The position numbers were made by a program, and so were the translations under genes. DNA of 63,991 nt, the filler included, from Basidioascus undulatus (lineage: Eukaryota): NCBI GenBank assembly GCA_000826855.1. It is 10 parts of 10 records of this genome, joined end to end, with 100 filler letters (N's around TTAATTAATTAA, not from the genome) between each part and the next. Parts side by side here need not be neighbours in the genome. Positions count along the whole stretch, not along the records: positions 25,934 to 32,309 come from JTLS01001756.1; 9 more parts are not named here. One strand, given 5' to 3'. Positions 1 through 63,991 of the stretch are shown here, in pieces. The notes under the pieces were generated by a model, which was given only the letters and a program-made list of their open reading frames with translations, ran no database searches and had not been told where the DNA came from. Numbering within the stretch: position 1 is the stretch's first letter; each line of letters opens with the position of its first letter.

Positions 1-87
1 GACAAGAAGAAGGATGACAAGAAGAAGGATGACAAGAAGAAGGATGACAAGAAGGACGACAAGAAGAAGGATGAGAAAAAGTACTAA
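1..87 (+). CDS. 3' end of a Lys/Asp low-complexity repeat protein (partial)
   Basis: Frame 1 reads DKKKDDKKKDDKKKDDKKDDKKKDEKKY* (15-nt repeat gacaagaagaaggat). Composition resembles the DDKKY repeats of the gene at 5079-6254. Confidence 0.6.
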   Translation, partial: DKKKDDKKKDDKKKDDKKDDKKKDEKKY

Positions 88-1246
88 TCGGTGCGTTGTA
101 ATGTTGTGTGATGTGATGCTCCATGTCGAAAACTAAAAAACCTACCGATCTCAACCCGCAGATGTGGCACGCGGTGCAGCTTCAGTGGGGATGGTTAATG
201 CATGATCTTTCTACATAAAGGAGGGTAGGTTCATAATATTATGCGTTGCACATGCACGACGTTGCTGCAAGCTGTCTGCCCGCAATGCAGCCTGCAGCCC
301 ACTCTCTGCAGCCCATACCCGGTAGAGCTCGCCTTGAAGAATTCTGCATCTCCCAACGTTGAGACATGACTTCTCCCAGTGAACTTCGTTATATTATGTG
401 GCAATTGCTGTTAATGGAGTATCGGTAGTCACCGCCTCGCGCAATCAGTGCTTCACTTTCGGGGACGGCATCGTCAGAATCTGCATCAAGACAGGTTTCC
501 AAGCTGAAGGTGATTGTGCGCAGGATGGAATGGTATCTTTGACCATTTGATTGTTCCGAATACTTGCAGGTGGGACATCATAAGCCTCATCGACAGAATA
601 GCCGGGAGCGACCCAATCTTGCGTGTCGCGCGGAACAGGTCTGCCATGCCCCTTTCCGACTTACTCCTCAAGCACCATGTTGCTTCTCGCCACTCGCTAC
701 TGCAGCCCTCGACAAGTCATCTGCGCTTATCTCTTTGATTCTCATTCTGGCCCTTAATCCTTCTCGAGCCTCACAAAGGTGAGTGCATTGCGGGGTAGCA
801 CTGCAGGTTCTGCACGTTGGTACGGGGTTTGATGCGTATCGGCGTGGCACATGGCGGTTGTTTCCGCTGCGAAGGTGCATCCAGCTGACATTTCACACTC
901 TCATATGCTCTTATCCTCAGACGTTTCGGATACTGCAGTGGCTATTGTCCTGTCTGACTCGCTGCATCTTTGAGTTGCGTCACTGGGCTCTAGTTGGGCG
1001 GATGGTATTCGCCGTGGGGCTGGCGGTCTTCTTGGGTGTGGAAATGGTGGAGATCTGCAGACTTCTGCAGGCCAGGTCAATCCCCACACTGCCTTCGGAC
1101 AGCCCAGGAACGGCAAAGGCAACACCACTACTCCAGTCGCTGCGACCACATTACGCAGCCCTCCTGCGACTGCTGCCTCCTCGACAGCGAGGACTAGTCA
1201 AGCGGATCGCGAGATTTCGTCCCCCCCCGAAATATTAGAATGGTAA

Positions 1247-2764
1247 TCATCGGAAACGAGCAGGAGCGGGTTCGACCGCAGCGGGGATTACCAGTAAACC
1301 AATTCGATTGGACAGTGCTGCCTCTTGGTTGAGGCACGTCATGGATCGCCGCCTAAGGCCAGTGCCGGACGCGTGTTGCGCCTGCGGCGGAGACGGCTCC
1401 CAGAGCTTCGGGCCCGGCGGCGTGGAGACGCCGCTTGTGAGCAAAACGTGCGAGAGGGGCCACCCGCGGCAAGAGGCGATGTTAAAGTCTGGACCGGGTG
1501 CGGCGTACTCGGAGAAGGAGGACGGCTCGGCGACGGATGTGAGGTCCTCGGAAGTGTACGACTGCGCGGAAGGCGACGCGTGCGGGAGCGCGATCGGCGA
1601 CGGCGGCTGGCCTTCAGCGGCGTATGGCCGTTTTGAGGACGGCGGAGGTGGGTGCGGCGCGAGCGGGGCGGGGACGGTGTGGTACGTCGGGCGTGAGGGC
1701 GAGGGCAGAGTGACATGCCGCGCGATGTCGTCGTCGAAGAGCAGCCCCAAAAAGACCTCGACCTTGTACTGGTTAGCAAGCTCCCTTGCGCGCTCGAATG
1801 GGATCCTTCAGACACAGCGCGAGAGAGGGGAGTCAGCAGGAGAAACATGAGAAGCGCAGTCGAGCACTGTGCAGACGCGGGTGAACAATTCGCACCAGAC
1901 ACCCTTGAGCGCCTTCGTTCCAATCTTGACGACCGTGCGGACCTTCTCGTTCCTGAGAACAACGTCGCGCTTGCCGCGGGTGATGTGAGCGAGGTTGAGC
2001 AGCTTCGTTCCATTGATGGTGTCATTGTCTGGAAGCGCGAGCGCGTAATACCATGTGTTCGTTAGCTCCCTCCGTTAGAGACAATGGACGGCGCAAGGTT
2101 ACGAGTCGCGGGGGCGCCGGTGGTGAGGATGGGGGAGGGGCCGAGCGTTGGTTCGGCCAAAAGCTGCGCCCTCGTCCGTGCGAGTACTCGATTTTAATTG
2201 TGTCGCCAGCCAAGAGCGCAGTGGCAGAACGGAAAAGCGGCCAATACAGATAGAGGCTGAGATCGTCATAGCAGGGTACGCGTAGTGCATGTCGATAGCG
2301 GGCATGGCGTGCCGAACAAGAAGATATTCGTTCGAGCGCTACTCGAGTGTGTTACACGCAAGTGCACCTCCTGCTCATCGCCTGATCCCAGCAGAGACAA
2401 TCTTACATGCTTCGAGCTCGACTCGGCGGACGATGCCCTCGATTGCGTCGCATGAGAATGAATAAAAAAGATGGGCCCACTCACCTTGCCGGCGAGCGAC
2501 GCAGCGGCTGTCGACCTCGACCTGCCAGACAATCGTCTGCATCTCCTCCCACCAGACCTCGGTCACCTTGGGCTTGCTCTGCTTGGTCTGGGGACCGTCC
2601 TCGTCAATGGCGGTCCCGGGCGAGAGCGGGATGAGGTGCTCCGTCGGCAGCTTCCCCGGCGAGGCCTCAAGACTCAGGCTCACGTCGGCCTCAACCTGCT
2701 CCTGCTCCTGCTGCTGGCCGTATGCCGCATGCACGTATAGCGGTGGCTCGAGCGAGAGTGACAT
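1247..2764 (-). CDS. APSES-domain transcription factor, StuA/Efg1/Sok2 type (3 exons: 2764-2485, 2028-1896, 1805-1247)
   Basis: Spliced translation [84 protein letters not shown] matches the StuA APSES signature. GT-AG boundaries keep the frame. Confidence 0.9.
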
Positions 2765-5078
2765 CGCGTCAGCGGCGGGAAGGCGGAGGGGCGGGAAGGC
2801 GGAGAGGGGAAGAAAGAGAGAGGAAGGGGGATCTGCGAAGGAGTGCGAGTAACTCAGCGCAGCAGCGAGATAGAAGAACTCAGTGGGCTTTGGGTTGGAA
2901 CAGCAGCAGGACCTTACTGAAGTCGATGAGATCGGCGGCGGTGGCGAAGACGGAAACGGACGGAAAACAGAAAATTGTCGTCTCGAGGTGTAAGTGACAG
3001 CGTGGCCATGCAAGGCCGAGCGTCGCGCAGTACAGAAGAATAAAAGCACAGCCGTGCAGCAGTCAAGACAAGGGGAGAAGGGAAAGGAGAGGAGCAGATG
3101 TATCGTATATTTGCGGACGAGGTCGTGAGATTAAGTCTTCTGGAGGAGAACCATCGCTGGCGAGGCCAAGATAAGCAGCAGGGGGCACCGGCCAACCGAG
3201 GCGGTGGTGGTCGAGTCGGGTTACATCAATCGTGTCCGAGCTCTCCCAACATTCCAGGAAGTGGCTCAACCACGAGCTTAAGATTTTGGTGCATATTGAC
3301 ATAGTGCAGGGCGGGCGAGGGAGGATGGGAGAGGCGTTGGGGAAGCGGCTCGAGCTAGCGCGCGAGTCTCTACTGCTTGTCGACGTGCTTGGTTTCACAG
3401 TCCTGAACGCCGCTGCAGAAGTCTCGGTCTCTCGTGTGGATGTCATCAGGCTCGAAGCCTGCGCGCTTTAGTGGACGGAACGCTCGAGGTGCGCCCGAGA
3501 AGCCGACGCAAGCGAACAGAGGGAAGAGGGAGGGCGGTGGTGTCGTTTGGGTGTGGAAAATTAAGCCCGTTCAGTCGACTGTCGCCTCGCAGCCTGGCTC
3601 GAGATGCCTCAACCGCGTTCACGCTCATCGTTTCGACTGTCTGCTACCTGCATTCCCTCATTCATTTACCCCTTTTTTCTGGGTTTGGGTTACACTTAAT
3701 CAGGGCCGCATCTTCCCCAACAATGTTCAGTGCCAGTCCAAACGACTTGCAGTCCACTCCTCAGACCTCATCCGAGACCTCGCCCATCTTGCACATTTCT
3801 CCTGCCGTCCCATGCCATTCTCTTGTTCGTCCTAGCACAGTATCAACAGGGCCATCTCATTTCTTTTGTAAAAAGAAAACGACTTGTACTCTTTTCCATC
3901 CTCAGCAAAGATTGAACAGTGGCACGTTCACTGTCAGACTTCAGGCGTCAGAACGCCGCGCTTTCGGAGGATTCCACTAGACTTTGAGTGCGGCACAGGG
4001 GCATGCACACACGTCCGTCCCTGCGCCGTCGCGCCTGGAACCCAACATTTCGGGCGATAGTCGGGATGTAAGTTTCAAATCGTGCATTAGATCTTGCCAT
4101 CGAGCAGAGGGTCCAAATTTTTGGAAACCGATCACTCACATCATGTTGGTGTGGCCAACAGAGCGAGGCACAGGAAGTGATCACCCACCCATTTCTTGGG
4201 CAGAGCCAAGGCCGATGATTGTACTCAGGTCCCAGGTTGTCCTGACGAGCTTGTGGGACAAAATGACCAATCGTCTGAGGGTGGTTGAGCAGCAAATGAA
4301 CTGCGCATTGTTTGATAAGAGCCAGTCTGCTGCCTCTGTAGGTGTGGAGATGAACAGGACAAGCTTTAGGTCATGGTAAGTGCCGAATTGATATACCTCA
4401 GGAAATTCTTAGACGCCTCCACTAGCGGTTAGTTAGGCGTTAAGAGCGCTGCATGCGATGCCGCCAATGGGCAACAGGAGGGGTAGAGTATAGGAGCGAG
4501 AAGGGCCGCTAGTGGGCAACAGGAGGGGATACAGGAGCGGGAAGGGGCCAGGCCAGTACCAAAACCACATGGGCGAAAGCTTTGCACCAGCAGGAGAAGA
4601 ATAGACTATGTAGGGATGGCTGTGTTGACACAGGAGGTGTGGATGCGCCGGAAGGGGCGACCGCAGAGGCAGGTCCGGCCTTGGGCTGTCTTGCCTCTAC
4701 GCCAGCGGAGCGCGACGGTGAGGTCGGAGGGGGTGAGGGAGAAGATGGGGTCGACTAGGGAAGGTGTGTGGCGATGTAGCGGCCGAGTGTGCCAACGTTG
4801 GCCTCGGTGGAGAGCCAGTGCCGGCGATGGCTACGGAGGAAGAGCCTGGACTAGGGACTTGAGTGCAAGCGGGTCGCCGCTGGCCTTGGCCCTGAGGGCT
4901 GTGCGTGCCTCTTCACAGCAGAGTGTGGAGGGCAGGATATATGAACAAAAAAGGTGGGGAGTATTAGAGGGGGTCATAGGAGGGACCGAAGGCATAATTC
5001 AGAGTGCGAATTGCAAGGGTATCACGGGAAGAGGCGGATATAAGTGAAAAGGGGTATAGATGTGGATGAGGTGATTAT

Positions 5079-6254
5079 TTAGAACCACAAGAACTTCTTG
5101 TCATCCTTCTCCTCACGCTCGTCCTTCTTCTTGTTCTTCTGGTCCTCGCGCTCCTCCTTAAAGTAGTCCTTCTCGTCATCTGAGTAGTACTTCTTGTCGT
5201 CCTTCTTCTTCTTGTCAACCTTCTCCTCACGCTCGTCCTTCTTCTTGTTCTTCTGGTCCTCGCGCTCCTCCTTAAAGTAGTCCTTCTCGTCATCTGAGTA
5301 GTACTTCTTGTCGTCCTTCTTCTCCTTGTCGACCTTCTTCTTCTTGTCGTCTAAGGCACAATGGAAGAGGAAAGCCCAGCAGAGTTCAATCACTTTGGAT
5401 GCGTGTCTCTGTGCAAAATGCTCACCCTTTTTCTGCGCGACCTTCTTCACCTTCTCCTTGACCTCTGCAGATAACAAAGTCAGTTCCCGTTCCAACCGAA
5501 CCGAAAGCTCGCTGCTTTAGAGACTCACCCTTGTCCTTCCCCCGGTAGTCCTCATCATCCCACTCCTTACGGCTCTTGTCCTTGACGTCCCGCTCCTTGT
5601 CATTCTGGTCTTTGCGGCTCTTGTCCTTGGCGTCCCGTTCTTTGACGTCCCACTCCTTGTAGCTCCTCTTGGACTTAGACTTCCTGCGGTCCTCGTCGTC
5701 CCTCTGTGTTTTCCATACATGAAGCGTGATCAGCAATGGTCCTCAGCACAGCAGCGTTAAAAGATCGGCTTCTTACCTCATTCTTGCCGGTTTTCTTCTG
5801 CGAAAGCCAACAAGGTCGGGGTAAGGGGACTCTGCGGGATACATTTATTGAACGGATGACTTGCCGGCTCCTTCTCCTTGGTCTTTGTCTCGGTGACCCT
5901 CACCGTCTTGGTAGTGGTAGTAGTGGGCTAGAAAAATGAAAACCTGTCAGCCCTAGCTCCTTCCCTTGCTCGGCCCTCCCCTCCAGGCAAATTCTCAAGA
6001 ATATCTACCTTGACCGTGGTGAACGCTATATTGAGCAGCTTCAGCATCTATAAGAAGGGCTCATTTAGCGAAGTGGGCGTACTGGCATTCCTAGTCACTG
6101 TAACAGTGACGGTCTTTGTTTCCTTGTTGAAGTGTTTGTCGTCACGGTCGTCCTTGCGCCAAAGCGGGTCATCGGCGCCGCGCTGCGGGGAGGCGATGAC
6201 GCTCCCGGCGACGAGGAAGAGAAGGGGGAGGGCGTGGACAGTGGTGAGACGCAT
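5079..6254 (-). CDS. Secreted, highly charged Lys/Asp/Glu-rich repeat protein (multi-exon; internal exon structure uncertain)
   Basis: Signal-peptide-like N-terminus MRLTTVHALPLLFLVAGSVIA-SP. Downstream exons are rich in K/D/E/R and end DDKKFLWF*. A TATA box lies upstream. Confidence 0.7.
5106..5340 (-). repeat. Near-perfect in-frame 114-bp (38 aa) tandem duplication in the charged secreted protein
   Basis: cttctcctcacgctcgtcc... begins at both 5106 and 5220. Unit encodes KKDDKKYYSDDEKDYFKEEREDQKNKKKDEREEKVDKK. Confidence 0.9.
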
Positions 6255-6367
6255 TATGGTTGGATATGAAATGGATTAAAGTATTGGAAGGCGGACGGAG
6301 GAGGACTGGGTATTAATTGGAATGCAGGTGTGTGTGTGATGGAGATGGATGATGGTGAGCGGGGCGG

Positions 6368-6375
6368 TTTATATA
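6368..6375 (-). promoter_or_regulatory. TATA box of the 5079-6254 gene
   Basis: TATATAAA on the minus strand, about 115 nt upstream of the ATG at 6254. Confidence 0.6.
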
Positions 6376-6389
6376 TGGCTCAGAGGAGA

Positions 6390-6489
6390 NNNNNNNNNNN
6401 NNNNNNNNNNNNNNNNNNNNNNNNNNNNNNNNNTTAATTAATTAANNNNNNNNNNNNNNNNNNNNNNNNNNNNNNNNNNNNNNNNNNNN
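6390..6489. other. Artificial contig linker
   Basis: 44 N + TTAATTAATTAA (stops in six frames) + 44 N. Confidence 0.98.
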
Positions 6490-6559
6490 ACTCCTCGTGC
6501 ACATCCCTTTGCCCTCCCCTCCCCCCCCCGGTTTCCCGGGCAAAAGATTGAGAACGCAC

Positions 6560-7150
6560 CTTGACGTAACCCGTACGCCGGTCGAGGTTGAGATGCAAGT
6601 TCTTGATCTCGCCGTAGTCCGCGAACTTGTCTTGGACGTCCTCCTCCGTTGCCTCTTCATGCACGCCCGTCACGATCACGATCCAGCCCTCCACAGCTGA
6701 CCGCCAGAAAGCCAACCGGCTCCTGTTAGCGGTCTAAATACCCCAACGCACTGAGCGCAAAGAAAGTGAGACGAACAGCGCGCCGCCCTCCCAGAGTTGT
6801 CGCCTGCGGCGTCCTTGGTGTCAAGGCGCTCGTAGCCGCCGATGCGGTCGATCAGATCAGGTGCGTCTGGAAGAAAATCCACGAACATAAGCATTCTCCA
6901 TCATATGTTCGAGTAAGAACGCGCGAAATCACGCACTGGTGCCGGCCTGGAAGCCACGGCCCTTGCGCCGGACGGCGACTGCGATAAAGTCAGCCCAGCC
7001 GCTCCTTCCTCCAGGCGGTCCAAATGCCTCGCGCACCATCATCGTCCAGCTGCATGGTGTCGTCGTTGACGTCGATCGCGTCGGCCACTGTTGCCCAAGG
7101 CGGCCTCAGTGAGCCACGCGTTTCGGCCCGCCCAGAGTGCTGGACGCACT
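6560..7150 (-). CDS. RBM8A: RNA-binding protein 8A / Y14 (exon junction complex), 3'-truncated
   Basis: RRKGRGF exon, then [46 protein letters not shown], the diagnostic Y14 RRM. Confidence 0.95.
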
Positions 7151-7410
7151 TTTGATAATATACGTCAGTCCGACACTCGTGAAGGCGGTATAGCGTGGTA
7201 GATCAAAGGTCGACAAGGGAAAGCAGGGAGGAAGTCGTTTGATGGCGGAGAGCGAGAGCTAGACTCCGCGCTCTCACCGCGTGCGCATTTCGGTCGAAGG
7301 GGAGCGGCCGAATTCTGCTTCACCGAAAGCGCGGGAACTTGCTTGGTTCATCCACCCCTCCACCCCGCCTGGGACGTCTTCTCTCTACGCTCACCACTCT
7401 TTCTGTCGCC

Positions 7411-8364
7411 ATGTTCTCTCTTGCCCGCACCGCTGTGCGTATGAATCACGACAATCTGTGCAGGTTGCAGATTTCAGGGCTTGCTCACCCGAGCGGGCCG
7501 TTTCTACAGCTTCGCGCCCGCGCCCGCCCCACCCTCGCCACCTCCCTCTTCAACCCCACCTCCGTCTCCCTCCTCGCTCAGCGCCGTGCTCTGTCCGATG
7601 AGGCCCGGAAACTGATTGACAACGTCCGTTATCCCGCCATTCTCCCTCGAGCTCCCTGTGGCGCATCCTCGAGGCTGACTCGATTTGTCCCGGACTTGTC
7701 CGGTCTTTCGCTCACCACCAGGCCGTCAAGGCGCACCCCATCGTCCTTTTCATGAAGGGCACGCCCTCCCAGCCTCAATGCGGCTTCTCCCGCGCCGTCG
7801 TGCAGATTCTGGATGTGCAGGGCGTCGACCCTGAGAAGATCCGCGCGTACAACTGCCTGGAGGACCCGGAGCTGCGGAACGGGATCAAGGAGTACTCGTG
7901 AGTCCGCGTCTGTTCTTATGTGGGGAGACGATGTGGGGGCTTTTTGGTCGCTTGGTATGTTGGACTGGGGGGAATTCTGGCTGCAGGAAGGGATGGGCGG
8001 ATGGAAGCCTGCTATGCTCGGCCTCAGCCAGTCGCAGCCAGCGGATTTCGTCATCTCGCCTTTTTCTCTTATCGCCCGATGCCATGGGAGGGAATCGCAT
8101 GCTTACAACATTCCACTCAACACACAGTGACTGGCCCACCATCCCGCAAGTCTACGTGAACGGCGACTTTATCGGTGGCTGCGACATTCTGCTTAGCAGT
8201 GCGTGATCGCTTCGCTACATTCTTGCCCTTCCCTACCGCACACTTTCCTAACTCGCCTCTTCTGCCATTCATGATGCACAGTGCACCAGAATGGGGAGCT
8301 CGAGAAGATGCTCACGGAGAAGAACCTACTGCTGCTGGCGGAGGGCGAGGGGAAGAAGGAGTAA
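7411..8364 (+). CDS. GRX5: Mitochondrial monothiol glutaredoxin (multi-exon)
   Basis: Presequence-like N-terminus, [21 protein letters not shown] (CGFS motif), and [19 protein letters not shown]. Stop at 8362-8364. Confidence 0.95.
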
Positions 8365-9270
8365 ACGGTCGCAGGATGCGAACGAGGATGTAGAGGGGCG
8401 GACGAGGACATGCTGCTACATGGCCACCACTAATGAATACATCGGGAGTCATGTTGTGGACTGAATCCCACAATGAGGTTGTCGGTTCGGAAATTAGTCT
8501 TGCTGTTAGATGAACGAATGGAGATTTGCATGTGGACCTCCAGTCTCGCCTGTCTTCTCAACCCGGACTGTAACTTCGCTCGTCATCGCAGTACTCTTAT
8601 TTGAGGCCGGGAATCCTCGGTTATTCGGACTGCAAACTTGAGTAACTAGTGGCCGTAATATTGAGCGTACGCAGGAATGCAGCGGTGGACTGGTTCCTGA
8701 CACGCCAGCGAAACTTCCGGTCAGCATGTACCTCCAGCTGGTCGACATTCTCCCATTTTCTAATTCATCAGCAATTCTGTCAAACATTCTAAGACGTGGC
8801 GATCTTGCACACACAGCGAGGTACCTAGCAAGGGAGCCAGGTGATGCCGCTGAAACGTCCGTCCGCCATCGCGCTTCGTTTCTACCCCTGGCGAGCCGGT
8901 GCAATCAGCGACATGGAGTAGCTCGCCGACTCCCTTTTTAGACCAAACCTCCAGATGGCATTGATTGCGCTCTCGTCAATCTTGTATAAAGGGAGCGGTG
9001 GACCGAAGTGCAGGTTGACCAGGATTCCCCACATTCTCGCTTTCAGCCTCGCCTAGCGCGGTGCGTCGACACAACCTTAAAGCGAGACGGCGAGAGACCG
9101 AGCTGATCATGCTGAATTGGGGGGGGGTTTCAGATACTTTTTCAACTCAGTGCAGGTTCACGCGCATCTTATACGACTTCAGCCGGTCCTGAACGTGCGT
9201 CGCAGCCTTCCATCAAATCCACCTTCCCATGCGTGTGGCTGACCGACCCTCCCATGGCCTGACAGGCACC

Positions 9271-10414
9271 ATGTTCTCGCTCCTCCTTCTCGTCCTCCTC
9301 CTCTTCACCCCCCTCGCTGCCATCCCCACCCCGCCCCTCGCCCCCCGCAGCGCGATCGACGACATCTTCGAGGCCGCCGCCGGCGCGGGCGGGCTCGTCC
9401 TCAACGGCGGGGCTTCCAACCTTCTCAGTACCTTCCCGGCTACCCAGAAGGGGTGCGAGTACCCGAATGCCAGGAGCAGGGGCGTCGGGGACAGCATCAC
9501 TGGCGGAGGCGGCGGCTTTGACGCGGGCGCCATCAAGAAGTCTCGGTCGTGGATAACCCTGAATTGACTGCGTATGCTTGGATTTTTCTGCGGAGACTGG
9601 GTTGATGGGCTTTCGGGGATGTAGACATGGCTCGGCTGCAGATCGTCGGGGCAATGTGCAAAAGCAAGACGGCGATCGCACCGGTGCGTTTCTCCTTTCT
9701 CTGTCGCCTTGCGACCGCCCTGACTTACCCTCCTTATGTTGATTAGGTAAATGAAGCTGCCGCGGCATGCTAGTGAGTCTCTACTCAATGATAGCTCCCG
9801 CCAAGCCGCATCTGATAGTCGACCGCTTCTTCAGCGAACCGGACGTCCTCGCCACTGTTCCGCTCGTCCAAGCCGGCCTCGACGGCGCCACCTCCAACGT
9901 GTTCGTCATGGGCGACGCCATCGCGGCGGCACTCCGCCCGAGGAGTCGTGCGTCTCCCCGCTCTCTCGCTCCTTCGTGACGGCATGCTGAATTCGGTCGA
10001 GTGGACGCCATTTCTCGCAGGCAAGGCAACGTCGCCGTCTCGCTTACCGACGCTACCGAGGCCGCTGGCTCCATGTCGGAGAAGATAATCAACCCTTCGC
10101 CGGAGCTCGATTCGGCCATCTCTACCCTCATACAGAAGCTTGGTGCGGCGGGCTGCGCGGGCGAGGACGTGCTGACTACCAACGTGCGTTCTGCTTGCCC
10201 TTGTCGAGAAGGAAGATCCAGAGCTAACTGAGTCATACCCTCCATCGACGATACGCAGGACCGCACGATCGAGGGTGTTATTTCCCCGGAAGATGCCGTT
10301 CGCGTCCGGGCTGCACTTCAGGAGAGCTTGTTTCAGTCGGTGCACTCGGCTGGTGGCGGGTGTTTCTTATTGCGGCGCTGCCGGGCTTTACAGGCTGCGG
10401 GTGGATGTACATAA
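9271..10414 (+). CDS. Hypothetical secreted protein (multi-exon; 3' end uncertain)
   Basis: Signal peptide MFSLLLLVLLLFTPLAA-IPTPPLAPR. GC3-rich exons separated by GT-AG introns. TATAAA near 8985. Confidence 0.55.
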
Positions 10415-10814
10415 GAGGGAGTTTCATCATGAACATTCTGAATTTTGTAATATTCTATTCTTTGCGGTGCTCATGCATGTACGCGAGGGGACGCGGCAAA
10501 AGATCAGTGCCGGGTTGAAAACTTGCATCGCACGGCAGTCTGCTTTCAGGGTCCACCAGCGCTTGCAGTCTTGAGTGAGCACATTCCGAACAATAGAGGG
10601 ACGGTGAGCAGCCAACAGATCGGACTCGTCGTGTTTGCAAGGGTGAAAAAAGCAAGAGCGTGCGCGTCAGGGGCGGATGTATCCTCGTCTGACGTGACCC
10701 CTCGCGTGCGCCCGCAGCTGTCCTGGAGGCCCACTCGACCCTCGACCATTCCCTTGACTTTGACCTTTGGCTGTAGCATGCTCGTACAATAAAACAACAT
10801 CGACACTGCCGACG

Positions 10815-12876
10815 ATGTCCAACTTGTCGACGAACCGGGCGTCGCTGTTCCCCGCTGCGTCAGTGGGGCGCAACGCCGGGCGGGACCTGCTCAAGCAGAA
10901 CTCGCCCGAACAGCTCTCGACGCACCCGCTCCTTTCCCAGTCCTCTTCCGCGACATCCACGACAAACTCGCCCACACCGGACACTACTTCCTTCCCGCCG
11001 CCATCCCCCAACCCTTCCACTGCAACAACCACCACCTCGACCTCCTACGCCGTCTACACCCGCAAGCCCAACCCCGCCAGCGGCGACCACCCTGCGGCCG
11101 GTAGCGGCGCCAGCGTCACACACAAGCTGCAGATGCAGCAGCTCAGGGCCGCCGCGCAGGACCTCGGGCTCGGCCATGACAGTGCCGGGTGGGTCTTCTT
11201 GGAGAAGATCGTCGCGGGCCAGGCGAGGTCGGGAGACGAGGGCAAGAAGTGGAAGGAGATCATCGCCTTGGCTTCGAGTGATAAGGTGCGTTTCCTCCTT
11301 ACTGAAAAGCAGTACAGGTCTCCAGAGGCTCACAACGTACGCGGAGGTGCAGGCAACTCTCCTCCTCCCCACGCCTGCGCTCCCTACCTCGATCCAGGTC
11401 ACGCCCCAGCTCGTCAAAGACCACATCCTCTTCCTCTCCTTGGCGTCTTCATCCGCCGCCTCCGCTGCTAGCAGCACAAGATCGGGCGGGGCGGCCGGCA
11501 CAGCAGTCACCGCTTCCGGAATCAGGGGCACCTCTGAAGCGTGACTGTTGCTGTGGCTGCTGCTGAGGAAGCTCGTGCTGATGACGAGGGGTTACGCAGA
11601 GACCAGCTCGTTCTCAAGGGCTTTGTTCCTGATGGAACCCTGCTTCCTAAGCTCCTGGACCCCGCTACTCGCAGGTTGGTCAATTCAACTCCTTCCCTTC
11701 TTTTAGACTGGGACTTAAGCCCAATCATGTCGCAGCACGACCCTCACCGCTCTTCCCCCTCCCCCCGCCTCGCCTGCACCGACTAAGCCTTCCTTCCCGA
11801 CGTTCATCCTCCTCTCGCCCTCTGCAGCCCTCCCTCTGCCCCCGTCGCCCGCTGTACCTCCGCCTCTTCCCCCACGACCTCGCGCGCATTCGTCTACGAA
11901 CCCCTCATCGCGTCCAGCCGCACGGTCGACGTTCGCAGCCCTCTTCGGCGGGGGCGACCGCAATCCGCAGCCGGCGCCTTCGTTACAGGTGCCGAGCCCC
12001 GACCGCCCGAGCACCCCCGACGAACAGCCGCCGCAGCAGGAGCCTCCGCCCGTGGTCAACCTGAACGGGTGCGCGGTGGACAAGCTGCTGAGGCTGGAAG
12101 AGATTCAGCGAGGTATCACGAAGGCGATTGAGGGGCGAGTTAAGGAGGGCCTGGGGGGGTTGCCGAGTGGGGTCATCGACAGAGTGTGCAAGTGCGTTAT
12201 CGTCGCCAATCTCGCACTCTCTTCCTCTCACTGCCGCTGACGCAGCCGTGCAGCTTCATCACGCAGTACCACCCCTCCCCGCCTTCGGCCGCGCTCGCGC
12301 TCGCCAAGCGTCCGCCCAAGAAGCCGCCCCTCCCGCCGCCGCCGCCGCCGGACCTCTCCGATTCGGACGTGGCGAACCGCGTCGTGCAGGAGCTTTTCGT
12401 GCGCGTGCACACGGACGTGTACAACGCCGCGTGGGCGGGCTTCGTTAAGGGCTGGAAGGGCGAGAAAGAGGTGGAGGGCGCCGAGCAAGAGCGGATGGAG
12501 GATGAGGCCGAGGACCGTGCCATGGAGGCGGTGGAGAAGGTTGAGAATGTGCTTACGACCGAGCTGTTTGACCGGTAAGCGCCAACGCTGCTTTTCCCGG
12601 TTCCCCCGGAAACGCATATTGACGATTGCGAGCAGTTTGTTCTCCTGCGCGCCCTCCGACACTGTCGCGGATGACTCGCTCGCTTCGCGTATCGCAGCGC
12701 TTAACATGCTTGACCTCAGCCTCGACCACCTCGGCGTGCAAGTGCCGGACGCCGAGCCTGGCGCAGATGCCGAGGCGGACGCCCGCAGGGGCCTCGAGGA
12801 GGTCGTCGCAGCGTGCGGGAAGGAGCTGCAGCGCTTGGGCGGCTGCGCGAGTCCCGCGGACAAGCTCGATGTGCTA
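10815..12876 (+). CDS. VPS9-domain Rab5 GEF, 3'-truncated
   Basis: LFDRLF...DDSLASRIAALNMLDLSLDHLG...ACGKELQRL..CASPADKLDVL is typical of the fungal VPS9 domain start. Long spliced N-terminal region. Confidence 0.8.
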
Positions 12877-12976
12877 NNNNNNNNNNNNNNNNNNNNNNNN
12901 NNNNNNNNNNNNNNNNNNNNTTAATTAATTAANNNNNNNNNNNNNNNNNNNNNNNNNNNNNNNNNNNNNNNNNNNN
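12877..12976. other. Artificial contig linker
   Basis: N44-TTAATTAATTAA-N44. Confidence 0.98.
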
Positions 12977-13710
12977 CGTCCGGAAGAGTGGCGGCTCCGC
13001 TTGTCTACCTACAAACGATGAAACCTAATTCGATAACAACAAACAGGAACACACAGTGAGCGGTTGCCGTACCTGAAAGCAGTCGATGGCCGGCTTGCAG
13101 AAACTCGCAACTCTCGTTCTTCGAACTTCCCCGTGGTGTCCTTCCTGTGATATAAAGAAGGGTAGTATTTCCCAATCCACTTCATCTCACGTCTTCTTTG
13201 TATAACCCCGTTACCGAAATGCTTCTACTTCGACCGCTGGCTCTCCCGCTGGCGCTAGCCTTGGTCACCAGCTGCTCGGTTGCATTCCTCTCCGTCAAAG
13301 GATCCGGGCCTCGCCGCACTGCCGGAACACGATGCTTTCGTAGCACCTCCTGCACAAGAAGGCAACACACTAGCTACGAAGGTCACATCTGGTCGCCTTC
13401 CGGGCATTGACGCTATTCGGAGCCTCCAGTACAACCCGCGAAACCCGCGACGCCCAACTCGCGATCGGCGGCAGTTCTTCTGCGATTCTCCTCCGTACGC
13501 CTCGTTAAAGTTCGCTGCGATGCGAGGATCAGATCTAACCATGGAGAGATACTGGACCCGAGCAGACCGCCGCTTCCTTCGGCACGCTGCCCTTGCGAAC
13601 AGTGAGCTTCGAATCTCAATAGCACTGAAAACCGAAACTGAACTGAACGTCTTTGCACACCCACAGTATGGAATACTGCTGTACGCCATGACCAAGTTAT
13701 CCGTCCCGAC

Positions 13711-13833
13711 CTTCATATCGTACTGGACGACATCGTCCTTCGGCAGGCTCTTGAGCGCAAACAGGTTCGTAGTGACGCTTATCGGCCGGCCGACCGTGCC
13801 GGGCGCCGCGCGCGGCTCGATCTCGAGCGACAT
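13711..13833 (-). CDS. Argonaute N-terminal exon (partial or truncated)
   Basis: MSLEIEPRAAPGTVGRPISVTTNLFALKSLPKDDVVQYD fits the Argonaute N-terminal motif G-x-x-GR-x-I-x-V-x-x-N-x-F...YD, with a pyrimidine-rich 5' UTR. No further Ago exon recognised downstream. Confidence 0.6.
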
Positions 13834-14996
13834 TGCGGAAGGGCGTTAGAGGAGGAGGTGGTAGTGGTGGTGAAGAGGAGAGTGGTGAGAGTGAGTGAGC
13901 GAGCTGGTCCTTGAGACGAGCGCAAGCGGGTACGAACTCTGCGAGAGGCGGCCCGCTGACGGTGCGCGCGGATGGGGATTGCGCAAAAAGCGAGTCGCTG
14001 GGTGGGCGGATCGGAGCGCGTGTTAGATGAGGATGGAAATATGCTGGAATGAAGGATGAGTATCGAGGTGTCGGAGGGGATGGACGTTATCAAAGGGAGA
14101 CGAGGCGGACGCGAGTTGCATGCACAAGTTGCAGCTTGAGCGCGGATGCAATTCCAGCTGAGACACTAGATGCTCGCTTGGGCCTTGAGGGGAAGAACTG
14201 GGATGCACGCGCAAGAGAGCTCCATGGTCACACCAGCTAATCAGGGTGCTTACCTTGGTTTACCGGATCAGGAAGGGCACTTGCTGCCAGTGGTCGCGAT
14301 GAGCCCGAAGCAGCGTGAGGCGCTCAGTAGCGCTACGCAGTGCCAGTTTCCCTTGCAGTCCACTACTTCGTTTCAATCCTCATCCGTGTCCAGTGGAAAA
14401 GAGACACAGTTGGATCCGCTCCTATCTAAATCAACTGTATAGAAGTCTTTTGTACACACATGCACCACTCACTCAACCCTGGCGGACTCGATCTTGACTT
14501 TCGGCCGGACTATATGTTGTAGCCTGTAGTGGTGCATTGCAGAAACGCAATCCACCAAACAAACTCTTCAAACCATATGCTCAAACCATATGCAGTTTCA
14601 TTCTTCCAAGGACACAACCGGATGAAAAGTCAGAAAAGTCTCCGGCAGGTCGGTAGCTTGCATGCCCTGTTGAAAGCAGGCTGTAGTCGCTGCACTTGGG
14701 TTCTCCTCAAGCCCCGGCAGCCCTATCCATCCAAATGGAAACCTGCGTCCTGACATCTCAGTGCCCTACTGTCACTGCTAAAAGAGCAAGCAGAAGGCTT
14801 CTGAACTCGGATTAGGGTGCGACTCTGTCGTCCCCCCCCGCATCGAAGCCATCTATCACAACGTTGTCTGGTAGCTCCCATAGCGCCCAAACAACTAAAA
14901 AAAAACCCTTCTCTCATGCTGAAAATCCCTCAATATGCCCCATTTTTAGTTCAAATTTTAACAATGAGTATTGCAATTATTTCAAATATTGCAGCT

Positions 14997-15079
14997 TCTC
15001 CGGTAGTATAGTGGCTAGTATATCCGCTTGTCATTCAACCTGACCGCGGGCGACCCGGGTTCAATTCCCGGCCGGAGAG
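14997..15079 (+). tRNA. tRNA-Asp(GTC) with 11-nt intron (15034-15044)
   Basis: Acceptor stem TCTCCGG/CCGGAGA, D-arm TAGTATAGTGG, anticodon arm TCCGC-TTGTCAC-GCGGG after intron removal, T-loop GGTTCAATTCC, T-runs downstream. Confidence 0.95.
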
Positions 15080-15670
15080 CGTTCATTTTACTTTTTCCGG
15101 CATCATGCTGAGCCTTTTCCTTCATGAGCAAAGCCACTGGGCAGAGCGTCACCTTTTTTACAGAGTACATTGCCAGCCCAGACTTTCCGTTATGCAAGAT
15201 CAGGAAGTCTGTCTAATGGACTCCGGTAAAGCGAGCCGGTATTGCGAGGCTTACTTGGCATCGTTTGGCCACTGAGGATACAGGGAAACTCATGCAGTGC
15301 CTCTTTTAGCGCACCTGGATGAGTTCTTTTCTTGGCGTAAGTTACTGCACTGATGAGCGGAATCTAAGCGGCAGCGGTCAGATAGCAGAGGGTCGAAGGC
15401 AGCCTGCGGCAGCTGTCGAATGTTGAGGATCATGAGCTCCAACTTTGTCCGAAGTACTCGATTTGAACTAGTCTGGGAGCTCCCCAGTATGGGCACCACG
15501 AGTTGATCAGCGCCCTAACAACAGGCAGGAAACGACATCCGCAGCGGCCTCGTGCAGGTGCAGGCGGAAGGCACCTTTGCCACCCAACCTCCGTCACCTT
15601 CGACTCGCGAACGACGCCTCCATCTAGCTCGTCCACAACGATCTTACCCGCTGCCTCGCTGCCCAGCACG

Positions 15671-16593
15671 ATGATCACCCAGCTGCCTCTCGAGATCCAC
15701 AAGCTCATAATCGACGAGGTTGCCGCGCCGTCACGTCCCCGCGCGTACACCCGGGACTCGAGCACCTTGGCCTCGCTCTGCCTCGTTTCTACTCGATGAA
15801 ACGCACTGGCTACACCGGAGCTCGATCGCGCGATGGCTTCCGTTCACGGCTCGTATCTGCACCTGGAGAAGCTCGTCGGCACCAGGCAGGCAAAGCCAGC
15901 ACTTCTTGCGTTTCTCCGCTCGGTCCTGCTCAAGTCGAATGGCCTCTTGCCCCTACCGAGGCAAGTATCGTTACATATGGATTTTATCCATGCGACCTCC
16001 ATAAAGCGCTTCGCGCTATACGGCTCCCTGACACACTCGCGGATCGGTACTGCTCCAGCGCACTTGCCAGATCCGTGCGCTTGCAAGAGGTGGTTCTGGA
16101 CTTTGTGCGACCGACTTTTTATAACTACTGGATGGCCGGCTTCTTGCCGAACCTCACGCACTTGGCTGTGGCTCGTGACCTTTTTGTCAGCGAGAGCACA
16201 GCCACCCTGCTCTCTGGACGCCTGCCGCGCCTATCTCGTCTCGTCGTTTATGCTGTTGGTCATGCGGGGCGATGCGTAGAGCAGGTAGCGCGGTGGAAGG
16301 ACCGTCCGAGCAAGCCACCCGCACTGAAAATCCTATTCTTGCTCCTGTCGCCAATGGATCCTCACCACTTCAACCGTGCTCTGGAGGAACACTGCCTGAA
16401 CCTCGCACTGTCAAGGTCGACGCAGTTCTTGTTAAGGACGAGCACGAATACCACAGCTACATGGCAGACGGAACGGTTTGGAAACTGGGAACTTGGGAGG
16501 AGGCCGCGTCGGAGCGCGGTGAGTGAAGGAGTGTATCGCTCTCGATGGAGCTGCTCTCGCATGTGTGGAATGTTATTCAAGCGGGCAAAGTAA
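15671..16593 (+). pseudogene. F-box-like/LRR-like protein pseudogene
   Basis: F-box-like N-terminus QLPLEIHKLII...TLASLCLVSTR*NALATPEL with in-frame TGA at 15797-15799. A GC-AG intron (15961-16058) joins it to LPNLTHLAV LRR-like sequence. Probable frameshift near 16390-16440. Confidence 0.6.
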
Positions 16594-18452
16594 TCGATGT
16601 CGATCGCTCACGGTACATTTGAGAGATTGTAGGACATACAACTGGCAAGGGGTTGCCTGTTTCCATGCAGTGTTTCTTGCATTTCGGCGTGCGAGACATT
16701 GCGCGGTGCAAGCTACCGTCAGACATGGTCATCGAGTCGTTACATCGTGAAATAATGATACCGCTCCAAAATCCCCAAAAGCCATTCAGTCTCCCTTTTT
16801 TTCAGTTCCCAAGCTCTCGCCTCCCACACCCACTCATCTCTTCCCTCACTCCTGTCCCTCCCTGGTTGCCGCGCCATACACCAGTCTCTCCCTTTCACCC
16901 CACCCCATCCCCTCCCGCTCCTCCTCTCCATCCCGCCCCTGATGCCCTATCAATGAATCTGAACGTGCCTCCCAAGGTGGAACGAGAAGCGTATGCGCTT
17001 CCCGTGGATGTGCAGGTAGATGAAGCGGGGGATGATGGGGATCTGCATGGATGGGGATCGGTGGGTGTGAGCATCAACACGAGCAGCCTGAGGGAACGCG
17101 GAGGAGAGGACTGACCGTCTTGGTATCTGATCCCACAGCGCAAATGGTAAGTCAGCTTGTTGGGAACAGAAGGAGATAGAGCAGCGGAGCAGAAGTGCGG
17201 GTAGGTAGGGGACGCACAGCGAAGCGGCATAGCGATGAGCTCTTTTTCGTCCTTCTAGGCGTCAGACGGCGGTGGTGCGCTCGGTCGGGATGGTAAGTTC
17301 GCTGGTCAAGCTGGTGGTGATGGTGATAGTTTATGTTAGAGAGCCGCATCTTCGTCTGAGCCCTCAGGCTGAGTTCGTCGTCCTAGATGGAACCATCGAA
17401 CAATAGCGGCGGTGCAACGCTCAAGGAGGCGGTGGAAATGACGTCAAACACGTGTGGATTCAGAGCTCGAGAATGACGACGAGGACGAGCGAGGAAGTGT
17501 AAGTGCAACTGAAGGTATCTATTGTGAAAGGTCTGGAAAGTCTGGAAAGATCAATCTGCTTGGGAGAAGGATGTGTAACAACAGGCGAAATAGGTTAGTA
17601 ACAGGACAGACGATGAAGGAACCGAAGCGAAGGAATGTGAAGTGTTTCGCAGTCTGTTGATCACCAGTTTCAGGTCCTCCCTCGCGGTTCAGGAAACAAG
17701 GCAGATCTGCTTGGAGCTTACATAGGTAGTCTCAAGAATACGTGAACAGTTATCCAGAACAACAGCCGTGAGTTCAAGTTGTTGTCTCCGACTGTCACTG
17801 TAGCCCGTCAACCACTCTGGTCTACTCTCGGACTCGCACATGGACGCCGTTCTCACTGCCGGCCCGTTACGAACTCTACTCCTTATCTTACTTTTCTTGA
17901 CAGACTGTAGCCGGAGTAGAACACAGCGCATGATCACGTCGCGACATGCAAGCGCGTCGGCGGTAGGCCAGCTGATCACTGAGTCTGACAGATCCGCCCA
18001 AGCTGTCGGCGTGGAGGCTACAGTCTCTTTCAGATCTGACCTCAACACCACCGCCAACACACAAAGTGAACCAACAAGAACTTCTACTTTGACCTCTCAA
18101 ATTCCGTTCGCGTTGAAAGTACACTGCCGAATCTAAGCGATTTCAAGGGATTATCCATCTTCCTCGCTCTGCCCCAGAAGCGCTTAGTCAGCGGCTGATA
18201 ACACCGCCGGCGAGTCGGCAAATAGCCTTTCGGTACTCGGAGGCACCGGACCGAAATCGACGCGCTTGAAACCCGTTCCCCTAAATGCGGGGGAGGGCTG
18301 ACGGGACACGCCGGGGCGCGGCTTCCGACTCTTCCGCAAAGACGGCTGCTCAGCCCTCGCTCGCCTTCTGCCCATCGTCGTCGTCGTCGTTTGTCTGTGC
18401 TCGGTCTCTTTCTTTTGCATCGTTGCAGTTTGCTTTCTAGATTCCTGCCATC

Positions 18453-19331
18453 ATGTCCACCCCGCCGGTCCAGCGCAAGCCCCTCCCCTTCGCCTACACC
18501 TTCACTGCCGGCGCCATCGCGGGCGTGTCGGAGATTCTGTGAGTCGGGCTCGGGGACCTGCCGGACGGTCGCGTGCTGACTTGTATATTCTCCCCACAGG
18601 ACTCTATACGTGCGTATCACCGGGGACCTCTAATGTTGGTACAACACCTCTGATGTTCTGAAGGGACGTGGTCGCAGCCCCTCGATGTCGTCAAGACGCG
18701 CATGCAGCTGGAGAAGGGCAAGGGCGGCGGGATGGTGGGCATGTTCAAGGAGATTGTCGCCAAGGAGGGGTGTGTCCGTCTCATACCACTCAGCGGAAGG
18801 AGGGTAACGCTCACAAGCCCTGGCGAAACGCTCAGTTTCGGCCGCCTGTACCGTGGTCTTGCTGCGCCACTCATGCTCGAGGCGCCTAAGCGTGCGGTGA
18901 AGTGTGAGTTCATGTTCCCCTGCTGTTCTCCCTGAAGGGAACACCCAGTGAAGTAAAGAGGATTGACTGATGCCCTGTGCCCGCGATGCGCCCTCATCCC
19001 CCCCAGTCAGCGCCAACGAGTTTTGGGGCGAGACGTACAAGAAGGCGTTCGGTTCGACTGAGCTCACGCAGGCCCTTGCGACGCTCACGGGGTGCAGCGC
19101 GGGAGCGACCGAGTCCGTCGTCGTGACTCCCTTCGAGCTCGTGAAGGTGCGTCTCCTGCGTCCTTAAATCTGTGCCCTGCGTCGCGCTGACATACTTTGG
19201 GGTGTGTGCCGAAACAGATCCGGCTCCAGGACAAGACGTCCTCGTACAAGGGCCCGCTCGATGTCCTCGCCAAGACGATCAAGGCGGACGGCGTGCTCGG
19301 GCTCTACGCGGGCATGGAGGCGACGTTCTGG
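18453..19331 (+). CDS. ODC1: Mitochondrial 2-oxodicarboxylate carrier (SLC25A21/ODC-like), 3'-truncated
   Basis: KPLPFAYTFTAGAIAGVSEIL|TLY|PLDVVKTRMQ...LEAPKRAVK...GCSAGATESVVVTPFELVK|IRLQDK, with carrier motifs PxD/ExxK. Confidence 0.9.
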
Positions 19332-19355
19332 GTGCGCGGCGCTCTCCCTCCTCCC

Positions 19356-19455
19356 NNNNNNNNNNNNNNNNNNNNNNNNNNNNNNNNNNNNNNNNNNNNT
19401 TAATTAATTAANNNNNNNNNNNNNNNNNNNNNNNNNNNNNNNNNNNNNNNNNNNN
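19356..19455. other. Artificial contig linker
   Basis: N44-TTAATTAATTAA-N44. Confidence 0.98.
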
Positions 19456-20740
19456 GGGGCACGCTCGGGCGCGACGCGGCGGCGTCGCTCAAGGCGGCGT
19501 CGTCGCAGGGGCAGGGCTCGGGCGAGTCGGGTTGATGATGATGCTGTGGTACGGTTGGGGAGGGCGATGCAAGTTCCTAGAGCAGTCGAATTGATGCTGA
19601 TTAATGGGACTGCCTTGCACGAGACTTCTCGTCGGAGTCGTGCTGCTTGCATCAATTCATCTTTCAGCTTTCGACCACTTAACTTATGGATCAATCCCGC
19701 ATTTGATTATTACTTACCTACTGAGATATGAGCCAGCCACAGTCGCAGCTATTTGGCGCTACCAGGACAGTGGCCCATATTACCGTAATGCCCTAAGCTC
19801 CTGCCCGGACTGCAAAACAGAAATGTCACTCTATGTCAAGGGTTTCATTGCAATGCTGCTGGCTAAAATACCCTACGTCGGACGCATATGTCGTTGCACC
19901 TGGAGAAATGTGCGTGATAGTTCACGAAGTGTCGTCTGCACAGGACCTTCGTCCATGTCCAGCGCTCCTTCAACCATCACGCCCTTCGATGGTACGCTCT
20001 CCCATTGTAGATAGGAGGACGGTCTATCATCTGCGTGTAGGAACACTCCGGGGAGAACTGACCTCGGTCTGAAAATGTGACAGTCTTGCGGCCGCGGGGT
20101 GTGTTTGCGGTTGTAAACTAAGCCGGGGAGTCGGGCCTGAGAGTACCGGCTATGGGATTCAAGTTCAGTGCTATTCAAAGAAATAGCTCATGTCTGTGAC
20201 TTACTAGGCTGGTTGGGCACTGCAATGCCCAAGGGCGGGTCGGCACCCAATTTAACTTGCCTGAGAGGTTCGTGAGCGGAAGCTAGTGACGGCGTTGTTC
20301 TCAACATCGCGGTTTGCTGACAAATTCGTTAAATACTGCCTTACTGTGACAGAGAGCTCTTGGGCTCCTGAAGGTTCCCACCCCGGCGCCCCGAGTCTTT
20401 TGCAGCGAGGCAGTGTGGGAAGTCGTTTGAGCAGTGGGGCGGCTGTGACCACCGGCGGATACTTCTGTGCAAGGAACTTCAATTATATAACCAATTATAG
20501 GTAGAAAGTATGTCCCACCAGCCGAGTGTGTAGTTCCAGAAGTGGGGGACGTGCTGGCAGCCCGGTACGCGGACGAGCTGGAAGTCTGCTGAGAGCGCTC
20601 GGTACGAACAGTCCGATGTGACAAGTAAGTCTGGTGGTAGTCATGATCCACAGGCTGAAGAGCATAAAAATTATTGCAATGTTGTGTAAGGCTTCAGCTG
20701 GCTGAGCAGAGCATCACCCACCGAAGGAGACCGAGAGGCC

Positions 20741-21560
20741 ATGGTGCCTGCGCAAACGCACATTCAGGACGATCCATTCGACGGGCCTCCCGCTGACGGG
20801 GTACCAATTGAGCTCATCTGTAGGGACACAACCCTGGTGTGCAACCGATCTTTGGGAGAGGTGCGGAAGGTTAAGAGGGTTACCCAGGTGTACTCGCAGG
20901 CGGGGAGGAAGAGGAACACTTGGGGACTGTGAAACGCTGTGCCGTCAATAAACGGATTCTGGTGTATCTTGAGCCCTATACGCATCGGATTGCTCTGAGC
21001 GAACCCTCCCTAGAGCCGGGAAATGACAGTGCTGTGCAAACTGCAAGGATACCCGAACATCCGTCGATACTTTGCAACTTTAATCCGTAAACCTGCTGGT
21101 TAACGTGCCCCGATTAGCCTGATACGACCTGTGCAGGCTATGGCTTAGTCCCTTCCATAAGTCCTTGGTGAGCTTCGCTATATCTCCTGAAATTATAGAC
21201 TAAGCTCATGCAGTCCCCTGAATCACACAGACTACCAGTCTATAGGTGATTCTGCGCCTCATATAGTCACTCGACGACGGTTTTGCCGCCTGTTAGTGAT
21301 GTAAAAGGATTCCTAAAAACTCTGAAGAATTTATCGGCCTAATTTATTGGGAACTTGCAGCTACAGCCGCGGTCACGTACGTGACACCCTGCATGATACC
21401 GGTAACTGGCGACCCTTGTCGCCGTTCACATTGCGACTGTAGTACACCAATCGTGTATTCACTTGGATCTCCGCTGAAAGATACTCAACGCAGTTTTTAC
21501 CAATTGCTTCGGGCCATGAACTTCCTTCACCAAAAGGGCATCATTCATCGACAGGCTATC
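20741..21560 (+). pseudogene. Degenerate Ser/Thr protein kinase remnant
   Basis: Scattered kinase subdomain fragments: VKRCAV, REMTVLCKLQG/YPNI and FYQLLRAMNFLHQKGIIHR, broken by stops and frameshifts. Confidence 0.5.
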
Positions 21561-21855
21561 CATCCATTGCTCGTTTCGGACAGACTTGAGATAGTTGCAC
21601 AAGTACAGCGGCTTAACGTTAGACTCCCTTGCGTCATGACGAAGCGAGACTTGCACACCCTGGATCACTTTGAATAATCAGTACGCGGACCTCGAGGTTC
21701 GTTCCAGCGGAGGGTGAAGTCCAACGCTGCTTGAACTGGCTTGGACAGTGTTATGCTCACGTGCGCGATCCTCAGCATACGCTCCTAAAACAACTTACCA
21801 GCCTCCTTCCACCTGCCTCCTTCACCTCTGTCTGCCTTTACACACCCAGCTTGCA

Positions 21856-23053
21856 ATGGATCCGACCCTCTACGACGACGTCCCGATTGTACCTGCGGAC
21901 GATCATAGTGCAGCCGGCGGTTCGATTCGCTCGCGCATCCCGGTCGTCGTGGACCGGATGTGGCAAATGCTGCTCAAACCCTCGATCGCGTACACGCCGT
22001 TCGCAGCATCGTCTTCCCAGCGTACACGGGCTACAAAATCGAACGCAAAATCCTCGATAAGGATGCGGATGAGCTCATTTGCGACGTACTCGGTATATGC
22101 ACGCCAATTTCTCGCTCCTCGTCCATCACGCACCGGGGGAGGAGGATTCGAAGTCGACGCTCGCGTTTACGGAGAGATCCGACACTCAATTCGATCACCC
22201 CACCATCTTCTTCTGCTTGAAGCTTCACGGGATCTACACTGACGCTCTCGCTCGATATACGAACGCTTCGCATGTGTCCGGCCGAGCCGAGATACTCGCC
22301 GAGTTCCGCCAGCTCGATGTTGGCATCGCGGCCATATTCATGCATGAGCTTTGCAACCTTGTCCTAGTCTATGTGCATACATTTCTGCTCACTTCCTACT
22401 GTGGGTCATTGATAGTTGCGACTTACAGCGATGGGGTCGCGCTGTGGAGACGCCGCCGCGCATCGCCGGCGGTACCGGACCGAAACCACAGACGGGGAGG
22501 GCGGCGAGTACGGCAAAGATCATTTTGTCGGGGGCGTCACTGTGCTGGTACGCGTTTCTGGTGGTGCGTGTATCTTCAGACGCGATCCGTGAAATGGCGG
22601 TGCCCAGAACTGACACTCTGGCGACAGCGCAAGGATGGATGGTTACGGCGTTGTTTCGGGATTATTGGGCCAGGTTACCCTCCCAGGTCATTTCGCATCG
22701 GGTGCATGAGTCTGGCGGCGCCCTGAAGGTCGCTACGAACGGCCCCCCGGCTCGTCCCACCGCGGACTATGCGAGTCTCGGACGGCGGGTCGAGAGCGTC
22801 GGACGCTCCTGCCCCAGTCGCGAGGCATCTATTTCACGATCCCGCTGCGGTGCGCGACGACATCTTGTCGATGCTCCAGCGTGTCATTCCTCACGAGTTT
22901 TACACCAACGCCGGGCGCCGCGACGTCTTCAGGGAGGAGGAGCTCCCGACGAGGGGCGCTAGGGCGGGCGGCGCTGGGGAGGGCGGCGCCGGGAAGGGAG
23001 GCGCTGGGAAGGGAAGCGCTGGGAATGGCGGCACTGAAGAGGGGAGTCTCTAG
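21856..23053 (+). pseudogene. Frameshifted hypothetical gene with an HExxN zincin-like segment and a Gly-rich tail
   Basis: Coding-like sequence moves between the three frames (MDPTLYDDVP..., ...AAIFMHELCNLV..., ...VIPHEFYTNAG...GGAGEGGAGKGGAGK*). Confidence 0.4.
22965..23040 (+). repeat. 15-bp coding tandem repeat (GGAGE/GGAGK units), about 5 copies
   Basis: ggcggcgctggggag ggcggcgccgggaag ggaggcgctgggaag ggaagcgctgggaat ggcggcactgaagag. Confidence 0.8.
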
Positions 23054-23735
23054 CCTAATGTCCTTATATGAACGTGCTTGAGGGCGATGGTCGATTGTAT
23101 GTGGACGCTATTTGGACATGATGTGCTGCCTACAACCAGTGGTCAAACTTCCCGACAAGTGTGCAAAGTACGCAAGGGTTGTTGGCTGCATGTTATGAAG
23201 ATCACGAAGTACGATTTCGTCAGATATCCTAATATTGTGGGATGATGATGATGTGGCGCTGCCGGATCAACTGAGAAATAGAATTATGATGGACAATGTA
23301 CAGTGTATCCGCGTTCCTTCCGCCGCCGATGACCCTCGGCAAGAGCCAAACAAGAGTTCCTCTTCCCGGCCGCTGGCACCGAAAAGGCCCTGTCGTCCTT
23401 CGGAAGGTTCGTTGGATTCGAGGCGGGGGCGATTTATTGGCTGGGTCGCATTTTCTACCGCTCCGGGCAAGCTGTGCGTGACAATGTTGTTCGTTCTGGG
23501 AGGTGGACCATTGCATCGTTCGTGACATTGGTTCAGCTGCCATCTTACTGCGACGCTAAGCCGGTAATCAGAAACGCCTGAGTGCGAAACACCGTCCGAG
23601 AACCAATGTATGGCAGAAACGTCAGCAGGCATGATAGAGCAGTATTGTATCGGATGTCAATCGTGTGCGTGTGCGAAGTGTGGAAGACAACGAGTGAAAG
23701 AGAGGAAAACAAAAGGTGAAAGTCTTGAAAGCGTT

Positions 23736-25833
23736 CTATGAAGTCGAAGTCCGCCGCGGGGGCGCATACTCGAGTTGAGGTCGAAGCTGCGGGGCATGGG
23801 GTGATGTGCGTCAGGAACGCCGGAACGCAGCAGAAGCACGCGGCCGCACGCACCAGCTCGACAAACACCGGCAGCAGCGCAGGAAGCTCCTTGAGCGCGG
23901 GCGGGTCGATCGGTACGCGCTTCGGCTTGCGCGGGCGCATGGGCGGCGTGTCGTGCGGGGTGGTGGACGAGAGCGTCGGGGACGGGGGCACAGACGCCCC
24001 GGGCGAGGTCGAGTTGCTCGCGCTCGCGCCGGCGCCGTGCTTCAGGCGCTGCTTGAGCGCGGAGAACCTCGGGCGGGCGGACTCGGTCGAGCCCCTCGGG
24101 GACGACCCAGACGCCGCTGCGCCCGCACCACGGCTCGGGCGTCTCGTGCGCGGGTGCGGGTGATGGCGCGCACCACGTCCGCTCGCGATGGACGCGCTGT
24201 CCTCGCTCTCGTCGTACAGGTCGTACTCGTCGTCGCCCTCGTCGTCGCTCTCCTCTGCGGCGATGTCGTCCACGTCGCCCGTGACGGTCGCGTCGACGCC
24301 GAGGCCCTGCACGACGCCCTCGACCCACGCGGCGCTCTCCTCGTCCGCGCCGTCACCCTCGCCGCCGCCGCGGAGGAAGCGCCGGCGCGTGCGCTCCTCG
24401 TGCGCGACTTTGAGCTTGTAGTGGTAGATCGCGACGTCGTCGACTTCCTTGAGGATCGCCTCGCGCTCGCGCCCCGTGTGCGGGAGGATGAAGTCGAGGT
24501 TGACCCGCTGCGAGAGGCCGTCGCGGAAGAAGTTGAGGAAGCGCTCGATCCAGTGCATGAGCGCGTCGAACAGGTCTTCGCCCTTGGTGTGGACCTGCAA
24601 GGCGACGTCCCGTCAGCCTCCCACTCAATGCACGCATCCAGCCCTTCAACGGCTTGCCTTGTAAACGAAGTTGTAAAACGCCACCTCATGCCGCTCGACC
24701 AGATCGATAAAGATCTGCACCGTCCCGGCGGGGTCGACCTGTGCGCCTGCATCTCCCCCATCCATCAGCAGGCAGACCCACACAGCCTCGCACAGACGCG
24801 CACACACGCACGTTCTTCCGAGTCCTCGACAGTCTTGATCAAGTCGTTCAAGAATGCCTGGAAGTCACTGATTGAGTCTGCGATGTTCGCGGCCTTGTAC
24901 ACCTGCGCGAGCGGCGAGTAGAAGATCGTGACGATGTCTTTCAGGAGATCGGCCGTGACGCCCTGTCCGCCCCAAACCCCGCGTCAGCCCCTCACACTCT
25001 TCTCCATACTCCCTGCTCCAGCAAACGCACCTCGAAGATCATCTCGATCATCTGCTGCTTGTCCCTCAAGCGGACATACAAGCGCATGAGCACGCTCAAA
25101 TCCTCGTACAGCCACGCGTCCTCGTCCTCGGGGCCCTCGTCGTCGTCCGAGTCTACGAGCCGCGCGCGGTAATGCTCGTACCGGACGAACGCCCGGCTCG
25201 AGCGCGCGACGCGCTGGAACTGCTCCCGGTTCAGAGCGGGCTGCTCCCCCGAGCGCAGGATGATCGAGAGGAGGTTCAGGTTCTCGGCGTCTTGAACGCG
25301 GGACAATCGTAAGCATCCCCAGCGAATTGTTGGAGACGAGGGAGGAGCGCGAACCTGCGTCGGCGCGGTAGATGGCCTGGATCTCCGCAGGAGCATAGAC
25401 AAACTGCCTGATCTTCTCGCACAGTACCTCGTCCTCGACCTTGGCGCGCACAGCCGCGATGTCCTCCTCCAGCTCGCGCACGTCCTCGTACAGCGACGCC
25501 GAGAACATCCTTTACCCACCCGCTATCCGATCAGCCTTCTTCTTAGGTAACTCAGCGCAACGCCCGTACCGCTGCAGCAGACTCCGCTGCCCAAACGGCT
25601 GCGCGAGGAACAGGTCGAGGACACCTAGACGCGATCGGCAGTTGACTCAGTTAGTACCTGGGTGTTGTAGACTGTGGAGGGGAGGCAAGCCCACCTCGGA
25701 CCATCGCGATCGGGTTGCTGATCTTCAGGATCCCGCGGAGCATGAAGTACGGCATGAGCCCATGCAGGCGCTTGAGCGACGCGAACGTCTCGGACGCGTT
25801 GTCCGACGCGACGTAGAGTTGGTAGATGGTGGA
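23736..25833 (-). CDS. PX-associated DUF3818 protein (YPR097W/Lec1-like), 5'-truncated
   Basis: Spliced TIYQLYVASDNASETFASLKRLHGLMPYFMLRGILKISNPIAMVR|VLDLFLAQPFGQRSLLQR|MFS...DLLKDIVTIFYSPLAQVYKAANIADS...FYNFVYK|VHTKGEDLFDALMHWIE. Confidence 0.8.
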
Positions 25834-25933
25834 NNNNNNNNNNNNNNNNNNNNNNNNNNNNNNNNNNNNNNNNNNNNTTAATTAATTAANNNNNNNNNNN
25901 NNNNNNNNNNNNNNNNNNNNNNNNNNNNNNNNN
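25834..25933. other. Artificial contig linker
   Basis: N44-TTAATTAATTAA-N44. Confidence 0.98.
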
Positions 25934-28148
25934 CGCCCTACCCTCCGCCGCCGGCGTACAGGCCCCCTGCGGCTGTGCCGGCCGCGGGTGCCGGTGCGCA
26001 GGCGGGCGGGGGCGTGGAGGTGCTCAGGCAGAATAAGGAGGAGTTCTTTGGGTTCTTGGATGAGGTACGTGGAGCCTGCCATGAGCTCGCATGTCTCACT
26101 CGGAGCTGAATGTGACGGGAGGATGCCAGTTCTTCGCCTACCGCGGCGTCGGCTCAGCGCGCGGCTTAGCGCGCACGCAGCCAGCTGCTCAGCCCCCGTC
26201 CCCTACTCAACCTCAAGCACAAGCAGAGGAAGAGGCAGACGAGCCTTCTCCTCCGCCTCCGCCTTCGAATCGCCCGCGCCCGAGCGGCGTCGCATCACGC
26301 TTCATCCCGCCGCCGCCCCGGCCAGCTGCTCTCGACGACGAAGAAGCGCCTGTACGTGTCCTCCCCCTTCGCGATTCTTCCCAATTGCAACCCCACCAAT
26401 CTTCTTCTCGCGCGCTCTACATCTGTCACGGACGAACGCTGACCATCATCTCGTCTTTCTCCTCGTGTTGTGCCTCGGCCCACAGCCCATCCCCAGCTCC
26501 ACCCGACCGAGTTAGACATCTATTCCTTATTGAATGTATGATCCCGAATAACGACCGACTGATCATGCATGCTCGTGCACCTCACCACCGCATATCAGGT
26601 CTGCCCGCTCAACACTCCTCGTCTGCGCCTGCTTCGCCTGCCCCCGCGCCTTCCCCGCACGACAGTCCGTCTTCCCTCATCCCAACCTCAACCTGCGTCT
26701 TCAGCGCGTCCCGTCGCCGCGCGTGCCCACTCACCCACCATCATTGCCCCTCCACGCATCCTTCAGGACCAGAAATCTGCGAAGCGCACTTGCTGTGTCT
26801 CTTCTTCCACCCCTCCAACACGTGGACCGAGCCGTGGTTCATCCCCACCAACGGTGTGATGGACGTGCCTCCCCCCGCGCGGGGCACGCACATGCGCGCC
26901 ACGAGCGGGTTCGGGCAGACCACGAGCTCGGGCGGGGTGGCGCACGCGGAGTGGACGGGCTACGTCGTCCACTCCGACGACAGCATCTCGTGGTTCTACG
27001 TCGCGTACGACCCGGCCGACCCGCTCGGCCACAAGCTCGTCAGGCGGGCGGCGTACAAACCGCGCCCGGACGTGGAGCCTTGGGACGGAGGGAGGCTGTA
27101 TAGGGAGGCGGAGATTTATGGGGAGCTGGTGGCACAGTTTGCGGAGAGCGCGGAGAGGGACGGGAGACATGTGGGGAGGGGCGAGTGCTGGGTGCGTTGG
27201 CTTCCTTTCCCTTCCCTTTCCCATCCTTCCCATCCTCACCTTGCCTCGCTTTCCCCGTTCACTCACTTACGCGCTGTGGCCCCGCACAGGACCTCGCCGA
27301 CCAAGCCTTCAAGCACATAATCACCTCGCACCCGCACGTCCCGCCGCCCATCGGCTCCGGCCCCAAGCGGCAGCACGGCGCGCTCATCTACCGGGGCGGA
27401 GTGGACCCCGCTACGGGCGCACAGTGGGGCGAGTGGCGCGGCGGGGAGAACAGCGTGCGCCGCGGCGACATTGCGGAATGGTGTATCGCCGAGATCGCAA
27501 TTGATCAGAAGCTGCCGGATGGGAGGAGAGTTACGGGGATGCAGAGGATGGGGGCGCCGGAGTTAGGGATGCCAGAACAGTACGTTTGAATCCTCCATCC
27601 TCTTTCCCCCTTCCCCATTTCCAACCTTGTATGTCCACATTTAGCGTGGACGCTGATGCAATTGACGGGCGAGCGCAGTACAGGAGTGATCGTCCGCGAC
27701 TCGCCCCTACCGCCGCACTTCGTCGATTCCGTTCCCGCCGCGCTCGGTGGACAAGTTCTCCCCTCTGACCTCGTCACGCTCGAGACGATCGACCAGGGCA
27801 AGCATATCTTGCCTAAGCGGTCGGTGCTTGGTGCGTTCCACTTCCCCGCTCACAGTCCCTCTTCCCCTTTCCCCACCTCCCTCTATTCCTCCTGATTCAC
27901 TTTCCTTTCTTCTTGCCTTTCTCCTCCCCTTTCCTTTCTTCTGTTCATTTCTTCTTTCATTCGGCTCTGGCGCCTTGAGAGGAAGTGAGCCGGATCTGAA
28001 TGGACGGAGCGGCCCTGCAGATCTACGGAACCTGAAGAAGGGCGAGATGTGGATCTACCGTCCCATTGGGAAGGCCGAGTGGTATGACGGGGAGGAGCCG
28101 CGCGCGCAGTGGCCCCCGCCTCCGGACGCGGTGGTTGTCGCTGTGTGA
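25934..28148 (+). CDS. Pro-rich protein with a BBC1/AIM3-like C-terminal cysteine-proteinase-fold domain, 5'-truncated
   Basis: YGELVAQFAE...VGRGECW|DLADQAF...HGALIY...VRRGDIAEW...GMPEH|TGVIV...GEMWIYRPI, a permuted Cys/His arrangement of the fungal BBC1-like C-terminal domain. Confidence 0.75.
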
Positions 28149-29061
28149 GTGTGGAGGTGCGGATCGGGAGCTGGGGGGAATGGGAAGCTGGGGAAGATGG
28201 GACGCTGGGAGGAATGGTGGCTGGAGAAGGGGAAACGGAGGAGGGTTTGGGTTGGGACGATTCGTGATAACACCGGGGTTGACGCTGGAATGCACTTCTT
28301 TTGCTTTTGGCCTTCAAGTGACGATTTCGCGGCTTAGTCTGTCTGATCTGATTTCGATGCTCTGCTCCGGGCGTTAACGGAGGGTCCAGACGCGTGTGGC
28401 ATGACCGGCAGCGAGCCGCAATGCATGAGCGGTTGGTTGGATAGGACGCAGTGAGGCGGGAGTAGTCTCGTTATGTTTCGCAGCCTGCGATCGGCTGACT
28501 GCACGTTTCCGGGATGCTGCCCAACCCCATTTCTCTTCTTGACTCTCATCAATCAACAGTTGCGTTGTAAGTTTCATTCTCTTTTTCATCCTCCATCCAA
28601 AACGCGCAGATTTGGGATATCGATATGCTCGCTCGCTTGCGTTTCTGCCGGGCGAAAGACACTTTTGTCACTCATGTCTGGGTGCTATAAAACTTACGAA
28701 TAAATTTTAAGGAATCCAAAAAGAGATAATTCCGTTCACTTTGTCGGTATCATGATCTTGTGCGCACACGCACGAAGAAACACGAGGCAGCCCAGCTTCC
28801 TGACGTCCTCGTGTTAACGGTTCAAGTCTATCCACTGCGCCGTGGCTACATGCCTTTGAATTTACCTCAAAGTCGTGGCAACTAGTAGTCTGGCTGTTGT
28901 TGCACGCTTGTGGTCCCCCACGCCGGGCTGGCATGCATCTGCAGCCGTACATGGGATCCCGATCCACTTTCAGCTCCTCTTACCACTTTCCTCTTCCCAT
29001 TTCCATGCTTCTATCAACTGGCCTACATATTAGTCATATCGGTTCGACTTCACCCACGTAA

Positions 29062-29803
29062 AATGACCACGACCCACATCGCTCACGTCGTACGTCGTTC
29101 AGCCCTCCTTCCGCACGCCACACGGTCCCTGACCCCATCTATTCGTGTGGCTTTATCCTGTCGGTTCTATTCTCAAAATGGTAGGATCTTATAAACTACT
29201 GCAACGATCCGCCTCCGGGCGTCTCAACAGATACGAGCGCGCAGCCGCCGCCGCCGCCGCTGTTGAGCAGGCGCAGCCCACACGTCGTTGAGCATGAGTA
29301 CGTCCACCTACAGTTGAGTTCTCCATTGGTAGATTAACTTATTTACCTCAGGTTCAGGACCAGTCCTAGTATTGTTGGCTCACCTCCTTTCACGCCCGCC
29401 GGCGCCGACACCGCGATGGACGTACTCGAGGTGAGGACGGAGGATGCGAGGCCGGTGCGCAAGCGCAGGTTGCGCAAGCCTGCCCAGTACAAGAAGCGTC
29501 ACAACGTACGCCTAGTCCTTTATCCCTCCCCCCTCTTGCCATTGTCCCATAACCCTACACCGCGTCCCTTTCTTGCGCGGAAGGACTATACAGTCGAGCC
29601 CCATTGGAGATGCTCCTCGCCGCCTCACGCCGGACGAGATTCGCTGGCTGTCCCTCGCCCATCAGCGATTGCCCATTGCCAAGCGCGAGTGGCGCGTGCT
29701 GAGCAAGCGCATGAAGGAGGAGCACGGGCCTCGGGCGGTACCCGGCTTCCATGCCCACGCCCCAGGTACGTTGAGGAAGCTGTGCATGAAGCTGGGGGCT
29801 TGA
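29062..29803 (+). CDS. Small hypothetical, possibly mitochondrial protein (exon structure uncertain, may be degenerate)
   Basis: Presequence-like MTTTHIAHVVRRSALL...CRFYSQ, with a final coding-like exon RRLTPDEIRWLSLAHQRL...KLGA*. Confidence 0.35.
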
Positions 29804-30726
29804 GGAGGTCGGCCACGGATAGGAGGAGGACGAGGAGAGGGGGACCAGAGGCAGGAAGTCGGGAGGTTCGAGGACAAAGCTTTGATATCTCCGTTCGCTT
29901 CTCTTACTTCGAAATGCACTTTTACATAGCTTTCCCGCTCAGCAGAATGCTTCCCTGTCTTGATAATGACATGAGCTTTTGTGGCTTGTCGAAAATGTGG
30001 GCCGATACCGTCACATGGCTTCAAGTTCTTGCCGGCCTCAACAATCATCGCAACCTCTTCCAGGGCGGACACACAGCCAAACAACCTTTCAATGACGCCT
30101 CAGAGTCGGAAAAAGCAGTTTCGAATTTAACACTTCTCTGGGACTGGGCTTCATTGGCCGGGTACTCTTGCTGCGCCAGTCAAGTGGAGCATGAAACCTC
30201 GTATCTTCTTCGTTCCATCTAACATCACCTCCCATTTCGGCATGCACACACCAGTTATACCGTCTGAAGTCTTACACACGGTGATTTCTTGAAATGAATG
30301 TGAGACAGGCCTTGCAGGCAGTGCGAGCGTCGTTCAGGCCCGAGCATCAACTTCATGGCACATGGCCAATGCCGTTGAGAATTCGCATGTCTTCCATCTA
30401 GAACCCGCAACCAATTTTATCTCTTTGTTCGCACGACAGTCATGCTCTCGACCCCAAACAGAATGCTCACAGCAGAACGCTCGTCCGAACGCTGCGATGC
30501 GGCCGCTGTGCTGTGAAAAGGAACGATCCAGCCGTGCGCAGGACATTTCCCCTCTTTCACTCAAGTCTACCAGTCGCAGTATATTTCTAGCGAAAACATT
30601 ATATTATAAAAGGTAAATACTTTTTCTTGGGGTACTTCGTTTACGCACGGATATGGACGGCCAGACTGACTCTGCTTCATGTGCTGTTTCCGTAGCATCT
30701 ACACCGCTGTACCTCCGCCCTCCGAC

Positions 30727-31275
30727 ATGGCGACCTGTGATGCTCACTCATTCTGCCTCGAGTTTCACCCGTCGAACTGGCCCAAATCCTGGTTTGCCAC
30801 TCTGACTGCCCGCCCTCCTCCGCTGCCGAGCGCATCTCCGGACACCGACTGGGGCAGCCGGTCGAGCAAGCACGGTTCCTCGCGAACGGGCTACTTCTGT
30901 GCTGTCTGCCCTGACGACAGGATCGCGTGGCTCTCAGTTTGGACCGGTCCGATCCGCTGAACGCATCGCTGAGGACGCGTACGGCGTACCGACCAAGTCC
31001 GCTGGACACAATCTGGGATCGCCGCGAGCTTCGTGCCGCGTCCACGACCTATGGGGAGCTTGTTGCCCAGTTTGCAGAGGAGGAGTGGAGAAGGGACGAC
31101 CCGTGGGGAGGGGAGAGTGTTGGGTATGTTGCACTTTCATCTGTGCTTCCTAGCATAGAGCGTCAGCTTACCTAGCCATCACTTCTCTCAAACTTCTACT
31201 TCTGACCCCTAACAGGACCTGGCCGACCGCGCGTTCCGGCACATTTCTTCCCACCATCCCCACATCCATACACCC
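30727..31275 (+). pseudogene. Decayed tandem paralog of the BBC1-like domain gene, truncated at 31275
   Basis: CDAHSFCLEFHPSNWPKSWF (paralog CEAHLLCLFFHPSNTWTEPWF), YGELVAQFAEE, frameshift to VGRGECW, same intron position, then DLADRAFRHISSHHPH (paralog DLADQAFKHIITSHPH). Contains a stop and frameshifts. Confidence 0.8.
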
Positions 31276-31277
31276 CT

Positions 31278-31973
31278 GCAGAGTTCCGTGACGAAATCAA
31301 AATCGTCCATCTCCTCGCCGATATTCTGGATCCGAAAGATTTTACCATTTTCCCTGTGGGTACCTATGCCCCATTTCGCGCTTGTGGGGACACACAGTTC
31401 CTGGATATCGTGGTCCAGCACATACCGACTGGTATTCGCTTTCTTGTAGAGGTGGATGAAAATTGGCATCGTTATTATAAACAAATGTGTGAATGGAAAA
31501 AAAATTTAATGCATAGCCAGAGTTTACTTGCAACCCCGGAAGTGAAAGGGGTTGTAGACATTCGGATCAATCCCAGCGCATATAAAGTGAACGGAGAAAC
31601 CGTGCGCACCGAGTTGTCCAAAAGGGTGGAGGTACTTGACGAGTTCATCAAGGAATGCACATTAATGGATGGAGACACAGAACCAGTCCGTGTCTTTTAC
31701 ATGTTCTATCCTTCAGATAACGGTGAGACCGACATTATCAAAGAGATAGAAAAATCCATCATTCACGACTGGTTCGAACGCTTGCAGTCCACCGGAGAAG
31801 AAAATGGATCTTCAAAAGAAAGACGCGATGTGGGTGCCATGGTCGCCAATGGCACCGGGGAGGAATGTAGCGTAGCAGAGCTGAAGGAATGGTTGAAGGA
31901 CCATTCAGTTAAAGGCGCCAGTCGGAAGAGAAAGGCTGATCTTATAGCTTTAGTAAAGTCAGCTAGAAGATAG
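31278..31973 (+). CDS. Giant-virus (NCLDV)-type PD-(D/E)xK/Vsr-like endonuclease with C-terminal SAP/HeH-like domain; intronless, 5'-truncated
   Basis: FLDIVV...FLVEVDENWHRYY...CE...IRINPSAY...RVEVL...YMFY mirrors the NCLDV endonuclease pattern D...EVDENQH..Y..CE...IRFNPD.Y...LFY. C-terminus SVAELKEWLKDHSVKGASRKRKADLIALV. AT-rich, and no ATG precedes the nuclease motifs in this frame. Confidence 0.7.
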   Translation, partial: AEFRDEIKIVHLLADILDPKDFTIFPVGTYAPFRACGDTQFLDIVVQHIPTGIRFLVEVDENWHRYYKQMCEWKKNLMHSQSLLATPEVKGVVDIRINPSAYKVNGETVRTELSKRVEVLDEFIKECTLMDGDTEPVRVFYMFYPSDNGETDIIKEIEKSIIHDWFERLQSTGEENGSSKERRDVGAMVANGTGEECSVAELKEWLKDHSVKGASRKRKADLIALVKSARR

Positions 31974-32030
31974 TTAGAAGTGTTAGCAAAAATTGAATAA
32001 AAATCAATGTGTAAATCAATTGCCTTCTTT

Positions 32031-32309
32031 GTTTGTTGCGAACTTGCATTTTTATCCATTAGACAAAAAGTTTTACAACGGTAAATATCATATTGCGCAT
32101 ACCATGTTGATATCTTCGGAATAGATTGGTTCCGTTATAACATTCCTGTTTGGTGTTTGGTGATGAATTCGACGAGCTCTGCGAGGGCCGCTCTTTTGAG
32201 TTCCTTCTGTTTAAGATCTGATGTGGCTTCATTGAAATCGAAAATAACGCAACATTGCTTGAGCTTTCGAATAAATAGGTCTTGGCAGTCAGCGGCCTGT
32301 GCGTCTTTG
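32031..32309 (-). pseudogene. Fragment of PP2A regulatory subunit B' (B56), frameshifted and truncated
   Basis: [50 protein letters not shown] /frameshift/ [16 protein letters not shown], a 60-nt intron (32102-32043; GTATGC...CTAAT...AAG), then FATN, after which similarity ends. Confidence 0.85.
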
Positions 32310-32409
32310 NNNNNNNNNNNNNNNNNNNNNNNNNNNNNNNNNNNNNNNNNNNNTTAATTAATTAANNNNNNNNNNNNNNNNNNNNNNNNNNNNNNNNNNN
32401 NNNNNNNNN
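32310..32409. other. Artificial contig linker
   Basis: N44-TTAATTAATTAA-N44. Confidence 0.98.
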
Positions 32410-32410
32410 C

Positions 32411-34774
<2,364 letters not shown>

Positions 34775-35877
34775 GATCCCCCGGTCCTGTCCTGCGATAC
34801 CACATCAACCCCTCCCCCCCGCGCTTCTTCAGTCTTGACTCCCACGCATACCTCAATTCTCTCCTCCTACCCTTTTCTTGAGACTTTCTCTCCCGTTTGT
34901 CGTATATCTTCTCCCCTCCCCCGTCCATGACTCCCTTGGCCTGTTCCGGTAGGTGGGCATCGTCGGCGTGGGCGTGGTGCTTGCTTCGGCTGCGGGGCTC
35001 CCTGTTGTACACTCTCTGTATTTGCTATAGGCCTGCGCATGATGAACACGAGTGTCTGCTTCTTCTGCGCGCGCGGGTTCGCACTCGGGCGGACGGGCCC
35101 GTCGGACGCTTGAGAAGTTGCTGTAGCGGCGCGGAATTGTGAGGTGCGGACGGTCGATGTCCGGAGGCAGCAGAAATGGTGCACCGCGAAACGGATATCC
35201 AGCTAGCGCGGCAACTACTTCGCAGTTTGAAAGTGATCAAACCCTTTTAAGCGCGCGGTGCAACGCAGGAGTCAGTAGTGGGCGAGGTGCTGCCCGTCTC
35301 CGTCTTGAGCTGTGCGCGCCACCGAGCCAAGAATCAGCATGTCGATTGAAACTTGGATGTTTATTTTATGGCATGCAGAAAAGGGGCCACTCGATGGACG
35401 TTGGGGGTGCTTCGGCAGCGCGAGAGTGAGGTCTTGCCGCGAAATATCAGCAGCTGCGAACGGAGAAGCTTTGCCAGCTGCCTCTCGGTGAACACCACCG
35501 CCGAGACAGGAAAGGCCACTGCAAGTCGTTCACTCAGATTTTTATAGAATACAGCATGGATATGTGACCGATACGACGCTTCGGAAACGGTCTTGCTGCA
35601 GTCTGGCCAAGCCACGCTTGTCGTCCTTTCAGTTTGACAGCCCTAAAGCCAGCAGATGTACAGTGTTCGAAGGCGGTGCTCAATAGATTTGGAACAACTG
35701 ATGGTTTATTCTTCAGGATCATGAACCGTGACGGTTGTGATGCTTGAGCCGCTTCTCGACAGCCCCTCACGCCTCCCACATCTGCAACGCCCACCCCACG
35801 CGGCTCTGCCGGGGTACACGCCCAGACTACCCGCGCCTGTCCGTCCAGCACTCAAGCACCACAGCAGTAGAACAAGT

Positions 35878-36476
35878 TCAAAAAACATGACGCCGCTGCC
35901 TAACGGTCACTTGGGGCGGAGAGCGCCTACTACGCCGGCAGAAGTTCACCCGTCTGAAAGCTGGGGCTCGGAGACGACGGAGACAGGACCTACCGATGTT
36001 GTTGGAAGGGTAGATCACACCGACCTCCCTTCTTATAGCCTCCCCAAAACTCACACCCAGCTCCCGAGCGCGCGCCTTGAAGAACGCCTTGCGGCTGACA
36101 GCCCAAGCGCGGACCACTTCAGGTCGACGGCCAGAAAGCCTCAACGGATAGGAACAGCTCACCAGCACACGAAAAGTGATCCCGTATCCTCCGAGCGGCC
36201 GCATCGTAGAGTTTCTTCTGCATCGACAGCCTTGCCGAGAGAAGAAAGTTGGGAGGCGGCCCGCATGCTGCTGCGCAGCGCCTTGCTCGAGAAGCTCGTT
36301 GTATCTCGTTGTACTGCGCTTTCAGGACGTTGTATAGCTTGTCAAGCCGGTGGTACTAGTCGAGCCACTCCTCTCGGTTAACAGCCTTATACTGGACTTC
36401 GTCCTCGAGCGTCCAGGAGTCGTCTGTGCTCGGAGCGTCGGGCGCGCTGGTGGGCGGTGCCGTGGCAGCTGCCATC
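35878..36476 (-). pseudogene. Degenerate hypothetical gene
   Basis: MAAATAPPTSAPDAPSTDDSWTLEDEVQYKAVNREEWLD*YHRLDKLYNVLKAQY continues through an in-frame stop, followed by frameshifts. Family not recognised. Confidence 0.3.
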
Positions 36477-37343
36477 GTGGAGCTCGAACAGAACGCCGGT
36501 GATTCGCAACTCTCGCACTGAAGGGCAGACAAACGGGGAGGAAGGAATGTTCTTGGATTTCGACAAGACTTAAGCAACCGAAGCATGAGGGAGGCGCAAT
36601 TCGGAGGTCTCACAGTTGCGTTTCACATGTGAGCCGCCATTATCGTCCACTGGATTGCCCTGCTCTCTACCGAAGGGAAAGTATGATCCTAACAGGAGTT
36701 CAGTTTAATCTATGCTTTCAGGCCGATTGTCAGCAATGCAGAGCCGAGTCGAGGCTGACATCGACAGCGAGCGGTCTCGTACTGTGCTGCTTCTGGCCAT
36801 CTTGCCTCAAACTGACCTCGGGGCAGCGGCGATGAGCTTCGCGGCGCTTTCAACCCCTATGGCAAGGAGGCATAAGAGGGCCGGCACGGGTCCGCATCCC
36901 TTTGGATCGCACTATCACGACGTCCCACATTTCGCCTACAGCCATTCCACCCGCAACCTCACCTTTCACCCGCAAGCGCCCACCCGTACGTCCCAGATCC
37001 CACCTTCCACAACCGATCTCAGCTGACTATTGCTGTGCTGGCACTTCTACAGGCTCAATATGGCCTTTTCGACCAATGCCGCTTCGTTCGTTGCCGGCTC
37101 TGACCCGGCCAACGTCCTGCGCCACCGTCTGGCCGCTCACGGTTCGTCCCCGTGGAGTCTTTGTACCGCCTAAGTCTGACCCCCGTGTTTCCACTGTAGT
37201 ACCGTCCGCCAGGATGTCGACGGGCACGGGCGCGACTAGCAGCAACAGTCACCCGTACGTCTCCGGTTCCCTCCTCAATTCCCGTCCCCCACTTTCACCA
37301 TGTCCGACGTGTATGGGTCCTGATTCGCCCATCCTACTTACAG

Positions 37344-38075
37344 TCAGCACGCACCTCCCCCTCCGCACCCTCTATCGCGTGTTCCTCCTCTGCCCGGGCG
37401 GCAGGCGCATGCACTTCTTTCTTTCTCGCCCAAGACTTCGCTGCAATTGGTGCGTGTTCTGCTACTTTGGATCGGCATGAGTGGAGCTGGGCAAGGTGGA
37501 TGGACACGATGGACATGGGACGGCTTTGATGGAACAAATCGAGTCGATGGATTGATGGATTGACTATGTGCTGGCGGACTTGGGTAAGCGTCGTGTGCGT
37601 GTGGATGCGGTGGTGGCTCTTTCACTATGCGCCTGGCTTGAAGTGGGGATATATTTGGCCGGCATTGTTTACAATTATTGTGCGTACACATCACACTGAT
37701 GGACGTTAGGTCTCCGATGTCGGCGGCCCAACGTATGCAGCGACGGCTGCAGCGTGGGCACGCTTTCGCGGCAACTAGAGCAGCCCGTATCTGAGGGTCA
37801 AATGGTGCTTCTGAAATCCTCTCAACCCCATCTTGCCAACAGCAATCGCACCAGTCGCGAGCTTGGGTGGGACGCTGGGGTGCGCCGCGCTTGACATAGG
37901 AGGATGAGGGGCGTGCAAAGGGCGTCGATGAATTCTCCTTCTCTCGAGAGTTCACTCTGAGCTTCGTCTTTCTTGATATCGACAACGAGGGGACGATAGG
38001 GTGTCGATTGCTGCTCGCATCGCTGACCACGGGCCGCTGTGATCGCTTGACCTTCCCAGCTGCTCTTCGGAGCAA
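37344..38075 (-). CDS. Hypothetical ORF with a Cys cluster
   Basis: 243-aa ORF containing WCDCCW...CPRCSRRC...CTHNNCKQC. No clear ATG or known family. Confidence 0.3.
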   Translation of the reverse strand: MLRRAAGKVKRSQRPVVSDASSNRHPIVPSLSISRKTKLRVNSREKENSSTPFARPSSSYVKRGAPQRPTQARDWCDCCWQDGVERISEAPFDPQIRAALVAAKACPRCSRRCIRWAADIGDLTSISVMCTHNNCKQCRPNISPLQARRIVKEPPPHPHAHDAYPSPPAHSQSINPSTRFVPSKPSHVHRVHPPCPAPLMPIQSSRTRTNCSEVLGEKERSACACRPGRGGTRDRGCGGGGAC

Positions 38076-38375
38076 ATTGAAAGTCTACCCTGTTAACTTC
38101 TGTAACGCACGACGGGAAACAGCAAAGCTCGGAATAGGCTGAGCTCGCACGTTACACGGTTAAGCGTAGGTCCTTCATCTTCTGCACGTCCACCTCGAAC
38201 AACGGCAGCTAGTGCACCCCTCATCGATTGAAAGCATCTAATGAAGCGCGCAATGCGTCTAGCTTTCTGCAAATACTCGGCCTCAAAAGCCGTCCCCGCC
38301 TGTTCAGCGCGGATAGCTTGGGCGCACGGACGGTGTGCGCATGCTCCGCAACATCGCTTGAATTAATAAGTCTGC

Positions 38376-38783
38376 TCACTGCCCCACAGCATCACCCAGC
38401 CTCAGCTCCTCCAGCCTCCGATCGACCGCCCCCAGCGCGTCCGGCCCGCCTCCCGCTCTCCCCTCCTCCGCGACCACCGGGCCCTCCGACAGCCGCGCGA
38501 CCTCCAGCCTGCGCCCAACAGCGTTCCACCCCGTCCCCGCGCCCTGCCTGCGCGTCGGCGGCTGCTCGCCCGGCGACGGGCTCACCGCGGCGCTGGGGAG
38601 CTCTTCGAGTTTGAGCGCGCCTACGGCGGGCACGAGCACGGATGCGGGGGAGCCTGGCAGGCCGACAGCGCCGGCGGGGTGCGGACGCGGCGCGCGGTGC
38701 GCCCGCGTGCGCGTGAGTGGAGGTAAAATGTTGGATGATGGGTCGGCGGGGGCGGGGACGGGGGAAGAGGGAGCGGGACGGGC
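38376..38783 (-). CDS. 3' end of an unidentified gene
   Basis: GC3-rich frame ...ALKLEELPSAAVSPSPGEQ...RRLEELRLGDAVGQ* running from the contig end. Confidence 0.35.
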   Translation of the reverse strand, partial: ARPAPSSPVPAPADPSSNILPPLTRTRAHRAPRPHPAGAVGLPGSPASVLVPAVGALKLEELPSAAVSPSPGEQPPTRRQGAGTGWNAVGRRLEVARLSEGPVVAEEGRAGGGPDALGAVDRRLEELRLGDAVGQ

Positions 38784-38883
38784 NNNNNNNNNNNNNNNNN
38801 NNNNNNNNNNNNNNNNNNNNNNNNNNNTTAATTAATTAANNNNNNNNNNNNNNNNNNNNNNNNNNNNNNNNNNNNNNNNNNNN
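38784..38883. other. Artificial contig linker
   Basis: N44-TTAATTAATTAA-N44. Confidence 0.98.
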
Positions 38884-39100
38884 ATCTATACCAACAAAGG
38901 CATACAGGTGCGTGATGAATGAATGTCAATAAGCGAGTTTGTAAGAATCTGTAAGGACTACATCTACGGGAATCTGAGGAAATCGAGTAGCTCTATTGAG
39001 GGAGAAATTTATACAGTACAATGGGTATTTTGGGGTGGTCTATTCAAACGCAGACTAGTCCTCTTCCTCCTCGTCGTCGTCCTTGCGGCGCTTTCCTTCC

Positions 39101-40324
39101 TCAGTGCTCCTCACCGTCCTTCTCCTCGCCTTTTTCCTCACCCTGCTTTGCAGCCTTCTCCTCCGCCTCAAGTCTATCCTGCTCCTTCTCCTGCTCCTTC
39201 TCCTGCTCCTTCTCCAAGCGCTGCTGCTCATACTCCGCCTCCTTCTCTTCCGCCTTCTGCTCGCGCTCCTCCTCGCGCTGCTTGTTCTTGTCACGCAGCT
39301 CCTTCTCGTGCTCGCGGTCGCGGTGCTTCTTCGCCCGCGCCAGCTCACGAGTCGGGTCCTTCGGCTTCTTTTCTTTCTTCTTCTTCTCAGGCTCGGGAGC
39401 CTCCTCACCCTTACTCGGCGCCGTCTTCCTCTGTTGCTCGGGCTGCTCCTCCTCGCCAGCGGGCTCTCGGTCGCGCACTTCGGCGGCGGGAGGCGTCTTG
39501 TCGTTGCGCACAGTGTCGAGGTAGATGACCTGAAGACGTGAGTGTGGATCAGTTTAGAACGTCTTCGATGCTGGACTCCAGGGAAATCAACACACCTGCT
39601 CGCCCGGAAGAGGCGGCGAATCGTCCTGGCCGGGAACTAGCTCGCCCTCTTTCAGCTTGACGACGCGTGGCGGAGGCAGCGCCGGCGACCCCGGAGCCGC
39701 CTGAGCCTCTGAAGGAGGGGTTTGGAAGAAGCTAGTGTCTGGGTAGAAAGGCGGAGCCTGAACCGGCTCCTCCTCGTGCTTCCGCCCGCCGTCCAAGCCG
39801 CCTATGAGGCCGCCGAAGAGGTCACGCTTCTCCTCGCTCCTCCCGACTTGCTGTGCGCCGGCTAGCGACGTCTGATCCGACTCGAAGCCGATGCCCAAGT
39901 CGTTGGGAAGGCCGGTCTCGGGCTCCGGCTTATGCGCGCCATAGGTATTCGCAGCGGTTGGAGGCGTTGCCAGCCCGAAGCTGTCCAGCGCGTCGAAGAC
40001 GTCGCGCTTCTTGGAGGGGGTCGACGCGGCTGCAAGGACGCCCACGATGCCGTTCTGGACGGCGGCTGGGTCGGAGAAGAAGTAGGGCGGGTCGGGGGAG
40101 GCTCGCGCCGGCTGGACCGACGAGGGAGCACCAAGCTGGCCTAGGAGGTCGCCATCGCGCCTGCCGAACCGGCGGGGGCGCAGACGGATCGGGTTGGCGG
40201 ACTGTTGCTCCGTAATGGAGCGTTCGGAGAGGGCGGATGGAGGCGTGTTATGGAGACCCAGGGGTATTGCCAAGACGGTGGAGGTCGAGAGCGAAAGTAG
40301 AGCGAGCGACGTGAACGTGCGCAT
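39101..40324 (-). CDS. Secreted protein with dibasic (Kex2-like) sites and a charged coiled-coil C-terminus (2 exons)
   Basis: Signal peptide MRTFTSLALLSLSTSTVLA-IP; RR-DGDLL, KKR-DVF and EKR-DLF sites; intron near 39595-39530; E/K/Q-rich tail with EQEK repeats. Confidence 0.7.
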
Positions 40325-40992
40325 CCTGTCGTCGGAGGCTGGAAAGCGATACAGTGAAGCTTGAGGCAATGGAAATGAAAGTGTGTCCAGTCACCCTTGC
40401 CTTCTTATAGAGCCTTGCCCGGCTGTTTTCTTTTGAGTGTTTGTTGATACAGCTGGACGTCAGGTTCTCGGAGGAAGGGGCACAGGGCGTAGGGCCAGTC
40501 GGTAATTATTTGCGCAGCACGACCAGCGACCGTCCGTCCGCCTGTAGCAGGCTGTGTGCAGGAACAGCTGCGCCTGCGGCGGACAACACTCTGGCAGTGA
40601 CATATCCCTCTGAGAAATCAGGGGTATACAGGAGGATTTCGATTGAACTGAACTAGTTTGGCATGCATTCCAGGGAAAGTCCATTGCTTAAGGGTACGTT
40701 GATAGACTTGCCCCTGCGGTGAACTCGGTTGTTCGAGTTACTACCGCACGAGCGGGAAAGCAAGAGGTCGAGTTGTCCAATTGCGAGGAGAAGCTGCACT
40801 ATCAGCAAGCTGTACCATCTCCAGCACTGCGCATGCCTCGCGGGGGAAAGCCTTGCGTCGTGCAAGGCGCAGAACGATTAGAAATAATATGCTTTTCAGA
40901 GTCCTGAGATGCTTTCCTTCCGCACTTATCTACGTACTCGACGTCTTGGAGTAGCCCGTTTCATTCAAGAGCGTGCAATTCCGCAAGATCAA

Positions 40993-43798
40993 CTACAGCT
41001 TCGCGAGCACCTTCCCAGCCTCGACCTTCGCGTCCTCCTCGCTGAGCTTCCGAGCGATCGCCCGGAGCTCGTTCTTCTGAATCTTGCCCGTACTGTTTCC
41101 GAGAACGTCGTCATGAACTCAACGATGTACATACTGCCTATTGAAAATGAGGGTTCGACGCACCTTGACTTCGGCAACTCCTGCACGATCTGAATCCATT
41201 CCGGAATCCCAAAGCCGGGGAGGTTGGTCTTCAAGAAAGTCTTGAGATCCTTCGAGAACGCCTCATCCTTTCCTGCCCACTTGCCTACGGCGGACTGCTT
41301 GAGGATCACGAACGCCATCGGACGCTCGCCCCATTTTGCGTGCGGACGAGCCACAGCGGCGACCTGCGAACAGTGCGAGCGTTAAGATGGAAAGCTTCGT
41401 AGTGTTCTCGAATGACTAGAAGTTAACGAACCTCTCCCACGTCTGGGTGTGCGCTAATCTCAAGCTCGATCAGAAGCGTGGAGATGTTTTCGCCGCCTGC
41501 GCAGGAAGGATGCGTCAGTATGAAACTCAAGGGGAAAGTGTCGGATTGTACGCACCGCTGATGATCAGATCTTTGCTCCGGTCCTGGATGGAGACTTCGC
41601 CTGAGGGATAGCGCACAGCGAGGTCACCTGTAGAGGGAAACAGGATGCAGGGTCAGGCGGGTGTCATCAGGACTGGGAAACGCGGTACGAACCGGAGTGG
41701 TACCATCCACCAATGAAAGCCTTGCGGGTAGCTTCCGGGTTATCATGGTATTCTTTCATAACGATCTGAAGGAGATATGTCAGCGGTGCGGTTGTTGGAA
41801 AGTGAACTGTTCAAGGAACCTACATTGCCACGCATGACGATCTGAGTCAACTCCATTCCATCAGCTGCGTCTGGGGGGTTATTATGCGAAAGAACTACAC
41901 ACCTCTCCAATCTGATGAGGTTACCAGTTAAATTTTCGGCTTGGGGAAGCTAAGAAATAAATAGTAAAATTGCGCACAGTCTTGCCGTCCATCGGAACAT
42001 CGATCAGCTCCCGCTCCTCCTCCTCCTTGCCCTCTTCCGCCTGGTACACAACGCGAACGTCCTCGGTGGTGGCGAATCTGGGATAGAGTTTAAAAAAAGA
42101 ACATAGATCTAGGTTCCAAGCAGCTTACCCATGTCCTTGACGAGCCAGCAGCCGAGCTCGCTCCTTCAGGTCCAGCGACACCCAATCCGGCTTCGGATAC
42201 CGCTTCGTGATCGGACCGTAAGTTTCGGTCTGAAATCCCTTCCGAGTCAGTACACTGGAAAAATGCTGGGCTGCAGTGCTCGACGCACCGCCCCGTAAAC
42301 GTGCAGGAACTCGAGACCGGCCAGCTCCAGCTGCTCGATCAGCGCTGCAGTCGGCGCGCTGGCGGCAGTGGTGACGAGGACCTTCTTCGCTGGACGTGCG
42401 CCGACAGGACGAGAGCTGACGATTCCGAGCGAGACAGTCGGTGCGCCCTACGGTACGAGTTTATGACGGTGAGCTTGCATTTCCTTGACGTCAACGCGTG
42501 ACGCACGCAGTAGTGAGAGACGCCGGAATGCTGCAAATGTTCCCAGATCTTCTTGTTCTGCCAAATTTTGACCAAGTATGAGTTAGTTTGATCTACACAG
42601 CAACAGGAGTGCTACGTACGTCTACAGTCCGCGTCGTCAAATGGGTGGCGAATGCGAAAGTGACCGCCCAGGGGTAGCACCATCCCGCTGCGTGGAAGCT
42701 GCACAGTTCCAAATGAGTGAGCCGACATAGAGCGCTATGAACTGATAGAACTCACGCAGGAAGAAGCCAAAGATACACCGAGTCATACACGAGGTGCGAC
42801 TCAAAGGCGTTGGCGATTGCAGCGAGGTATGAACCCCTGTGGGTCGTCACGACGCCTTTCGGCTGAAGGGGCGGTGTGAGCGAGGTAACACGGGAGATTG
42901 CGGAGGATTAGCATACCCGACCAGTCGTACCAGATCTGTTTCATTAAGTCAATCAGTACAGTTAAGAGATGAAGTAGTTTGAAGAATGCACGTGTAGCAC
43001 AGCGAGATGGCAACCTCCTCGTCGTCGACCATCTTCAGCCCCGGCCAGCCACGCTCACGCGAGAACCGGCGCCCGCTGGTGAGAAGGTCCTCGTACGGGT
43101 CGCCTTCCCGGCCGCTGTCTTTCGAGACGATGACAGGGAGCTTCGTGCCCTCGACGAGGTGCAGGTACTCGTGGTCGCAGATGATCAGCTTGGAGCCGCT
43201 GTGCTTGAGGATGTAGGCGACCTCTGAGTGGCGAAGGCGGGTCTGTAGAAAGAGGATTGGGTGAATAAATGTATTTAAGAAAGTGTTGAAAGTCGGACTA
43301 CGCACGTTGATCAGACACATCACAGCCTGCGCAGCGGGCACACCGTAATGCGCTTCGATGATCATCGGACTGTGGGGCATATTTCAGCAGCGTCTTCTTC
43401 AGACGGCAAAGACAAACCACCTACGCATTAGGACAAATGATAGCAACCCTATCGCCCGGCTCGATCCCGCGCTCAATGAGCGCATAAGCGAGGTTCTGCG
43501 CGCGCTGTGCCATCTCGCCATAGCGGTATGCGACGGGCTTGTCCGTATCGGGGTGGGCGAGCGCGATCTTCTCCGGGTGGATAGACGCGGTTTTGAGGAG
43601 AAAGTGCACGGGGGCTGGGCCATCCACCTCGTCATCAGCAGGTGGAAACGCTTCTCAGATCTGAAACGAAGACCCACTGAGGGGCGTGTGGTTGACGCGC
43701 ACGTTGGGCGGCAGTGCGAGGCGGTAGACCGGGTTCGGAGGCGGGATAGACGCCGGCGTGGGCGTAAATGACTTGAGGACAGTTTCGATGGGCGGCAT
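40993..43798 (-). CDS. AMP-binding acyl-CoA synthetase (medium-chain/AAE-like), many small exons
   Basis: YT|SGTTGR|PKGV P-loop, FHAAGW, YG|TETYGP, GWYHSG|DLAV, DRSKDLIISG|GENIST, WGERPMAFV, LPKS|STGKIQK. Confidence 0.93.
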
Positions 43799-44480
43799 TG
43801 GGGGTTTGGGACTTGCAGGGGGTATAGATGATAATTGATGGGGAGGAAGGAGCTTGGAACACGCAGTAGGCGAGCTCTTGAAGCTCGAGTGTCGACTCCC
43901 GGTTTCGGTCCGGCTCGCTTACGGCCCGGACACGTGACTGAAATTGTACGACTGTCGTGCGACGAACTCATGAACGTTGCTGTTGATTTAAGCCAAGAAG
44001 AACTTGCGGAAGCAAATCTGGTAGTGCAGGTAGAGCCCGGCGCTGGCAAGTACTACGAGGCTCGAAGTGCAGATGGTGGCGGCCATCGCGGTCCCGTGCG
44101 GAGCGACTTCGTCTCGTTGCGCCTTCGGTGCGAAACGAGAACGACCCTGGCCAACATTACTGCGGGCAAGCACACAAGAATGAGAGTATCAGACATGAGG
44201 CATGACCCGCTCCAGCGCTGTGCAACTCAATAGGCAGCCCACTAGTATCAATCCTCGACCTCGGCAGCACCAAACTTCCAACGGTTCATCACAACATCTT
44301 CTGACCAGCAGCCGCGGCCACCGACCCAATACAATACTTAGCAAACCATGCGCTTCAGTTCCCCATGTACAAATGCAAGGCAAAGTTGCGTGCCATGGTG
44401 GTTTGTGGTTGGTACAATGTCCATTTTGTGTTCCTCCCCCGTCTGCCTGCCCCCCTCCTCTAAGCGACTCCCTCCCGAGC

Positions 44481-45191
44481 TCAAGCAGCCTCGGCCGCCT
44501 TCGCCGCCTTCTTCGCCTTCTTGCTGGGCCGCAAGGGCTGCGGGTGGGAAGAAGATCAGTCATCCGTTCGACGACAGGGGAAAAGAGGGCCGGTGGGGGG
44601 AGATGGAGAAAGAGGGATGAGCAGGTAGGAGAGGAGGAAGTGAGGAGAGGGGAAAGGGAAGGAGGTGGGAGCGGACCTTGGCGTTGAGCTCCTTGATCAA
44701 CTCGGACGGCTCCTTCTCAGACTTGACGAGCTCGGGGGAGTACCACGAGGGCGGGTGGGTGAGGCGCACTGGTTCACCGCACGGCTTAAGGTCAGCACAT
44801 CCATCTTCATGGCTCGGGTAGGGCACGGAGGGACGCACGAGGGCCGGCCTTGGTCAATGCGATGGTGAAGAAGAACTGAGCCACGAACTCGCCCGACTTG
44901 TCGTACCTGGTGATCTGTTCGCGTCAGTCTCGGGAGCGGAGCAGAGAGGAGAGAAGTATGGGAGAGGAGGGGAGAAGAGAGGAGAGGCGAGAAAAGAGGA
45001 CAACGCACGTCACGTCGTAGGGAGTCAACAGCCCGTGCTGCACGCACTCCTGGACGCCCATGCGCGCCCGCGACTGGTCCTCGAGCGTGCGGAGGGTGAA
45101 GGGGCTATCGTCATGGGCTGCATGTCAGTTTTGCCACTGCATCCAGGAAGAAGGGGGAGGGGACGCACAAGGCACCAGCCTTCTTCTGGAT
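44481..45191 (-). CDS. PA2G4/EBP1/Cdb4 (inactive M24 peptidase fold), C-terminal exons
   Basis: IQKKAGAF|PFTLRTLEDQSRARMGVQECVQHGLLTPYD...DKSGEFVAQFFFTIALTKAGP...SEKE, ending in a Lys-rich tail. Confidence 0.85.
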
Positions 45192-45254
45192 CTGTTGGCA
45201 GGCGGGGGAAGGTGAGACGGAGGAAGGAGAGTGAGTTCTTGGATGGGTTGGTTG

Positions 45255-45354
45255 NNNNNNNNNNNNNNNNNNNNNNNNNNNNNNNNNNNNNNNNNNNNTT
45301 AATTAATTAANNNNNNNNNNNNNNNNNNNNNNNNNNNNNNNNNNNNNNNNNNNN
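45255..45354. other. Artificial contig linker
   Basis: N44-TTAATTAATTAA-N44. Confidence 0.98.
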
Positions 45355-45540
45355 CTCGTCACTCTCCTTCCCTCTTTTCCCTTCCTTCCCGCTCCGGTTC
45401 CTCCAACCCCTTCCTTCCTCCCCTTCTCCCTTCTCCTTTCCACCCCCCTCTCCGCCACCCCTCCGTCCCTCCTTCCCCACCTTCTTCACCTGACCATGTA
45501 CTTGGGTACTGACATTCACTCCGCCTCCCCCGCCACCCAG

Positions 45541-45896
45541 ACATCGTCGAAGACCACCGCGGCGGTCCCCTGCTCGCCACCGAGTTCTCCTCCCCCGAGT
45601 CGTACGCGCGCTGGCGCGCGTGGTTCGACGCCGTGATGGCGCACCCGACGGTCATCGCCACGGGCAGCGAGCGAGCGCATTACGACCAGATCTATGATCG
45701 CTATCTGAATAATACGGCGCAGAGCGAGGCGGCTAAGGCGACGCGGAGCGGTGAGTGCTACTGTAGCTTGTTCTCTGGGATTCTGGGTTTGGGAGGTTTG
45801 TTGTTGGGGAGGATGTTGTTCGGAAAGGAGAGGGGTGGAGTGGGTGGCGTGACTGATTTGAGGCGTGGGAGGGGGACAGGCCAGGCACTGCCGTAA
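45541..45896 (+). CDS. Fungal glutathione S-transferase, C-terminal exons
   Basis: RWRAWFDAVMAHPTVIATGSERAHYDQIYDRYLNNTAQSEAAKATRSG|QALP* is a typical fungal GST C-terminus. Confidence 0.75.
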
Positions 45897-47937
45897 CTCT
45901 TCGTGGGAAGCTGGACAGAAGAGGAAGGAGGGGGAAGGACGGACATGGGAGGATAGGGAGGAGCAGGAGCAGGAGAAGAATGGAGGAAGGAACTGTATTC
46001 CTAAGTATTGACACTGCCAACGCCGACGCTGATGCTACACTCGCTGCATTCGCTTTGCGTGTTCGCTTGCGGTGATGTTGCGGGGCTTTTGCGCTTGTTT
46101 TGAAGGGGTGGGGAGAGGAACGGAGATGCGGGGCTTGGGATCTGGGGAGAGAGAAGGGAAGGCGGGAGGCAGACTGGGAGATTGGGGGACGATGCGCGAA
46201 AAATGATGGAGAGAGATGGGCAGGGCGCTGGGCGCTGTGCCGTCTGAAGGCACGTTGGGATTCACGGGAATAGGAGTAGATTGCATTCGTTATCAACATG
46301 TCCCGACCGTTGAGCGAGAGGGGGCGAGAAAAGGCATACAGACGGAGGGTCATCGGTCGACGAATCCGGGGACATCGACAGGCGCTCGCGAGGCACAGCT
46401 CACAGTTGAGGTATACCGGTACGTTTCTTGCCAGATACTACGCTTCTAGTTCTCAAAACCGCGCCATACCAGACGGTCCAGACGATGAGTGCGGAAAGGG
46501 AGCACACGGTACGCTGCAGCCGAGCAACCAATATCCAGTCCCCCGAAAGCTGCCTTTCCCCGTTCCATTAGCTCATAAAGTCATAGCCTGAATCTGTCTC
46601 CTCAGTTCCCTGTAATGGGGAGTGCTTATCGTCGGGCTGAAGACCCGCTAGGCATCGGGTCAGCTGTCGGGGGCACGCATACGCGACAGGGTACATCCCA
46701 AGTATGATCTGCGTCCCGAGCGTATAAACTAAAAGTTCCACGTATTCTTATTGTTCAATGTTTGAATGGGAACGCTTTCGTTTCCATCCCAAAGAGTCCG
46801 CCGAGGTACGTTGCCCGACGTACCGCTCGTCGACCACGACCCAAACTCAGACGCAACATTACTATCCTCCAGCCACCCTCTGAAATGTCCACGCCACTCA
46901 GCCGGCCCCCGAGCACCGGGTTCCAGTACATCGACCCCTCCGTCAGCCGGGCGCGTACGGGAGCGCTGCGGACCCGAAGCCGTACCTCCCCCTCTCGGGT
47001 TCGGAGCCGGGTGATCAGCACATCGTCGGCAGGTGGGACACGGTCATCCCGGGCGGGCTGGAGGGGACGGTGATTTAGCTCACTGTGAGATTCCCACTTC
47101 TATCGAAACGGTTCTGAGGGGCGCAGAGCCGTGAGGCAGGGACACGGAAGAGGGTGTCCTCAACCTACAGGGGACGATCGCCAGGTTCCATAGCCGGTGA
47201 GTAGCGGCCGGGCTAAATTCAGCAGGTTCCAACAGAGGCTTACACGGAATATGTCGACCTCTGGCCACTCCGCGAAATAGTGTGCGCTGGGGAACGCTGC
47301 GACTCTGCTGGGTCCCCGCCGTGTCTTCCTTTCGAGCTCCCAATGGAGTCTTCGACTCGGCAGGGCCTTTCAGCACCTGTTAACATATTTATCTTCATTC
47401 CAGTTTATAACGCTTACATAAACGGACTGTTCAACCCAAGCAGAGAAAGTCCCAACTGTGTGAAACCCACGCTGCAGGAATCCTTCTCGGGGCTAATAAC
47501 CTTTTATGAGCATTGCGTTGTAGCTTAACAATATAGCTCACATCAAGGATTACAAGCAAAATGATATTCTGTACAAGGTCAAAACCCAGTGAGCGGTGGT
47601 GAACGGGAGTCTGTTCGCTCTGCGGGCAGAACGCAGCGAGCAGATAAGCGGCCCACGGGCACGGTCTCATACACCCATACGCGTCCATATTCAAAAGAGG
47701 AAGTGAGTTAGTGGGTAGGCATTTTTCTGGAAAGGTTCCGGTGGATTGCTCGTTGGGGATGGGTTGGCCGTCAGGCTGTGCTCGACGTCTACCCATCGCG
47801 CTCGTCACTTCGGGCTCCTTATCTCGAAGTCAAGGGCCATAATCTGGCACTTCATACGTTTTGAGGCTACTTTAACGATTTCAGCGGCCCGAGGTCTCCT
47901 CTGCTAAAGTAGAACATCCGCCACGCATCCGTTCACA

Positions 47938-48931
47938 ATGCCGCATTCGATCTCTGGCCCGCTTGAGGCATCATGTACTTCGACCGACCGGAAACCCCAT
48001 GGTGTTCCTTCAGGGTTTACCACTGGATCGATCCAGCAGACTGACGGTGCTTGTGACCAGGTCTAACTCTGACGCCCGCGACCTCGTCATCCTCGGCGAT
48101 GGTGGGTGCGGAAAAACCAGTCTGCTCACAGCCTTCTCGAGGAGAGTATTTAGAGAGGTATTAAGGCTTTCCCTTCGTACTCCTGTGCATCCTTATGACA
48201 ACTGTTGACACCCTCTGATTCCAGACGAGGAAGGGCGATGAGGTGACGCTTGAATCGAACGTCGTGGCTGTGAAGTGGACGAGAAGCGCCTTGAACTTGT
48301 CCTGTGAGTCGCAATTCGGTGATATACATGTCCTTCAATGACTCGCAGAATTCTGCTCACTGTTATGAGGTGTCAAAGGTGGGAGCGAAGCCATGAGGAC
48401 CTCGACCAACGCTGGCCCCGCACGCTCCCCAAACCGCATGTCATCCTCCTCTGCTTCGCCATCGCCAACGTACACTAGACGGTAAGTATGGCTCGGTAAG
48501 ACGACTTTTATCCATTTACATGTTGTATGGCACACCAGCGCGAACTGACAGACTGGCGCGGGCGGCCTTCAGTGGATTTCCGAAACTCCTGCACTTCAGT
48601 CGTGGCCGTCCAATCACCCTCCTCGGATGCAAGAAGGATCTTCGTGATGACCAGGGAACGGTCTACAAGCTCCGGAAAATGGGACAGCGGCCGGTCACGC
48701 CGGAGGAGGTACATTCATCTCCCACGAGCCATGAACGCGTCCGCCAGTGTTGATTGTTCGATCCGTTCGTGCCATCCCACGGAGGATTGTGCAAAGCTGT
48801 ACCCGAATCCTCGGCGCGGACAGACGAGGGAGTGGAAGAGGTCTTCCATGAGGCCGCACACGCTGCGCTCCTTACCGACGGGGCCGCTGTATCTTGCAGT
48901 GACGGTGAAGGGGTGCTCGCATTCTTCTAAA
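47938..48931 (+). pseudogene. Rho-family small GTPase pseudogene (Rho1-like)
   Basis: LVILGDGGCGKTSLL (G1), VDEKRLELVL, PHVILLCFAI, PITLLGCKKDLRDDQGTVYKLRKMGQRPVTPEE and SARTDEGVEEVFHEAAHAAL, interrupted by stops and frameshifts. No intact CaaX. Confidence 0.8.
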
Positions 48932-50097
48932 TGGGTCCGCCACTTGTGCCCATTGCCCGGTATTCAGCTGTCTTCGGTAGTCTTATACCATGTCCTCTAA
49001 GCTACTTTTGGTCACAGAAGGCTAGGAGTGAATGCGGCAGCTTGGGCAAGCAGGCCTCTCATCATATTTGATGTGGTAGTAACTGTCAACATTACTTGAT
49101 TGTAAAAAAAAAGGTTTTGCGAATAGAATGGAGGACAATTGGATTGCCCATCTAAACAGCGCCGTCGTTCGCCGGTAAGCTGCCTTTGTGGACTGCGCCG
49201 GCGGGTGCGGCGGTAGACTCGCTCAGTGTCTCCTGCGCATCTGCACCCCATCAACTCCCTCAGCGTCAGTATCAACATCTCTTCCCTGTGAGATCCCAGG
49301 CTCCTGCATGCCAACACAGACGTACATCGCCTCGAGCCTCTCCGCTGCCAATACTGCGCTACGTGGTTGTCGAACGGCGCGGAAGGGGAGCATCGCCCAG
49401 CGCGGGGAGTGTGTGCGGCCACGGCGAGCGGTAGCAGAGTTGGGAGGAGAGGAAAGAAGACCGGGTGGTCTGGGTCCTGGATGGTGGAAGAGCGGATGAG
49501 AGAATGCGACGGCTGCCCAGCTGCGCTCAGGGCTGGGATCGCCTTGGGCACTTCGAGCGTCAGCTTACCCCCGAAAAGTCGTTTCCAACCGCGCGATCAG
49601 GCGGTGGGCATTCCGTACTGTTGATGGGAAAAAAATTGGTTAACTGGGGTGGAGATGCTGTTCTGAACATTGACAGTGCAGCCTTATGAGCTTCAACCGC
49701 GTCCAGCGTCGTCAGGCCCGAAACGTCGAGTGAGGGCTGAACCGGCACTGTTGGTTCGGGCCTCGCGTCGAGTCACAAGTATGGGCTTGTTGTTCCTAAT
49801 AAAAAGTGCTCTACCAGCTTTCTTGGTTCCAATCTTCCTGTAAGATACTCGAGACAGTCTGAAGAAGTTTCTTTCCGTGACAAGGACGGACGCGCCGTTT
49901 CGTGCGGCTCGTCTGTGCGCTCAACACTGCCTTCCGACAACCCATTCCTGTACCAAGGAACGTATAAAGGACCTTGATCCAAAATCTCAAGCTCAGATGC
50001 CCATCATCTCTACGCTAGTTCACCACTTCCGGCTACCGCTGAGCACTTGATGCAACTATCGACACAATAGATATGAGTAAACGGCAATTAAGTCAGC

Positions 50098-50181
50098 GGG
50101 CATATGGTGTAGTGGCTTATCACGCCTTCTTAGCATGTTGCTGATTGGAGGAGGTCTCCGGTTCAATTCCGGATATGTCCA
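50098..50181 (+). tRNA. tRNA-Ala(AGC) with about 10-nt intron (50136-50145)
   Basis: Acceptor GGGCATA/TATGTCC with the G3:U70 Ala identity pair, anticodon arm CCTTC-TTAGCAT-GGAGG, T-loop GGTTCAATTCC, oligo-T terminator. Confidence 0.95.
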
Positions 50182-51393
50182 TCTTTTTTGCTTTTCTTCC
50201 GCTCCATCTTGATCGGACCTACAGAGGTCCCGGCATGCTCATGAAATTAGGCCGAAATGGGGTGGAAATACCGCTGGAGCTGTTTCTAAGACCTTGGAAG
50301 GAGAAGAGCAGTAGTGCGACAGCCTCTGGGAGGCCGCTGCGCCAACTCTCTGGGGCTACGACTTAAGGCCCAGTGTCCCTTGAACGTGTAGTAGCGCTTG
50401 CGGAAGTTTTGTTTAAATGCCCTGGATCAGTCATTTCGCTATACACAACGAGCATGCCGTCTGTTTCCAAGTTTCCACGCTCTCAACATGAATTGATAGG
50501 TATCAAGGTTTTTTTTTTGCCGTCCCTCATGGGATGGAGAATGGTCTCGGCCGGGAAAATCCGAATGGGTAAGTGAGGTTGTGATTTACACTCAAGCGAG
50601 AAGCATCGACGTGTTGAGTGCACACACGAACGGGGAGGCTTGCAAGTCGAGGAGTACCGGAGAAAAAGAGGAGATCATGGGAGCTCATCATACTGGTACG
50701 AGCGTGTCGGCTCTGAAGGAAGATGTTGAGCTCTATACAAAGATGAAATAAGGACAGGCGACTAGGAGGAACGAGTCGTAGAGCCGAGTTTTGACTTAAG
50801 CAGCCACTGCATTTACAACGGGCCGGTACTATGTGCGGGTGACGGGCTGATTACTTGCTGCGGTCTTCCTCCAAACTGTCCGAACTCGAAGAAGGTTGTT
50901 GTGGTGCATTGACACTGCCGCTCTCGTCCTCTCCATTTCCAAATACAACAAGAGCTCCAGTCCCATGTCAAGGAGGCATACCGCACGCATATCTCGAAGA
51001 CTTTATTCTCATACTGCCGTCCACCTGCTTGAGCCTGCGGGACAGCGCCATTTCAGTTAAATGACTATCGTTCCATAGGGGAGCCTATACTGTGAACTTT
51101 ATATCAGTGTATCTCTTGAATATTGGCTAGAGCCAGATGCCCAGCGAAGTTGCCAGCTCCGCCCATCTCCAACCGCCCAGCCGGTACTGCCCCCACACCT
51201 AGCCGACAGCGTATTGCTCCGAGAACAGTAGACACGATATGGCAGCACCGACGAGCTTTACTGCCTTCCAGTACGCCCCGACCTTCCCACTCTCCGATCC
51301 CCCAGGACTTGGCCCGCCTGCACGCCCGGGACGTCATCATAAAAGTACAACAGTCATCAATAAACTCATCACAAACCACTCTCTCCCCCCAAA

Positions 51394-51540
51394 CTACTCA
51401 GGCCCAGTCGGCGGCGGCGCCCCCGCCCCGCCCGCCTCCATCCGCGCCTTGCTCGCCGCAAAGAGCTTCTCCTGCTGCGCGAGGAGCTCTTCTTCCGTCA
51501 GGCCCGAGGCGGCGAGGCGCGAGCCTTTGCGCTCTTTGTC
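51394..51540 (-). CDS. NCB2: Negative cofactor 2 beta (Dr1/NCB2), last exon
   Basis: DKERKGSRLAASGLTEEELLAQQEKLFAASKARM matches the Dr1 C-terminal GL.EEELL.QQ..LF motif. Confidence 0.8.
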   Translation of the reverse strand, partial: DKERKGSRLAASGLTEEELLAQQEKLFAASKARMEAGGAGAPPPTGPE

Positions 51541-51679
51541 CTGCGGGGGTGGGGGGCGGTATCAGCATTAGCATGGGGACATCAGGGAAATATCGGAGCA
51601 TTGGGGAAGGTAGGGGAAGGAGGGGAGGGGTGCGAGCGAGGATAGGAAGGGAGAGCGCGGATGACATACGATGATGGTC

Positions 51680-51779
51680 NNNNNNNNNNNNNNNNNNNNN
51701 NNNNNNNNNNNNNNNNNNNNNNNTTAATTAATTAANNNNNNNNNNNNNNNNNNNNNNNNNNNNNNNNNNNNNNNNNNNN
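51680..51779. other. Artificial contig linker
   Basis: N44-TTAATTAATTAA-N44. Confidence 0.98.
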
Positions 51780-51869
51780 GGGGGGTGGGGGGCAGGTGGT
51801 CTGTGGGGCAGGTGGTTGAGCAAGGTAAGGCAGGAAGATGGGTGGGGTGGGGAGGAGATGGGAAACGCA

Positions 51870-52167
51870 CAGCGATCCGAGCCTCCAGCGCAGCTTGCAG
51901 CCGCTCGAGCGTCTTCTCTGCCCCTGGCCCGGCACCCGCTCCGGCACGCTCGGCAAGTCCTTGAGCATAGACTACATCCTGCATCCCTCCATGCTGGCAT
52001 GTGAGCGCTTGGAGAGAGGGGGAGATAGGACGAGGACGGACAGCCAGCAGCGCCCTCGCCTGGACCCAATCGTCCATGTCGGCGTGTGACCGCGACTGGT
52101 CTACGGATAGAGCACCCTCGAGTCGAGAAACGAGGCGCTGGAGGAGTATCGCGTCTTCAAAAGACAT
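51870..52167 (-). CDS. N-terminal exons of a helical protein, possibly the ER SNARE USE1 (partial)
   Basis: MSFEDAILLQRLVSRLE...DDWVQARALLA|DVVYAQGLAE resembles the basidiomycete Use1 N-terminus. The SNARE domain is not in this contig. Confidence 0.45.
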
Positions 52168-52297
52168 GCCGGGTGTTGCTTCGTGGTGGATGTGGAACGA
52201 GGGCAAGCGCGTGAAAGGCGCGAGCGAGAGGCGCTTGCCTTCCGCCCCTCATCATTTCGCCCCGTCGCGTCCTCAACGCCTGTGTCCGGCATCCAGC

Positions 52298-54761
52298 ATG
52301 GTCGCGTACTCTTCCTCCCAGGGCGGGTCGTCGTACCCCATCGTGCAGGGTTTTAAGATGGGGGATCTGGTGCGTGGATTTTCGTTTTTGGATGCGGCCA
52401 GTTGGATGCTGATCTTCCGGGAGTACACAGATCGGGCGAGGGGGGTTCTCCAAGTACGTGGTGGCTCTGTCGCTCAGGATCAAAGGCGGCTCACTCCGTT
52501 TACCGCCCACAGGGTCTTCCGCGCCTACAACCCCGACCTCTCCGAGCTGCGCGTCCTCAAAGTCGTCTCTCTCGCCGGTCCAACGCCCACGCGGCGCGCG
52601 GTAAACCGCAAAGAGCTCGAGAAGGAAGTGCGCGTGCACGCCTCGCTCGCGCATGAGAACGTCCTCGCCTTCTATGACTGCGCAGAGGATAAGCGCGAGG
52701 GCCACCCGCACGCGCTTTATATACTCCTGGAGTGGGCGGCCGGGGGGGATCTGTTCGATAAGATCCGTGAGTGGGGTTGAGGAAGGAGAAGGGGAGGGGA
52801 AGGGAGGGAGGAGGGAGGCTGATGTGTGTGGTGGATGGGATGGGGTGGGGATAGAACCGGATATGGGCGTGCATGAGGACGTTGCGCATTTGTATTTGAC
52901 TCAGCTTTTGGTCGGTCTTGTGCGTGGATCTCCTCTCCCCTCTCCCCCACGCCCCGATCCCATCCCACTCACCTCTAACTCCGCACTCAGAACTACTGCC
53001 ACGAGTCCGGCATCTGCCACCGGGACCTGAAACCCGAGAACCTCCTCCTCGACGCCGTTCGTCCCCCTTCTTCCCCTCCATCCCCCTTCCCCTGCCCCAC
53101 CTCTCTTCCTCTCTCCTCTCCCACCTCCCCCCTGACACTGTCCCCGGCCACAGAACGGCAACCTCAAGATCTCCGATTTCGGACTCTGCTCCGTCTTCAA
53201 GTATAAAGGCCAAGAGCGTGCGCTCACGGACGTGTGCGGCAGTCTGCCTTACATCGCGCCCGAGGTGCGTGGCGCCGGTAGCTCAGGGGGAAGGAGATGG
53301 AGCCAGGGCGAGCGCTGATGCGAGGGAGGATGGAACAGCTCGCCCTGAGGAAACCGTACAAAGCCGAGCCGATCGATATGTGGGGCGCGGGGGTCGTGCT
53401 GTTTACTCTGCTAGTCGGCAGTGCGTTTCTTCCCTTGACCGATATGTGGGAGGAAGAAGGAGTGGGGCCGGGTGTTGATCTTTGGGGAAGGGGCGCAGAT
53501 ACGCCGTGGGACGAGCCGACGAGCAAGTCGCCCGAATGGAACGACTACGTCTCAGGCGCGTACCGGACAATGGACCCATGGAATAGGATAAATGACGATG
53601 CGCTGTGTACGTTGCCGTCCCCCTTCCTGCTTCTGCGATTCCGTTCTCACACCCCCTTTTGGGATGAGAAGCCCTCCTCCGACATCTCCTCGACGTCGAC
53701 CCCCGCAGGCGTTACACCATGGAGCACGTCAGGCAGCATCGGTGGTTCCGGCGGTGGGTCGTCTCCTCCTTCCCCCATCTCCCTTCCCTCCCCATGCTCC
53801 TTGGCCGCATTGGTCCTCATCCGCTGTCCAATCCGCCCAGACCAAACAAAGTCCACTCCGCCGGGCGGATCACAGACCCGGCGCTCCTTTCCCGCCTGCT
53901 CATGCAGAACCTCGAGGAGTCCGGCGATCTCGACATTGCGGAGCCGGGGCGCGCGCAATTCGGGGGCGCCGGCGCGCCGGCGCAGGGGAGCTTGTGCGTT
54001 TACGGCACAAATGAGAGTGCGAGGGCGAGTGAGCAGCCGGCTGATGTGGGTGGTGGCGGATCGGAGCAGCGACGAAGCAGGCGGGCTGCACTTCCTCGCT
54101 ACCGCGGCGCAGACGCAGTTCACGCAGGCGATGTCGCAGTTCGTGCGTCCCCCTTCTTCCCCTCTCCCTCCCCCTTCCACTTTCCCACACCCAAAACTCA
54201 GGAACTAATGCGTACCCTCCCCCGCAGTCGGTGACCTCCCAAAACCCAACCTACTACTCCTCCGGCACGCGCTTCTTCTCCCTCTCCCCGCCGCCCGCCG
54301 TCCTCCGCGCCGTCCTCGCCGCGCTCGCGAAGTTCGGGGTCCGGTACCAGGTCTCGCCGCTCTCTTCGGAGGGCGAAGCTGTCACAGCGGGTGGGGAGGA
54401 GAAGATGGACATGGACACCGATAAGAAGGAGGGCGAGGACGATGGCGAGGGCGGCGCGTCAGTGAGGGTCGCGTTTTTGGATGCGAGGCGCCAGCCGTTG
54501 GCGGGGGATATTGTGGTTTATAGGCAGGCGCTGAAGGGCTTGAGGGAGGGGACGTGTGTTGATTTTAGGAAGTCGTCGGTGCGTATCCCCCTCTCTCGCT
54601 CGCGGTGATTGGAACGCGGGGTTTGGGAGCTGATGTGCGGGGGGGGTGCGCGGGGACAGGGTGATCCACTGCAGTGGAAGCGGTTTTGGGGCAAAGTGGC
54701 GAGGACGGATGTGGTGCGGGGGCTGCTGCTTAGGAGGGAACACTATGAGAAGGGGGCGTGA
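52298..54761 (+). CDS. CHK1: Checkpoint kinase 1 (multi-exon)
   Basis: IGRGGFS, LEWAAGGDLFDKI|EPDMGVHEDVAHLYLTQL, HRDLKPENLLL, LKISDFGL, CGSLPYIAPE, DTPWDEPT; C-terminal TRFFS and FRKSS|GDPLQWKRFW (Chk1 KA1 motifs). Confidence 0.95.
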
Positions 54762-55257
54762 GGGGATGCCATGCTGCTTTGCTTTTTCAGTCCGCTCCGT
54801 GCGTGGGTTGGGCGTGTCGGGAGGCGCACTTCACTGAGTGAGGTCGCTGGGTAGCGAGATTGTTCGTAAGCTTTTGAGATTGAAAGCACTTCAGACATGG
54901 TTTCCTGTTCTTATTTGTCGTACATCCCTCTTGAGAGAGAGCAACAAAATAGCGGTGAACCGCGTAACCACCCGCACAGTCATAGCTGAGGGCGGAGGGC
55001 AGTCGCGTCCAGACGCACGAGCCGTTACTATGCGCTCAAAAGACTACTTTCTATACCCACTACTAGCCTCGCGTCTTCGCTTCGCATTCGATCTCTCCCT
55101 TCCCCTGCCTTCTCGCCTCCCGCCTTCCCTTGCTCGCACTAGGCACGCACCTCACTCACTGACGGACTGACCTCTGCGCGGCCGTTCACTCGAGTACGGC
55201 TCCCACTGGGCTCCACTCTTGCCAGATGGGCGCTGTCGAGATTTACTGACTGGCGGT

Positions 55258-58134
55258 GATGGTGGGCGCAGTGCTGCACCTGCACCGGTTCGCGGGCATC
55301 GCCGCCGTCAAGCCCGAGCCGGAAGCGGGCGACAACGACGACCTCATAGTCTCCACCGCGACGCCGCCGTACGCGCGCGGGGCGGCGTTGGCGAAGGGTG
55401 AGAGCAAGGACGAGGACACCAAGGCGCCGTCCGCGCAGGCGCGATCACCGTCATCCGCGCGGTCAGAGGCGGAGGGGAACAAGGAGGAAGAGGAGGGGGA
55501 GGACCACAAATCGTCGCCACGCTCGCCGTTCGCCTCCCCCGCGCCGTCGTCCCGCCCCCGAAAAGCGAGCTCCTCGGGCGCGTCGACGCCTGCCGCCGGA
55601 GGGTCGGCAGGCTCGCGCGTCCCAGGGGCACCCGTCGACATGGGTTACCTCCCGCGCGCGGACGCCGAGGCGCGCGCGACGTTCGAGGAGCTCAAGGAGA
55701 ACCTGTACCTCTCCAAGGGCCTCGGGCGGACGCAGCAGGACAACGACGAGCTCGGCTGCGACTGCTGGCAGAGCTTCAGGCGCGGTGCGTCCTGACGCCC
55801 ACCGCGCTCTGCTGGGATGGTAGACTGATGTGATTGGATGGGCGGTGGGGTACAGGGATTGATCCCCCGCATTTGGCTTGCGGCCATGACTCGGACTGCA
55901 TCAATCGCTTGACGCAGATGGAGTGCGTCGAGGGAGAGTGCAGGTGTGGGGGGTACTGCCAGAACCAGAGGTGAGTTGCGCACGTTCCCCGCAGACTTGC
56001 TGCTCCGCTTCGGAAGGGCAGCAGCCGTGTGGTGGATGGAGGGGGGGCTTCGCATCCTGCGTCTGGGTGGAATTCGCAGTTTCTGTGGGCAACGGAGAAG
56101 TTTCCCGGTCTTCATATGGGGTATTGGGAGATGGGGGCAGATGGGCTGCAGGGATTGCTGCACCGCCGTCCCTCGCACTCTCCCCCTTCCGCCACGCTCC
56201 CCCCTCGCCGCACACCCAACCGTCGTCTCTTCCGTCATCCTTCAATCCCACCCCTCCGTCGTACAGCCGAACTGACAACCCTCATCTTCCCCCATCTTCC
56301 TCTCCCGGCCAGATTCCAGCGCCGCGAGTACGCGCCGATCGAGATCGTGCAGACGGAGAAGAAGGGCTTTGGCCTGCGAGCGGGAGCGGACATCCACGCC
56401 GAGCAGTTCATCTACGAATACGTCGGCGAGGTCGTTCCGCAGCACGTCTTTCTCAAGCGCATGCAGGCCTACTTCGACGAGGGCATCCGACACTTCTACT
56501 TTATGATGCTGCAGAAGGAGGAGGTGCGTTCCTGTCTTCCCCCCTCACCCCCTCTCCCTCTCCCCCTCTCCCTCTCCCCCACGAAGAGGGATCGGACGGG
56601 AGGGTGAAAGGGGAAGAGGGAGAAGGATGGTGGAGACTGATGAAGTTGTGGTGTGGGTTGGGGATGACAGTACATCGACGCGACCAAGATGGGCGGGATC
56701 GGGCGCTTCGCGAACCACTCGTGCGCGCCCAACTGCTACGTCGCCAAGTGGGTCGTCGGCAAGCACGTCCGCATGGGCATCTTTGCCAAGCGCGACATCA
56801 TGAAGGGCGAGGAGTTGACGTTCAACTACAATGTCGACCGGTGCGTCCCTCATTCACCGGCTTTCTTCCGCTGCTATGCTTGGATGCTGACAGGAGGGGC
56901 ATTCGCGCGCACAGATTCGGGTGCGTTTGTCTTTGGAGTACTGTTGGGGTTGCGTTGGCATTGGCGCTGACGGTGGATGTTGTGTGACGGTGCAGCCACG
57001 ACGCACAGGTCTGCTACTGCGGCGAGCCCAATTGCATCGGCTTCATCGGCGGCAAGACGCAGACGGACATTGCGGTGATGGACGACCTGTACCTTGATGG
57101 TGCGTTTCTCTCCCTCGCTTTCTTCACACCCCGCGCGTGTGGCTGACGTTGTGGGCGATGGACGTGCACAGCCCTCGGTATCGCGGAGGACGTGGAGAAG
57201 TACCAGCTCAAGGGGACGAAGAAGAAGAAGAGCAAGAACCTGGACGAGGACTACGAGGTGCGCTTTGCGCTTTTGCGTTCAGTCGCATTGCGCTGTGGGC
57301 TGATGGGTTTGGGATTGGGGGGGACGCCAGGTCAAACTCAAGCCGATCAAGGAGTCCGAGGTGCCGAAGGTCATTGCCGCCGTCCGGCAGTCGACGAGCA
57401 ATCGCCGCATCTTGGTCAAGCTGCTCAAGCGTATCAAGGTGCGTCTCCCACACCGCCTCACGAACCTCAGCCAGAGCTAGCACGCATGCTGACGAGCGAG
57501 CTTGGCGGGCCGGCAGATGACGGACGACGTCGACGTGCAGCGCCGGCTGATGCGCATGCACGGCTTCAGCATCCAGTCCGGCCTGCTCACCGAGTTTGCG
57601 GACGACAACGAGATCTGCACGCTCGTGCTCGAGCTCCTCGTCGACTGGACGGGCAACCTCCTCGCGCGCAACAAGATCACGGACTCCAAGATCGAGGAGC
57701 CCGTGTCCGCGTTCCTGGAGTCGGAGGACGACCATTTGAAGGACCTCGCGGGGCAGGTGTGTCCCGCACGTTGAGGACTGGCTGCTTGGTTGGAGACGCT
57801 GACATGTGCGAATTCTGACAGCTCATCACGCGCTGGAGCACGCTCGACACGGCTTACCGGATTCCTCGACGTGCCATCACGGTACGTCCAACTTCTGAAG
57901 ATGCTTCACGAAAGTGAATGTGCTCACGCGTACCACCCGGAAGGATACTCCGACGGACGACTCGCACAAACGACCCCCAGAAGAGCCTTCTCCCGCTCGC
58001 CCTCCGCCCGACAAGCGACCCCGCTTGGCAAACACCCCATCCGAACTCTTCGTCTCCGCGAAGGTCTTCTCTCGCCCCGCCATCGCCGCGCCCCCAGCAA
58101 AGTGCGTCGCGGGCGGGTTCCCCTCCGGGGGTGG
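55258..58134 (+). CDS. SET2: Histone H3K36 methyltransferase Set2, 3'-truncated (start approximate)
   Basis: AWS ([16 protein letters not shown]...CQNQR), SET (KKGFGLRA...YEYVGEV...[11 protein letters not shown]...[10 protein letters not shown]) and post-SET ([19 protein letters not shown]). Confidence 0.96.
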
Positions 58135-58234
58135 NNNNNNNNNNNNNNNNNNNNNNNNNNNNNNNNNNNNNNNNNNNNTTAATTAATTAANNNNNNNNNN
58201 NNNNNNNNNNNNNNNNNNNNNNNNNNNNNNNNNN
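58135..58234. other. Artificial contig linker
   Basis: N44-TTAATTAATTAA-N44. Confidence 0.98.
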
Positions 58235-59831
58235 GCTCGAGGATCTCCTGGCGCTTGAGGCTCTTGAGGCGCTTGAGCTCCTCGAGCTTGTGCTGCTTCT
58301 CCGCCTCCTTGCGCTCCTTGCGCGCCTGCCGCGCCTTCTTGCGCTTGTCGTCCTTCCGCCGCACCGTGCCCTCGATCTCGCGCGCGTGCGTGACGACCGT
58401 GTCCGCGCCCCTGCAAACCCCATCATCACCCACACCTTCAGTTTAGTTTCCAGTTCCGGGAATGCACGAGGAAGCAGGGAAGGAGGAGGGGGGGACGACG
58501 CACGGCTCCTCGAAACGGAAGTTGTACTTCGTCTCGAACTCCTCCGCCTTGTCGTCCCACTCGTCGTCCTCGTCCACTAGCTCGTCGACCGCGTTCGCGC
58601 CCGACGGCGCAGCGAAGGTAGCCGCTGCGTCGGTGATCTCGTCGTAGGTGGGAACGCGCGTCGCGGACTGGTCGAGCCATCCGCGGTTGAGGATGTAGCT
58701 GTCCCAGCCAACTCGATGTAAGCACACCGCACCGCAGGGAAGTGAAATGGAAGGTAAGGGGAATGTGAAGGGGAATGTGAAGGTGGAGGGGGAGAGGACG
58801 CACTCCATCAAGAACTGCTCATCAGCCGTCTGCTTGGCCTTCCGCTCCTTCGCCTTCGCCTTCGCCTTCATCTTCACCCACCCCGGCTCCTCCTCTCCAT
58901 CCTTCGTCTCCCTCTTCTCCACCTCCTCCTTCTTAACCTCCTGGCGTTCCATGGCGGCATCTTCTCGCTCCAGCCCGAGCGCAAGCCGGATCTCGTCCTC
59001 CCCCACACTCTCCATCAAGAACCGGCGGTACCCGTCCCGCTCGTCCGGGTCCTCGTCCGCCCCCACACGCCGCACCTGCAGCAGGTCGTCGTCCTCCTCC
59101 TCCCCGCCCGCCGAAGTGTGGAACGCCGAGACGACCTCGCGCTTCAGCGCGGCTTGCTCGGCCGCGTGCGTGTGCGGGAGGGGCTCCGAGGGGAGGGAAG
59201 AGTCGTCCCCGTTCGCGGAGGCGAGGAGCGCGGCGCGCTGGTAGTCTTGCAGGGTGACGGGCTTGGACTGCGGACGCGTGGCTGTTCAGCAGTCATCTGG
59301 CTTGAAAGCATACGAAGACCGTACCTTGTCCTTCCGCGTCAGCTTGACCTTCGCAGCCGCAGCAGCCGTCCTAGCCTGCTCCTCTGCACCAGATCGCTCC
59401 CAGCTCAGCCTCACTCTTCCCAAGTCCCCCAACCCCTCCCGCGGACTCACCCTCAAAGATGCTGCCCGCGCCCTGGTAGATCGCGGGGTCCTTGGCTTTG
59501 ATCCGCGCAAGCGTGCGCAGGATCGCAGCGTCCATCGCGGGCGTGACGTCCTCGCCGTCCTCGTCCTCGCTCTCGTCCGACTCCGAGTCGCTGAACTCCG
59601 ACTCGTCCGACTCCGCCGCGTCGCCGTACTTCTCCTTCACTGGGAGGCGGGAGCTCAGCGCGATGACGGGGAAGTGAGAAGAAGGATGACGGAACGGAAC
59701 GCACGTCTTTGGAGCTCCTCTCGTTTCTTGTTGTGCTCGAACCGGGCAGCAAACTTCTCGTTGATCTTGAAGCCCGAGCCCGTCTCGGTGTCGGACGAGT
59801 CGGAGCTCGAGAGGTCCAGCGCGGCGGGCAT
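58235..59831 (-). CDS. KRI1: KRI1 40S biogenesis factor, 3'-truncated
   Basis: FKINEKFAARFEHNKKREELQR|LKEKYG, MDAAILRTLARIKAKDPAIY, FLMD|YILNRGW, EEFETKYNFRFEEP, LKRLKSLKRQEI. Confidence 0.93.
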
Positions 59832-61192
59832 TGCGGGTGGTGGTGGCGGAAACTGTGAGCTGGGACGGTGCTGGGTGATTTGTGCGTGGTATGAAGGGAA
59901 GAATGCCAGGTCGAAAGTGGTATCAGTGTGCGGGTGGCAGCGCAGGAGGAACAGCACTCGAAATTTCCAAGCTCGCGCTTTCACACGGAAGTTGCAATTT
60001 GGGTTAGATTTCAGGGGATGCTGCACATTATGAAGACTACAGCAGTTCGTTCCATGGTAAATAAAATATCGCATTGGCAGTGATCACGACAGTGAGATGC
60101 ACAACGGGATGCATTACTGTGTCCAGCCAGCGAAGAAGGCATACTGCCCTCACACGGAGCCAGCTTCGTTCTTTCCCCGTGTGCACCCAGCTTAGCATTG
60201 CCATAGTACTTCGCCCGTATTGACACAACAAGCTGTTTGTATACGAAATACTCAATAAGTGAGAAGGTGGTGTACAACAAAAGCCAAGGAAAGCGTCTCG
60301 GTGCTCTTCTGGAGGGAGTTTCTGGTGGACGTCACTCCCTGGCCACCGTCGACCTCTCCCCTACAACAGGTTCTTAAGAGTCGTCCACTCATCCTGAATC
60401 TGTCAACAGATCAACAGAGACATCATGATCTGCTCAAATCCCTACTTCTTTCAGGCTGAGCCGATCAGGAGAGTAGGGAGATGGCGATGCCGGCCGGCCC
60501 AGACCGTGTCACCAACCCGCACTCCCGTCCGTCAGCCTTTTCAAGTGATCGTGCTCTGAGCTCAGTCATTCCCTTCACGCAAAGCGCACCAGCAGGCCAA
60601 AGAACCGTCATGATGTCCGATGGCTTGATGAAGATTCTCAGTCACGGCAAGAATTCGACGCCGAGCCAGTAGAGGCGATGCTCGATCGCGGTGGGGCGGT
60701 TTGGGAATGGGTGGACGATGTGCAGGTACACCTGAGATAGAAATGGTCTGTGATGTTCTGATGGACTGCGACAAGGGTAGAACTCATAAACTCCGGCTCC
60801 AGCTCGATTGGGCTATCCGAGTCGGACAGTCGGGCATGGGAAAGTAGGAGCGATAGAACGGTTAGGGGAATAAGATGGTGAGGGAAGGTAGTCAAGAGAA
60901 TCCAAGCGATGGTCCGCTGTCATACACAGGTCGACCGGCGTTGAAGCCAACTGTTTGTTACACCGTGCGGCCCGTTCGGAAGAGTCGTCCGCTGCCACGG
61001 TCCCGCACTTGCCTGGAAATGGCCGCACATCTCTCACCGAAATTGGAAGTCAAATTTTATGAAGAAAGTCCAAAAGAAACCCTGTAAATACCACCCGTAT
61101 CAGCGTCGTCCTCCCAGTCCGACGAGCGCCTCGAAGACACCACACGTACCTCAACTCTACTACTCTTTCACGCCCCTCATTGCTTCGTTTCC

Positions 61193-63991
61193 TCATGCAA
61201 TCTCGATCTGCCAATCCTCCGCAACGAACACCTTCGGGTCCTTGAGCACAAGCTCGCTCGCCCGGCCCTCCTTCCTCCCCTTCGCCGCCGCGCCCGGCGT
61301 CCAGCTCCACTCGACGTCCCTGCCCCCGACCTTGACCGCCCTCGGCTCCGTCTCAAGCCCAAGCACGACGACGCGCTCGACCCTGATCTCCTTCCCGTCC
61401 TCCCACTTGCCGCCCTTGCGCTCGGGGTCCGCGTCCTCGCTGGACAGCGTCCACCCGCCCGCCGAGCGAGGCGCGAACGCGAACCGCCGCCAGATATACG
61501 CGCCCCGCTCGTGCTCGAACGTCTCGCCGTCGTCGAGGTAGACCTCCCCCTCGGCCGTGCGGTCTTTGGAGAGCGCGACGACGAGTGTGAGAGGGTCGCG
61601 GTTCATCAGCGGCGCGGCGCGACGGATGCGCGTCCGCTGGGGGAGGATCGAGCCGCCACGGTGGAAGAGCGGGATGGCCTCGAGCGGGGTCGGGACGGTG
61701 ATGTGCTTCTTGTGGAGCGAGCCGAGATGCAGTGCGTGCGTGAAGTAGTCGTAGTAGGGCTGCGGAAGGCCATGCCATGTGAGCCATTTCTGCGGGAGAA
61801 ATGAATGTGCAGAAAAGGAATCACCTCATCGTCCGCAAGGTAGACCGTCGTCTCCTTCGCGCCCTCCTCCACGACTGGCTTGACGAGCAGACCTGATCCG
61901 CCGACAAAGTACTGGTCGTCGACGTCGAAGCCGGCCTCGTCCTTGGGGAAAACGACGTACTGCGGACTACAAACCCATCCCATCTCACCCAGTCAGCTTT
62001 CCACTCCCAGCCGATCAACCGCCCCTCAGAACGCGCACCTAGCGACCGGCAGGCCGGTCCTGCTGGACTCGTGGAACGCCGTGTACCACGCGGGGAGAAG
62101 CCCGTAGCGGAGGCGGATCGCATCGCGCACGAGGCCCTGGTACGGCTGGTCGAGGAGGTACGGCTCGCGGCGCTTGGTGTCGATGTGCGCGTGCGCGCGG
62201 AAGAAGGGGTGGAACGCGCCCGCCTGGTACCAGCGCACGAGGAACTCGGGCCCAGGGTTGCCGAAGAAGCCGCCGACGTCCGCTGGACACCCACCCATTA
62301 CTCAGATGAGCTACATCGCAAGCTTTCCAGGAAGAAAGAACGAACGACGCACCCCCAGAGAAGACGATGCCCGCGATGTTGTTGGAAAGGACCATCGGCG
62401 CCGCGCTCTTGAGGTGGTCCCACGTCCCGAGGTTGTCGCCCGTCCAGATCGCGCCGAAGCGCTGCGAGCCAGCGTAGTACGAGCGCGAGAGGACGAACGG
62501 GCGGCGGGGCGGGTCCTGGCGGGCGATGAGCGCCTGTGAGGTAACGTTTTGCTGTGCAAACGAACGCGCGGATGTCAGCTCATGCGATGGACCGGCGGGA
62601 TGATTGATGGGAAACGCACGAAGAGCACTGCGCAGTGGGAGGATGTCAGACAATTTGATGCGGACGGGCGGGAGGCAGAAGGAGAAAGACGCACTGCCGT
62701 TGATGTTGTGGATGTCGCGATGCTCCCAGCCGCCGTGGAAGATGTTGTCCTTGGGCATGGTGATCTCCGGGCCGTTGAACACCGAGGGCTCGTTCATCTG
62801 CAGTCCAGCACATCAGCCACAGCTCTTTCCCCGTCCCCCTCCCACGCGAGCGACCCACGTCGTTCCAGATCCAGAGGTTCTTGCTAGAGTCCTGCATCCT
62901 CTCCCTTCGTCAGCGTCACACGCTAGTCGACGTGAGAGGTAGATTGAACGCACCGTCCACTTCTTGAAGTCAAACATGCCGATCCACCAGTCCCAGCTCT
63001 TCGGGTTGAAGCTGCAGAGGACGTGTAAGCGAAGGCGTCAGGAGAGAGAACGCATGGGGGAGGGGAGAGCACGCACAAGTCGACCCAGCTCGAGCTGCCC
63101 GTCCAGCACCAGCCCTCGTACTCGCTCTGGCCGTCGGCGTTCTTGACGAGGATGTCGTGCTCCTTAGCCTCCTTGTAGACATGCAGGTCGTCCGTGCGCT
63201 TAATGTGCGGATCGATAATCGCGACCATCTGCCATCGTTCCCATCAAAGCCGTCAGGACTTTGTGAGAGTGAAGAAGAGCAAGAAAGAGATGGAAAATGG
63301 TAGACGCACCTGCCGACCCGTCGCCGCAACGCTGTCGAGCATCGCCTTGGGGTCGGGGAAGTTCTTCTTGTCCCAGATAAAGTACTTGTGCTCCTCGGCG
63401 TACTCGATATCGAGCCAAATGACGTCGACGGGGACGTCTGCCTTGTCAAAGTTGTCGACGACATCGAGGACGTCGCGCGAGCTGAGGTAGTTCCAGCGGC
63501 ACTGGTGGTGGCCGATCGCGAACAGCTGCGGGAGGGGCGCGGTGCCGGTAAGGTCCGCGTACTGCTTGAACGTGTCGAGCGGAGTCGGCCCGGGGAGGAT
63601 GAAGAGGTCGAGGATGCCCGACTCGGCGATCCAGTGCGTCGCGGTCGAGGAAGGCGTGGGGTGCGTCACGTCGATCCACGTCTCGGACGCCGAGAGGAAG
63701 AGGACGGAGACGGTCGAGCGCGCAGAGTGCGCGTGCAGGAGCGGGACCGCGCCGTAGAGCGCCATCGAGGAGGACGGCTCGTACTCGAAGACGTCGAGGT
63801 TCCACAGCCGGTACGGGTCCGTGTACGCCTCGCCCGCGTACATCTCACGCGGGGGCAAAGTCCCATCCGTGGGCGGGAGGGAGAGCGGCGCAGCGTGCTC
63901 GGGGATGCCAAATACGTGTGCGTGCGAGGGGAAGGTGATGTCGAGAGAGAGGGCTTCGGGGCCTGCAAAGCGACACAGCGTCTTCAGAAGC
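61193..63991 (-). CDS. ROT2: ER glucosidase II alpha subunit (GH31), 5'-truncated by the window end
   Basis: [50 protein letters not shown] (catalytic nucleophile motif), [33 protein letters not shown]. Confidence 0.97.

Follow-up and report, generated by a model that had tools for sequence, protein, structure and literature searches.

The sequence of Basidioascus undulatus analyzed here contains a short AT-rich island that directly adjoins a broken host gene and carries part of a nuclease gene, raising the question of whether this DNA is a genuine part of the genome and, if so, where it came from. The window, i.e. the entire stretch of 63,991 nt that we analyzed, consists of contigs of about 6.4 kb strung together by 100-nt linkers (44 N + TTAATTAATTAA + 44 N), and therefore the island is the end of a single contig, namely the last 1,032 nt (31278-32309) of the 6,376-nt part from JTLS01001756.1 (25934-32309). 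By both linker map and composition this contig holds the whole finding; the linker after it (32310-32409) is artificial, and the sequence past 32409 is a separate contig unrelated to the island. The GC content of the island is 0.432, as against 0.583 +/- 0.043 in the 1,036 other N-free segments of 1,032 nt in the window, none of which (0/1,036) is as low, and 0.585 in the host-like part of the same contig (25934-31277). A recount reproduced exactly the G+C values given in the first-pass annotation (19/60 at 31441-31500 and 17/60 at 31981-32040), and the composition shift agrees with the alignment of a host paralog, described below, in supporting the foreign AT-rich island joined to a truncated host gene that was reported there.

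The island adjoins a broken host gene

The contig encodes two tandem copies of a gene, both on the plus strand, of which the first (26760-27586) is intact. Its first exon ends in ...GRGECW at 27191 and is followed by an intron (27192-27289) and by an exon that reads, from 27290, DLADQAFKHIITSHPHVPPPIGSGPKRQ...; in Pfam the product is matched weakly, and not up to the curated cut-off, by the AIM3/BBC1 cysteine-proteinase-fold domain (E 1.4e-5 to 5.5e-5). The second copy (30727-31277) is a pseudogene with an ATG at 30727, a first exon that contains indels relative to the paralog and ends at 31123, an intron (31124-31215) and an exon remnant (31216-31277) that translates to DLADRAFRHISSHHPHIHTP. 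DNA homology between the two copies stops at about 31274-31277, where the paralog goes on as IGSGPKRQHGALIYRGG..., and homology to the nuclease family starts by 31281, placing the junction between host and foreign DNA at 31275-31280. An abrupt end of the host pseudogene exon at about 31275-31281 had been noted at first pass: both DLADRAFRHISSHHPHIHTP and CCCCTGCAG (the latter at 31273-31281) are present as described, and the intact paralog confirms the break. The other half of the broken gene was not found in the 63,991-nt window. An in-frame fusion of the host exon to the downstream ORF was considered and rejected, the host frame running through 31216, 31219 and so on and the ORF frame through 31278, 31281 and so on. 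As a separate observation, the CAG at 31279-31281 is a candidate splice acceptor. Upstream of the broken copy, a contig of the small run X3, which covers just 30582-30920, shows the removal of an intron at 30611-30693 (GT..AG); this is a spliced host transcript and has no bearing on expression of the island.

The host itself is a basidiomycete, an identification that holds at the level of the phylum. In a search with a GH31 exon all named matches among the 120 listed are from Basidiomycota, with Wallemia first at 67% identity, in keeping with the basidiomycete-like host proposed earlier. The GC3 of two host exons is 0.70-0.77.

As the island is terminal on a short contig, the assembly is fragmented, and the composition changes abruptly at a CTGCAG site, the island might be an assembly chimera or a contaminant wrongly joined to a host contig. 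The first-pass annotation had deemed a chimeric contig equally possible. Two runs from two samples and two studies, differing in depth, contig count and year (X1, 2014; X2, 2025), contradict that assessment. Each has 0.99 of the sampled words of 30700-32309, and in each a single, independently built read-derived contig spans 29300-32257 without a single difference or gap, extending 1,975 nt to the left and 982 nt to the right of the junction. These bridging contigs have depths (17.1 in X1 and 52.4 in X2) similar to those found for the other flank contig (16.4 and 46.8), each value being one mean figure per contig rather than a position-wise depth at the junction. Because the read-derived contigs of both runs cross 31275 without a difference, the junction is no assembly artefact; it is real, in the sequenced strain rather than for the species as a whole, since either run may be a source of this very DNA. 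A chimeric origin is thus largely refuted, and we regard it as very improbable.

The ORF encodes a truncated Vsr-like nuclease domain

Most of the island is taken up by an ORF on the plus strand (P0001; 31278-31973) of 231 codons and a stop, with the first in-frame ATG at residue 70, just as expected from the initial description of an intronless ORF of about 230 codons that lacks its N-terminus and ATG. Not one of 20,000 shuffles of its letters was free of stops. The ORF starts at the junction, which corresponds to the ...R.E.KV... segment of the family, and the DNA upstream of this point is homologous to the host gene. The A/T-ending codons ascribed to it hold up in a relative sense only: its GC3 is below that of the host exons (0.49 vs 0.70-0.77), with 119/231 codons ending in A or T. 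The spacer that follows (31974-32090; GC 0.27) contains an AATAAA on the plus strand (31996-32001), 23 nt past the stop, which might serve as a poly(A) signal.

Residues 1-175 of P0001 (31278-31802, plus strand) make up a Vsr-like PD-(D/E)xK nuclease domain. The motif series noted at first pass (D...EVDENWH...CEW...IRINP...FYMFYP) is present, as are all the residues conserved in the family, namely D43, E58, D60, E61, H64, C71, E72, R96, N98 and P99. Of these D43, E58, D60, E61 and H64 show little or no variation both in 37 and in 11 aligned relatives and are candidate counterparts of the Vsr catalytic residues. The AF2 model (pLDDT 83.2) has a restriction-endonuclease-like alpha/beta core fold, and its best solved match is Vsr of E. 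coli (PDB 1cw0, chain 1cw0_A; Z 8.6, rmsd 3.0 over 114 residues), with a Z at the upper edge of that seen for models without a clear match. In all, 42 solved chains are matched at Z>=5, and these are mostly PD-(D/E)xK nucleases. A Foldseek search of the PDB with the same model returned none at E<=1e-3, the same nucleases being recovered weakly (best E 3.5e-3), and the family profile matched no solved chain among the PDB sequences (best E 0.14, unrelated). At the sequence level Pfam does not match P0001 to any of Vsr, DUF559 and DUF2726 at E<=1. Hence the fold bears out the Vsr-type PD-(D/E)xK endonuclease first proposed, with no Pfam family match to accompany it. Among the known families, a remote relative (P0133) matches DUF2726 weakly (E 5.6e-4, below the cut-off) and one DUF559 cluster scores 0.88 in the ESM Atlas; our literature search on DUF559 in giant viruses found no paper. 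Vsr and DUF559 have a motif style of the form hydrophobic-E-x-D-(G/E)-x-x-H, which P0001 would share. Vsr is a bacterial repair enzyme, whereas the P0001 family is eukaryotic and viral and is fused to zinc-finger arrays.

The C-terminus of P0001 (31869-31970, plus strand) has a putative two-helix tail of the SAP/HeH/LEM-like type, as judged from Pfam, the model helices and the alignment. The Pfam matches are to HeH (E 3.3e-4) and also to Ish1 and Rho_N, all below the cut-off, and the helices of the model (199-208 and 216-230) are of lower confidence. Such a tail is found in 0/36 aligned relatives. P0001 is a 5'-truncated Vsr-like PD-(D/E)xK nuclease domain with a weakly recognizable SAP/HeH-like tail, of a kind for which nuclease activity may be predicted.

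A fragment of a PP2A-B56 gene

On the minus strand at 32091-32308, Pfam and two-frame alignments to human B56-gamma detect a pseudogene fragment for the PP2A regulatory subunit B56. The Pfam B56 profile (PF01603) matches with E 1.4e-15 (57.6 bits vs a cut-off of 25) over profile positions 5-56 of 413, and human B56-gamma matches the first frame with E 2.9e-14. This frame reads KDAQ...VEFITKHQT, after which the homology changes frame inside CAAACACCAAACA (32147-32159); the second frame aligns to human B56-gamma weakly (E 0.017), and its 40 aa give no match in Pfam. The homology ends at a GTATGC intron donor (32097-32102), so that about 70 of the 413 profile positions are present, with none further before the 3' end of P0001. 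A word-indexed protein search with the 57-aa B56 piece yielded 38 candidates and no match. The fragment has a GC3 of 0.47, vs 0.70-0.77 in the host exons. It is a piece of a cellular gene that has been frameshifted and truncated, and its outer part recurs in a second sequence context of the genome.

Two further candidates for the nature of the island were tried and rejected. A repeat mutated by RIP is out, in that the indices are not RIP-like (TA/AT 0.61, (CA+TG)/(AC+GT) 1.31) and the ORF has no stops. A mitochondrial insert (NUMT) can likewise be set aside, as we infer from the nuclear-type B56 fragment and the open reading in the standard code.

Relatives of P0001 and their phyletic distribution

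A HMMER search of 1.84 billion representatives recovered 151 matches to P0001 at E<=1e-3 and 28 at E<=1e-10, the best with 42% identity (E 4.7e-30); in turn, the family HMM scores P0001 at 222 bits. The matched region is usually C-terminal in a longer protein, where it is preceded by CxH...CxxCGG repeats, a zinc ribbon, EsV-1-7 repeats or C2H2 arrays. An N-terminal zinc-binding module, in the form of Cys-rich, EsV-1-7 or C2H2 repeats with a CxxC...CxxCNP ribbon, is found in all full-length relatives and is absent from P0001. These searches delineate an unnamed, widespread nuclease family in which EsV-1-7, C2H2 or Cys-rich arrays precede a Vsr-like domain; the family is without a Pfam model and ties chytrid genomes to giant viruses.

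The closest sequence relatives (37-48% identity) are proteins from chytrid genomes and from unnamed metagenome contigs. Names were looked up for 30 of the 151 match clusters, and the other 121 could include a basidiomycete member; six of the 30 are named, all from Chytridiomycota (two each from Synchytrium, Phlyctochytrium and Geranomyces). The closest named relatives are Synchytrium microbalum TPX30789.1, S. endobioticum TPX51072.1, Phlyctochytrium arcticum KAI9101848.1 and KAI9103182.1, Geranomyces michiganensis KAJ3162312.1 and G. variabilis KAJ3171377.1, all of them uncharacterised. The five aligned chytrid proteins are 31-40% identical to P0001, and that of G. variabilis is 51% identical over 69 residues (HMMER). 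They belong to the same subfamily as P0001, marked by GTYAPF.CGD, and to the same part of a quick tree, in which P0001 falls in a set of 34 rows (SH-aLRT 87) with all 5 chytrid rows of the tree. This set excludes the GVMAG, EsV-1-7 and C2H2 groups; the place of P0001 inside it is unresolved, and the branch of the set is not starred. The chytrid copies are full genes on contigs of 88 kb-1.46 Mb. P0001 differs from them in its tail and in being a truncated leftover within a basidiomycete genome.

Other searches reached less far. A word-indexed protein search with P0001 gave 253 candidates with 0 at E<=1e-3, and P0001 on its own found no relative among metagenome contigs, as opposed to the alignment of its subfamily, which found three loci there at 37-40% identity. 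The best of the metagenome relatives (L002, 38%) has as neighbours an RPB2 gene that is split and an ATPase containing a fungal AAA+ lid domain. In the ESM Atlas no usable match was obtained with the first 560 residues of P0003, the nearest relative. Taken at the level of sequence, the affinity of P0001 appears to lie with chytrid proteins, the best relative being only 42-48% identical.

Giant viruses as a possible source

The first-pass annotation had proposed that the island is endogenised giant-virus (Nucleocytoviricota) DNA or an HGT fragment; on the viral reading the nuclease would be viral and the B56 piece either cargo derived by the virus from a host or a second, unrelated fragment. 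Its premise that this type of nuclease is common in these viruses is well founded: 18 of the 27 fold matches in BFVD at E<=1e-3 are named giant viruses (cedratvirus, pithovirus-like, marseillevirus-like, HaV01, AaV and others), and the nearest ESM-Atlas clusters, at scores of 0.94-0.95, are 85-100% viral, mostly Nucleocytoviricota. Further, an ORF in a GVMAG (L001:6762-8318; 30% identity) unites EsV-1-7-like repeats with the nuclease domain and lies beside a C962R/D5-type primase. The giant-virus proteins (e.g. Brazilian cedratvirus A0A2R8FFX4, Pithovirus LCPAC404 A0A481ZD22 and HaV01 A0A1C9C5F7) have the fold of P0001 (Foldseek E 6e-9 to 1e-3), the EVDExxH ... CE ... IRFNPD motifs of its family, and the same order of zinc-binding repeats, zinc ribbon and nuclease. 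The higher AT content of the island and the intronless ORF also fit such a source, as do the fossils of a pithovirus-like lineage in six fungal phyla reported in PMC7017919.

However, the viral members are more distant from P0001 (18-31% identity in the fold alignments, 30% for the GVMAG) than are the chytrid and metagenome ones (37-48%); P0001 belongs to another subfamily, has the SAP/HeH-like tail and lacks the N-terminal module, and the tree parts it from the GVMAG group. No relative was found in IMG/VR on scanning with P0001, nor with two exact patterns from the alignment of the closest subfamily, a kind of pattern that can miss relatives, and scanning with B56 found no close relative there either. 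The B56 fragment with its spliceosomal donor is a cellular feature, and the 1,032 nt of the island contain no hallmark gene of these viruses, Pfam giving just the weak HeH-type match and B56. With the closest named relatives in chytrids, the tree position apart from the GVMAG and no relative from the IMG/VR scans, we consider a viral source rather unlikely. A viral vector stays plausible, since the fold family is abundant in giant viruses.

The comparison with endogenous giant-virus elements of fungi is instructive in this regard. As described in PMC7017919, PMC10640383 and PMC13533422 (the last on Mycodnaviridae), these are likewise foreign, compositionally distinct nuclear DNA, and the island shares with them a gene of a type common in these viruses. 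Hallmark genes (PolB, MCP and others) define these elements, and the reports of them come from early-diverging fungi, whereas the island has no visible hallmark gene, resides in a member of Dikarya and includes a cellular gene fragment.

Provenance of the island

The reading we favor, with roughly even confidence, is that the island is real, non-functional DNA of non-Dikarya origin that was acquired horizontally and now resides in the nuclear genome of a basidiomycete. It would comprise at least two gene fragments placed tail to tail: the 3' two-thirds of a nuclease gene, whose product would be a zinc-finger-guided Vsr-like PD-(D/E)xK endonuclease with an unusual SAP/HeH-like tail, and the first ~70 codons of the conserved core of PP2A-B56, frameshifted and cut after an intron donor. 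A break repaired by non-homologous end joining is the presumed route by which this patch became linked to the second of the tandem AIM3/BBC1-like copies, which was truncated and probably gained its frameshifts since. As donor, a eukaryote outside Dikarya, of the zoosporic-fungus type, is most likely, or else a virus or mobile element carrying such cellular DNA, with the transfer presumably directed into the basidiomycete. Full-length members of the family are most likely selfish, site-specific DNA cutters, in which the N-terminal arrays and the zinc ribbon would select the target and the C-terminal nuclease cleave it. The copy in P0001 should do nothing, because it is without the targeting module and a start codon; as a dead fragment it is of low direct biological importance. 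It can be argued that the insertion is recent, because the reading frame and the putative catalytic residues are intact. An insertion is indistinguishable from a larger rearrangement here, because the contig stops before the right-hand end of the island is reached and the rest of the host gene falls outside the window.

Alternatively, the island could be part of a resident, multi-copy selfish or mobile element (a transposon, a Polinton-like element or a homing-type nuclease) that is AT-richer than the host and captures genes, with no recent transfer between phyla. Both of its genes are fragmentary, as in gene-capturing elements, and according to PMC10748475 Vsr-type nuclease domains travel with virus-like transposons of eukaryotes. 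The poor sampling of the host lineage is a further point in its favor, and an old resident element is possible because this lineage is deep, as indicated by the 67% identity to the nearest GH31. Another point is the shared segment that starts at 32228 (32228-32309 on this contig, and about 2.9 kb more in X1), where the read graphs of X1 and X2 both branch: depth rises to roughly twofold at 32228 (from 17.1 to 41.6 in X1 and from 52.4 to 91.2 in X2), the segment has two different left flanks in both runs, and the assembly contig stops ~80 nt into it. The doubled depth could equally mean two haplotypes, and neither terminal repeats nor further copies of the island are present in the 63,991-nt window. 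A B56 gene captured from the host should also retain a host-like GC3 in place of the observed 0.47, and Dikarya account for none of the 6 clusters that have a name out of the 30 looked up, despite the plentiful basidiomycete proteomes in that search space. On balance a resident element seems rather unlikely to us.

Returning to horizontally acquired DNA, even a dead fragment of this kind has some wider interest. Integration of DNA of the chytrid or giant-virus type into a basidiomycete would be a small, concrete data point on the reach of such DNA, because the giant-virus papers place the known elements in early-diverging fungi and question why Dikarya are uninfected: the text of PMC7017919 makes no mention of Basidiomycota or Ascomycota, and PMC13533422 asks why Dikarya go uninfected by giant viruses. 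A more far-reaching version, which we hold to be doubtful, is that the island is the visible margin of a larger foreign region, which has part of its sequence in common with the second sequence context and whose source was either a zoosporic fungus or a giant virus of the kind infecting such fungi. If true, it would be the first trace in a basidiomycete of contact with giant viruses or of DNA transfer from chytrids to Dikarya, and the nuclease family would have gained a previously unseen SAP/HeH-tailed architecture. The locus also points to where the full island could be recovered: in the reads, the shared segment runs at least 1.3-3 kb past the end of the contig.

A truncated host gene joined to compositionally foreign DNA

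The AT-richer island at 31278-32309 combines fragments of two foreign genes, arranged tail to tail, in a patchwork that is joined to a truncated duplicate of a host gene. It occupies the final 1,032 nt of the piece at 25934-32309, one of ten pieces that, as the linker map shows, make up the 63,991-nt window in place of one continuous chromosome segment. The pieces are separate contigs, joined by nine copies of the same 100-nt linker (44 N, TTAATTAATTAA and 44 N; at 6390-6489, 12877-12976, 19356-19455, 25834-25933, 32310-32409, 38784-38883, 45255-45354, 51680-51779 and 58135-58234); any feature spanning one of these linkers in this record is artificial. The joined contigs are near-equal in length and mostly in descending order, nine being of 6,325-6,389 nt and the last cut at 5,757 nt. 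The DNA past the linker after 32309 comes from another contig and is the mid-part of a poly(A) polymerase gene (32410-34100, with PAP_central and PAP_RNA-bind domains); the contig edge cuts into this gene, and the missing N-terminal portion must be on another contig. A GH31 exon in a different piece of the window has exclusively basidiomycete named matches among the 120 listed, with Wallemia at the top (67% identity), indicating that the host is a basidiomycete and has no near sequenced relative in the searched collection.

The host exon remnant, DLADRAFRHISSHHPHIHTP, stops at about 31275, within ...ACACCCCTGCAG, and its abrupt end is as the first-pass annotation described it. An intact paralog lies on the same contig about 4 kb upstream, at 26760-27586; there, exon 1 runs to 27191 (...GRGECW), an intron occupies 27192-27289 and the exon after it has the sequence DLADQAFKHIITSHPHVPPPIGSGPKRQHGALIYRGG... 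The broken gene (30727-31277) is the truncated, frameshifted downstream copy of a tandem AIM3/BBC1-like pair, both members of which match the AIM3/BBC1 cysteine-proteinase-fold domain weakly (E 1.4e-5 to 0.03, below the cut-off). At the DNA level the two copies can be aligned through ...CAC ATC CAT ACA CCC CT (31274-31277), beyond which the alignment collapses; the second copy is therefore truncated in mid-exon, in line with the first-pass annotation, and its indels relative to the paralog mark it as a pseudogene. The pseudogene or its promoter seems to be transcribed, as a 256-nt contig from a small sequencing run (X3), covering the 5' part, has the upstream intron at 30611-30693 (GT..AG) spliced out. 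The junction at 31273-31281 coincides with CTGCAG, which is both a PstI site and, with its pyrimidine run plus CAG, a good look-alike of a 3' splice site; we take this to be a coincidence.

The junction in independent sequencing runs

The first-pass annotation had held a chimeric or contaminant join to be an equally possible explanation. Two DNA sequencing runs, X1 (2014) and X2 (2025), derive from two samples in two studies, both flagged as possible sources of the DNA; of the words sampled from 30700-32309, each run contains 0.99. In each run one read-derived contig crosses 31275, spanning 29300-32257 without a single difference or gap (compared over 29300-32309); these bridging contigs are of 6,465 nt at depth 17.1 in X1 and 7,240 nt at depth 52.4 in X2, depth being a single figure for each contig. 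Depth, the number of contigs and their lengths all differ between the runs, which are therefore separate data sets. A chimera that arose in a single library or assembly would not appear in both, which argues against that alternative, and the join is very likely real in this strain. At 32228-32257 the graph of each run forks: the contig running on to 32309 and beyond has a roughly doubled depth (41.6 in X1 and 91.2 in X2), and another contig, 5,497 nt long, enters from a different left flank at depths of 16.4 and 46.8. This branching implies that the DNA rightward of 32228, a segment bearing the PP2A B56 fragment, is common to a second sequence context, i.e. two loci or two haplotypes, and explains why the assembly contig stops at 32309.

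Composition and gene content of the island

The island has a GC content of 0.432 as against 0.583 +/- 0.043 (minimum 0.486) in 1,036 further windows of equal length and free of N, none of which is as low. The local G+C counts reported earlier, 19/60 at 31441-31500 and 17/60 at 31981-32040, were exact on recount. GC3 is 0.49 in the nuclease ORF and 0.47 in the opposite-strand gene piece, as against 0.70-0.77 in two host exons; the preference for A/T-ending codons noted earlier thus holds relative to the host exons, 119 of the ORF's 231 codons having A or T in third position. The spacer between the two gene fragments has a GC of 0.27 and contains AATAAA. RIP-type mutation of the island was also considered, and RIP indices do not indicate it.

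The ORF is much as first described, an open frame of about 230 codons lacking an ATG: at 31278-31973 on the plus strand there are 231 codons plus a stop, with the first ATG not before residue 70, and none of 20,000 letter shuffles was stop-free. Its product, P0001, obtained in Pfam only weak two-helix matches to HeH, Ish1 and Rho_N (residues 198-228), and a word-indexed protein search found no relative. A HMMER search against 1.84 billion representatives recovered 151 proteins at E<=1e-3, 28 of them at E<=1e-10, the best with 42% identity (E 4.7e-30). The match region is usually C-terminal in proteins of 350-750 aa, which bear upstream of it at least one of CxH...CxxCGG repeats, a CxxC...CxxCNP zinc ribbon, EsV-1-7 repeats (3/33 scanned relatives) and C2H2 arrays (10/33). 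P0001 starts exactly at the family's ...R.E.KV... segment, immediately after the ribbon; with the junction, the gene has therefore lost its targeting module and its start codon. All the invariant or near-invariant residues of the family, namely D43, E58, D60, E61, H64, C71, E72, R96, N98 and P99, are present in P0001, and its SAP/HeH-like tail is absent from all 36 aligned relatives.

An AlphaFold model of P0001 built from 37 sequences (pLDDT 83.2) has as its best solved-structure match the Vsr endonuclease 1cw0_A (Z 8.6, rmsd 3.0 over 114 residues), followed by VC1899, BpuSI, ngo0050, a RAP module, Bax1, Can2, Hjc and others; Foldseek against the PDB retrieved the same kinds of nuclease weakly, and the family profile matched no solved chain by sequence. 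The label of a Vsr/DUF559-like PD-(D/E)xK enzyme is hence sustained at the level of fold but not of Pfam membership. From their architecture and fold, full-length members are probably zinc-finger-targeted selfish DNA endonucleases. PMC10748475 shows that Vsr-type domains move with Polintons. That the island is a resident mobile element of the host lineage appears unlikely. One relative, P0039 (748 aa), has two tandem EsV-1-7-plus-nuclease modules; in another, P0029, the gene model fuses the nuclease domain with a C-terminal piece of Hsp70, probably through mis-calling of two adjacent eukaryotic or viral genes.

The second fragment, on the minus strand from 32308 down to about 32103, encodes the beginning of the PP2A B56 conserved core (Pfam E 1.4e-15, profile positions 5-56; human B56-gamma E 2.9e-14). 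Past ...VEFITKHQT the homology goes on in another frame for 16 residues, contiguous on human B56-gamma (E 0.017), the frame shifting within CAAACACCAAACA (32147-32159); this frameshift is real, since X1 and X2 agree with the window letter for letter. The exon ends at a GTATGC donor, and no further B56 sequence was found between this donor and the 3' end of the nuclease ORF. Judged by its sequence, the piece comes from a cellular gene that has introns and a codon usage unlike the host's; a pattern scan of IMG/VR detected no B56 relative.

Provenance of the island

The proposal that this nuclease type is abundant in Nucleocytoviricota agrees with a fold search of predicted viral structures: at E<=1e-3 there were 27 matches, 18 to named giant viruses, 8 unnamed and one, of low probability, to a herpesvirus protein. 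In the ESM Atlas, too, the nearest clusters are mostly Nucleocytoviricota, and a degenerate motif scan of IMG/VR recovered one relative, a 518-aa ORF with EsV-1-7-like repeats in a giant-virus MAG, adjoining a C962R/D5-type primase in DNA of GC 0.29. Together these indicate that the family is truly common in giant viruses. According to PMC12477816, EsV-1-7 domains are otherwise known mostly from giant viruses. Endogenisation of a giant virus is, however, not upheld on present evidence, and a giant virus as the vehicle is improbable: organisms were named for six of the best 30 clusters looked up, all of them chytrids, and a quick tree places P0001 apart from the giant-virus MAG. This tree has 73 rows: of 145 domain rows it takes the 70 with the highest scores, together with labelled ones, and leaves out 72 that scored lower. 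P0001 falls within a 34-row set (SH-aLRT 87, not starred), at no settled position inside it; the set holds all five chytrid rows of the tree, with the giant-virus MAG, EsV-1-7 and C2H2 groups outside. Motifs characteristic of the subfamily found no relative in a pattern scan of IMG/VR and three in metagenome contigs; the longest of these, on contig L002, adjoins a split RPB2 gene and the genes of an EsV-1-7 protein and of an ATPase whose AAA+ lid is fungal, a neighborhood that by its gene content is a cellular, fungus-like context. PMC13533422 treats giant viruses of zoosporic fungi and asks why Dikarya are uninfected. PMC7017919 reports remains of a pithovirus-like NCLDV lineage in six fungal phyla, and a term search of its text gave no mention of Basidiomycota or Ascomycota.

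Hence, the initial observation is confirmed and its interpretation partly supported: the island is a genuine, small, dead horizontal-transfer remnant with a giant-virus/chytrid-type nuclease fragment in a basidiomycete. Its DNA is probably of non-Dikarya origin, and we give about an even chance to a cellular zoosporic-fungus-like donor or unknown vector as the vehicle, in preference to a giant virus. Most economically, foreign DNA would have been end-joined into a dispensable gene copy, with the host copy decaying after the join; the still-open nuclease frame suggests that the event was recent. The interest of the remnant is as a pointer to a larger island concealed by the fragmented assembly.

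On L002, a 14.8-kb contig, the nuclease relative (within 9018-12818) is full-length (412 aa) and lies 0.9 kb from a 551-aa protein of eight EsV-1-7 repeats, which hints that nuclease and EsV-1-7 modules travel together even when unfused.
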